Position numbers and translations under genes: made by a program. Of a DNA stretch of 64,000 nt, positions 1 through 64,000 are shown one piece after another (within the stretch, counting starts at the first letter, position 1; the number at the start of each line of letters is the position of its first letter). The DNA is from Lama glama (lineage: Eukaryota). Where the stretch lies: contig CM052816.1 in assembly GCA_028534125.1 (NCBI GenBank), positions 70,310,001 through 70,374,000 of the forward strand. The letters run 5' to 3'. Under the pieces are notes generated by a model that ran no database searches, had not been told where the DNA came from, and saw nothing but the letters and a program-made list of their open reading frames with translations.

Positions 1-1109
1 CCAAATGCCAAAATTTTAACTTATAATAAGGTACATCTATTCCCGATGATCATAACTTTCGTGTTTTTCATCCTTGGAAACTATTTCTTCCCTCCTGTAA
101 TCAGTATATTCAGGAGTCAAACCATTAATCACAAATACGTAATTAGAAAAATAAGAGTAAATGTTTGGAGATATTTTACCTACTTTCAGCAAACCTTGAT
201 GAGCTATTACTACCCCAGTGTTTCCTCCAAGGAGACAGTGCGAGCCAACCTCTTTCCCTGATACATATTTTCTTAAGATCGATTATGTTACTGGCTTATA
301 TATAGTCAGGTTGTTAATTCATGGGGCTGAAAAAGAGTTCATTCCTCAGACTTCTGGATTGCCCCCAAGTCCTAGTTTTTATACACCACAGAGGAAACGG
401 AAGGCTGAGATTAAATGACTCATCCAGTGTCACACAGGTAGCAGGTGCCAGTGCTTTTTGCTGCCACACAGCAGAGGGAGAGCCACTGTTTGGTTAACTA
501 AGAGAGGCTATAACATCAAGAGCAGCACAAGTGAGTGGGCCTTGATTTATATAAGAGGAATAAAATTATTTATGTGTAACTGGAACACAAAACATGGCTA
601 CAAGTGTTCTTACAGTCTGTCGCTTTTCCCACTCCCATGAGAGGAAAAGATTCTTGCCCTCTGCTCAGTTTCCGGGCTCCCCTTTGGGGTAAAGAACCTT
701 TAGTAATGGGCAGGAAAAGCAGAGAGGAAAAGGAAAAGAAATCCAAAAGACTGAGTTGATTTACAGAAGAGCTGGGTGGTAGGGGGGAGAGTAAAGGGAG
801 GAAGCGAAAAGCTTTATGGGCTTGATGTCAGAGAGAACTTTTGTTGCAAAATGGCAAGTGGGAAGCAAAGAATAAAAGAGTCTAGAGCAGCTTCTCTGAG
901 GGGGAACTGGAGAGCAGAGACCAGGAGTTTAAAAATTCTTGCTCTGGGTTATGAGTTAGATTCTTTTATTAGCCTCAGTTGTTATTAATGAACTGATTCT
1001 TTGAGCGAGCCACCTTGGCAAGGCTGGGTCACTTGGAGCCCTGGAGTTTTTTGCATCGCAGTTAGAGGAAAGACACATTGTTCTTGAAGACATACCTTTG
1101 AAGTAGGGT

Positions 1110-2087
1110 TAGGACTGCCATCATGGGCATGTGGCCAGTGCAGTGGCAAACGTCCCTGCACTCAAAGGATTCCATGTTTGCCAACTGTATTGTGAAGTTC
1201 TTGATAAATTTATTTTTGACTTGATATCTTTTGAGTGAAGTCTGATGGGACAGTGGAGCACGGGTGCAGAGGAGGGCTGGTGGCAGTTGGGCAGCAACTG
1301 GGAGTGGGGCATGGTGGCGGTGGTCCCAGTGCCCGAGATCTGGAGCACCAGGTGGCACAGCAGAGTCTAACGTTTTTGCCCATCCTGATCCAGGAACTGA
1401 GGGATTCCCAGTACGGAGGTTTAAAGATCCTTGGGGGCTTTCCAGAGTTTGGCTAGAGGGAAGGGGAAATGCCTGACCTGACTTCCTCCAGGACAGCTGG
1501 TGGGAGGTGGGCCTGGCAGCATGAGACCCGAGGGAATCCACGCAGCGCTCCAGCTCTGCTCTGTGTTGCAGGGCTGGATTGCCAGGGCCTGGGGTTGGGC
1601 GGCGGGAGTGGCCTGAGATGTCTATCTCCTGGCAGGTATCTCTGTGGCCTAGAGGGCTCCCTTAACCTGCTCTGTGCTTGCAAACATACTCTTTTTCTAA
1701 TTCCAACCATCCTGAGCCTAACTTGTGTTTGTCTCTTCTGATCAGCTCAGAGGGCCTCTGGGGAGGAACCACGAAATGCGAATTGCAAAATTCTGGTAAT
1801 TCTCCCTACCAGTTAAATACTCTGATATTTCCATGTAAAACTCACTGCACAATATAAATTGATGATAACACTCATACTAATAATTTAAATTTTTAATTTT
1901 CTTTACTTAGAATGACATTGAATAGTAAATAAAAACCAACATAACAAGTCGAGAGAGAGGTCATTAGAAGAAAAGACAAAGCTTTATGTTTTAGTACCTT
2001 TCAATAGTATTTACTCCCAGCCTTTTGAACAAGGGACCCTGGTTTTTCATTTTACCCTGGGACTCACAAATCATATAGCCACCTCCA
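1110..2087 (+). mobile_element. MER45-family hAT-Tip100 non-autonomous DNA transposon
   Basis: The 5' end 'taggactgccatcatgggcatgtggccagtgcagt', the internal 'tgaagtctgatgggacagtggagca' and the 3' end 'ttttgaacaagggaccct...tttcattttaccctgggactcacaaatcatatagcc' resemble MER45 termini. It explains the GC-rich patch and the ORFs at 1062-1741. Confidence 0.75.
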
Positions 2088-2439
2088 GGAGGAAAGTTTA
2101 TAAGACATCATTGCTATAAGAAGGAAGAGTGCTGGCTTTATTAGACTCAACATGCTTTACTACTGGAAATGATTCAATTACTTTGGGTGGGTAAAGTGCT
2201 ATAGAACACAGCATCCCTCTAGGATTCTATAGTATGGCAGGTTACATCTCAAACCATGACTTCTGCGATGTATTTATAGAACTTCATATCTTCTGGGAAA
2301 TGAACCATTCTGTCAACTGCAGCACGGGATGTTGCTTGAGTATAGGGGCTTTGCTTATATTGGTATTTACCGAATTTTCCCAAGATCTTTACTTCTTTAC
2401 ATTGAGCCACTGTCTCCATTTAGGATGATGTTTGTTGGA

Positions 2440-2832
2440 TTGTCTACCAAAACTTGTGTCCAACTTCTATAACTGCAAAGTGGCAACCCAAAAAAGGACT
2501 ACATTTCCCAGTCCCCTTTGTATGTAGGGATCATTCTGGCCAGTGGAAAACAAACAAGTGGAAATACAATGTGTCATTTTTAGGCAAAAGTATTTAAGAA
2601 GTGGGTCTCCTTTCCTTGATTCTTCTTTACTTTGTGGGTCAGGTGCAGAGAAATCCAAAGCTTAGAAAATGGTAGAACCATAAGATAGAGGAAACTTCAG
2701 TTCTTCAGTTGATCTATGGAAGAAAGCTACCTGGAACAGTCCCACTGAACGTGGTCACATAAAATTAACTTCTCGTGTTAAGCCCCTGAATTTGGAAGAT
2801 TTTGTCATAACAACTAACTCACTCTAATAACT
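2440..2832 (+). mobile_element. Old MaLR (MLT1-type) solo LTR
   Basis: Contains 'gactacatttcccagtcccctttg' and the 3' motif 'aacttctcgtgttaagcccctgaatttgg', both typical of MLT1 LTRs. Confidence 0.6.
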
Positions 2833-2894
2833 CTCACCAAAATCTGTAATAAACTTGTTTAAGTCTTTCAAATAACTTTAAAAAATTGGATCTA

Positions 2895-3030
2895 TGCTTC
2901 TAGTTTTATAGGTGAGAAAATCAAGGTCTTGGAAGTTAAATTACTTTCTCACATAAGTGTAAATTTCTGGTAGAACCAGAGACAGACACCAGAGTGCCTG
3001 TCTTCTGGACCGTCTCACTTTCTACCATTT
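2895..3030 (-). mobile_element. MIR SINE fragment
   Basis: 'ttttataggtgagaaaatcaaggtc...gttaaattactt' is the reverse MIR core. Confidence 0.6.
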
Positions 3031-6000
3031 TGGGGATAAATCTGAAAGGGAAAACAGTAAATGTTTATCTGTGACATACTTTTGGAAGCACTATTAGGTA
3101 GAGAATTGCAGTAGCAGCTCTTACTTTAAAATCCTAATAGAAGCAAAGTAGTCAATATATAATTTTTTCATGATGTTATATTGAGTCTTATTCAATTTTG
3201 TTAATCCCCAAATCAGTCTTTTTCTTTTAAATATAATTTTAAATGTTTCATAAAATTGTGATCTTTTGTTATGCATGTTTAATTTTAGACAAAAATCAGG
3301 AGAGAGAGCTTGTTTTACTTACCAGCAATTTACTTTACAGCAAACTTTGTTAGAACATATTTGTTAAAATTTCCCGAGTGAAAAGAGAAATGCCAGTTAT
3401 GAATGCTATAGTTTAAAATTGAATGGCATTTTTTGAGAATGTCAAGAGAGTTCTATGAACTCCATCACCAAAGACCTTGCTCCATCAAACAAAGAAATCA
3501 GATCAAGAAAAAGAAAAAAAAAAAAAAGCACCCGTGAAAGAATGTGGAAGTTCTCTCCCTGTTTGAAAATTGGGGAAGAGTGAAAGTAGTCTTGTCTTTC
3601 TGGGTTTTTTGTAAAAATTGTAGTCAAAGAATACTTTTGTAGAAAGAAAGTGCAATAATGTATTTCCCATTTTGTGTGGGAAATAGTGATATGCAGTGAA
3701 TGTTAAGAGTGATTCTCTTTGGGGTGGAAGGATTAAGAGGTTTTCATCTTCTATATTAAGTATTTCTATAATAATAGGATTTTGAGAATTAGTAACTGCT
3801 TCTATAAACATGAAACCTCAGTTTAGCACACGGACCTGAATCAGACCACACACTATGTCAGTTCTGCAAGATATCGATGGAAGAGTTCTGAAAATCTGCC
3901 ATATCTCATAGTGAAAGAAACTGTCAAAGGCAAGATTTTCAGGCATAAAATTGTCCATGTGAGAGAATTTATATAGTGGTGACATATGGAGGCTTCTATA
4001 TAAAGTTTGTTAGAATTGTGTTTATGATGTGGATGTTCCATCCTCCCCTTTTCTCAGCTCCTTTCCTGGTTATACAAACTTTCTCATAACTTTTTTCATA
4101 GTTAACACCGGTTTCACTGCATTTTTGGAATGGGGGTGGACAAGGAGACAGGAAGGGTGGTTATTAACCAGGAAAGAAAGTACTCTTCAGGGCAGGCCAT
4201 GATCTGCAGAAATCTCTCAGAGGTGTCTCTCCAAGGCGCTCCTGTTCTTAATTTTTGTTGAAACCACGCACACCCCTTTGATGTATTGAATCTAGTAATA
4301 CACACCTTCTTCCTTTCCAGCCAGCCATATGAACTTATTTACATCACAAGCCTCTGCCAGAGGCCAGGAAAAAGATCTGTATAGTAATTCCAAACACAGT
4401 CAAAAAAGGAAGTGGCTCAGTAGTTTTCATAAAAGTCAATGACACCTATCAAATGGCATTAGAAATATTTAGGAAGGACTATTCACAATTTCTTCAAACT
4501 GACATGATAGTACCTGTCTCAAATGAAATTGCATATTACTGGATGGTTTTTTAAACATTCATCTGAAGTCATGCAGTCAGCAAGGCAGTTTCAACTGCCC
4601 AGAAAAACAGATGTTAAGTGATGATTGTGCTTTGAAGCAGAAATGAAGTCAAGGGTCTTCTATTGCTTTTGAGTAAGTCAAGCTGTCTAAAAGGCAAAAC
4701 AATTTAAATGAAAAACATTCTTTTCAAGTTTTTTGCTCATAACTCACATTATGTTGTCTATGTGTGCAATCCTGTCTATTTGTATAATTAGGAGAAAATT
4801 CTAAAATCAAAGATTGTACGTAGTATTGCTAATAAAGTCAGCTGTGTAACATTATGCATCCATTCATCTTGTTATAGTTTATTAGAAGTAAACAATTATC
4901 AAAACAACTGTATGTGGTGTAGACAAGCATAAGATTAGTAGCTGTTCAGTATATAAATTAAACAACAATAAGTGTGCCACAATGCATCACACATTGATGG
5001 CTCAGTTTTTAAAAAGCAAGTCTTCCTTTTTATCTAAAAAAAAATTTTTTTGGATTCTCAAAATAATACTGTCCTTTTAAATTTCATCACTAATTCCTAT
5101 GTGCTGAATTTAGACATGTACAGTATTACCAGGAAGCATCTTTCTGTCAAAGCCATTATTTTTGCTCAGTTGCATTCTTTTAACCAGTCTTAGGGTACAC
5201 ATCTCCAAAAGGCAGTTTGCTTTCCTAATCTGTGCCCCTGCAAACATTTCAATACAGCAGCTTGGAGAGTTTTTCATTCACTCTTATGGAGAAGTCACCA
5301 TCCGGGCTTCCTAAATGAGGACAAAAGGCTAACTCAGCACCCTTTCCCCACCTTGGGATAACAGTCACCTTTCCTCATTGTTTGAGGGCAGTTCAACCTC
5401 ATAATTAAGATGAAATCTAGCAAGGATGTAGGACTCATGTCTTGTTCTGGCACTGACTAGCCAACTCGTGTGTATGTGTATGTATGTATCCATACATGTT
5501 GTGTGCATGTATTTGTACCTTTAGAAGAATGATATAGATTTACATAACACACTGATTTTAAAGGACCAGTTAATTTTTAGATATTAATGAATATGTTCTC
5601 CATAAGTATTCAAAGCTGAGGTGCAATTTAGTGCAATATTGTTTTGGTATGCAAAGCACTGACAGCCACAATCCTGTTCGCCCAAACTGAGGCTATTGCT
5701 CATGTGTTTCAAACAATATTTCATATTTTAAAAAAAAGAACTAGGGCACTTTCTTAGAGACTGTATTAATGACTTTCTGAAATTTGAAAACCAAAAATTT
5801 AAAACAATCAACTAATATATCCAAATAACCAGATGTTTGGCATTATACATTAAAATGCTGGGATATTTTTGTAGAGAACCTTCATCTCAGTGTTTGAAGT
5901 CAGGTAGCTGTGGTCTGTGTCAACTATGAAAATAAGCTTTGGTCTACAGTGGAATTGACTTTGCCCAGAGCTTATAAATGATCAGCGTATGCTCAAAGGA

Positions 6001-6584
6001 ATCAGGCAGTGTACTTAATGGAAATCAGGTGTTATGCTTTAGAGACATAAAATAGATTCTCTTCATCACCTAAACATGAGATTTTATGTTTGGAAGAAGC
6101 ACAAACTGCAATTGTTACTCACAGACACTAGTATTTTCTTGGACTAGGTTCCATTAAATGTAAATATATGATATCTTATCTTACCTTTTTTTTTTTTAAC
6201 AACTGCTTTTCCTCCCTTTGTATCTCCTCTTCATCAGGTTTTATTGAATATTCCTCCTCTGTTCTAGCTTCCAAACTTAGAGAACTGAGTGTGCTTCGTC
6301 AGAGGCCAGCTCCAGGCTCTTTTAAAGAACTTAAGCTGATTACTTTATCCCTGTTAATCGACACTAGTACATTATTGCATTACCATTTCCAGTTAAGCTA
6401 TTTACAGAATTTTAATGATGATCCTCTCTACATCAGCTTCCAGACTGGTTGTGTGGTAGAACTGAAAAAAAAAAAAAACTATAGAATCTATAGTCAAAAT
6501 ATTTGGGTCAAATTCTAATTTTTCTGTTTCACCCTAGGCAGTCAAATTCCCAGAACTTTAGGTTTTTCATGTATAAAATAGAAA

Positions 6585-6943
6585 TACAAAAAAGAAAATC
6601 CTGCAATATGCGAAACATGGATGAACCTTGAGGATATTATGTTAGGTGAAATAAACCAGTCACAAAGGGACAAATACCGCATGGTTCCACCTACAAGAGG
6701 TACCTGAAATATTCAAACCCATAAAAGCAGAGTAGAGTGGTAGTTGCCAGGAGCTGATGGAGGGAGAAATGGAGGGCTGCTAATAATAAGTATGAAGTTT
6801 CAGTTATGCAAAATGAACAAGTTCTATAGACCTGCCATAAAACATAGTGCCTATAGATGATAATACTGTACCATACACTTAAAAATCTTTTGAGGATAAA
6901 GCTCATGATAAGTGTTCTTACCACAATGAAATAAAAATAAAAA
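6585..6943 (+). mobile_element. L1MB-type LINE-1 3' end
   Basis: 'catggatgaaccttgaggatattatgttaggtgaaataaaccagtcacaaagggacaaatac' through 'gttcttaccacaatgaaataaaaataaaaa' is the ORF2 C-terminus, 3' UTR and A tail. Confidence 0.85.
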
Positions 6944-6969
6944 GTCTGGAACTCGTATACTTTCCTCAT

Positions 6970-7472
6970 ATGTAGTGGACATATCTTGGGGTGGTCTGCT
7001 TAATTTATTACAGTCCAGTTGCTCTGAAATTGCCCCTTGCCCATAGGTGAGCCTTAGCAACCATGTTTGCAGCACATGGCCCCACCCTCCTGGCCAAAGA
7101 CCACTGGATCAGGAAAGGATATCTTTTCCAACTGCGCTAATCAGAGCTACACTCTCCTGGGAACTTGGAATTGAGACCAAGTAATTGTAATTCAGCTACA
7201 GTGGTCTCTTGATCAAAGGAGAGGTAAACTAGGAGTCTTGATGGTCAAGTTGGACACAATGAAACAGAAATACAGAGAGTAGCAGAGCAAGTGATGAAAA
7301 GTACTGCCCTCAGTTCCTCATGACCTTCCAGGTCCTGGTTCTAGCTTTTCCTGAGGCTGATTGGGTTTCATGAAATGATGATGATGGTGATGATGATAAT
7401 GATAAAATAATTTTTTTTCTTAAAAGTTGGACATTGGTTTCTGTTATTTACTTCTAAAAGGATTGACTAAGC
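6970..7472 (+). mobile_element. Old MLT1-type LTR, degenerate
   Basis: Starts 'tgtagtggacat', contains 'ccaactgcgctaatcagag...ctcctgggaacttggaattgag', and ends 'tttctgttatttacttctaaaaggattgactaa'. Confidence 0.5.
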
Positions 7473-8164
7473 CACCATAGAAATGCTATGAGGAACAAAT
7501 CATAGTATTTGGAAGACTTTGCAAACTATATTGAACTATATAAATAGTATCTATGATTGTTATTTTTAAATGTCCTAATTTAAGAGGAGTGAATATTAAG
7601 TAGGGCAGTGAAGGAGCACATAGGTTTCTTAGAACCTCTTCAGTGTGCTATGTAATGGTTATTACTCTAATACTTCTGATCAGTTTTGCTTTTGGTCTAG
7701 TGATAAAGTGAGAAGTGGAAATGTATTTGACCTAGATGTGGAGGAAAGTAGCCCTGAAAAATTTGGGAATGGCCTAATTTAACATTTTTAAGCCAGATAG
7801 TTTTTGTCATCTAAATATTTTTGAAAGTGGTTTATAAAAAATCCAGTAACTTAATAACCTAAGAGAATTAGTGGAGATCCTAAATCTTCATATATAAAAA
7901 CAGATCAATCAATAGAACTGAAATTAGTGATTGAGAGATGGAAGCATAATAGCAAATATATGAAGAAATATACTTTTTCTTATCTTTGCTTATCTATAAC
8001 ATATAAATATGTATTTTGTGTCAGTGGTTTCTGACCTGAGGGCCAAGGATGCCTGATCTGAAGGCATGGGAGTGCAGAGTGATTTAGGGAAAATGATCCT
8101 TAAGTTCATATATACATGCCAGACATTATCCATACATAGATATGATAAATACAATTTTATTAAA

Positions 8165-8368
8165 AATTACTAGTATTTATTAAATAGTTACATGAATTGC
8201 ATAATTTAATTCTCACAATTGTAGATAATATTCCCATGTTATGAGATATTTGGGATCTAGCATGATTTAGTAGCTTGTTCAATGTCAAACAGGTAGTTAG
8301 TGGTAGAACTGATTTGCGCTCAGTCAATATGACTTCCAAACTCTTAACTACCATATCCATTACTTTCA
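8165..8368 (-). mobile_element. MIR SINE
   Basis: Degenerate reverse MIR: 'atttaattctcacaatt...cttgttcaatgtcaaacaggtagttagtggtagaactg...ctcttaactac'. Confidence 0.6.
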
Positions 8369-8587
8369 GTATAAATATTATCAGATTGAACTGTAAGAAA
8401 TTGCCATTTGTTTAGGTCAAGGACATGCAAATATTAGCAATTTTAGGATTCAACCTTATTATTTTTAAACTATTAGCTTATATAAAGCACTAATTCATTT
8501 AAAAAGGTAATTGAGTCTAATATATTTTAGCAACATGTATTTTCTTATAGGGCAGAAATTGAAAATACAGCTGTTGTCTTATGGAGG

Positions 8588-8785
8588 GTGTCTTAGCCTG
8601 GATTTCCTAGACAATAGAGCTGGAAACAAAGATTAAGTTCTTTGGCTATATGGGAGGTGAAATCTCAGGACAACAAGAGTAAAGGGAAAAGAGAAGTTAA
8701 GTAGGGAAGAAAGAAAAGCAAATACTAGATTGTAAATTTCTGAGATGGCTACAGCTTGAAACACACGCATGCGCGCGCGCGCACA

Positions 8786-8828
<43 letters not shown>

Positions 8829-8960
8829 GACAACTTAGATATACAAGGCATCTTCTTCTGCACGATGTACTCAGAACAGTCTCTCAGGAATGTGGAGGCA
8901 AAGGAGTTGACCATATTTCTATTGTTGTTGGAAGTGTCTCATTTTAGTATCGGCCAGAAC
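8588..8960 (-). mobile_element. ERVL LTR fragment (LTR33-like) containing a microsatellite
   Basis: 'tgtcttagcctggatttcctagacaatagagctggaaacaaag...gggaggtgaaatctcagg' resembles the reverse LTR33/LTR16-class 3' end. Confidence 0.45.
8761..8826. repeat. (CG)n/(CA)n compound microsatellite
   Basis: Directly visible: acacacgcatgcgcgcgcgcgcacacaaac followed by (ac)n. Confidence 0.95.
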
Positions 8961-10657
8961 TGACCTTTTGTAGTTGATCCATTCTGAATGGCCCGTGGCT
9001 TAAGGTGTTAGGATGTCAACCAAATTTAAGGAAATATAATCTTAGAACACAGTGTATTGCTAATTTTTTTTCTCTCTTTAGATAGGTTTTCAAGAAGAGC
9101 CTAGGGATGGAAAAACTGAGTGGTAGGGACGAGACAAGGGGAAGGAGATTTTCCATAATCCCATGTTCTGAGGTTGCCATTGATGTATGCGGCCATGTCA
9201 CAACTGTTAATAGCATCGCCCCTGCTGTCCAGCCCAGTGATAGTAGGACAGTCCCTTCAGGTGGAGAACAAGTGACAAGACGGTGTGTCTTCTCTGCCTC
9301 AGTAAGGAGCCTGTGTGTGAATACAACAGAGCTTCTGACTTTATGAAAAATCTTCCTTGTTCTTTTCTTTCATGAACAAAGCCAAACTCCTTTTCCTACT
9401 TAAAACCTGCCATAGAATATAGACATGATGAAAAAGGTTTCCACACCAGGGAACTGGGGGTCCCTGGAAACCTACTTACTTGGCATATACCTTTCAAAAC
9501 TATCAGGTTTTATAGTTTTAAGGCTCTTTGTTAACTTTAATTGTAATTTACTGTGGAGCTGGCTAAACGTCAATAGCTAAAAGGGCTAAAATTCAGTAAC
9601 TAAAAGGTCAAAATACAGTTACATAAGGAATGGGCAAGCTAGATCAGTTTGAAATTTACTCAGATTTTCATTTTATTCTTTCATGGCCCCAGATTTGAGT
9701 ATTTCTTAGAGAGGAATATTTTAAAAAATATCTAAGGAGGAAAATGAAATTAATTTCCAATATTCTGCAGTGATATGGCAAACTACAGCATGATTTTTTT
9801 TAAAGGTTTATAGTAAAAACTTGGACAATATATTGTTTCCCCTGTAATTCCCCACTTCTCCACCCCCAGAATTATCCTGTTTATTCGAGGCCTTTTTGGT
9901 TCCTCTGTATTTCATTTTTAAAATGTTAGGAATACAGAAATGGTCAGTGGACATAGGTTAAAGGAAATTGAAATATGACTATTTGGCTACAAGTTTATTG
10001 ATTAGCCCATGACAGGGTAAGTCCTAGTAATAGCTTGGGTCAAAGTCTTGGAGTTTTTGTGTAAAATGCCTAAGAATCTTTTAACTCAATTCAACATTAT
10101 TATTACCTTTAACACTTGATGCCTGGCCAGCGATAGGCAATCTGGAAGAGAAAGTATGCGACTTTATCATTGATCTTGAATGAAGCAATATGCAAATAAT
10201 ATTAGTGACCCTAAGGATGCTCTTCTACATTTCCAAAGCAGTTCACACTTTCCCGAGAATCTTTCATTTCACAACAACCCTGTGACATAGGTGGTCAAGT
10301 GTTGTTTTCCTTATTTATAGATAGGAAAACTGAAATCCCAAGGAAATACTTTACTTGCCTAAGATTTTACAAGAAGTGATGTGTGGGACTTAAATATGGA
10401 TAACATGACATATTTTTCAGTGTGGAACACCAGTGGTAATGGGCTCAGGTTGTTACGAGCCACAGGTTAGGACCCAAACATTTAGACAAAGGTACATACA
10501 TAAAATAGTAGTAGGTTATTGGAAGCTATTTATGAATCATTCTTAGTAAGTTGTTTCCTCTGCTGAAGCTGGAGCTGCTCAGCTGTTGCTCCAAAGTTCT
10601 GGCAGGTCTATTGCTAAAAAGAGTCATGAAAATAGACAATTCATGTACTCTGTGTTT

Positions 10658-10720
10658 TGTGTGTGTGTGTGTGTGTGAGTGTGTGTAGGTAGACATGTGC
10701 ATATATATACACATATATAT
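10658..10720. repeat. (TG)n/(TA)n simple repeat
   Basis: Directly visible in the sequence. Confidence 0.9.
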
Positions 10721-10927
10721 TCAGTAAGCCCATAAATGCATTTTTGTGCCTTACCAATCATCTACTTTGTGTCAGACCTTATTCTAGGTGCCAGGAGTAC
10801 ACTGCTAAACAGTAATAGAAGAAATACATATTAAATTCACAGTAAGATACAATATGTTTGTCTGTGATTGGCAAAATTTTCAAGTTATAATTTAAAAAAT
10901 CATAACAGGCATTCATATACTATTCTT

Positions 10928-11497
10928 TTTTTTTTCTGTTTGTATTGCATATTGAGACAAACACCAAAGGAAACAGAGAAGAAAATATGACCTTTAGACC
11001 ATAATGGAGAGAATCACATTTTCGTTACAAACCTCTCCTCTGACACAGCCCCTCCCCCAACACTGACAAGATACCTGACCAATCCAGGATGTCAGTTGCT
11101 GGTTGGGTTCCAGGTGGAATGTTGGTGTGTTCCCTGGGGCTTGTTGTGGCTGGTGGATCCATGGTAATGGGGCAGAGCCCTGTGGTGTATCAGTGCCAGG
11201 GGGGGCTGCTGTCCTCTGTGGAGCTTGGCTTACAGCTCTTCTTTGGGAAGCTGAGTGAGGTCGTGGTGTTGCTGCTGCCCAATGGCCTGAGTTCATGGTT
11301 CACGTTCTAGAACCTAGAAGGGCAGACAGTGACATCTCTGCCTGTCATCAGCTTATTGGTGGGGGTCTTAGGTACTTTCAGACTTGTTCAGTCTTGTAGA
11401 AGATGACTGTACGGGAGACACGAAGACAAGTTGGCGAAAACGCTGGCTGCACTGATTGAGGAGAAATGCCAACTCACTGACGAGATTTGGGCTGCTA
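10928..11497 (-). mobile_element. L1-mediated retroposed insert (poly(A) on - strand) carrying the cTAGE-like fragment, inserted into an old L1M relic
   Basis: TSD catatactattctt (10914-10927) / catataccattctt (11498-11511), 13/14 identical. A T10 run at 10926-10935 abuts the left TSD. Old L1-like sequence flanks both sides ('gattggcaaaattt...caggcattc' and 'gcaattcaactcctaggaatctatcctaagg'). Confidence 0.7.
11161..11497 (+). pseudogene. MIA2: cTAGE5/MIA2 (cTAGE family)-like disabled, intronless N-terminal fragment
   Basis: One frame from 11161 reads ...LQLFFGKLSEVVVLLLPNGLSSWFTF*NLEGQTVTSLPVISLLVGVLGTFRLVQSCRR*LYGRHEDKLAKTLAALIEEKCQLTDEI. By eye it aligns to cTAGE5 LGLLLEELRRVVAALPEGM...[TM]...[36 protein letters not shown]. 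Stops occur at 11308 (TAG) and 11404 (TGA at the conserved Arg, probably CGA>TGA). Confidence 0.75.
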
Positions 11498-11644
11498 CAT
11501 ATACCATTCTTGAAAACATAAAGAGTCACCAACATTTGGGAAGGAATTTTGGTAATATGTATCTAAAACATTCAAGGTGTGCTGTATAGCAAGCAATTCA
11601 ACTCCTAGGAATCTATCCTAAGGACGTAAGGATGTGCTCAACTG

Positions 11645-11848
11645 GATTATATATTTGAAACTTGCCAAGAGAGTATATCTTAACAGTTCTCATGACAAGG
11701 AAAAAAATTGTAACTATGTGTCATGATGGATGTTAGCTAAACTTATTGTGGTGATCATTTTGCAATATATACCTATATCAAATCATTATGTTGTACACCA
11801 AAAACTAATATAATATGTCAATTATATCACAATAACATTTTAAAAAAT
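11645..11848 (+). mobile_element. L1MA/MB 3' terminal fragment
   Basis: 'atatttgaaacttgccaagagagtatatcttaacagttctc...ttattgtggtgatcattttgcaatatatac...tatgtcaattatatcacaataa'. Confidence 0.8.
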
Positions 11849-11894
11849 GAGGCTGTAGAACAGATCAGGAATTGTATTTGGTGACATGAGGTAC

Positions 11895-12105
11895 ACTTGA
11901 AGCCCCAGATGTGTCTTGTTTAGGTTGCATGTTTTGTTTTATTTTGGTTTGGTGTTTTGGAGCAATGGACTGTATTAAATTTTAATTCCTTTAAGATGGC
12001 CAGTTCAGACACTGGCCCTACAACTCCTTATTGTTAAAAACAAGTCTGATTCACACATTTATGTACTTGCCTGGTCCCTGTAGGCTTTTGATATTGCAAA
12101 TTTGG
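11895..12105 (+). mobile_element. MER102-like hAT-Charlie MITE, degenerate
   Basis: 'cccagatgtgtcttgtttagg' through 'cacacatttatgtacttgcctggtccctgtaggcttttga'. Confidence 0.5.
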
Positions 12106-12274
12106 GATTAAATTATCTTTGAGACCAATGTCAATTATGTTTATTTCCCTCTGGAACCCCCTGCTCTCCACAAAAAAGGATGTGCTTAAGATTCAACTTC
12201 CAGGAAGTTTATTGGAGCAATGTTTGTAAGAGAGGAAAACTATAAACTTGAATGTACAGTAATAATAGTACTAA

Positions 12275-12520
12275 TAAGGATAATGAGAGTTATCACTACG
12301 TGTCAGCAGTCTTCTAGCTACTTTGTATATATTAATGCATTGAATACTTGCAGCAGTCCTGCAGTCTTAACAATAGTGGTAAGAGCTATTATTACCCTTA
12401 TTTTGTGGATGAGTAAACTAGCATAGAGTGAAGTGATTTGCCAAAAGATTTAAGTAAAGGGTAGGATCAAGATTTGATACCAGACAGCCTGCCTCCAAAA
12501 TAACCTCTTTCATCCAATAT
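12275..12520 (-). mobile_element. MIR SINE
   Basis: 'attattacccttattttgtggatgagtaaactagcatagagtgaagtgatttgcc...gatttgataccagacagcctgcctcc'. Confidence 0.7.
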
Positions 12521-14862
12521 ACTTCATTCTGGTATGTTCATAAAATGGAATTCTATTCAGCTTTTAAATGTTAGCAAAGGGTCTTGAAGAACATACTTTG
12601 AAGCGTTTAGAGAAGTTCTTTTGGCATGTGAAATTATGAATATTCTTTCACTCTTTCCTCATTTTGATTTTCAAATAATTGATATGTATAGGATATTTTT
12701 AAATTTAGAAATAAAAAGTTATTTAAAGAGGAAAAGGAGCCAAGAGAAGATTTTGTACTAAAACAACAATAGCAGCAGCTCAAGCTGGGCTACCTTCTCT
12801 GGGCTCCCCTGTGACAGGCCACCTCTGAGCATGCACAAGGCAAGTGCAAAAGGATCATCCTGTGCAAAGCTTCAGTCCTGGTCTCAAACAGCCCAAATGC
12901 TCATATTCTTTTCCTGATGCAAACCATATGTTTTGTCACACCGTGAGCAATAGCATATGGGTGACCCAGGTAAAGCTAAGAGAACAAACTGAAGCACTAA
13001 TACTCCCTTACAGAGGAAAGAGGTAGAATTAAAACTGCGAGGATTCACCAGAAGTCCTCATTTATTGTGATAGACACTAAAGCAGTGACCCTGTAAGTCA
13101 TTGTATCTGAGGTTCCAGCCACACACACACCAAGGATACAACCTTGAAGCTTTGCTTGTTTCTGGAATATTGCAGTATTTAGCTCTGGAAGTGATCACCA
13201 ATATTAATGTCCTTTGTGGCATCCCTGGCATATGGGCACGTGGGAGTAATAGACAAGCTCAAGGAGACATGGTTAAGAGATCCAGGCTTGTGTATATGCT
13301 CAGTCCCTTCAAGCCCAGAGCCCACTGAGTATGGTTTATCAAGGACCACTGCCAGAGAGTAACATTAGAAAGTGACACCATGGATCCCAACAGGTAGTAG
13401 CTTCCAAGTCTCCAGAGGTCGTGTTTGCCTTCAAAAGCAGCATATCCAGAATGAGCAGAGCACCAGTGAAATGGAAGAGCTGGCCCCACTGCAAGAGAAG
13501 CGTTCAGGTCTGAAAAAGTTGTCTATGAATGGAGCACAGATGTAAATGACCAGGACTGCACAAGGAGCGCACAGGGTGGGGCCACTGTTGTACCTTGGGT
13601 TATATTTCAAGGTTCATGTTGTTCTACAAAATTTAGGTGTTGCGAAAAATAAAGTTCAGAGGAGCTGAGGGAGTTTGCTTTTAAAACTGTGGGCATGTGC
13701 TGAATTGGGTCATAAACCAGTGAGATGCCCAAAGGTAGGCAAAGGCTATTTCTTATGACCCATTCTCCTCACCACCTCCCCCTCAAATAAAAAACAATAA
13801 AAAGGGGGACATTTGGTGCGTCCTGAAGAAATTAGAGCAGAGTTGGTCCATGCTAACTGCTTCATCCTGTTCCTAACCACCCATGAGATCAGGCCCCATC
13901 TTGTGGAGATGTGCTAGACAGTCCAAAGTAAGGGTATGATACTGTTACCCTCTCTTTTGCCAGTGAAGAATGCCAGTCTTTGATTGAACTTCAAACCGCA
14001 GACAGCCAAGCATGACCCTTCCTTGAATTTCTGTGTTTGTTATATGCCCAGGCTCCTACTTGGAAGTTCACAGCAATGGTCCCTGCATCAGCGCAGACTG
14101 TTGATTCCCGAGGTAGTTGGTACTCACTGGAGAACCACTCACTGGGTTTGACAGAGAGCTTTGGTTTTGTTTCCCCTGGTGTCACCTCCATGAGCAGGGT
14201 TCTTCCGTGCATAGGTAGAAATATCCTGAAAAGTTTCACTTGGTTCACTGCAATACTAAATACATGGGAATTTGGGCAAAGCTGTGAAACATTCTGATAC
14301 ACGGGCTGTTTTTGGTATTTTTGGAAGGTTCAAAATGGTCAACCAAACCTTTAGAAAATCATTACTGTCCTGGAGTCTGTTAAATAAGTGGTGAAAATCC
14401 CTGAGCTCACCAATTTGGAGGCTCATGACTCTTCCTGAAATCTTTGGGTGTTAGACATACTCAGGCTCGTTTTCCAGGAACACGTGACCTAGATTGTGTC
14501 CAATGAGCCCATCAGTCTCGGCAGGAAATGGACACCCCAGATCATTTTCAGCAAGGAAGGTGAATTTAAAGGGCTAACAGAAAGCAATCAGTGCACCACT
14601 TAGTTACTGAAAAACAGGCAATTAAAGCGACCTTTAAATAAGATCACCTCAAAGCTAGTGTGCATATCTTAATACTTCAGGGGAGTTATGCTTTCAATAA
14701 GCACCAGTCAGCCTTGTCAATCTGGCACTGGCAGTGTTTCATCTTGCCTTCTATTCCTTGTAGCTATACTCCTGAGATACTTACCAATAAAGTGTGAAAG
14801 GCTGTAGACAGAGTCCAGCATTTTTAACATAGAGGGACCACTGTAATATATATATCATGCTT

Positions 14863-15444
14863 ATATCCAGAAGGAACCCTACTTCAAAAAGACACCTGCA
14901 CCCCAGTGTTCTTAGCAGCACTATTTACAATAGCCAAGACATGGAAACAGCCTAAATGTCCATCAACAGATAACTGGATAAAGAAGATGTGGTATATTTA
15001 TACAATGGAATACTATTCAGCTGTAAAAACTGACAATATAATGCCATTTGCAGCAACATGGATGCTCCTGGAGGATGTCATTCTAAGTGAAGTAAGCCAG
15101 AAAGAGAAATAAAAATACCATATGAGATAGCTCATATGTGGAATCTTAAAAAAAAAAAGAACATAAATGCAAAACAGAAACAGACTCATAGACATAGAAT
15201 AGAAACTTGTGGTTGCCAAGGGGGCAGAGGGTGGGAAGGGACAGACTGGGATTTTCAAAATGCAGAATAGATAAGCAAGATTATACTGTACAGCACAGGG
15301 AAATATATACAAGATCAAGCTCACAGTGAAAAAAAATGTGACAATGAATATATGTATGTTCATGTATAACTGAAAAATTGTGCTCTACACTGGAATTTGA
15401 CACAACATTGTAAAATGACTATAACTCAATAAAAAATGTTAAAA
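14863..15444 (+). mobile_element. 5'-truncated young (lineage-specific) LINE-1
   Basis: ORF2 C-terminus MFLAALFTIAKTWKQPKCPSTDNWIKKMWYIYTMEYYSA... (ORF 14906-15112), a cetartiodactyl-type 3' UTR and A tail, and a degenerate TSD ...tatatcatgctt (to 14862) / ...tgtgtcatgctt (to 15460). Confidence 0.92.
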
Positions 15445-15890
15445 AATATGTGTCATGCTTGATAAAATTGTGATGGTCGGTGCTTTGGCTGTGGCAGTAC
15501 TTTTCCTATAAGAGAGATTATAACTAAAGGAGGAATACAATTAGCAGCACTTCCTTTGCAGGATGTAGGGCTCATGAGTACCTTCCATTGTTCACTTAAA
15601 TGCTATTTTTAAATCAGAGGAAAACAGAATGGTTGACAATGAATCTCATTAGATAAATTGCATTATGCAAAGAGAATTAGGTAGAATGAATAGTCATGAT
15701 CCCAAGATCAGGGAAGTTGAGGTGTACACATCAAATTCTTAAAAATTCTGGCAATGGGAACTTAATTAAGAATTATGATATAATTCAGTATCTTTTGAAT
15801 TTCAGAGGTAGAAATGAAGTATTTTCTGTAAAAAGTATTGTTGCAATTTGATACTGGAAATATTTCCTTTTAGACAGTGTATCATAATAG

Positions 15891-16436
15891 TAAGTGTCCG
15901 TAGACAGATGAATGAACAAAGAAATTGTGGGATATGCATATAAGAGAGTATTGTTTGGCCAAAAGAAAGAATGAAATCTTGCCCTTTGTGACAACATGAT
16001 GGGTCTTGAAGTCATTATGCTAGGTGAAATAAGTCAGACAGAGAAAGATAAATTATTCTATGATCTCATTTACACGTGGAATCTAAAAAAGCCAAACTCA
16101 TAGAAATAGATTATTGCAGGGGCTGTGGTGGGGTTGGGAGTAAATGAGATGCTGATCAAAGGGTACAAACTTTCAATTATAAGATGAATAAGTTCTGGGG
16201 ATGTATTACAACACGGTAACTACAGTCAGCAATACTGTATTATATATTTGAAAGTTACTAAGAGAATAGATCTTAAATATCCTCACCACAAAACAGAAAG
16301 GTAATTATGTGAGGTGTTAGAGGTGTTAACTAGCATTATTGTGGTAATTATTTCATGATGTGTAATGTGTACCAAATTTTCACATTATATATCTAAACAA
16401 ACACAATGTTATATGTCAATTATATCTCAGTAAAGT
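15891..16436 (+). mobile_element. L1MA9-like LINE-1 3' end
   Basis: 'gtgtccgtagacagatgaatg...gaatgaaatcttgccctttgtgacaacatg...ttatatgtcaattatatctcagtaaag'. Confidence 0.85.
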
Positions 16437-16943
16437 CAGAGAAACTAATAAATAGTTTAGGTTATCTTTAACAAAAATGTAATTATAAAAAGGGAGAGAA
16501 ATTTATCCAAAAGAGGCAAAACTTGATAAACCATATATAGTATATTTTGCATTGGGAAATATGTGTTAAAAATAGGAAATTATGATGCATGTGCTTTTGG
16601 ATTAATTGACCAAAATAGTTTTTAAATGCTCAAAAGTTAGCAAGATAGAAAGTTACACAAAGAATGCAAACATTTTATAGATATTATACTGTTTAGGAAC
16701 TGTTGTAAATGCAGTAAGTATTTTTTAAACTGTGAATTTGACACCTATGTGTTTGTAACCAACATGATCTGATCCACAAACTCAGGTACCAATAGATGGA
16801 CAAATCATTATTTGCCCTTTAAACAGTGCAGTCTCTCCTGGTTGGAAATGCCAGGTGAATAGCTAAGTTTAGGCCCACCATTGGCACATTCCTCCATGTG
16901 CTATCACTATTACAGACGGTTTCTTCAGTGATTGCCAGAGGCC

Positions 16944-17029
16944 TGTCCTCTTGCAGTGATGTCTTAAGCATGAAACACCCTAGGAACCAGAGTATTCCAG
17001 AGTAGCAGGAACATCACTGCAAGAGGACA
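16944..17029. repeat. Perfect 19-bp inverted repeat with a 48-nt spacer
   Basis: tgtcctcttgcagtgatgt (16944-16962) is the exact reverse complement of acatcactgcaagaggaca (17011-17029). Confidence 0.95.
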
Positions 17030-17629
17030 AGTTTCTCCCTACTGTCCAAGAGAATTATTAACAGCCCCCTCTTTCCCATTTAAAAGAGTCATGGCTTAAA
17101 AAAGAAATTACACAGCCACCTTAGCTTTAAGATTCATGTACTACCATTTCACACTGCTCCCCCTCAAATAATACTTATTTAACCAGAGTGGTTATTTCAA
17201 GAAACCTGTCAGCATCAACTGGGTTGAAATTAATCCTTATCTATGAATCCTTAGACACACTTGAGCCTGAATCACAAGTCTGGACTCCTCTCTTCCTAAG
17301 AATATTATTTCAGAGATCTCCTTCCTCCTCTTAACCCACTATACCTTGTGGTCTTGATTCACTCCAGTGGGTCTCCCTACCTTCAAAACCAGGTTTGGAG
17401 CCTCCACCCTAAAAGCTTCTGGACTCATGTGGAAATGATCTACCACAGTCCCCAAGATCTCACACCAGCTCTCACATGATGTACCAAGTTTGATGGAGTT
17501 CAAGGAGATTCTGTAATAGCTAATCCTGGGGCAGCGGGCATCTTCTTGTTCCCGTACAAGAGCAGTAACCAAGAGGGCCATCCACTCATGTGACCCTTCA
17601 CAGGATAATAAAAGATCATTTTTTCTCAT

Positions 17630-18530
17630 TTAAAACAATACATTATTCAACAATAAAAAGACAAATAACCCAATTAAAATATTGCCAAAGGGTTTGAATA
17701 AACATTTCTCCAAAGATGTACAAATGGCCATTAGGCATATGAAAAAGTTCCCAACATCATTAGTCATTAGGGAAATGCAAACCAAAACCACAATGAGATA
17801 CTATTCATACCCATTAGGATGGCCATAATAATAAATAAAAAATCAGCAACAATGACAGGTGTTGGTAATGATGTAAAGAAATTGGAACCCTCATATATTG
17901 CTGGTGGGATTGAAATTGGTGCAGCCACTTTGGAAAATAGGTTGGCAGTTTCTCAAAAATTTAAATTTAGAGTTACCATACAATCTAGCAAATTCATACC
18001 TACGGATATACCCAAGAGAGGTGAAAAATAATGTACACACAAAAACACTTATACAAATGTTCATAGCAAATTAATAATCACCAAAATGTGGAAATAGCCC
18101 AAATATCTATCAACTGATGGGTGCATAAATAAAATGTGGTGTCTCTATACAATAGAATATTATTCAGCCATAAATAAGATTGAAGTATTGATTAATGCTA
18201 CAACAGGGATGAACCCCAAAGACATTGTGCTCATTGAAAGAAGCCAGACATGAAAGGACAAATATTGTGTGAATTCATTTATAAGAAATATCCAGAATAG
18301 GTATATCTATATAGAGAGAGAGTAGATTAGTTGTTTCCAAGGACTGGAAGGAGAGGATGTGGGGAGTGACTGCTAATAGGCATGACTTTTTGGGGGGAGT
18401 GATGAAATGTTCTGAAATTGGATAGTGGTGATGGGTGCACGACTTTGTAAATATACAAAAAAACCACTGACTTGCACACTTTAAATGGGTGAATTTTATG
18501 ATATGTGAATTATATCTCAATTTTAAAAAT
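17630..18530 (+). mobile_element. L1MB-type LINE-1 (ORF2 3' part and 3' UTR)
   Basis: 'caacatcattagtcattagggaaatgcaaaccaaaaccacaatgagatac', 'ggaaccctcatatattgctggtggga', and the end 'atgtgaattatatctcaattttaaaaa'. Confidence 0.9.
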
Positions 18531-19005
18531 ATATTATGCTGCTTCAAGTCATTAGATAATTTGGTTTTAGTTCAAAAACTGATGAGTTATTATTAGTGAA
18601 TTTTTGGAGATGATGTTACACCTAGAACTAGAAGATGAGAGAAATGCTCTGCAGAAGATAGACTTTAGTTTGTTAAGTATTTCCTCACCGTCACACTTGC
18701 ACACACACCCCATACACACACTGTACAGATTTTATATTATACTTCCATCACATGTAATGTAATTTTGTCTTTTCAGGTTAGTCTATCCAAGTAATCCCAC
18801 TTTAACGTGACTTTTTCCTTTTAAAAAAAAGCTTGTAAAATAGGCAAATCATTAAGTTTAATTACTGTCATTTATTTTTCATAATGTTTCCATCAAATAG
18901 TGAGATTATTGTGATTTAAAATATGATATTCACACAAATTTATTTGGATATACTTTAAGAACTATGTGATGAAAAGGTCACCACTACATTGTAATCAGTC
19001 TTCTG

Positions 19006-19340
19006 AAAGGAGTTGCAAACTGCCAGCTTCTGAGCAATAATATCTGGCCTGCAAAGGTGTTTGGTTTGGATTTGCAGAACATTTTGTAAACCAAAAATCT
19101 TTATAAAAACTTTGAATTTCTGGCTTCTCAAAAAAATTTAAAAGACCTGGCAATACCAGCATCATTTTTCTCCAAGAAAAGGGTAGACTGGAGCTAAGAA
19201 GTGACTACTCCCTTTGGATAGGGCATTCAATCTCTAGTTTTGCTACAGTCCCTGCCATTCCCTATTGCATCTCACATTCAACTCCATGTCATACATTTAC
19301 AGCAACTCTGATTCTGTATGCATTTGGGTTTATGACTTTT
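19006..19340 (+). mobile_element. MER102-like hAT-Charlie MITE
   Basis: 'gagttgcaaactg...tctggcctgcaaaggtgtttggtttgg...tttctggcttctc...gacctggcaatacc...tttgctacagtccctgccattccctattg'. Confidence 0.65.
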
Positions 19341-19364
19341 TTAAAAATGTAAGCTTATCAAAAT

Positions 19365-19500
19365 TTTTGTTTCTTTCCTTTTCTTTTTCTCTCTTCCATT
19401 TTTCTTTTCTTTCTTCCCTCCTTCCTTCATCTCTCCCTCTCTCCCTTCCTCCTCCCTTTCTTCCTTCTTCCCTTCCTTCCTCCCTACTTACCTCTTTCTT
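19365..19500. repeat. Polypyrimidine (CT/CCTT-rich) low-complexity tract
   Basis: Directly visible, ~135 bp of almost pure C/T. It accounts for ORF 19265-19600. Confidence 0.9.
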
Positions 19501-19944
19501 ATACGTGCAAATTTGTGTTTGTCACTTAATTAGCTCTAATTTAGAGATTGGATTTGGGTTCATTATTTCCTTTATTTTTGGTCAGCATAACCCAACTTGA
19601 GTAAGGCCATACATACAGAAACTCCCCAGTATAGCTTTCCATACAGATCAGAGAGATTCATCCCTCACTGTATTGTATTAATATACTTACAGCTTTTATA
19701 ATGGTAGGGATAAAGGCATCTCGATTTTTTCTCACACTTTAAGTAAATCAATCACAGTAATGACTTTCTCTGTTATGTTACATAAAGAGACACAAAAGCA
19801 GAGACACTGGGAGTGGCCAGTGAATTTAAGAATATTGGACAATTTTCTTAAGGAAAGATGGACTGTCCTTTACTTATAAGGTACATTTTTCACATTGTCT
19901 GGTTTAGTAAGACAAAGGATGCTTAATTAAATGTGAATGTAACA

Positions 19945-20349
19945 TGGTCACATATTTGGTCTTTCTGGAAGGAGACTCTGAGGCTAAGTTTGGTGTGTGG
20001 CATATTTACTGAGGAGGACTTTGTTATCAACACCTGTGGAAAGGAGAAGTCAAGTTGTGATGCAGTCCAAAGGTAGTCGTGGCTGACCCCACAGGAGCTC
20101 TGGAGCTAGAATGGTCCTTCAGAGTTGTTCCCATTAAGCTAGGATGGCCAATCCTTCATACTCTTACATCAATAAGTTATTAGATGTCAGTTATCCTGGG
20201 AAATGGTGACTTTCAGTGGGGACACTTTCTGCAGCTGGGACAGCCCCTGAAGAGACTGACAGCAATAAGCATCTGCAGAGCCCTCAGCAGCTTGGGCAGT
20301 AGGTCCTTCACTGAAGGGGCATCTGGGTGGTACATTATGGTCACCACCA
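19945..20349 (-). mobile_element. LTR16-type ERVL solo LTR
   Basis: 'tctggaaggagactctgagg...atcaacacctgtggaaagg...gctgaccccacaggagctctggagctagaatggtccttcagagttg' is reverse LTR16. Confidence 0.75.
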
Positions 20350-22596
20350 CGAATCACACATAGAATGTAGCTATTAATTTAAGCAATCAATGAAGCAATT
20401 AAGTGATTTATGCACATAGTAGGTGTTTAAGAGAATGGACCTTATTCTATTTTCAATCATTTGATGATTGAATTTTAAGTCTGTTTCTCTCTGTCTCTCT
20501 GTCTTTCTCTTTTTCATTTTTAAGCTGAGAGTGGAATGTGCAAATCAGTGTAGGTTGAAATGCCAACAACATACAGGTCAACTCTTTTGAAATCATAATT
20601 AGCCAGTCCAGGAATCCTCTCACCTAAATACCAATACCTTTAATAAGACTGAAAAGAAAAGCAAAATGAAGTCAATTTATCAGGAAGCATAAGTTCTTCA
20701 GGATGTGTTTCAGCCATGATACATCTGCTTTACATCTTCATTAACTGAGTCCTTGTGAATTTGAGTGATGTTGTGACAGGCAGCAGCCCTTCTAGATCTG
20801 GTCTAGACTCACTGATGTAGGCTTGGTGAGCTGGCTGAGTGAAGACCATTTATTTCTGTGCTCTTTTTAAAATCTTTTTCTCTCTCTTCTCATTCTTTGC
20901 ATCCATCCCAACAACATGTTTTAATATCTTGTTGTGTTTGGAAAACTCAAAAACTCACAAATTGTGATTTATGTAATATCCAGAATATCTTTTTGAAAAA
21001 TCGTTAGGGAATGCCAAACTAAATAAATCTTTTTCCTTCCGTGCTTCATTTGAAATGATTTACACAGAATCTTTTTCAATAGTAATTATTATGTTTCAGA
21101 GACTGAGATATTTGTTTTGGTTTCAAAATATTTATATGCTTGGTGTCTTTGCAAATGTTAAGTCTTTTACATAGGTTTTTCCTTATTCATTAAACACTAA
21201 ATATGTATGCATAAATAAAGTCTTTTTATTACATTTTGAAATACTATTGTTTTCTAAAATTTTTTTTCAAACATACTCTGGACATTAGTGAGCTCAATAT
21301 GCATGTGGTCATTTAAAATATCTCCTAAAACAGATTTATAATCAAATTCAAGGCTGCCAAAACCACAGTGTGGACTTTGAATACAAATTTAAGCCAGATA
21401 ATCTGCTTTTTAATACCTTCTTTGCAGCAGATTTTGCTCTGAATCTTTTTTTTTCCTCTTTATTTCTTTAGGTGCAGACTTTATATGTCTTTGTTTTTAG
21501 CTCAAGTGCCTCTGATATTTAAGAAGAAATCATCTTCAACAGGAAAAACTATTATTTTCCTCCAATTTACATTTTGCACCAAGTAATTCCTTTGTATATT
21601 CATTACTTTTGTAATCCAGACTACTTATAAACTTTCTTTGGCCAGCGGTCTATTCTTAGTTAAAATATTTCAAAATTTAAAAATAAGAAATTGGTTTATA
21701 GTTTACATTCCTCTTTGTGCTTGAAACTTTCCTAAATGTTGACAAAGTAGACTTAAAGACAGTTTTGTCTACTATACATTTATTCATCTAACTGTAATAC
21801 ATATAGTTGTGATAGTTATAAGTGTATCAAGACAAAGAGAATGAGAAGGCAATGTTGATTAAATAAAGATCAAAAAATGTCAATGAAAGCTTGATGCCAC
21901 AGGACATTTGAAGATGATTTTTACTTAAGTATTTGATTTGCATTTGTTAGTGTGATGAATTGTAATGGGGACATGTACTTTAAATGGCATGAAAAGATTT
22001 CTGGGGACTAGTTTGAGAATGGAAAAACTGAATGACAAATAGAAATCACTCGCCTATTAAGTTTTTTTTTTTCATGTGCAAAAGGCAACATCTAAAAGTA
22101 TATAACTTTTATTACATCTATCATGGTACCAAATCTGTGTCATTCCCTTTTTTGCATGCAGGGAAATTCCAGATAAGTTGGAGGAAATGAACCTTCTACT
22201 CTCCATAATCAACATTCGTAGAGGGAAGAGGAAAGAAAAGATTTACTTAATCAGTGAGAACATTTATCATTTCCAGGAACACTGACATAAAAAGAGAGCA
22301 AACTCTTGTGTTGCTGATGACTCAGTGTTGACAGGAAACCCTACAACCCCTTTCTCTAACAGTGAATCATATGATAATGTCATGTTAGGTGGCAAATCAT
22401 TTAATTACTCTTAATAATCTACAGTTCCATCGGTCAGCCTATATGTTGCAGGTATGAGATACATAAAAACACATTTCATATTATTGCACATTTTGAGTCT
22501 GCCTTTTTCATAAGAACCTCAGTGCTTTTCTGTCTTCTGTGCAGTAGAGGTGAGTAAAAAAATTCACTGCTTTTATAGTACTCTGTCTCCAATCCC

Positions 22597-22953
22597 TGCC
22601 TTAGTCCATTCAGGCTGCTATAACAAGAATACCATAAACTAGGTAGCTTAAACAACAAATATTTATTCCTCATTGTCCTCGTGGAGGTTGGGAATTCTAA
22701 GATCAGGAAGCCAGCAGATTCCTGGTTTGGTGAGAGTCTGCTTCTTGGTTCATAGATAGCTGTCCTCTTGCTGTCCTCACAAGGGAGCTCTCTGGGGTCA
22801 CTTTTATGAGAGCACTAATTCCATTCATGAGCGCTCTAATCTCATGACCTAATCACCTCCCATAGGCTCTACCTCAAAATACCACATTGGAGATGAGGTT
22901 TCAACATGTGAATTTGGAGGTGGAGGGGATACACAAACATTTAGTCTGTAGCG
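22597..22953 (-). mobile_element. MLT1A-type MaLR solo LTR
   Basis: 'tgccttagtccattcaggctgctataacaagaataccataaactaggtagcttaaacaac...catgacctaatcacctccc...aaacatttagtctgtagc'. Confidence 0.85.
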
Positions 22954-23721
22954 GTCTCCTTTCTGTCCACTTTTTTTTTAATCACCAGAAAATATTTCAA
23001 AAAATAAATTAAGACTTATTTTTTGAAGTGTTCTCTCTAGATTCCCCTTCCCTTCCAGTTTGTGTTTGGAACTGTGTTAGATGCTATGAAAAATGTAATA
23101 GAATTAAAACATGTGTTTCCTATTGGGGCTGCCCATAGCCTATAAAGATTCTTTGTGCAAATTTGAAAAAGGTGCCCTTCCCCTGGCAGTCACAGCCCTG
23201 CACCAGGGCTCAAGGCTGGAGGGCAGAGCACCAGCCAGATTTCAGCCCCCATCTGGGTGCCTGTGTGGTACGACCTGACTAGCAGCACACAGGGCCTTGT
23301 TCCTACCTTCTTTTCAGGGATCTTCATGAAAGTTGGGGAGAATGATAAATAGGCCACAACTAGAACATTGCGGTGTATAACTAAATGCAGAATAATGGGT
23401 ATGAACTCGGAGTGGAAACCTGGAGAAAATAAGGATAAAAACACAGTGGAGAGGAAGAGTGGCTTTCTACTCTGAGTAAGAACTTGTGACTCCATGTCAA
23501 ACGTGGATGTCCACTTGGGTCTTGCTAAGCATGGTTCAAGGTAACCCTGGCTACCACTTGTTGAGAAGCAGAGGCCCTTTTCTAAGGCCATGAGCTCCTG
23601 AGGTTCATGTACTCTCCAAGGGAGAAAGAAGGGACTTTCCAAATGACTGATACTGGATTTTCCACCACATTTTGGCAGATGGAGGTTCAAGTTGGTTCTA
23701 ATTAAATCTGAGAAAATCAGG

Positions 23722-23912
23722 AAATGTGCCAGGCCTTATGCTAAGTATTAAACATACGTTTGAACATACACATGGTCCTCACAACACCCTTATGAAGAAA
23801 CTGCTTTTCATGTCATCTGCATTTTGCAGATGAGAAAACTGAAGCTTTAAAACAGCTCAGTAACTTGTCAAGCGTCCAGCTGGTAAATGGCAGAGCTTGA
23901 ATTCAAACTGGG
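23722..23912 (-). mobile_element. MIR SINE
   Basis: 'atgtgccaggccttatgctaag...ttttgcagatgagaaaactgaagc...gtaaatggcagagcttgaattcaaac'. Confidence 0.8.
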
Positions 23913-25252
23913 GCAACCCCCATAGGTATCACAACGTGGCCACATTGCCTGGCCCTACCAGGGCTGAATCCACAAGTCTTTTATACTTCACAGCAGGCCT
24001 ACAGGCTCAGCAAGCAGCTTTATGAACTAGCAGTTCTGGGACAAATCGAAGGACTTAGGTTAAAATATTAGTATTGTGAATAGAGGGAAAACGGCCATAT
24101 ATCCAAATCAATTAGGTATTTGTTATTCCTTGAGGTGGATAGAGACTAAACTGGGCTTGGTTATGGCATACAATACAAGATAAGCCTGTGTAAAGGTAAA
24201 ACCCTTAAAGGCTTCCTGGATCCTATTTGTTAGTTGGTGATCTTTTGAGTTAACATTTATTTTATGCCCTTCTCACATACCTTTTCCATTCACACCTCTG
24301 TTACTAAGCAGGAAGAAGGCACGTGTAGGGGTATGGGCAAGAATTAGGTATTAAGTCTGAAGCCTGAGAAACCTGTACAAGAGCCAATGGGAGGTGATGC
24401 TCAGCTGGTTGAAGGGTCTTGCTGGCTGGCATGGAGAGCCTGAGGGGGGCCCTAAGCCATGAACTCATGCAGTTCTCATGCTGTCCCAGGCAGGAGGAGG
24501 GGGCCTCTCAAATGACTCATCCTGGACTTGACATCAATTTATGTCAGATTCACGTTCAAGTAAGTTTTAATTAAACCTGAGAGAAGAAGGAAAATAAAGG
24601 AAGGTGAAATTACCTCCATCCTGAATGTCACAGGAAGGAAGACTGTAGAATTTATAATCCAAGCTGAGGTCCTTTTGTAGGTCGAAGGGGATTCTATTAC
24701 TATAGGCATGGACTGTGTCAGTCCCAGGCAGTGTTGGAAGTGCAGCTCACATCTGCCATATCTGGAGTTGTTGTTCTTTGTGCGATATTTTAGAGCTTGG
24801 CAGGGTATCTGTCTCCATATATAGAATATAATAAGCATCAGCCACTGTAGGCTCAGTTGAACAGCCACCTCATTCTTCCTAGGCTAGCCTTTTAAAAAAC
24901 ATATTTCCATTCAAAGTCTATTAAGAATCCTCTACCTTAGCAATATGTATTTTAGTCTTTTATGAGTTGGGTTATCCCCAGATTTGGGTCAGAAAGTTAA
25001 AAGTGAGAGGAAGAACTAATCAGGAAAGTCAAGTATAATGGCAGCTCACCCAAGTGAACACCTTAAAAGCATACTCCTCAGGTGGGTCTTCAAAGCCCTC
25101 AATAATGTATCCAGTTAATATTCCTCCTGCTTCTCTGTTCTTGCCACTTCTCTGCCCTCGTCCCTACCACACTTACCTTAATCTGCCTATTAGTCTTCAA
25201 AATGTCCTACTCACTTCTGCCTTGAGCTTTTCATCAAACTCAGAGCTGTTAG

Positions 25253-25813
25253 ATTTACAATAGCCAAGACATGGAAACAACCTAAATGTCCATCAACAGA
25301 TGACTGGATAAAGAAGCTGTGTTATATTTATACAATAGAATACTACTCAGCCATAAAAATAATAAAATAATGCCATTTGCAGCAACATGGATGGACCTGG
25401 AGATTATCATTCTAAGTGAAGTAAGCCAGAAAGAGAAAGAAAAATGCTATATAATATCACTTATATCTGGAATCTAGACAAAGACAAATGAACTTATTTA
25501 CAAAACAGAAACATACTCACATACATAGAAAACAAATTTACGGTTACTGTGAGGAAGAGGGTGGGAAGGGATAAAATTTGGAGTTTGAGATTTTAGAAAC
25601 TAACTAGTATATATAAAATAGATAAACAAATTTCCACTGTATAGCACAGGGAACTATTTTCAATATTTTATACTAGCCTATAATGAAAAAGAATATGAGA
25701 ATGAATATATGTATGTATACATATGACTGAACTTATGCTGTACACCAGAAATTGACACAACATTGTAAACTGACTACACTTCAATAAAAAACAAACAAAT
25801 GAACCAAAAATAC
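25253..25813 (+). mobile_element. 5'-truncated young LINE-1 with TSD
   Basis: Same family as 14863-15444 ('tttacaatagccaagacatggaaacaacctaaatgtccatcaacagatgactgg'). TSD ctcagagctgtt at 25239-25250 and 25814-25825. Confidence 0.92.
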
Positions 25814-26723
25814 CTCAGAGCTGTTGGAATGCACTTCACCCCAAACCTCACCTGCCCCATATCTGCCTAGCAGAACACTATATTTTTTTTAAGTTCCAGT
25901 TCCAATGATCAAATCCTGTTAATAAGATTATTTTAATCTCTCCTCGATGCCATATTTATGTGTCTCCTATACTATTTATCCTACCTTCTCTCTGTAGAGT
26001 AACCATGTAATTTATCATCCAAACCAGTATCCTTTTGAAAGTGAAAGTATGTGCTAAAAAGAATTAATAGGTGTTAATTAATGTATAACAGGTTTGAAAA
26101 AGTGAGATGTGTCATCAGTCTATTGGAGTTTTTTGGATGTGTACCTGTTTGCTCTCACTATTATGTGAGCTCCAGAAAGGCAAGTATATTGGTCACGATA
26201 GGTCAGGTTTGAGCTTCAATAACAAATGACTCCAAAATGTCAGTGGCTTAATCGGAAAAAAAAAAAAGATGATTCTTTATCATCCTGTATCTCCCACATG
26301 AGGCAATGGGGCCGTGGGGAAATCACATCTATACAGCTACTCAGAATTCCAGCTGGCATAGGCTCTGTTACTGTGGGACTGCACCATCTAGAGTAGCCTT
26401 TTTCACTGTCAAGGAAGGGGAAGAGAAATGAGGAAAGTAATGAGCGTGCTTTTCTGTGCTTTGGCCTTCCTTCCACTCACAGATCATTGGCCACATGGTC
26501 TTGCCTAACTCCAGGGGGGCTATAAATGGTGGATTATCTCTGTTGAAGAAAAGATCCTTGAGGGCTCCATTTTTATATATTTATATCCCCATAGTGCTAA
26601 GCATAGTGGTGGACACACGGAAAACACTCAATAATTAATTCATTCTCTTGAATTTGTTGAGTGGTTTGCCTTGACCAATTTTGCTTCCCTTTTTGCCTAC
26701 TTTAAAAAGAAACCTGACTTTTT

Positions 26724-26857
26724 TTTTAAAAAAATTGAAGTATAGTTGGTTTACAGTGTTGTGTTATTTTCTGGTGTACCGAATAGTGATTCAGCCATGT
26801 ATATAGATAAACACATATTCTTTTTTTCATTACAAGTTATTACAAGGTATTGAATAT
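26724..26857 (-). mobile_element. Very short LINE-1 3' tail insertion
   Basis: 'ttgaagtatagttggtttacagtgttgtg...ttattacaaggtattgaatatag'. TSD agaaacctgacttttt (26708-26723) / agaaatctgacttttt (26858-26873). Confidence 0.85.
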
Positions 26858-29379
26858 AGAAATCTGACTTTTTGAAAGCCAGGTTTATGTCTGGCAAACT
26901 TACCTCTGTATATCAGAAATGAATGTTTTAAAATAAAATTGAAAACAAAGGTAAGGAAAGGGTGGGAATTGGTTCTCACCATGAGATACTACCACTCATA
27001 AACTTATGCAGGCTCCTCTCTTTGCCAAAACATCTGTTTGCTGTTGTGTGGACATGGCCTCTCCAATGTGATCTACATTTAAAAGTATGTTATTACATAT
27101 TGATCTATGACTAAAGGTTACACGTGGAATCTTGTGAAATTTACTGATGCCTTTATCACTGGGAGGTAGAGCATAAAATCCATTCAAGTAACCCTCAAGC
27201 TGAATCTTTGAGATTGCAGGCAAAGAGCTGGAGATAGAAACACATATCTGTTCTTTACAGATGGGCAGAAGTATTTCACGCGGGGGGCCGGACTTCCGGT
27301 GCATCTTACTGTGAGAGGAACTCGTCTATGCCCCTCTGGATGGGACTGGCATGGGAAGTGGAAGGAACTAGGGAAGAAACAATCCTTGATACTGTTGACA
27401 GATTTCTTCCTCTTTTTCCTTCTCTGACCCTTCTTCTTCCTGCTTCTCCTCATGTCTAACCATTTTCTCTCTTTTCTTCCATAGCTCCTCTTCCTCCAGC
27501 TGCCCACTTAATATAGTCCCCAGGGAAGGTTTATCAGCTTGCATGGTTTTGTGTGTCATCTTTTTGCAACAGACCCCATCTATATTTGCAAAAAATAAAG
27601 AAGAATTCCAGTTTCCCAGCGCTCTGTGTCTAGGAGATATCAGCATAAATTTCAGAAGGTGCAAGCCTATTGCTGGTCTTGGCATTATCTTTCAGGGTGG
27701 CTTTGGGGCATATTATTTAACATCTCTGGTTTGCTTTTGTGTAAAATGGAAATAAAACTTGTTCTGCTTACTCTTATATGCCTATAGCATCAGTGAAATG
27801 TGAAAATGGTGAGGATGTACTTTTGTTTAATGTATAGAACTATTAAAAATGTCACTCTTAATACTACCAAGGACAACAAATATAAAGCCATAGCCCTGTC
27901 TACTGTTCTAGGCACTGCAAATTCAACATTTTCAGAAACAAATTCTGTCTCTGCTTCCCATGGGGTTTCCCTTCCCCTTGTCCTCTGCCTCCTGTATTTC
28001 CTCTATTACTTCAGGGCCACTTTTCCCAACTGGGAGCCTTAAGGTCATCTCTAACTCATGTCTCTTCTGAACCTGCAGACTTGCTCCATTCAATCAGTTT
28101 ATACATCTTGTTGATTCTGACTCTAAAATGCCTCTCAAATCCACCCCACCATTCCATTCAGACTGCTGCTAGTCTTCTTCCCTGTTCAGATCCTGATCAT
28201 TTTTCTTCTTCCAGTCTATCGACAATGTGTTACCTCTATTCTAGTTATGGCTTATTATAGGAGAGGATCATTGGATGTTCCTGGGCCCATCCCTTTGACT
28301 GTGCCCAATGCCACCTATGGGATATAAGGTAGACCAGGCATTTCAGTCCTTTCTGGTGTGACCATCTGCCTCAGACCCTGTAGTCATGATATATTTCAGC
28401 CGACAAAAAATATTCCCTTACATAAAATACAGAGGCATATTTTGAGGCCCTGATACAGGGGATTTGATGCATGGTGAACCTGTTGAGGAAAGAAGTGGGC
28501 TGGTACACTCCCTGTAGTGCAACCAACATCTTACTGCAACCAAGGACAACTATGGGATAGCAGCAAAGCTACAAAACTCTACTGGTAGCACTTGGCTTCC
28601 TTATTAATGTCCATGAATTACAGTGGGGGTTTTGGTTACTTAAGTTCAGACAATGGTTTCTTACATCCTATGTTTCAACCCGTGCATCTTTGTGCCCTGA
28701 AATAAGGGTTCATTGCAAAAAAATCTTGTGTTTACTTTTTGAGACCAGAAACGAAGATAAAATAAAAATCAGCCTCAAAACTTTTTAGTGTGTTTGCTGT
28801 TTAATCTGTATATCTCTCGAAAGTCCTTGTCTTTCAATTATTATATAAAAACTTGTGAATCAATTAAAAACAACATCAGGTCTCACACATGCAACCAAAA
28901 GAATTGCTCTTTCTTCTCCATGTGTTTCAAATTAGTTCAGTTTGTTCATCAGTGAGAAATAAAGCAGTAGACTGAATTCCTGGCAGAGGCTAATCTAGGA
29001 GTCTCAAAGTATTGGAAGATTAATACAACGTTAAAACTCAGAGTCAGTAAGATTCCTTTCCTGGGAGTTTCACTTGAGATTTTCTATAGTGGTGTATATT
29101 AGTATTTCTGAAATGCTACTTCTACTTTCAATTTAAGTGAAAGACTTGAAAGGCACTGACCTTTCAAGTATATCTTACTACTAGTGTTGTGCTGAATGTT
29201 TATCTCAAAGTTAAATTTGTCATCTTGAGATTGATTCTGTTTTCTACCAAATCACAAAATGTTAAAAATTAGTTATCACTTCAAAACTTCTTAAATAATG
29301 TTTTCATTTATTTAAAAAAATCTTTCTCTCTTTAATAACAAAAAAGAGTTGATAAAAATTATAGAGATTACATAGTTCG

Positions 29380-29500
29380 GATTCTGTGTCAGTCATTGTT
29401 CTAAGCCTTTTATATATATGAACTCATTTAATAGTCATACTAACTCTATAAGGTAGATACCATTATTATACCCATTTACCTATGAGCAAGTTGAGGCAGC
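29380..29500 (-). mobile_element. MIR SINE fragment
   Basis: 'tgtgtcagtcattgttctaagcc...aactcatttaatagtcatac...ccattattatacccattt'. Confidence 0.7.
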
Positions 29501-29629
29501 ATAAAGAAATGGAAAAGTGATGACTCCCCATATTGTATCTCACTTTGCTTGAACTTGAAACTCCAAAGACCCTCACTCTCACTAATGTAGACTTATTTAT
29601 TCTTGTGTTTATTTAGGAGTTAATGTGAT

Positions 29630-29960
29630 ACAATTCATTCATTCTACAAACATTTTTAAGTACAGACTGTGTACCAGACACTTGGTAGACATGGAGATCC
29701 AAGATAAAGACACAGACCCTGCCACGGGAGAGCTTATAGTCTGGTGAGGAGAAAGGCAAGCCAAAGGACAAGCACATGAGTTAGACCAGAGTAAAAGAGC
29801 CTGTAAATGGGATCCTCAAGCCAGGGATGGGGGTCAGGAAAGAAAGTGAAGTGACTTATGACCTTAGGGTCACCTATGAAAGGACATCTGGTGCAGGGAG
29901 CAGAACACAGACAGTAGAGAGATGGGAAAAGGCATTTGAATAGGTCTGTGTGGCTGGTGT
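29630..29960 (-). mobile_element. L2 LINE 3' fragment
   Basis: 'attcattcattctacaaacatttttaagtac...tgtgtaccagacact...gacacagaccctgcc...gagcttatagtctggtgagg'. Confidence 0.65.
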
Positions 29961-30107
29961 ACAGGGTTTGAGAAAAGAGCTTGGGCTTTGGACTTCAACT
30001 GAACTTGACTTTTCTGCCACTTATGTGCCACTTCTGACCCTCAGTTTCCTCATCTTTGAAATAGGGATAATAGCTACCTCAAAACGTCATGAGGATTGAG
30101 ATAACAT

Positions 30108-30588
30108 ATGTCTATTTGTGTTCTGTGACTGTTGTAAAAAAAGTTACCACAAATTTGCTGTCTTAGAACAACAGAAATTTATTCTCTTATAGTTCCAGAG
30201 GTCAGCAGTCTAACATCACTATCACTGGGCTGAAATCCTGGTGTCAGTAGGGCTGCACTCCCTCTGGAGGTTCTGGAGGGAATCATTTTTGTCTCTTCCA
30301 GCTCTTGGGGCTGCTGGCATTCCTTGGCTTGTGGCTACATCACTCCAATTTCTGCTTCCATGACAACCCTGTCTTCTCGTCTTTGGTATGATCTCCCTCT
30401 GCCTCTCTCTTACGAGGACACTTATGATTGCATTTAGGGTCTACCTGAATAATCCAGGATAGTCTTCCCATCTCAAGATCCTTAACTTAGTTTCATCAGC
30501 AAAGACCCCCATTCCATATAAGGTAACATTTATAGGTTCCAGGGGTTGGGATTGATATCTTTATGGAGCCATTATTCAACCTACTAGG
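30108..30588 (-). mobile_element. MLT1C-type MaLR solo LTR inserted into a + strand MIR (29960-30107, resuming ~30590)
   Basis: 'gttaccacaaatttgctgtcttagaacaacagaaatttattctcttatagttccagagg...ataatccaggatagtcttcccatctcaagatccttaac'. The flanking MIR reads 'ctcagtttcctcatctttgaaatagggataatagctacctc...acata | acatgtaaag'. Confidence 0.85.
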
Positions 30589-31589
30589 ACATGTAAAGAA
30601 TATTGGCAAATCTGAGGTCCCCCATACATGCAAATTCCTACCCTCCCACTATTATGTGTTAGCTGGGCCATCAATGGGCCTTAATCCCAATAGTCAGACT
30701 TTTTACCTGTTAACCTTTCTATTTCTAAGCAAGGGTTAGACAGTTTGGGCTTCCAGATAAGCCTGTCAGTATACAAATAAAAAGAGTACGCAGACGAATT
30801 GCTTTGTGTTAATGCAGGAAAAAATTTTTGTTTATTTTGCTAATGCAGTCTAAACCATTAACAGTATTGTGTTGAGTACCCAGTGGTACATTTCAGAGAG
30901 GACTTCTCTTCCACGTTTCATTTTGCCAGGCATGGCAATAGGCTTTGTGTGCAATTTAGAGTAGTTATATATTGATCTTTTCTTCTCTAAGCATTACTCA
31001 TTCTCCTTTGCCCATCAGCATATGGGAAAAATAATCACTACAGAGGTCAAGTAGCACTTAGGAGCAATTTAAGAGTCATAGCTTTTGGCTATGAACTTTA
31101 AGATATTGCTCAACTTTACAGACTCATCAACCCTTACATTTTTTTTGACGAAGAGACAAATATTTGCATAACTCATCGACCCTAAGTCAAGAGGGAAAAT
31201 CACAAGATAAAATATTCATTGCACTGAAAAAGTGAAAATTGAAATTCACTTACAAAATTACTGTTAATGGAATGATAGGCAATGGGATATCTGAAATGAA
31301 TAATGATGAAAAGAATGTATAATATCAAGGATGTCATCCACTTTAGGTTCAACTGGTTGGCTAACTTGAAATTCTTTTACTTTGGCCACGGGACCTTCTT
31401 CTCACATTAGCACTTCAGAGGTTGTCTGTTTAGTCAGAACTATGCTGTCTAGCACATTGATCTGCCCATGTCCTTGTCCCACTTTGGTGGTCATGCTTAT
31501 TGCTCCCTTTCCCTTTCACTTAGATAACAATAAATGTATCTTGAGTGCCCTCATGTACTGGAGGTGTTAAGCTTGCCTCCAAAGAACTG

Positions 31590-32042
31590 TTATTCTTAAC
31601 CTGAGTTTCCCCTGAAAGCAAAAGCTGAGGCAAGGACTTGACGACAAGTGGTTTATCTGGGCAACTTCAGGAATGAAGCATTGAGAAGTTAAAATAGGAA
31701 CTGAGAGAAGGTCAGTCTGGGAGTCACGATCAAATTGGTTACTGCTGTTGGCAGTTGGGGCTCAGTCCTCTTTTAGACCTGCTGAGAATTCATGTAGACT
31801 ATGCATTGGAATTTTTGGCTCAGGAGACAATAAAGGGGAATATTTATCTATTGGTTCCTGTCCCCTGTTGGTGAAGGAACCTTGCACTTCCAGGTTTGCC
31901 TCAGGATGGCTGCGTGGGTCCCTGCAGCCGGGATCCAGCATGATGGTGGCAGAGAGGCCTCAGGGCCGAAAGTTAGTCCATTTAGATGAGATGGATGAGG
32001 TGTGCCAGGTAATACTGGCCATAGCTGATGGCTGCACCAGTG
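31590..32042 (-). mobile_element. LTR33-like ERVL LTR
   Basis: 'tcttaacctgagtttcccctgaaagcaaaagctgaggcaaggacttg...gtggtttatctggg...ggttactgctgttggcagttggggctcagtcc'. Confidence 0.6.
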
Positions 32043-32317
32043 CCTGATCTGAAAATATAGGACATGAGAACATAAAGCTAGGCACAGTACCCAACCCCCA
32101 CATGGAAAGCTAAGAGTACAAAGTATGAACAGTAATTTATGACAGCTAGGGACACAGTAGCACAGGCTGTACAGAAGTTATTGCCAAAGGAGTGATAGAG
32201 ACAGTAAGTAGGTTTGGGAGTTCATTGTGGAATCCTTTAGGACTGTATGTTCAGAAGTTTAACTGGAAAGAGTGGGTTTCAGTGTAGGACTTGAGGGAGG
32301 GGTAATTAGTGGATGCC

Positions 32318-32812
32318 AGTTGTGTTTGCTACTCTGCATCCATTTGCCCTTCTTCTGGTAAACCAACCAGAATCTCTCTAAACAATGACTCTCTTCCCCT
32401 CAGCCCAGGAGCTTCAGTTTCCTCCACTCAGGGGTGGATCATGTGACAGGAGCTTATGGTGGCTGGAGCCTATGGGCTTCTGGAGCCTATGGGCTTCCGG
32501 CCCCTGGGATTGGCCTGTGACCCAGTGAGAGCTGTTACAATGGAATGAGACTTTTGCACAAATTACAGGGCAAGAGATTGTTAGATTGTAAGCAAAAAGG
32601 ATGCAAAGTGTAGACTTGCTGAAGTCGTCCTACTTCTTCGAGGTGTAAGTTGAAAAACGGAGAGAGAGAAACTAAGACATAGAGACGATATTTGAGTCCC
32701 GGCATTAAGCACTACTTGAAGCCAGAAGTTCCTCTGGACTTTTCAAATCTATGAACCAACAGTTTCCCTTTAAGCCACTCTCAGAGGGGTTTTCAGTTGC
32801 CTCCAATAACAA
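32318..32812 (+). mobile_element. Old MLT1-type LTR containing a 17-bp tandem duplication (ctggagcctatgggctt x2, 32463-32496)
   Basis: 'gcatccatttgcccttcttctggtaa'...'ctctggacttttcaaatctatgaaccaacagtttcccttt aagcc'. The duplication is directly visible. Confidence 0.55.
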
Positions 32813-33219
32813 AAACAACAGATCTTATAACTTAGGTAATTTATATCTTCTCTGTAGTTTGTTTACTTTTTCTTACTTTACTCATAATAATGCCAGTGTT
32901 TCCTTCCTTAATTGTTTCACTTGAGAATGAATGAAGAGAGAATGACTGTCATCGCAAAGCATCGAAATAGGGTAGAGGTAGTAAAGCATGACCTGGAAGT
33001 TTGAGTGTGTAAATACAGTAGGTAGGTCTATGTGTTTGTCATACTTGTGAATTATCTTGTAGCTTTATCATTAAATGTCAAGTACTGTGAGACTATACTA
33101 CCTTGTTCCAGATGCACTGACCTCATAAATTAGCTGTTGGCTTTATATGAAACCTCTGTGAAGGTTACAGTATCGACCAAAAGTCTAAACCAGATGATAT
33201 CTGAATGACCTACAGTTCC

Positions 33220-33312
33220 AAATGGGACACAAGAAAAGTGAAGATGAATTTGCGGAAAAGAAAATTTAGCCTGGATGCCAGGAAAATCTTCTAGACAATG
33301 AGATGGTTTCTT
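33220..33312 (+). mobile_element. CR1/L3 3' fragment
   Basis: 'aaaatttagcctggatgccaggaaaatcttctagacaatgagatggtt' resembles the CR1/L3 ORF2 end (FRLD.RKNF.T.R). Confidence 0.45.
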
Positions 33313-34105
33313 ATTTATTTATCATATTTATTGGATTTGCTCATCACTTATTATGTTGTAGGCACAGCTGTGCATCAGAAATCTAAAAGGTTGAACAGCC
33401 GCATCTGACATTATAGCTCACAATCTAAAGTACATATAAAAAGTAAATTCAGGTTGCAAACAGCATTTCAAATAAAGCCAAGCAGAGCCAGAGGCTCAGG
33501 AAGGAAATTGGCAATGACAATGCTGATTTAGGATGCTGGGTGGAAGGCAGCCCCAACAGCCTCAGCTTTGCTGTAATTTCAGATTCTTAACATGAATGGA
33601 AATGCAGCTACTTTTTTATGCAGACATTATTGTTTCGTCAGAGTTGTCTAAACACTTAGTAAGCCATGACCAGTCTACACAATTCTGGCCTTTGGCCTCT
33701 ATACCAAACAGACTTTGCACTTAATATGTTATAAGTGATTGAAACCACATGAGCAGCCTTTTATGCTGATCACACTTATAGCCTCTGTCTTATGGAAAAC
33801 ACATACTGGATGGTCATTATTTTTGCTCAAGGTCGTATTAGAAACAGAAATATTACATGTAAATATCTGCAGAGTAGAAGTTAAATTAGAAGATTGGGGC
33901 TGTTATCTTGGATCTACAACCTCTGGTTTGAAAGTTTAAGCTGTCTAAATCAATCTTTATCCATGTTTTCTTTACCTATCAGGTCTTTGCACATGCTTAG
34001 AGTTTAATACATATTTCTTGAATAAATTAATGATACAAAATGTGAACCTTTTTTCGGTAGTAGAATTGGTATTATGTTCAAGCCTTGAGTAACACACAGC
34101 ATTTT

Positions 34106-35606
34106 TAAAATTGAAGTGTAGTTGATGTACAATATTATATGTTATAGCTGTACAATATGGTGATTCACAATTTTAAACATTATGCTCCATTTTATTATAC
34201 AATATTGACTATATTCCCTATGTTGTACATGTTCTTATAGCTTTATTTTATACATAATAGTTTGTACCTCTTAATCCTCTATTCTTTATGGCCCCTTTCC
34301 TTTTTCTCTCCCCACTGATACCTACTAATTTGTTCTCTTTATCTGTGATTCTGTTTCTTTTTTATTATATTCACTAGTTTGTTGTATTTTTTAGATTCCA
34401 CATGTAAGTGATATCATACAGTACTTGTCTTTCTCTGCCTGACTTATTTCACTTAGCATAATACCCTCCAAGTCCATCCATGTTGCTGAAAATGGCAAGA
34501 TTTCATTCTTTTTCATGGCTGAGTAACATTCCATATATATATACACACACATATAAATATATGTATATATATATATCACTTTTTCTTTATTCATTCATCC
34601 ATTGATGGATACTTCGGTTGCTTCTATACCTTGGCAACTGTAAATGATGTTGCTATGAATAATAGAGTGCATGTATTTTTTTTCGAATTAGTGGTTTTGT
34701 GTCTTTCAGGTATATCCCCAGGAGTGGAGTTGCTGAGTCACATGATAGTTCTGTTTTTAGCTTTTTGAGAATCCCCCATACTGTTTTCCATAGTGGCTGT
34801 GTCAATTTACATTCCCACCAACTGTGTACAAAGGTTCCGTTCTCTCCACATCCTCACTAACATTTGTTGTGTTCTTTTTGATGACAGCCATTCTGACAGG
34901 TATGAGGTGATATGCCATTGTGTTTTTGATTTGCATTTCCCTAATGATTAGCGATGTTAAGCGCCTTTTCATGTGCCTGTTAGCCATCTGTATGTCCTCT
35001 TTGGAGAGATGTCTGTTCAGATCTTCTGCCCATTTTTAAAATCATGGGATTTTAAATCATGCCCATTTAAAAAAATGAGGAGGTGGCTTTGTTTGTTTTT
35101 TTGATGTTGAATTCTATGAGTTCTTTGTATATTTTTAATATTAACTCCTTGTTGAACATATTGTTTGCAAATATCTTCTCCCATTCTGTAGGTTGTCTTT
35201 TTAGTTTTCAGTGGTTTTCTTTGCTGTGCAAAAGCTTTTAACTACGACCCATTTGTTTATTTTTGCTTTTATTTCCTTTGCTTAAGAAGACAGATCCAAA
35301 AAAAGTATTGCTACAATTTAGGTCAAAGAGTGTTCTGCCTATGTTTTCCCCCAAAAGTTTTATGGCTTCTGGTCCTACATTTAGGTCTTTAATCCATTTT
35401 GAATTAATTTTTGTATATGATCTTAGAGGATGTTCTAATTTCATTCTTTTACATGTAGCTGTCCAGTTTTCCCAGCACCATTTACTGAAGAGACTGTTTT
35501 TCTCCATTGTTTACTCTTGCCTCCTTTGTCATAGATTAATTGACCATAAGTGTATGGGCTTATTTCTGGACTCTCTGTTCTGTTCCATTGATCTGTGTGT
35601 CTCTTT
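34106..35606 (-). mobile_element. 5'-truncated LINE-1 (1.5 kb)
   Basis: Minus-strand ORFs give ORF2 peptides ([20 protein letters not shown]..., [47 protein letters not shown]). Degenerate TSD taacacacagcatttt (34090-34105) / taacaaacaacatttt (35607-35622). Confidence 0.95.
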
Positions 35607-38600
35607 TAACAAACAACATTTTGTTTCTGTTTTATCTTAAAATCAGATGACAAAGAAGCTATTTTAGAGACAATATTTTTAATCCTTAAATCTGATACAG
35701 TGTCATCTAATATATCTCCAACTATTTCAATATGAAACAAGAAAGTCCTAAAAATGATTTCTGAAACAGAGTAAAATTTTATTTTTAAAAAAGAAATGCT
35801 ATGCAATACTTGGGATAAAAGTGAGAAGATGGTCACGAAATCAAATTGCATGCCTCCCTCTAAGAGAGCAAAGACTCATTACCCTGAGCTAATGAGGAGG
35901 TGGCTTGGTTAAACAAAAATATTTGGGTTTATTTTGGCTTGATTTAGGTTCTCAGAAATACCATGTTAACATGGGAATCATTTTGAACATGATTTGGGTA
36001 TTTAAAATTGCTCACTGAATGACTATAATCCCTTCTGATGGGAGATTTCACTACATCTGAGACAAGCTTGATTTTGTTAAATTTCTAAGTCCCATGTTTG
36101 GCCACATTAACCTGAGAGCATGATTAGAGTTAGGAAAGCAACTCTGTGAAAGATGTCACCTTCCTACTGAACCATATCTGCAGCTCCCCATGTGTCTCTG
36201 GATCACATCTGTTTACTGACAGTGGTCCAACCAATGTCCTCATTCACTCACACGCAACGGCAGTGAGGGTTGCGTGCATGTTCTGATAGTACATATTGAC
36301 CCCAAACGCAAGTTGTTCTACTGTTAGCCTTGAAGTCCATACAAAAGTGACCTGGATTCTATCTACTCAGCTCTGTACATCATCAAAATAATGCCCATCC
36401 AAATCCTTACCCCTGAAGCTTTACCTTCCTGGTAGTAGAAAAAACAAATACTGAACTACACTTTGATTTTCAAATCTCAAGGAGGGCTATTTTAAACTGG
36501 CTGAAATAATACTGTTTATCTTTCTAGCAAATTAAGCAATGTTGCTAGAAATATAAAATTTACTGGTTAAAATTAAAAATATTTCTTTCTTCAAAAATTT
36601 TAAAGGTGCATATCTCCATACTTTTCCCCTACCAGCCCTTGACACCCACAAATAGAGTCAATTTTTTTTTTTAAAAAAGAGAGGAGTTTTGGAGTGAAAA
36701 AAAATGAGTATGAGATATTGCCCCAGATAATCTCCACATATTTTATAGAAAAAGGATGTAGGAGTGTTGGAATGATGAAATAGAATCCTAGCCTTATCTT
36801 CAAATAAATAAGTGTTTTTCTTTATGATAGCTAAAAATAAGATTATGCCTTTTCTTTTTAAGACTGGCACAGATTTTCTCTTCTTTGGTAACTTTTTCAA
36901 GTTTTAAAAGTTAGCCTTTCAAAAAGAACCAAGGCATGACTATGTAACTTTATTTTTACTTCTATAACTTCACTTGCAGAGCAGCAGTGGCTACACAGTG
37001 ATTAACATTGCAGCGACCCAGTTTGAGCCAAATTTGTTCTTTTTGCTTATGAGGAAGAGAAGTCTGCAAATCACCACAGACTCATGAGCAGAAAGTATAA
37101 GTAGGAGTCTAATAACAGCTTGTGACAGTAATCAGGGATACCAGGCACACACCAGTCTTTGCAAATACTTTTATTCTTATGGGAAGTAGAGTAGACAAAA
37201 GCGTCTTTTTCACCACAGTGTTTCTAAGGTAGATATAATATGCTGCATGAGTAAATACACAGAAGAATAAATTCAGGACTTTAGTTTTATTAGATGATTG
37301 ACAAATTTTACTTTTTTGTTTATATATGGATTTTTTTCAAAAATTGTGAATTTCTTAAGGTAAGGCTAGGTACCGTGTTGACTAACCATTTAGTGTGCAG
37401 ATTACTAGTTAAGGAATTACAACTCATTTGTGTATTCAGTGTATATTTATGAAGTACCTATTATGTGCCAGGTGCTATGTTAAGTGATGTGTATAGAGTA
37501 TTGAATGAGGGGGATGAGGAAAAGGAAATCCCTACCCAGGCAGTGAAGTTGTAATCTGATTTATAAATTTGGAAGAAAGACTCCGATGTATATGTCTCAG
37601 TGCCGTCTTCTCTTTGGGGCAGCCTACTGGCAGAGAGCATGTTTTATGATCTACTTTTTGCCATGAGTTAATAGGGATTTTCACCTAGAGGAGGGGGCCT
37701 GAAGTTACCCACCTAATGACTAGGTAAGTGAAGTTCCTAATTCAGGGACGAAGTTTTAGCCTGCCCACTTGGTCTTATGCTTAATATTTGTTTCCCTCAA
37801 ATATTCTCATCATTAATAAAGTTAACACTTTATCTGCATGACTCCTAAATCTCTCTCTCTCACTTAGTTCTAAACTTGAGTGGGTAAGAGAAAGGCAGTA
37901 ATATAAAACACCAAGATAGACATACCTCTGACATTAATAGTAGGATGACCTATGGCAAATTACTTAACCTTGGAGTTTCTTTATCTGTAAAATAAGACTA
38001 GGAAGCAATTTTGCATCTCCCTGTTTGTTCAGATATTCTGTGATTCTATGATTGTTTCTAGAAGAAATTGCTTAGAAAATTGATAGATTGAAATTATTTT
38101 TTATTATTAAGAGCTAGAAAATTTCTAGCTTTAGAATTTGTTACCAATTATGCAATGCAATACCTACCAACTTTCTTTCACGTATGAAGCATTACAGATA
38201 TACTTGATTTTTGTTGCATTGCTGCTAATGTGCCCTATAAACACAGGAATTCTGATAAATTTTTGTTTTGTATAATTTCCATCGAAAAATTTTTTAAAGT
38301 ATGGTGCATTTATCATTGTATTCACTGTATTATTTAATGTATTCCTGAAGAAAAGAACTTCCCTTTCGACAAAGCATCAGTGAAAACCAAATCTTCTCCT
38401 TCCAGTTTACATATATCATGATTAGAAGAATTTTCCACAGACTAGCTTCTGGGTTATCCTCCATTGTCCAAATACTTCCAGCTGCCAGTGGAAGTATGTG
38501 AAATTTACCTTCCCATGAATGGTACACACAAAATGACTATGAACTTCATAAATATATACCACTAAACGCAAACTACATATATCCCCAATTTGAGTTCCCC

Positions 38601-38664
38601 TTAGCTAGATCTCAGTTATGCCCAGGACTACTCCATGTAACCCAAGGGTTCATGTGACAGAGGG

Positions 38665-39046
38665 TGTCATAGACTGAATTGTGCCACTCCAAAATTTATT
38701 TATTGAAGCCCTAACCCCCAATGTGATTGTATTTGAAAATAAGGCCAAATATGAGGTAATTAAGATTAAGTGAGGTCATAAGGATAGGGCCCTAATCTGA
38801 TAGGACTGATGTCCTAATAATAAGAAAAGACACGAGGGATGTTTGTGCACACGCAAAGGAAAGACTGTGAAGACATAATGAGAAGGTGCCCATCTGCCAG
38901 TCAGGAAGAGAGGACTCAGGAGAAACCAAACTTGCCAACACCTTGATGTTGGGTTTCTAGCTTCCTGACTGTGAGAAAATAAATTTTGTTGTTTAAGCCA
39001 CCCAGTCAGTGGTATTTTGTCATAGCAGCCCTAGCAGACTAAGATA
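38665..39046 (+). mobile_element. MLT1B-type MaLR solo LTR
   Basis: Full-length 'tgtcatagactgaattgtg...gaagccctaacccccaatgtg...gcagccctagcagactaagata' with 5-bp TSD gaggg (38660-38664 / 39047-39051). Confidence 0.9.
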
Positions 39047-39149
39047 GAGGGGAAAATAAAGTGGAAAGAGTCACTTTTGATTAAAATGTCTTAATTCTGC
39101 AACTTTTACAAAACATATGTGAGTGAAGGTTGTACTTCTACTTAGGCTA

Positions 39150-41035
39150 TAGGAAGATAAAAGAAAATATGATCTTATCCTAACAACAAGTAAAATCTGT
39201 ACAATCTACAAACTCACAGCTTTTCTTGAGCCTATCGGAGAGTGAGACTGCAGGGCAACCAGGTGGACTGAATTCCAAAGGGTGTTGAGCCCCTCTTATG
39301 AAAGGTGGGTACAGGATCTCTCTAAACCTTTGACAGCACATTGGAGGAAGCCACCATAGAAGAGAGTAAGAAGAAAACAAATTCTCAATGGCAGAGTCCA
39401 GGCTAACCTCATAGTTTAGAGCAAGGGTTAGAAAACCTCAACCCATGAGCTAAATTTAGCTTCCTGCCTACTTTTCATATTTTAAATCATTGGGAAAAAC
39501 TCAAAAAATATTTTGTGATGCATGAAAATTACATGAAATTCAAATTGTAGTGTCTCTAAATAAGATTTTGGGGAACACAGCCATACTCATTGTTTATCTA
39601 TGATCTGTGTCTGCTTTTGCACAACGGTGGTAGAGTTGAGTATTTACAATAGACTACATGATCTGCAAAACCTAAAATATTTACTGTCTGGTCCTTTACA
39701 GAAGACGTGTCTTGACCCCTAGTTTAGAGCCCTGTAAATCCAAGACACGGGGAAGTTGCACTTACTTGCCAGCTCGTTTCCTTGCCAGGTCTCAACCTCA
39801 TTCTCATGAGAAAGTTTGGGGGCAGGACAGAAGAGCTGAGAGTTCCTTGGTAATGCACAGACATAAAACCATTTCCTCTTCCACAGAATCTTCTCTTATA
39901 TGAAGGAAAACATGCAAATCACTATGGGAGTGCCAAGAAATCCTTCTACCCACTAGGCCAGGAAATGATCCAAAGCCTATGGTGGAAGGGTAGGAGTAAA
40001 ACTCAGGAGATAGTATGGAGAGGCAGGAAACTCTCCTGCTCCACTGGTCTTCCTGCTGAGGACGAGGTAGAAGTCTGTGGTACACTGAAAGGAACTACAT
40101 CAATAGCAAACCCAAACTCAGCTTGAGTATTGAGTAGATTGACTCAGCTTCCTACACTAACAGCTTTTCAGAAGAGGACAAATTTTCTTTTATAGACCTC
40201 AGTCTCTCTTGCTATTTTTTCCCACAAAATATCCAACATACTACAAAAAAATTATGAGACATATAAAGAGAATCAAGGAACTGAAAACCTGATCTATAGT
40301 CAAGAGAAAAAGTAGTCAGTAGAACCAGATGAAGAGATAACTTACATGTTAGAATTATCAAAGACTTTAGAATAATTATAATTCACATGTTAAAGGCTTG
40401 ATGGAAAAGATAGACAAAATGCATGAATATGTAGGACATTGAAGCAGAGAGATGGAAACTATTTTAAAAAGTCAAATGGAAATTCTAGGAATAATTAGAA
40501 TATAAAAATGAATAATTCCTTCGACAGTTAGCAGACCAGACACAACTGAAAAAAAAAATCAGGGACAGTCAATATAAATTACCCAAATTGTAATACAAAG
40601 AGGAAAAAAACAGAAGGAATGTAGAACAATGCTAAAAGGGCTGGGGCCCACCATTAAATGGGCTGACATGTATAACTAGAGGCTCAGAAGGAGAAGAAAG
40701 AGAGAATTGGGTGGAATAAATATTGAAAGAGTTAATGGTAAGAATTTAAAAATTATAAATTATCAAGAATATCAAGAAGAAAAGAGATGGCATTGGTATA
40801 GGTCCTACAGACATTAAAGGGGTAATAAGGGACTGCTTTCTACCTTCTCCATTTCTTCTACTTAAGGTACATAAGTCTGACTCTTTAGATGAAAAGTACA
40901 AATCCACTGAAAAGCACAAATTCTCAAAGCTCTTTCAGGAAAAAAATAGATAATCTGAAGAGCCCTGAACCTATTAAATAAATTCAGTTCATTTTGAAAA
41001 AACTCTTCCATTGTTGAATTTTATTAAACATTTAA
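39150..41035 (+). mobile_element. Ancient L1M 5' UTR/ORF1/ORF2 fragments, heavily deleted
   Basis: ORF1-like A-rich sequence 'gttagaattatcaaagactttagaataattataattcacatgttaaagg...gtcaaatggaaattctagg' and ORF2-like 'aatagataatctgaagagccct...gaattttattaaacatttaagg'. Confidence 0.6.
39422..39721 (+). mobile_element. MER58B-like hAT-Charlie MITE nested in the ancient L1
   Basis: TIR-like ends caagggttag... / ...tgacccct, internal 'aaaattacatgaaattcaaatt...aacctaaaatatttactgtctggtcctttacagaa', and an exact 8-bp TSD gtttagag (39414-39421 / 39722-39729). Confidence 0.9.
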
Positions 41036-42176
41036 GGTTAAGACTTCAACACATGAAACTGGGGAGGAGGACGCAATTCAGTCTGTAACAGGGAAGTTGG
41101 CAGTGTTGCTCTTTAGAGGTGTCACGTGAGGGTATGAGGTGGAACCTACCACGAAGAATGAGGAAAAGAGCAGTCTGGCTAAGGGGAACCATGGACACAG
41201 GACATCTTCAAAGTGTTGGAGTTTGGGGTTATCGGGAGGAAAACGAAATGCAGCTATTTCTAACCTGGTCACAGGTGAGACTACAATCAGATCTGTCACC
41301 TTCAGGTTTCTATTCAAAAGCCACTCCACCCAGCATTTGAGACTGGCATTTGGACAAGGTCAGAAAGAATACAAAGAGAAGAAACTAATTATGGGCAGAT
41401 GGGAGTTGCAGCTTTATTTCCAATCTCAAACTAACACCACTCACTGAAACTGGCTCACTTAAAAGCTGCCTCAGTGAAGGAGGACTTCTTGGGATGTCTC
41501 ATTAAGTGTTCCATGGCCAAATGCCTGCTCCATTAACGGTGACTTTAAAGCATTACCCAATTCCACCATGAAGGAAGATGCCTTAGGAAGCTCTCAAGGT
41601 CTCTGGCTAATGTTTACAGAGATTCTTAATCTCAGTCTTTCTAAGTCAACTGAAAAATATTTGACATCACATGTCAGCAAAGGCTTCTTCTGGGTGCCGG
41701 TTGAAGTCTTCAGCTGTAGTTTTCCGCTGTTTACCAAGCAGCAGAGCCTGGAAGATTATGGTTGAGAGTGCTCCAGGCAGGAATGGAGAATGTGAAACAC
41801 TGAAATCCTTCCACTTCTATTCAACCACACCTCATTTTTATTATTCCCCACACAGGAAGGTGAACAGAGAGAACTACTAAATACAGCAATGGGCATGGTT
41901 TGTGCTTGATTCACTCTTTCCTCCCTCTGACGGCGTAATTATCAACAATAGCATCAGGGCGCTGTAAACGAGCATCTTACGGAATTCAGGCCAGAGGAGT
42001 GTTCCTTTGGAGACAGGCTTTCAAGGCTTGAAGTCTTAGCTTAATTCACTCAAACTCTTCATGTAATATTGTAGTGTTACCTTTTAGCAATCCTCTAATC
42101 AAGAATCGTATATTTTTTAATTATCTTAAATATTTCTGCAGTGCATAAGATTCTGTTGTTTGTTAAGAAATATACA

Positions 42177-42312
42177 GTATAGCACAGGGAACTATATTCA
42201 GTATCTTGTAATAACCTATAATGGGAAATAATCTAAATATATGTATGTATAATTTTGTTGTACACCTGAAACTAACACAATGTTGTACAAAACTATACTT
42301 AAATAGAAAAAA
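42177..42312 (+). mobile_element. Very short LINE-1 3' tail insertion
   Basis: 'gtatagcacagggaactatattcagtatcttgtaataacctataatgg...' plus an A tail. Exact TSD aagaaatataca (42165-42176 / 42313-42324). Confidence 0.88.
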
Positions 42313-45300
42313 AAGAAATATACAAACATAATACCTCTGTATGTTCTATTAAAATGGGTAAGTTGTATTCTTGTTCGATAGATTCTGTATGTCATACCCC
42401 TTTGATATAACGGGTTGGTTTCTTCAAGTAATGGCAAGGAAAATAAAAATTTAACTTTCTTTACATTGCATTCTATACTTACACAAATGACAAATAGAAT
42501 AGTTGCTTATCTATTTTTCTGTGGTTTAATTTGTATTTGTGGTTTAATTTGATCTTAGCTGCACAAAATTGGAAAAGGCTTTTAAAAATACTTTCGAAAA
42601 TCTGTTCAACTGTAATTATTACACTCAAACGTAATCTTACATTTTCCATCTTGAGATGTATAAAAATATCTACTTACACATCAACGTGAACTTTTAAAAT
42701 TTAAGTATATATGTTTATTTCAATTCAGCTTCTCTTTAGTGAACTGTAATTTTTCTTTCTATAAAAATCATTGAGTCATTTAAGCAATTATTTAGTGAGA
42801 TAGATTACCTTAAAACTACTGCTGTGGATTAATCAACTTTAAGTGACAATTATTTAGTTGAAACATTCACTTGCTGTAAATGTTGTCAACAAAACCTGTG
42901 CATTCTTTTTGCTTTTCTCCAAGGAACAATTTTGGGATCTTTTTCTGCTTTTGGTTCGTAGTAATAATTTTTTCTTCTTATAAATAATTCCAAGTTTACT
43001 TTATTACAGATGGTATTTGTCTATAGCCAAAAACACTTTCCAAAATGCACCCTAGCTCAATAAACTAGTTTAAAAAGCATCTTAAATGAAAATAAGCAGT
43101 CAAAACAGAGATTAACAAGAATTGAAGCCCTAAGAACATCATAAATGGCCCTTTTCACCTCACTAGTCCTAGTTTTTAATGTAATCTAGAATACAAAATA
43201 TAAAAAATAGAAAATTGATTGTGTGACTATACACATGGCTTAATGGGACATGGTAACCCGTACAGCTGCCACCTGTGCTGTGTTAAAAACAGGATCTTGC
43301 ACATCTCTCTAAACTGTACCAGACAAAAATGATCACTGAATTTAATAAAGTTTAGATTGTTTAGGCTGAATCCCTGAACAGTTGGTTGAATAGACAGGAA
43401 TATTAATTTTTCTGAACTCAGAATTTAGATTTTTATATTGACATAAAGGTATGTTTTAAAAAGATTGTCTTGTATGCCTGCTGCTTGCCAAGCACTGAAC
43501 TAGATATCCATGAATAAAATATATATAATATATATATATCAGTGAACAAAATATGTATGTTCTCTGCACTCATTAATTAAATATATATAAACATCTGAAA
43601 AATAGTTTCATTCTTGATCAAGATCTTTTATCAGTTATATGGCCAACGACTTTCCTTTATAAAAAGATTGTCATTAGAATTTAAGAAAATGACATACAAA
43701 TTCCATCTCAAAAATAATGTGTTAAACTAGCAGTGTTAGGTTGTTCTGAACACGTACTGCCACCCAATGGAGATGTGCCCCAATGGCACTCGTTTCTAGG
43801 TTTGGAAACCACACATACTTTTGGAGAAGTAGTACTGTTGAGCAAATCATTCAGTGTGTTAGGTGTTCTGCCCAGAATGAACTGGATTGTCCTGGGAACG
43901 AGGGGTTGGGTGGGAAACTTCAGCTAAAAATGTTTTCCTCTCTAAACCCAGCAAAAAAATCCTTATTCAAAATCTGATCTGAGGTGACTATAGTGAAATA
44001 GTGAAACTGCCTATGAATATCTTGAGTGAGACCAAGTAACAGTAACCCTTTCATGGAAACACCACCAACATGCTAGGGGCGACCTTTCCATGTTATGTAC
44101 AAGTTGTATCATGAAGAACTGACACTGGGGAAAAAAACCAGTGGAATAGACCACCGGTCTTCTGGTCTGCCGATCTCTAAACTTTCAGCCTGCTTCTTGT
44201 TTTGTTTTTTGTTTATGTAGAATCAGCCTGAGTTTTACGTATCAAGGTTAGTTTGTTAGGGATCCTGAGTGGTCAAGAGGAGGAATGAACTAGAACGTTC
44301 CTCAGTGTCCCTTCCACCCTCGTGATTACGTTATCAGTGTCATTGTTCAAGCCTCTGACAAAAAGTATTTAAAGAGAGGGAAAATGTAACTCACCTCAGA
44401 AGTTCTTAAAATCACTTGTATGTTAGGTGCCTTTAAAAAGATACTAAATAGGCATTTTCACATTTTTATTGATCAAGAAGTTGAGATAGCCAGTATATTA
44501 TCCCATGGCAAGTTTTCAAATAAGAAGGTAGCCTAGTATCAAAAGCTTACTTTTTTAGGGAATTCATTATTCAGGAAAAGTTAAAGTCATTTCCAGCTCA
44601 GTGAGAATGTTGCTGTAGAGTCCCTTTATGTCCAAAATGCCCCTTCCACCTTTCCCATAGGAGGTAACAGAAGGCATTGGATGGGACCCCAGCACATAGG
44701 AGCCCAAAGCTCCCTTTTTAACTTCAGCTGTTAAGAGGGTGTGAGCATAGTAATACCCTACTGGGAATGCTGAAAAATTTTCCAGGGCAGAAATTGCCTT
44801 ACTGAATTTATCATTTGATTACCTTAACACCTCAGTCTCCAAAGGGAACAGTTACCTAACGATGTATCATATGACTATTCAAGTTATATTATGAAATGTG
44901 ACAAGAAAGATTAGAGTGGTTTAATGAAGAATGTTATGGTACGTTTCTCATATAGATTTCCTGAATAGGTGATTAAGGCTGTGCTTCATGGAAGCTTTGC
45001 AAAGTTTGTTTATTGAAGTATCAGAAGTGGTAAACATCATTTAGTCATTCAACAAACATCAATTGCATACTTACTATGTGCTCTGTGTAGCTATCTTGCT
45101 ATACATATGGATATAAAGATACGTAACAACATAGAATCTTTGCCCAGTCAGGGAGGAGCACTACGATGGCTTGGCCAGCATGTGCTCATTTACTGTCTAA
45201 GACAGAAAATAATTCAAAATGTGAATTCCATCTACTGAATGCAAGTGTGATGGTACATTCCATTAATTGACCACCATGTGAATTAGCACATTGATGCTGT

Positions 45301-46914
45301 AATTAGAAACAACTCTGTTCCATTAAAAAATAACAAATTTTTAACAAAAACTGTGCCAAGGATAGCTTCTTTTATCCAGAAGAAAGTTTTCATAATCAAA
45401 CCAGATTGCTTTAATAATTATACTCCACTAAAAATTATAAATGTTATACGTATGTAAGGCACAGTGTGGTACTCTAATGACAAATTAAACACATGGGAAT
45501 GTAATTGCTCTGCAAGGTTCTCATGAATAAATTTGTCTCAAAGAAAGTTGCTGGAGGGCTTCCGGGGAATCTACATGCCTAGTCAAGAGAAAGTCTCTTC
45601 TGTCTCACAGTTCATTGGGATTGAGAATCACTAGAGAAGTTCATGTAAATCTTAACCCTGTTTTTGACTTGCCCAAGTCACAAAAGGATCTGTCTTACAC
45701 CCTATTTGTCTTTCTCTTGGCCAAATTATCCAAGTACAGAAGTCAGTTCCGTCTTAATTCTTACGAAGTCCTCAGGGTACCAGTTAGCAAATTCACTCTT
45801 TCACTAATAGCTCTCCAGTGACCTTGGAGTCGAAAACTTTCGAAAATCGCCCAAATGACTCCCAGGGAATAATTTATGAACAAGAAGTTCCTAGTTTTGA
45901 TCTATGTGGGGGCCTGCTCTGTAGGTCAGAAGGCAGGTAGACTAATCAGTATCTTCATAGACTGTTCATATTTTGGGTCTTGATTTACAGAGTTAGAGTG
46001 AACTTTAATTTGCCTAATTTTATTCCATTATATCTAACTTTGTTGTCCATCATTAATAACATCAGCTACACATCCACTGTTTGTAGAACCCTCTGTTATC
46101 TTTCTAATTTTCCAACTCCTTTAAAGGGAGATATTTTGTTTTCTTTTGACAAAATTATATCTGTTCTTCTCCCTTCCAGTTGACTGAGGAGACAGAGTGT
46201 TCTATGAGGGAGAAATAGTTAATGTGAAAAGATTTCTATTCTGTGACCTCATCTGGACTTTCTGATTTGGACAGTATACAATAAAACTTGATTATTTTGG
46301 AGGATAAAAAAGGATGTCTTTGGGTTGATTTCATTCATGATAAATCAGTGCCTTATGAATGGGCAAAAACCTCAACCAGTTAGTTAAGGAATAGCAGTGG
46401 TTCAAAAACCATGTTGTACTTCATATATGCCCTTAGTAACAAAGTGAAAACAAACATTTTGAGTATTTGTGATTTCTCCAGAGCCACCCTCATCCTCCAC
46501 TCTCCGCAGGCTCACTCATAGAAACCACCTTGTCCTTTCTTTTAACTCTGAGACTTTTTCTGTATCTTTAAGACCATGCAGTGTTTCTTGTTTGTCTGTT
46601 CCTTCCCATGGTCATTGCCCAATGACGCTAGGTCCAGCCAACTTCCATCCACGAGGATCTGAGTTTGCCCACAGCTATGTCTCCCAACTGTCCCTGATTT
46701 CTGTTCTCAGTTCTGTTCTTTGTCCTCAGCTGCAGCTTGTCCCTGGAACTATTCCCAGTTTTCAGAACTAGCCAGAAGAAGCTGACCCACAAGATGAGAG
46801 GAATAGAAGAGAGATTTCCTAGGCTCTCTCCAGCTTCATGGACCTATGGGGCTGTCATAGTAGGCAATGGGAGGACATCAACTTCCAGCCATGCCCTTCC
46901 ATTCTCATTATAGG

Positions 46915-47080
46915 CATCAGTCCCTTAAATCTTCACAACCACCCCATAAAGTAGACAGTCCTTTTATAGATGAGGAAACTGAGATTTCAAGAGGTTAAAT
47001 CACATGCCCACAGTGGCATAGCTGGTGAGAGTCAGAGCCAGGATTTGAACATGACTCCATGGATTATGCTGTTAATCACT
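46915..47080 (-). mobile_element. MIR SINE (further MIR pieces at ~47250-47630 and ~47735-47880)
   Basis: 'ttttatagatgaggaaactgagatttcaagaggttaaatcacatgccc...gagccaggatttgaac'. Confidence 0.8.
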
Positions 47081-48599
47081 GCAAGTCAGACACCTACCAT
47101 GTAAACAGCTCTTATGACATTCAGATTTACCAGCTAAGACAAATGAAAGGTGATGTAACTGACTTCATCATTTGTATCTTATTTAATATGTTTGGAGTTC
47201 AGAGCCTCTTGAATTTAATATATGAATTTATAGTAGCCAATATTTTTGAGTAGTTACGTGCTAGATACCAGAGCTTTACATATATTTTCTCATTTAAATC
47301 TCACAACTGCCACGTGGTAAGGCAGGTACCACCATCCTTTTTTTAAAAAATAACATTTTATTGAAATACACATGTGGGAAAATGAACAGAATCGCAAATG
47401 TACAATTCAATAAATTTTCACAAATGGAAAGCACTATTCAGGTCAAAAAAGTGAACATTACCACCATCCAAGGAGATCTCTCATTCTCTCTTCCAATCAC
47501 TATTCCTCGATCCAGGTTGCAGGTTCTACTGTTCTTTGCACTGAAGAAAAAAAAAAAAATGGAAACAGAGGCACAGCATGCTTAAATAACTTGTTCCAAA
47601 TCACAGAGCTGAGAAAAACAGAGTTGAACTAGATATTTCTCCTCCACTGTACTGCTTCTGTTAGAATTTTTTGGCTTCCCTTGTAAGTGCTTCCTAGGAG
47701 TGGCTATTGGGCAAAGAGTTGTTTATGCATAATGCATTGAGTCCTCGTATCAAACCGAGTAATACTATTATCTGCCTTTTACAGCTGAAGAAATCATGGA
47801 TAAGAGACTTTCAGTGATGCCTTGATAGAAAGTATTAGAAGTAGGATTTCTACCTAAATCTGATTCATTTAGAGTTGATGCTTATGGGAAATAAACTGAA
47901 AAATGAATAATGGCCTCAGAATAACTTAAAATTTCTGATGAGGAGATGTCCAAAAAAATTCCTTCATTCTTCTGGCAAGTCCTTTCATCTTGGCTTTCGC
48001 TTGAGGTCTCCATGTCACTTTTGCCCATGAGCAGCACTATTTGTATCATAAAAAAAAATACTTATTGGACTGGATTCTGCCTGTTGGTCATAATTAAACA
48101 GTGGTAGCATTAGCATGTTATTTTTCACCTTCTATCAGAAGGATTATGTTATCCATTTTAATGCTTTGACCCTTAACTGCACACAGGTTGACTGTCATAG
48201 GCAAACAATTAAAGTGCCAGTCACTTGCTACCTATTGCATGTTCCAGGAGTCCAAAAACCTTTCTGCTGTGAGTGACTTCCAGTCACCTGAGGCTAATAG
48301 ATCTGCTAATGCAATTCTCCAGGCTTTTCTGGAAGTGCTGCCAGCTGATTCTGTGTTGCTATCAGAGTGGCCTCACATGGTTGTTGACCTGATGTGCCCC
48401 TCTGTGGTCTTGTTACAGCACTCTCAGCTACACACTCTGGCTCGTGTAATATTTGCAAATATGTAGAGTTTTAGTCTCTGCTCTTGGAAGTGGCAGATCC
48501 TATTTGGGAATGAAAAGTGCTGTGATTTTTGTTACTTGCTCTTTCTTTCTCCCTTCAGACCAGATTTCGGACAGTTTCCCTGTTTCGTATTATAATTCC

Positions 48600-49010
48600 C
48601 GATTGTATCGGCATTCGTATTCCCAAATTGAATCTCATTTCACGACTTTCTGCCATATTTCTAGCCTCTTTTTTCCATGGTGCATTATATCGTCTATTGT
48701 TACAATTTCAAACAGCTGCCAACTTAACACACTTATCAAACAAGTAGGGGATACAGTTTACCCCGCTACCCTCTACCAAACAATGAATAAAGATATTAAA
48801 TTAACCTGGTTCCACTCCAATACTCTAGAGGCCTTACTGGACACCTTCCCCTGTCTGGGGATGGCCATTTATCACTGTTTTTGGATGTGATACTCTGGCT
48901 TGTTTTCAGCCCATGTGACAGGGCTTCCATATGAATAAATCTACTTCAAGGGAGATTTTTGTGTTGCAATATATTAGCTGTGACATTAAAGATTGGTGCT
49001 GTTAGGTCTA
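48600..49010 (-). mobile_element. CR1/L3 LINE reverse-transcriptase relic
   Basis: The minus strand gives 'gaaccaggttaatttaatatctttattcattgtttg' (resembling GPVLFNIFINDL) and 'aggctagaaatatggcagaaagtcgtgaaatgagattcaatttggga' (resembling RLE.WAE.N.MRFN), in the expected CR1 order. Confidence 0.6.
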
Positions 49011-49915
49011 CTGAATTCTTTCCTTTACACTAATTTCAGTAATTCATTCAAAAGAAGGATTAAGTGTGCCTGGCATTATGCACACTGTATTTTGTTTAGT
49101 GTTCCATTATTCCAGATGTTCAGAATAAGCAACTCTGGGCACTTTTGAGGAGAAAAGTAAAATATTCCCAGGCACCCCATTATATGCATAAATGCTGGAA
49201 ATGGTTGATGACACACATATATATACATATATGAATCTATATATTTATATTCATAGATGTGCTTGTCTGAGAGAGCATATGGCGGTGTGTGAAGCAGAAC
49301 CATAAAAGAGGGAAAGTACTGAACAGTTTGTCGTGAGATTTCTCTTCTAGACCAGGCTCTGACACTGTTTGACCCTATTTAAGACAACTGATCTTATAAA
49401 GTCTCAGTTTCTTAATAACGAAAGTCTAGGTAGGTCAGAATTATTTCTGATGGGTCCAATGTGGCATCTAAATGTGTGGTTGCATCTTTTTTTCTTTTGA
49501 TCTTTAATTTTTACATCAGAACAAACAACATTCCTTTGACAGAGCCTGTGTAAACTCGTATGTTATATCTGATTCTGTGTCTTTTTTTATAGCCCTAGAT
49601 TAGAGATTCAGGCTTTTTGGTACATAAGCAGAAAATACTTGATTCTGGAACAAAACTACAGAGTGGGAAGAAGTGGAGATGTTGCCAGTTCTGTTATTTA
49701 CAGAGCAGAGACGCTGTATCACATAACCTGGGCTGGAAGCTTCACCCTTAAGTTTGATCCTAAGGATTCCTGACAATAAAATGGAAACTTGTTTGCCTTT
49801 GCAGAGCTTCTGCCTTAGAGATGCACAGAATTTTAGATCTGGGAGGTTATTTGAGGGTCAGCCACCCAGTCCCTCATTCTAGGAGACCTGACTCCCCTTA
49901 ACTTTTGTCTGCATG

Positions 49916-49958
49916 CAAATGAGAGAGAGTCAAGAATTCATTGACTCTCTCTCATTTG
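49916..49958. repeat. Near-perfect 43-bp palindrome (18-bp arms, 7-nt centre)
   Basis: caaatgagagagagtcaa (49916-49933) - gaattca - ttgactctctctcatttg (49941-49958). Confidence 0.95.
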
Positions 49959-51194
49959 AGGTAGGACCACTTTAAATTCCACTTGGAGTAGGAACAAGGA
50001 CCTGCCTCCCACAGATGGGTAAGTGGGAGGCACAAAGAAATGTGTCTGACACCCTCCACACCTCTGGGGAATGGGTAGGAAAGACAAAATCACCTAGCCC
50101 ACCTCAAAAGCCAGAGCAGAGGACTTTGTCCTTGGATTTTCACCAGGCCTTCATTCACAAGACAAGTGGCCATGACCTCCCACCCTGGCTGATCTCTCAG
50201 AGCTTAGAGTTCAGTGAAAACAAAGGCGAGGCAAACATGTCCCCAGCAACACACAAGAGAAACGCGAAGTTGTTTATTCACCAAAACACTAAAACCAAAG
50301 GAAACTCTGCACTTTATTTAATCAAATGCATGTCATTTGAAAGCCAAGTTTCCCAGAATAAATTATGTCCATTTCTTTTACCAGTGAAAATATCTCTAAC
50401 CTTTAATTAAGTGATCTGCAACACATGAAGTAATGAGATGCTGAATGTTTCAAAAACTATACAAATACTTTGCAATCACTGGATCCTAAAAACAGTTCCA
50501 TAAACTACCAAATGTGCTAACCAAAAAAAAAAAAAAAGAGAGCAGGAGAGAAATAATCTCTCAGTTTCATAAAGATGTATAATTGCATAGAAAGGTGACT
50601 AAGAAAATGCTCACCAAAAAAATAAAGTGTTTACCTCAGGGTTGTAAAATACTGGATGACTTTTCCTTTCTCTTTAAGCTTTTCATATATGGCTTAAACA
50701 GTCTTAAGTAAAAAAAATTGTACTCTAAAAAGACAAAATTTGTTGTATTTTGAGAAATGTTAATATAGAGCTAACTTTAAAGTATCTACAGAACCCTTGA
50801 GCTTGTTGTTTGTGGCAAGTACTTCCATTTCTCATCAATTTAATCTCTTCTTAAACCTCATTATCTGTTCCTCTTCAACCCCACTCAGATGGGACTCTCT
50901 TTTGAATATTATCAATGATTTGTCTTTTTTAGAGACCTGATGTCATTTTGGTCTTAATTCTCTCGATATTCGATGGTCCAGAAATCAGCTGGCTATATAT
51001 TCCTTGAATATCCCTTCCCATAATTTTCAGTGACACTGAAATTTTCTCCTTCTCTTTCATCCTGTGTGAACATTCCTTCTCCTTGCTACTACTGATAGGA
51101 GCTATTTTCCCCCCTTCTCATCACTTACTTCTTTTGTAAACCCACTTGCTCCCATGATTCTAACCACTCAGGATTCCACCACATGGAAAATGAG

Positions 51195-51553
51195 GGCCAC
51201 TGGGTGCCAGGCATTGTGCTCAGTGATTAGGAATCAATGCCTAGTAAGACACAGTGTCTTCAAGGAACTCACAAAAAAGGGAGTGTTAGGTTATGCAGCT
51301 TGCTGAATTTAAAGGTAGAATCATACAGAGAAATGCAAGGAAAGAGTACCTAAGTCAGCCTGGAAAATGAGGAAGGACTTCATTAAAGAAGTGGTCAGTC
51401 ATTTCAGACATACGGCACAGTGCAAACAAAGGTACAAAGACATGAGAAGGCACGGTGTGCAGGGGGAGTTACAAGCAACCTAGTGTTGATGAGCTTGCAA
51501 GGCAGGGATGCCCACAGAAGGCAGATGATGAAGGGCCTTGTATGATGTGCTAG
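51195..51553 (-). mobile_element. L2 LINE 3' fragment, interrupted downstream by MLT1 and MER20B-like elements
   Basis: 'cactgggtgccaggcattgtgctcagtg...tcaaggaactcaca...agtgcaaacaaaggtacaaagacatgaga...tgaagggccttgtatg'. Confidence 0.65.
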
Positions 51554-51905
51554 TGTTGTGGACTGGGTTGTGTCTCCCCACAATTCATATATTGAGCCCT
51601 AACCCAAGGTGTGCCTGTATTTGAAGATAAGGCCTTAATGGAAGTAAGGTTAATTAGGGCAGGGCCTGGATCCAATAGGATTAGTGCCCTTATAAGAGCG
51701 ACATCAAAGAGCTTGCCCCTCCTCTTTCTTTCCACCCAAGTGAGGATACAATAAGAAGGCAGCCATTTGCAAACCAGGAGGCTCTTACTCATAGAACTGC
51801 TAACACCCTGATCTTAGACTTCCTGCCTCCAGGGAAAAAAATCTCTGTTGTTTAAACCCCTCAGTCTCTGGTATTTTATTATGGCAGCCCAAGCTGACTA
51901 AGGCA
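51554..51905 (+). mobile_element. MLT1A/B-type MaLR solo LTR
   Basis: 'tgttgtggactgggttgtgtctcccc...aataggattagtgcccttataagag...tattttattatggcagcccaagctgactaaggca'. Confidence 0.88.
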
Positions 51906-51934
51906 GTGAGGGAGTCTGGATTTCACCCTGCAGG

Positions 51935-52699
51935 CAGGGATTCTTCACAGGGAAGTACTGCTGCCAGGGGCATTTTGGAAATTTGAGAGGGCATTTTGGA
52001 AATTTGAGAGAGCATTTTTTTTCCTTTTTGGCTGTCACATTGATTGCCAGGTGCTATTGGCATTTACAGGGTAGGGGCCAAGGGTGTTAGATGTTTTTTG
52101 CTTCATGGAGTATTTCCTTGCAATGAAGAAATGCCCCACATCCACCTGACATTTATGTAGGTGAAAAACATGTTTATCATTTCTGGGTCCAGAACCAATT
52201 TCCACTTTACCTAAAAACACCAAAGGTTTTTATATAATTTAATATACATTGAAATTTTGGGGAATGTCACTGTGTGTAAATTGAGAAAAAATATTTTTTA
52301 AATGTCTAAACATTATTCAGAATTTCATAAAGTCATGTTGCTATAATAAAATGACTCTTTGTGTCTGTGTTTCCAATATGTCTGCCTGTATTAGTTGGCA
52401 TATGTATTGTCATGTGTGGTGGCTCAGCATATAGATGTGAACATCTGACTACTTTATTACGTCTTTTAGTGTTTTTGTGTTTGGGCATTTACTATTGAAA
52501 GCTATTTTATTTTATTGTAAATACTTTCTTTATAAGTTTCTTCTTCATAATACAGCTAGAAAAAAATTCTAGGTTTTTGCATTGTTTTGTTTTAAATATG
52601 TTTAGAAAGATTCTACTTAACCTATAAATTTTCTTTCAGGATAATAAAAAGGACATCACAAAATATTTGTTATAAAAATGGGAGGATTAAGAACTACTG
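51935..52699 (+). mobile_element. MER20B-like hAT-Charlie element with a 21-bp tandem duplication (51968-52009)
   Basis: Ends 'cagggattcttcac' / 'ttaagaactactg', with internal 'ggtgctattggcattt...aatgaagaaatgcccc...aggtgaaaaacatgtttat'. gggcattttggaaatttgaga occurs twice in tandem. Confidence 0.7.
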
Positions 52700-54386
52700 C
52701 TGTAGAAGACGGGGACCTTGTGAAGAATTTTAAGACAAAGATTCATCTTAATCTGTTCAGAGCCCTTTTTCCTCTCTCCCCAAGGGTTCAGAGGTGGGCA
52801 AGACATAAAAGCCGCTCTTCCTACCTCCCGCCAACACTAAGATACTGTCGCCATGGGGTATTTTTCCAAGTTCCCACTTTGAAAATCACTGGATTAAGGT
52901 CTTGAGCTTGACTGTTATGGCATAGACCAAATCTAGGGAGAGGCCGCCACCTATTTCAGTACTATGTTAGTCAACTTCATCAAAATCCTGCTGCCCACTG
53001 CTGTCAGTCTCAGAGGGATTATGTAACCTGAAGAACCTTCTGTCTCTTCTCCTGAAGATGAACTTATGTTAGGATGAACCAAGTCCTGGGCTCATAGGAG
53101 CCAGGATCATGTGTGATATTGACTTTGTGCTTGGCAGGGGTAACAAAGTGATCAGGGTGTTTTTCAGCCACACAAAGTCACACAGCAGCATCTCTGTAAG
53201 CTGAATAGCAGTACTATCTGAGGGTCCTGTGGAGGTCAGCTCCCAGTCACACTGCATAATTCAGCTTCTGAGCCCAAACTTAGCTCTGTGACTGCCACTC
53301 TAGGAAAGTCTTAGAACTGTCTATGCCATGAATGCCTAATAATGCTCTGAAAACCCCACTTCCAAGGGCTGGTGGCCTTTACCTTGATGTTAGATATGAG
53401 ACTGGTGGGAGGATCACATTTCACTCACTGCCCTTCCCATCCCTACCAAGAGGAAGAAGGTGTCTTGATGCTGGGTATTCTGGCCCACCCCCACTCCTCT
53501 CTCCCCAAATCCTGCAGCTGGAACTACTTCTGCTGCATGCTAGGGCTCCACTCCCTGAAGGGGAGGTTATAGTTCCAGTGGTTTTCCAGGAGATGAGGGT
53601 TTGCTCTGGGTTATGACAACAATAGATTCATGGGCATTGGATTGGAACTTGGGTTGTCTGGCCAGGCTGACTATCTACCTCAAGGCTCTAGCATTTTGGA
53701 TATACTTCAGTAACAGTTGGGTTAGTGATCCAGGAGACCACATCTCTTAAGAGAGGTGTGAGGAAAATCCTGAGATGCTAGAACATTTATCATGTGCTCC
53801 CTACACTGTATACTTCAATCTTCACCTTCCTGGCTTGAGGTCCTTGATGTGATATTCTCTTAAGTAAGCTACACCTTCAGCTTCTTTTCAGACTTATGCT
53901 AGCACGAGCTAGGTTCTTCCATTTAGCCCCATGCAACCCCTGTGCCGTGGGTTGTGAATAAGCATGCTGCTTATGAGGAAGTGTATTCTCTTGTGCTGGT
54001 CTCCTTGCCCTTGTTTCCATCATGAATAAAACTGCGATTGACCTGGGGCCCATCTTCAAGGCAAGAAAACATACAGCCTCTTTTAGGCTTTGCAAGTGTA
54101 CTGACCCAAATTCAATATAGTTTCACTGGGCTCCCAACCACTTTTGGGAGAAATGTAGTATTCTGTGTGAAGACAAAGTTTGTGCAGCTCTGTTTCTGGA
54201 AATAGACCATGGCCTAAACATGGTCATACCCTTTAACTGGTGTCAATTTCTCTGATTCCTAAGCTCTTGGATCAGATCTTGGGATGCTCTCCAGAGATTT
54301 TTCATCCTCGTCTAATTTTGGAAAGGTGATAAATGGAAGGTCTTGCAGACATGACTTGTCTAGTATGAGTACACTCTAACACTATG

Positions 54387-54807
54387 TGTGGAGGCTGTGG
54401 TGCCCCACCCAGATTCCCCTTCAGGAATGAAGGATTTATTACCCTAGCTGCTGGGTGTGCTATCAAAATACCCTTTGGCTGTTAGCCTCCTTCAGGTTTG
54501 CCTGGGCTAAAAAAGCCGCCTCTCTTAGTGCCATATCCGCCTCCTAGGGTGGTCCATATTCACTGTGGTGGTGTGATAAAGGCCTTGCCCTTTCTCCCCA
54601 ACTTGGATCGCTAAAGGAGGATCTTGTCTTCAGAATTACCCAAGGAATCAGCTGAGGCTTCTATTGGAACTGTATCCTGGTCAGCTTCTTCCTCTGACCG
54701 ATCTTGTTCTTTTCCACAGGTCTTGATCCCAAGAGCACAACCTATTAACAGCCTATTTGCCAATCTTAGTCGCAGGGTCTGCTTTCCAGAGAACACAAAC
54801 TTCAGTA
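54387..54807 (+). mobile_element. LTR16-type 5' LTR of an ERVL provirus
   Basis: 'tgtggaggctgtggtgccccacccagattccccttcagg...cagcttcttcctctgaccgatc...acaggtcttgatcccaagagcac...gtctgctttccagagaac', followed at once by the PBS-like 'gttagtgccaggagtgctcc'. Confidence 0.8.
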
Positions 54808-57800
54808 GTTAGTGCCAGGAGTGCTCCGAAAAAGCAGGTGCTGAGATGTGATTTTGGAGCTAGGTCACTTACCATGGTCCTGAGCCAGGGACATATGCAT
54901 TGGATATTAATCAAAGGAGAAAGAGCATAGATTTGGAAAAGGGAAGAGTTGTCAATTTGGGGTCCCATTCCTAGGATATAGCATTTAATATCCTGGAGAT
55001 GATGCACACTAGTTATTAGGATGATCCCTAAGAGTGTGGGGAAAGTGATGGCACACTAAATCAGGCAGAAGTGCCAAAACTCATGGGGAAAAAAGAGATT
55101 GAAAGGCTCAGGGAAGTAGGCAAGCTGGAGTGGGTATACCATAAGGCAGAAAACCCACTAAGACTGTGTTGCACAGGAGGGTCCGGAGGATATACCATTT
55201 ACTCAAGCAATAAAGCGTGTGCTGGTGAAAGGAGCTCCAGCATCATTTGGGAGCTCCATCAACAAGGGCCCTTTGTAGGCAGAGAAATGGTAGGAAATAC
55301 CATTACAGAATTAGGCTCAAACTATTAATAGACCAGGTAGATCACTTAACCAGCAGAATTGTAGTGGAAGAAATGACTCTACTGAGGGGTGAGGAGGAAG
55401 GTGGGTAGGTGGGTAATGCTAATCCACAGAAAGTTATGGATACAGTTAAAAGAAGGTGGTGTCCCTAATGACAAATAAAATCAAGGATGGGTGATCAAGA
55501 AACTGGAATCTTGCCCGATTTTCACATATGGGGCAGTTCTGAGAACTAGAATCCATTGACTGAAGAAGAGGTCGGGGCCCCAGGAGGAAGGATTTGCAAC
55601 AGCATAACAAATGTACACAATAATAATTCCCTAGTCCTTCCCAAAGAGACCTACAGCCATTTACTGTGGTGAATATATTCTGGGGAAAGATTAATACACA
55701 TACATTTTGAAGACTTCTGGATACAGGTTCTGAGCTGACATTGGTATCTGGTAATCTGATGTGACTTTAAGGGCTCTGGTTAAAGTGGGGGCATGTAAGG
55801 GGCAGGTGATAAATGGAGACCTGGTCCACCTCTGGTTCCCTGTGGGTCTAACAGATCCATGGACTATTCTGTGGCCATTTCCCTGGTCCCAAATGCATAA
55901 CTGAAATAAGCAAATTGGTAGCTGACACAACCCACTTTGATTCCTGGGCATCTGGTGTAAGAGCTGTTATAGTGGGAAAAGCCAAGTAGAGCCTCTGAAA
56001 CTACCTTGGCTTAAGCCAAGAGAGTAAATCAAAAACAATATATTATCTGGGGGTTATAACAGAAACCAGTGCCACCCTTAAAAAATCTAAAAGGAGCATG
56101 GGTAATGGTTCCCATCATATCTCTATTTAATGCAGGAGTCTGGCTCCTGCAAAAATCAGACAGATCCCTAGAGGTTAACCATGAAATCTACCAAATAGTA
56201 GCCCTTATTAAGGCAATATACTGGATGTATTCTCTTTGCTAGAGCAGATTAACACAAATCCAGGAACATAATTTGCCATTGGTTTTGTGAATGCATTATT
56301 TTTTTATCTCCATCAGAAGAGAGGTTCAGAATCATTGTGTATTTATTTAGAACAAACCATAATATACATCTTCAGTCTTGCCTCAGGGCTTTATCAATTC
56401 TCCTGACCTTCATCATAATATAGTCTAAAAAGACCTGGGTTTACTAGACATCCTGCAGAATATCACATCAAGGACATCAAGCTAATCAGACTGCATGAGT
56501 ACAAAATGGAAGTACACTGAAGGCCTTGGTAAGATACATGCACTCCAGAGGGAGGGAGATGAAACTTAACAAAATTTCAGGGGCCAACCACCATTTTAGG
56601 TGGCTAGTGGTCTGGGGCATGCTGGGGCATCCCCTTCAAAGTCAAGGCCATATTATTGTTTTTTAATTTAATTTAATTTTTAAATTGCAATACAGTTGAT
56701 TTACAATGTTTCAGGTGTACAGTAAAGTGATTAAATTATATACACATATGTATTATTTTTCAGATTATTTTCCATTATAGGTTATTACAAGATATTGACT
56801 ATAATTCCCTGTGCTATTCAGTAGGTCTTTGCTTTTTATCTATTTTATATATAGTAGTGTGTATCTTTCAATCCCAAATTTCTAAATTATCCTCCCCCCT
56901 TTCTCCTTTGGTAACCATAAATAAGTTTGTTTTCTATGTCTGTGAGTCTATTTCTGCTTTGCAAATAAGTTCATTTTTGTCATTTTTTTGGATTCCACAT
57001 TTAAGTAATGTCATATGATATTTGTCTTTCTCTGACTTACTTCACTTAGCATGACAATCTCTAGGTCCATCCATGTTGCTGCAAATGGCATTATTTCATT
57101 CTTTTTTATGGCTCAGTAATGTTCCATTGTATATATGTGCCATATCTTCTTTATCCATTCATCTGTTGGTGGACATTTGGGTTGCTTCTTTATCTTGGCT
57201 ATTATAAATAGTGCTGTTGTGAACGTTGGGGTACATATATCCTTTCAAATTTGAGTTTTCATCTTTTTTGGATATATGCCCAGGAGTGGGAGTGCTGGAT
57301 ATATGGTAACTCTATTTTTAGTTTTTCAAGGAACCTCCATACTGTTCTTCATAGTGGGTGCACCAATTTACATTCCCACCAACAGTGTAAAAGGGTTCAC
57401 TTTTCTCCACTCCCTCTCCAGCATTTATTATTTGTGGAGTTTTTGATTATGGCCATTCTGACTAGTGTGAGGTGATACCTCATTGTAATTTTGATTTTTA
57501 ATAATTAATGATCTTGAGCATCTTTTCATGTGCCTGTTGGATATCTGTATGTCTTCTTTGGAGAAATGTCTATTTAGGTCTTCTGCCCATTTCTTGATTT
57601 TTTTTAATTGAGCTGTATAAGCTGATTATTTTGGAAATTAATCCATTCTTAGTTGCATTGTATGCGAATATTTTCTCCCATTTCATAGGCTGTATTTTCA
57701 TTTTATTTATGGTTTCCTTTGCTGTGCAAAAGCTTTTAAGTTTAATTAGGTCCCATTTGTTTATTTTTGCTTTTTTTCCCATTACACTAGGAGACAGATC

Positions 57801-60075
57801 CAAAAAAATATGGCTGCAATTTATGTTAAAGAGTGTTCTGCCTATGATTTCCTCTAGGAATTTTATAGTATCAGATCTTACACTTGGGTTTTTAATTAAT
57901 TTTGAGTTTATTTTTGTATACGATGCTATAGAATATTCTAATTTCATTCTTTTACATGTAGGTGTCCAGTTTTCCCAGCATCACTTATTGAAGAGACTGT
58001 TTCTTCTCCATTGTATATTCTTGCCTCCTTTGTCATAGATTAATTGACCATAAGTGCGTGCATTTACTTCTGGGCTTTCTATCCTGTTCCATTGATACGT
58101 GTGTCTGTTTTATGCCAGTACCATGCTGTTTTGATTACTGTAGCTTTGTAATATAGTCTGAAGTCAGAGATGATTCCTCCAGCTCTGTACTTCTTTCTTG
58201 AGATTGTTTTGGCTGCTCAGGGTCTTTTGTGTTTCTATAAAAATTTAAAAAAAAATTTGTTCCAGTTCTGTGAAAAATTCCATTAGTAGTTTGATAGGGA
58301 TTACATTGCATCTGTAGATTGCCTTGGGTAGCATGGTCATTTTAATGATATTAATTCTTCCAATTCAAGATCACAGTATATCTTTCCATCTGTTTGTGTT
58401 GTCTTTAATTTCTTTCATTGGTGTCTTATATTTTTTGGAGTATAGGTCTTTTGCCTCTTCATATAGGTTTATTCCTAGGTATTTTGTTATTTTTGATGTG
58501 ATAGTAAATGGGGTTGTTTCTTTCATTTTCCTTTCTGATATTTATTTGTTAGTGTTTAGAAAAGCAACAGATTTCTGTGTATTAATCTGTAATTAATTTT
58601 GTGTCCTGCAAATTTACCAAATTCATTGTTGAGCTCTAGTAGTTTTCTGGTGGTGCCTTTAGGATTTCCATGTATAGTATCATGTCATCTGCAAACAATG
58701 ACAGTTTTGCTTCTTCCTTTCCAATTTGGATTACTTTTTATTCCTTTTCTCCTCTGATTTCTGTGGCTATGACCCCAAAATTATGTTGAATAAAGTGGCA
58801 GGATGGACATCCTTGTTTTGTTCCTGATCTTAGAGGGAATGCAAAGCCACATTGTTGATTTTTATACCTCCTACCCCATTGGCAATCCCATACCTTTTAA
58901 TACTGCTCCAACTAATATAGTGGGTGACAAAAAGACTGCCAGATTTGAGAGGGATCCTGAGCAGGAAGTGACTTTGCATCAGTTCCAGGATGCAAAGCAA
59001 GCAGATCTACTGCTCTAACCGTATGATCTATAAGACCCTGTTAGTGAAGTATAGCTGGTGGGAAAAGATACTGTATAGAGTTTATGACGAGTTTCAGAAG
59101 GGAACTCAATACAAATCTCGTCAGTTTTAGGGTAAAGTTATGCCATCTGCAGTGTAAAATTGTATACCTTTCAAAAAACAACTTCAGGTGTGCTATTAGA
59201 CCCTAGCAGAGACAGAGCACATGACTATGGGACCTCAAATAACCACGTCACCAGAACTACTCTCATGAGTATTATCAAATCTATCAAACCCAAAAGTCAA
59301 GTGAGTCCTGTATTAATTAGTCTTGAGATGGAAGTGGTACCCCGAAGATAAAGCACAAATAGGACCAGTACAGGAAATGCAAGCATGTGAGCAGGTAGCC
59401 GAGACCCCTGTGTCATCTACCACTGTTACACTTACGCCTTTCTTGGTTTACACCTATGGGAGAATCCTTTATGACCAGGAAAAGAAGGAGAATAAAAGCC
59501 CAAGCTTGGTTCATGGATAAATCAGGTTAGAAATGTGAGTATAAGCCAAAAATGGGTGATGGCTGCGCTGTAGCTTTGCTCGGGTGTGGCTTTGAGAATC
59601 AGTGGTAAAGGGAAATCTCTGTAATGAACAGAGCTTTAGGCAGCAGGCCCAGTCGTCTACCTCGTGTAGAAGGAGAAGTAGTCTGCGTTAGAATATACAC
59701 AGTATAAATAGACTTCCTGGCAGTCCCAATGGTTTGGCTCAGTCTGTGGGAACCTGGAAATGGGAAAATTTTCAGCTAGAGACAAGTGGAGCTATGGGAG
59801 TGGACATGAAGAGTGAATATGTTTGTATATCATGTTAATATCCATCAGAGAGCATCTCTCAGAGAAGAGGCACTAAACTATCAGGTAATCAAAAGGACCT
59901 GGCAGTGGACATCAGCCAGACTCTGCCATTGGCCACCTCATTGCTGTCATAAAGGACACATGAATTTAGTAGCCATATTGGCAAGGATGGACGCTATTCA
60001 TGGGCCCAACATGAGCTCTCAAAGCTGAACTAACTACTCCTGCTAGCTAATGCTGAATCCCCAGTGGATTGTTAG
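54808..60075 (+). mobile_element. Degenerate ERVL internal region (gag-pro-pol; HERV16/ERV3-16A3-like), no 3' LTR seen
   Basis: Protease motif LDTGSELTL (55717-55743), RT motif VLPQGFINSP (56375-56404), IPFKVK.. at the L1 junction, and RNase H-region FVYHVNIHQRASLREEALNYQV (ORF 59813). Many stops and frameshifts. Confidence 0.85.
56659..58841 (-). mobile_element. 5'-truncated LINE-1 (2.2 kb) inserted into the ERVL RT
   Basis: Minus-strand ORF 57570-57947 is L1 ORF2 (KINKWDLIKLKSFCTAKETIN). T-rich tail at ~56659. Degenerate TSD caaggccatattattg (56643-56658) / caaagccacattgttg (58842-58857). Confidence 0.95.
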
Positions 60076-60077
60076 AT

Positions 60078-61200
60078 GTCTGGGTCTGAAACCTAGGAAA
60101 GAAGGGTAGGTTGGTGGTATACCTTGATAGGTACTTGTTGGGATGAGATTAGTGTGTCATGCTTTGAGCAGGAGGAGTGAAAATGGTAAAGCCTGGGGAG
60201 TAACAGCAGTTAAAGGGCAGGCAAAGGAAGATAAATTTTAAAGGGAGGTTGAAAGGAGGAGTTAGATAAAAGAAAAATAAAAAGGAGCCAAAGGAGGAGA
60301 GCTTTAAAAAGAAAAACAGATACCGGCAGGTTAGGTAAAGTGGGGATTAGAAAATATCCATTGCTTTTAGCAACAAAGACGATATTAAAAAAAAATTGGC
60401 TAGAGCAATTTCAGAGTAAACTAGAGGACAGGGAAGTTGAGATGTGACTGGGAATTGAAGAAAGGAATACAATGAGTGTTAGCTGAATTATAGTTAGCAT
60501 CATACTAGTATGGGAAAAGAACAGATAAGGTGGTACATAAAGAGGAAAGTAGTAAGGATTTAAAATAACTGCTATGGAAAAATAAGAAAGAAAGCCAACC
60601 ATATGCACATATAAAGATCATTAAGTAGGGCTGAAGCCGAGCCAAAGTTGAAGTCCACACATCTGCACTGGCACCAATCAATTTGATTTATATGGTTTTT
60701 CTCTGGGGGTGCTCGGCTTCCAGGGGATGGGGGTCCAGAATGCATATGGTTAGATTGGCCTAAGAACTGATATAAAGCTAAAAGTTTTCCTAGTGAGTGT
60801 AATGGAAAAAAATTGGGCCAGAATGTTCACGATGCTGGCAAGTGAGATTATAGTGTGATTTGTTGTGGTGGAAAGAAAGGGTGGGAAGCCATGAGGAAGT
60901 GATGGTCTAGGAAGAAAAGGGAAGCCCCTGATATCTAAGACCAAGAGCTCTAGAACCTAGGCAGCGAAAGAGTTGGGAGGGATGAGAGGCTGTGGGCAGA
61001 TACTGATATACTGGAGTTTATGCTGTCATAGGACATTCACTTCCAGCTGATGGTAGTGTCTACCTGAGGCAACAGCACACAGTGAAGAAGAGTCTCTTGT
61101 GGATCACCAGCCTGGGTAGTCAATGACCAAAGTACAACTAATTTGAAAACTATTAAAAGGATGTCAACAGAAGTTGAATAAGTCTTCAGCATAGATGGTG
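60078..61200 (-). mobile_element. L2 LINE relic
   Basis: Purine-rich L2-like sequence 'agaaaatatccattgcttttagcaacaaag...gagcaatttcag' and 'gttgaagtccacacatctgcactggcaccaatc'. Confidence 0.5.
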
Positions 61201-62071
61201 ATAACACCCAGATGATAGCAATTGAGCTTTGAGCATCCCAGCAGCTAAGGCACAATGGGGAATCCATCAGGTTGTTTAGTTCTTATCTTATTTTAAAAAG
61301 TATCATACTGATCCAAAGAGATGCTGTTCTCGAAAGAATGCATTTGGTGGATAACTCAGATGAAGCCGATGACATTTTCCAGAAGCAGCTCCTGAGCTCT
61401 GTAACAGGTCAGGACAGTACCACTACTACCCTCACCATGCCCAGCAACTAAGAATACACTAATCTTCTTTTCTAGCTATTCAAAGTGCAGAATTGTCATT
61501 TTCCATAATTCCCCAAAGACGACAGTAGAGGTGTGCAGGTGAGATGCCAGTAGTTATTCAGATGTCATCAAGAGCCTCCCTGTTGCTTGAACCTTTGAAA
61601 TTCCATGATCTCTGAGAATTTTAAGCCTTTCAAGAGTGCCTGCTAATTCATAGGTGGTTTCTATTTCCTAAGCTTCCCTTAACTCTTAGATTTTTCACTC
61701 ACCACTTTTATCTGGCACCATAATGACCTCTAAGTGAAATTCAGTTCTTTCTGTAGTTTTCACTATTAAGATGACCACAAAGAAATTACTCAAATTAATA
61801 ATTCTTTCTAAGGAGTCAAAACTTATAACACATCATATAATGGATGGAAAACCAAGACATAGCACAGAGAATGCCTTTCCAAGACAACCAAGCCATGGCC
61901 TAAATAAAACTTTGTCAACTGTAAAATTTCATGTTTCTGAACTCTGAACTCTAAAACTTTATCATAGCCATAATGATATCCAAATTTGTCCATAGTTTCT
62001 TTTTGTTTTCTTTGTCATATGTATATCTATTAGCTTATCTCCCTCTTTTTAAAGTTCTGTTTCTTAAAATC

Positions 62072-62182
62072 GTTTTTAAAATTTTTATACAATTTTAAAG
62101 GTTACTTTCCATTTACAATTATTATTATTATTATTATAATTATTATAATTATTACAATTATTACAGAATATTGGCTGTATTC
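62072..62182 (-). mobile_element. LINE-1 3' tail fragment with an (ATT)n expansion
   Basis: 'ttttaaaggttactttccatttacaattatt(att)n...acagaatattggctgtattc'. Confidence 0.7.
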
Positions 62183-62237
62183 ACAAATGGGAACCTCCTT
62201 CTCTGTAAGTAGGAATTTGAACTTACTGATTGAAGGA

Positions 62238-62284
62238 ATATATATATATATTATAATATATATATATATAAATAAATATATATA
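62238..62284. repeat. (TA)n microsatellite
   Basis: Directly visible in the sequence. Confidence 0.9.
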
Positions 62285-64000
62285 GTTTTGTCAATAAGAG
62301 GGCAATTTACAAACCTGCCATTTTTACCATTCTCCTGTCTAGCCTAAATAAATAAGAGAGGGATGGACTGAGTATGCTGTGTATGGGCATAATAAAAAAC
62401 TCCTATGGCACAAGAGAACTTCATCATATAAAGTAATTGTAGCTATTATCCTTAGAGGAACTAGGAAGGGGCAAATGAGTTGTCACTGTTTGATTCTGTC
62501 AGTTCTGTAACATAAATAATCTTCTTGATACAGTTTACAGAGTGGCACACTGTGCATGGAGAGTGGTGGTGTTTCTTCTGTGTATCAGGATGGATGACCA
62601 TATGAAAGATGCTGTGATAAAGGGAAAATCTTCCTGTTACTAAGTGCATATACTTTCAACTCTTACCCTATTCATATTCAACCCAAACAAATCAGTAGTA
62701 CTCTTATTAACTTACATAGGTGGATATTATTTGGCAAATTATGAAACAGTTTGTTACACTTTTTTAAAAGTCAGTAACACAACATCTGATTCTTTTTAAC
62801 AAAAAGTTTCTCCCCTTGAATACTTTCATTAACTTTGTCTGTGGATTATAACCAGTTGTTATTTCCATTGAATAACCCAACTTTTCTAGTTTCTGGTTCC
62901 ACGAACTGGAGCCCAGTAGACTTAATTACATTTAAAGATCACTTAAGTGGCCGAACTTTGCCTTAGCTTGAAGATGTGAGTTTAACTGTGACTTGCTATG
63001 CATTAGCTGCCTATTGTACCGTAGGAATGTTCGGCTGTGTGTGCACGTGAAAAATAATGGAACTGGGTCCAAAAGAATACCCAGTGGATTCTCAAATCAT
63101 TAGTTTTGGATTAGGTCTTTACTTTGGCAACATGTGTACAAATAAACAAGCATGACTGAAATTAATTTATTGCATTCAAGAGACATCTGTAATTCTGCAG
63201 TTACTCGGCGAGAAAGAATTAAACAATTTCAGCTTTGACCATTTCCTTTCTTATTCTAGCTAAACAAACCTCGCCTTCCCAAATTAGTCAGATCTTCTCT
63301 TCCAAATGATAGGAAAACAAAGGGCCTCATAAGTAAACCTTCGTTTTTATCTATTTTAATACATATAAAAACACAAGGATGACATTAAAATGTCATGAAA
63401 AGCCAGCTTAGATACAAATTAAAGACTAATGCTTGTCACTTCAAGTGGATCTGGGGCATCTGTGCCAAAGTGTTGTAGCACATACCATGTGAGAGAACAG
63501 GAACTGAGCTCATCTTTTCCAGTTCTGAAATATGAAGCTGGGGTACACATCACTTCTGAATATCTCATGGATCCTGGAAAGGTATATTCAACAGCACTTT
63601 ATTTCAAAAGTTTTTTTTTTCCCATTTTGTTTTCCTTCCTTTTAAGAAAGGAGGAAAACTGTGACTAAAGGAAGGCAAAAGATACAGTCTATGAAATTGT
63701 CACAGTGCCCTCTGTCTCATTAGGAGCACTCTCAGCAAAGCTGAAGGGCTGGCCAGAGGGGTCAGCCTCTTCTGACCAAGGAAATGTAACCAAAGGCCAG
63801 GGGGATCAGAAATAAATCAGAGTGAATGACAATCCTGTTCTAATAAGTGACCAACATAATGTTCAAGGGTATTTACTGTGGACTAAGAAAGAAGAGTCTT
63901 GGGATTTCTGTCAAGGTCAGAAGACTTTTTAATATCAAGTGATTAACTGGGAAAATGTTTATGAGTGCCAATATGTGTAATTGGAAGGCCTATAGGAAGA

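What the first reader, a model, noticed from the sequence alone, without database searches (positions are those of the whole stretch)
10914..11511. cTAGE5/MIA2-like retro-insert whose poly(A) tail is antisense to its coding frame
Seen: a 570-bp block between 14-bp TSDs (catatacYattctt). A T10 run abuts the left TSD, so the retroposed RNA lies on the - strand, yet the cTAGE-like frame reads on + and is cut off at the right TSD. Known: L1-made retrocopies normally have ORF and poly(A) on the same strand; exceptions come from twin-priming 5' inversion or from antisense templates. Inference: either (a) this is a copy of a polyadenylated antisense RNA that ran through the 5' end and upstream region of a cTAGE-family gene, or (b) it is a twin-primed inversion with most of the mRNA deleted. 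Case (a) would be fossil evidence of a germline antisense transcript at the parent locus.
Basis: partly seen in the sequence, partly recalled or inferred. Interest (0 to 1): 0.7.

Follow-up and report, generated by a model that had tools for sequence, protein, structure and literature searches.

The report
Backwards retrocopy kin to camelid satellite
A short dead piece of a cTAGE-like gene was pasted here backwards by LINE-1 machinery, most likely from an antisense RNA, and its sequence matches a major satellite on camel and alpaca chromosome arms, which suggests that this satellite grew out of the same gene.

Summary
The anatomy is real: a 13/14 TSD, 8 extra T's and a 562-bp insert whose cTAGE5-like frame reads opposite to the tail. 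The insert is colinear on one strand with its relatives right up to the tail. The unexpected relative is the 5.3-kb camelid satellite VpaSat11-5308 (short arms of 16-20 chromosome pairs); parts of the insert have relatives at hundreds to about 2,000 times single-copy depth in three DNA runs. The window copy branches early among camelid copies, so it came from an ancestral-type copy, not today's satellite. Best reading (0.55): one L1 reverse-transcription pass on an antisense RNA (read-through, orphan transduction or antisense transcript). Main rival (0.27): twin priming on sense RNA with the first arm reduced to the T run. The rival stays open because there is no good poly(A) signal and the satellite has a pyrimidine tract opposite the tail. 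No expression was shown. The insert is an ordinary kind of event. The more interesting result is that this satellite seems to be built on a short cTAGE5-like retrogene, which I did not find in print.

The parts
10914..10927 (.). Left copy of the 14-bp target-site duplication (3' end of the insertion, which lies on the - strand)
10928..10935 (-). A8 tail (T10 on + if the two TSD T's are counted); may be partly templated by a pyrimidine tract in the parent
   Evidence: satellite has pyrimidines at 9 of 10 positions opposite the T10 run, read by eye, tested
10936..11010 (+). Upstream flank of the parent gene, colinear with the VpaSat11-5308 consensus and with a second single-copy locus; no inversion junction
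   Evidence: by-eye ungapped match 22/38 over 10936-10973 (p 2e-4) and 32/50 over 10936-10985; loose end aligns at 10974-11004 with a score reached by 0 of 5000 random window pieces
11011..11196 (+). Leader region of the short cTAGE5-like gene; very high-copy relatives; two exact words (14 and 17 nt) shared with VpaSat11-5308
11197..11497 (+). Dead first ~100 codons of the short cTAGE5-like gene: start codon lost by a 1-nt deletion, two stops, cut at the right TSD; at least 92 further codons are missing
   Evidence: (table 4)
11498..11511 (.). Right copy of the TSD; its end gives the nick site TCTT/G on the + strand, a near match to the L1 endonuclease consensus
   Evidence: consensus from PMC12016303 and PMC5110952 passages

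Best explanation
L1 ORF2p nicked the + strand at TCTT/G, primed on an A-rich end of an RNA that ran antisense through an ancestral camelid copy of a short, intronless cTAGE5-like gene, copied about 570 nt in one pass and stopped (5' truncation inside codon ~100), leaving a 14-bp TSD. The RNA could be a stand-alone antisense transcript, read-through from a neighbouring L1 or host gene (orphan 3' transduction), or a transcript of an early array. Priming could be on a true poly(A) tail or an internal A tract. Shown: TSD, tail, one orientation, identity of the parent family, presence in relatives. Inferred: L1 as the enzyme, the strand of the template RNA, germline expression. The insert is a dead passenger. 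The same parent lineage also gave rise to the 5.3-kb camelid satellite.
For: TSD, T run and endonuclease-like site. Colinear + strand match to the satellite consensus up to the first base after the tail: 9/12, 14/30, 22/38 and 32/50 in one ungapped register (by eye; p values). A second single-copy contig in 2 of 4 runs (X1, X15) runs colinearly from about 10950 and carries the satellite's letters at 10974, 10986 and 10993. None of the 8 joints listed changes strand. In human tumours twin-priming gaps have a median of 14.5 bp and the poly(dT) arm is on average 2.6 times the inverted arm (10.1101/2024.08.27.596794, passages); germline non-inverted arms have a median of 571 bp (PMC12016303 section 8). 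Here that arm would be 0 nt and the gap at least 276 nt plus the 3' UTR. L1 is known to insert polyadenylated intronic or intergenic RNA (PMC5110952) and orphan transductions (48 in 1,019 humans, PMC12350158).
Against: No canonical poly(A) signal 10-30 nt before the tail: AATACA ends 5 nt before it and AATATG (two mismatches) 12 nt before it. The tail is only 8 nt. The satellite has pyrimidines at 9 of 10 positions opposite the T run (p 0.005-0.011, post hoc), and T retention there (3/8) equals that next door (4/8), so an ancestral T tract is possible, and that also suits the twin-priming rival. No antisense RNA was seen: the one RNA run laid is unstranded contigs, and its family-to-flank depth ratio (about 24,000) lies inside the DNA runs' range (17,000-32,000), as DNA carry-over would give. 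The satellite consensus looks noisy and only its first 400 letters are visible. No empty site was seen.
Confidence: 0.55

Rival explanations
1. Twin priming on the SENSE RNA with the first arm lost. The first nick primed on the poly(A) tail. The second nick primed internally at codon ~100 and copied back to a U-rich tract about 260 nt upstream of the start. Its A-rich end annealed to the poly(T) of the first arm and the rest of that arm was trimmed or never made. No antisense RNA is needed.
For: Pyrimidine tract in the satellite exactly opposite the T run. No proper poly(A) signal. 5' inversions occur in 13-22% of human L1 and pseudogene insertions (PMC12016303). Antisense-oriented mRNA pieces in L1 chimeras are attributed to twin priming (PMC13174262, passages). 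An unchecked note on this genome reports a few hundred mobilised copies carrying a mini-cTAGE (e1-7801848), which, if true and sense, gives many chances.
Against: It needs a 0-nt first arm and a gap of at least 276 nt plus the 3' UTR, far outside the reported medians, although those surveys require both arms to align and would miss tail-only arms (my inference). It needs a sense RNA that includes at least 260 nt upstream of the start codon. Complementarity at the internal priming site is only 0-2 nt depending on the relative used.
Confidence: 0.27
2. An ordinary 5'-truncated copy of a camelid non-autonomous element (half-L1 type) that carries the cTAGE-like gene backwards and ends at 10936.
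For: Several single-copy loci 82-88% alike were seen (table 8).
Against: Copies of such a family would pile up at the tail, but contigs showing the listed difference fall from 11-16 per run at 11234 to 1-5 at 10993 and 0-2 at 10974 (the human-likeness filter and higher divergence there weaken this). No L1 ORF1 family hit in six frames of 10928-11100 (short pieces, weak test).
Confidence: 0.08
3. DNA-level templated insertion (a patch copied from a family member into a staggered break), with the T run copied from the donor.
For: The T run may be templated. Donors are very abundant.
Against: A 14-bp TSD with an endonuclease-like end is a class 1 (L1) feature; class 2 patches lack TSDs (PMC5110952). 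The T run sits on the side predicted by the nick site.
Confidence: 0.07
4. One reading: classical twin priming, with 10936-~11000 the parent's 3' UTR in the opposite orientation.
For: Only that the 3' UTR of the parent was never seen, so it could not be compared directly.
Against: 10936-11004 matches upstream family sequence on the + strand. No high-depth cover at 10951-10983 on either strand and no strand-changing joint.
Confidence: 0.03

Closest known systems
Class 1 templated sequence insertions (TSIPs; PMC5110952, passages read) and orphan L1 3' transductions (PMC12350158, passages read)
   Same: Non-L1 genomic sequence between TSDs at an L1 endonuclease-like site, with a poly(A) tail whose strand is unrelated to the donor gene's strand.
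   Different: No AATAAA 10-30 nt before the tail, a tail of only 8 nt, not seen to be polymorphic (present in 3 of 3 DNA runs), and the donor is a gene family that became a satellite. A source L1 was not looked at.
Twin-primed 5'-inverted L1 and pseudogene insertions (PMC12016303 section 8 and passages; 10.1101/2024.08.27.596794 passages)
   Same: Gene sequence next to the 5' TSD reads opposite to the tail.
   Different: There is no second, non-inverted arm and no inversion junction inside the insert.
VpaSat11-5308 and the related VpaSat08/09/12 camelid satellites (PMC13751797; abstract, results part 1, section 14, discussion part 1 and the xlsx supplement read)
   Same: Homologous, same orientation, over 10936-11087 (the visible part of the consensus).
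   Different: Single dispersed 562-bp piece, not tandem. It lacks the private changes of the satellite-like copies and branches earlier.
D4Z4/DUX4 macrosatellite (PMC2965761 search listing; PMC3334996 abstract)
   Same: A kilobase-scale tandem repeat whose unit holds a retrogene; D4Z4 is transcribed in both directions, with antisense predominating in reporter constructs.
   Different: The camelid array carries a membrane-anchored cTAGE5-like fragment rather than a transcription factor and lies on 16-20 chromosome pairs. Neither coding capacity nor transcription of the array was shown here.
cTAGE5/MIA2 family retrocopies
   Same: Homolog P0075 aligns to a MIA2-like protein at E 2e-15, 38% over 111 aa; source names 'cTAGE-6' and 'CTAGE8' on homologs.
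   Different: The direct parent is a ~205-270 aa intronless gene seen in camel, ruminants, raccoon dog, ground squirrel and tree shrew, not the ~800 aa cTAGE5 (length recalled). The tail is on the wrong strand for a processed pseudogene.

Membership tests
Class 1 TSIP (L1-made insertion of non-L1 RNA) | Target-site duplication of at least 5 bp | tested here: met
   13/14 TSD
Class 1 TSIP (L1-made insertion of non-L1 RNA) | Insertion at 5'-TTTT/A-like site | tested here: inconclusive
   Site is TCTT/G, near but not among the three motifs listed in PMC12016303
Class 1 TSIP (L1-made insertion of non-L1 RNA) | Non-templated tail of 10-40 A | tested here: inconclusive
   8 A outside the TSD; satellite has 3 T of 8 but 9 pyrimidines of 10 opposite the run; tails shorten with age (recalled)
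Class 1 TSIP (L1-made insertion of non-L1 RNA) | Poly(A) signal 10-30 nt before the tail | tested here: not met
   Only AATACA at 5 nt and a two-mismatch hexamer at 12 nt; decay since insertion could have hidden one
Class 1 TSIP (L1-made insertion of non-L1 RNA) | Polymorphic, with an empty allele | tested here: inconclusive
   Right junction present in 3 of 3 DNA runs, left junction in the 1 RNA run; no joint skips the insert. Contigs show presence, not absence; no outgroup was reached
Twin-primed 5' inversion | Two arms of the same RNA in opposite orientation | tested here: not met
   One orientation from 10936 to 11497; only the T run could be a first arm
Twin-primed 5' inversion | Arms meet close together on the RNA | tested here: not met
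   Gap of at least 92 codons plus 3' UTR against a median of 14.5 bp
Orphan L1 3' transduction | A full-length source L1 just upstream of the donor on the transcribed strand | not testable with these tools
   No genome held; donor locus not retrievable
Processed pseudogene of a cTAGE-family mRNA | Homology to cTAGE5/MIA2 | tested here: met
Processed pseudogene of a cTAGE-family mRNA | Poly(A) on the coding strand after the 3' UTR | tested here: not met
   Tail is on the opposite strand and at the upstream end
VpaSat08/09/11/12 satellite family | Sequence homology to the monomer | tested here: met
   Two exact window words (14, 17 nt) in the VpaSat11-5308 cell; loose ends recur there
VpaSat08/09/11/12 satellite family | Tandem 5.3-kb units | tested here: not met
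   One 562-bp piece; no second copy in the window
   No Pfam hit in six frames of 10928-11100; no L1 part inside the TSDs that window self-comparison could see

The most novel reading that the evidence does not exclude
The main short-arm satellite of camelids (5.3-kb VpaSat08/09/11/12 family) is a D4Z4-like retrogene macrosatellite built on a short cTAGE5-like gene and amplified to hundreds or thousands of units. Its ancestor was already transcribed antisense in the germline with a defined 3' end about 260 nt upstream of the start codon. This insert is a dated fossil of that antisense RNA, from before the satellite acquired its own changes.
Probability: 0.2. Interest if true: 0.7.

Novelty: new member of a known kind. 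Interest (0 to 1): 0.42.

Why it matters
The insert itself is a dead passenger made by known L1 routes. It is useful as a marker. It links a newly catalogued camelid satellite, for which the authors report no match to known satellites and whose main text never names cTAGE, MIA2, TANGO or retro-, to a cTAGE5-like retrogene. That gives the satellite an origin and makes it a candidate second retrogene macrosatellite to compare with D4Z4/DUX4. The copy here preserves near-ancestral sequence, so it can root the satellite's history and test for AT-to-GC drift under concerted evolution. If an antisense 3' end is confirmed, it would date antisense transcription of this unit to before or early in the amplification.

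Tried and rejected
No whole genome is held for the window. Protein-guided scan of metagenome contigs: 187 pattern matches, none confirmed. A 22-nt motif: 0 matches in metagenome, viral and genome contigs. Antisense translation P0068 as bait for spurious ORFs over the upstream region: 4 candidates, none at E<=1. Pfam: nothing on 5 local frames or 6 tail-proximal frames; 1 sub-cut-off hit among the 148 longest of 688 stop-to-stop frames of 40 aa or more, so no host gene was found, but short exons were not scanned. Rfam: 0 in the window. Rebuilt empty site against the rest of the window: no hit spans the junction, so my impression that the target is an old L1 fragment stays recalled and unshown. 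RNA run X15 as evidence of expression: rejected, depth ratio as in DNA runs. Cover at 10885-10950 in X4 and X9 as proof of the left junction: rejected, both have no cover at 10974. One loose end (before 11010) aligned only weakly, reached by 74 of 5000 random pieces. Paper searches cTAGE+alpaca (1), cTAGE+camel (6), MIA2+camel (5), cTAGE+macrosatellite (1) gave no listing on camelid cTAGE amplification; I saw titles and abstract starts only; one search gave 0. Earlier-findings look-ups by sequence, place and relatives gave nothing.

Full report
Observation. The block is as described. A 14-mer at 10914-10927 recurs at 11498-11511 with one mismatch. A T10 run at 10926-10935 shares two T's with the left copy, so 8 T's are tail and 10936-11497 is the insert proper. 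Of 34 T or A runs of 8 or more in the window, only this one and one other have such an adjoining repeat; the other, 26708-26871, resembles other repeats in the window and looks like a short L1 3' end (the name is recalled). The insert is 50% GC against 34-36% outside. The right TSD ends TCTT/G on the + strand, near the L1 nick consensus, which puts the insertion on the - strand.

The frame. Read through two stops, the + strand matches a family of short proteins, about 205-270 aa, from camel, ruminants, raccoon dog, ground squirrel and tree shrew. One member aligns to a MIA2-like protein at E 2e-15, and sources name members cTAGE-6 and CTAGE8. These frames lie in one piece on short contigs, so the parent is intronless (inference). 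The closest named relative is a Camelus ferus copy, 80% over 56 aa and 85% over 20 aa (P0013, P0114), whose frame goes on for at least 92 codons past the window's breakpoint. Homologs start at about 11197, where the window lacks one base. In a tree of 34 rows the window copy joins the camelid rows (support 91/86, not starred, bootstrap not settled) and branches first on a short branch (0.12), while the satellite-like rows P0084/P0110 have a long one (0.46). Calling those two rows satellite-like rests on their match to multi-contig loose ends.

Relatives in DNA. I laid 4 of the 24 listed runs. Contigs bridge the right junction in 3 of 3 DNA runs (5-7 differences in about 250 letters) and the left junction in the RNA run (6 differences and 1 gap in 329). 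The insertion is therefore shared with organisms about 2-3% diverged. No empty site was seen, and the left part is missing from the DNA runs, possibly through the tool's human-likeness filter. Inside 11017-11478 summed depth reaches 10^4-10^5 against 8-28 on the right flank; per contig that is about 260 to 2,000 times single copy at the six places computed. This is not a copy number, but the family is clearly highly amplified, including its coding part.

The amplified family is a published satellite. The supplement of PMC13751797 shows the first 400 letters of each alpaca satellite consensus. VpaSat11-5308 holds the loose ends and two exact window words of 14 and 17 letters. The paper places it, with VpaSat08, 09 and 12, on the short arms of 16-20 chromosome pairs, amplifiable in all camelids tested, with no match to known satellites. 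Its main text has 0 occurrences of MIA2, cTAGE, TANGO or retro-. Its pptx supplement and figures could not be read and might annotate the monomer. The visible part ends near 11087, so that the monomer holds the coding part is inferred from depth, not seen. Four paper searches gave no listing on cTAGE amplification in camelids (titles and abstract starts only); subscription papers are mostly outside the library.

Testing (a) against (b). Read by eye in one ungapped register, the satellite matches the + strand at 18/20 over 10966-10985, 14/30 over 10936-10965 and 9/12 at the tail-proximal end; p is 2e-4 for 22/38 and 0.012 for 14/30. A loose end aligns at 10974-11004 better than all 5000 random pieces, a second one only weakly (74 of 5000). 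A second single-copy contig in X1 and X15 runs from about 10950 with the satellite's letters at three places. None of 8 listed joints changes strand.

What remains open. There is no canonical poly(A) signal. The satellite has pyrimidines at 9 of 10 positions opposite the T run, and T's are kept there (3/8) as often as next door (4/8), so the ancestor may have had a T tract at this spot. That fits internal priming on an antisense RNA. It also fits twin priming on a sense RNA, with the inverted arm joined to poly(T) and the first arm lost. Reported twin-primed insertions have long first arms and short gaps, which argues against that rival, but such surveys would miss tail-only arms. I could not test its structure. 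If sense, it raises the twin-priming rival; if antisense and ending here, this insert is one of many, but contig numbers fall towards the tail rather than rise. The RNA run shows no expression of the family beyond what DNA would give and has no strand.

Mechanism and verdict. Most likely (0.55) a single L1 reverse-transcription pass on an RNA running antisense through an ancestral-type camelid copy, as in class 1 templated insertions and orphan transductions. It works like a class 1 TSIP but fails the poly(A)-signal test, so I do not file it as one. It is not a processed pseudogene and not a satellite unit. The event is ordinary. The link between the camelid short-arm satellite and a cTAGE5-like retrogene, recalling D4Z4/DUX4, is the part worth following. 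Papers seen: PMC13751797 (abstract, sections 10 part 1, 14, 15 part 1, xlsx supplement with cut cells); PMC12016303 (passages, section 8); PMC13174262, PMC12350158, PMC5110952 and 10.1101/2024.08.27.596794 (passages; supplements not opened); PMC3334996 (abstract); PMC2965761 (search listing).

Noticed in passing
window 26708-26871: A second short insertion with a 13/14 TSD and a T run on the left; its inside resembles other window repeats (25654-25785, 73%) and looks like an L1 3' end on the - strand. Served as a positive control.
   Followed up: partly
record 9 (X15), on window 11043-11476: A 2513-nt contig in the reproductive-system RNA run at depth 80 (flank 5.3) carries a camelid paralog; P0109 lies on a contig of the same length. 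The match starts at 11043, close to a pyrimidine-rich stretch ending in AG at 11047 that could be a splice acceptor. It may be an expressed copy; strand and DNA copy number unknown.
   Followed up: no
records 1, 15, 21, on window 11069-11451: A single-copy locus in all three DNA runs goes back 383 with 72 letters between, i.e. a local tandem duplication of about 455 bp of this gene piece. C. ferus P0069, from another subfamily, also repeats its N-terminal part.
   Followed up: no
proteins P0013 and P0114: The closest C. ferus copy is joined by gene predictions to aminotransferase exons (PF00155; they look like SPTLC3, recalled), so it lies in or beside such a gene on the same strand. A candidate parent or sibling locus.
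   Followed up: no
proteins P0102, P0111, P0112: A ground squirrel has head-to-tail repeats of a longer MIA2-like frame, so tandem amplification of cTAGE-type sequence may recur in mammals. Ruminant short-gene clusters also have up to 48 members, though these may be alleles.
   Followed up: no
window 10936-10950: 5 of 6 differences between window and satellite consensus go from A/T to G/C (by eye), which would fit GC-biased conversion in the array; the sample is tiny and the consensus noisy.
   Followed up: no
window 10659-10688 and 11560-11850: A TG microsatellite left of the insert; an old repeat right of it (11641-11835 is 71% like 16234-16433), recalled as L1M-like.
   Followed up: partly
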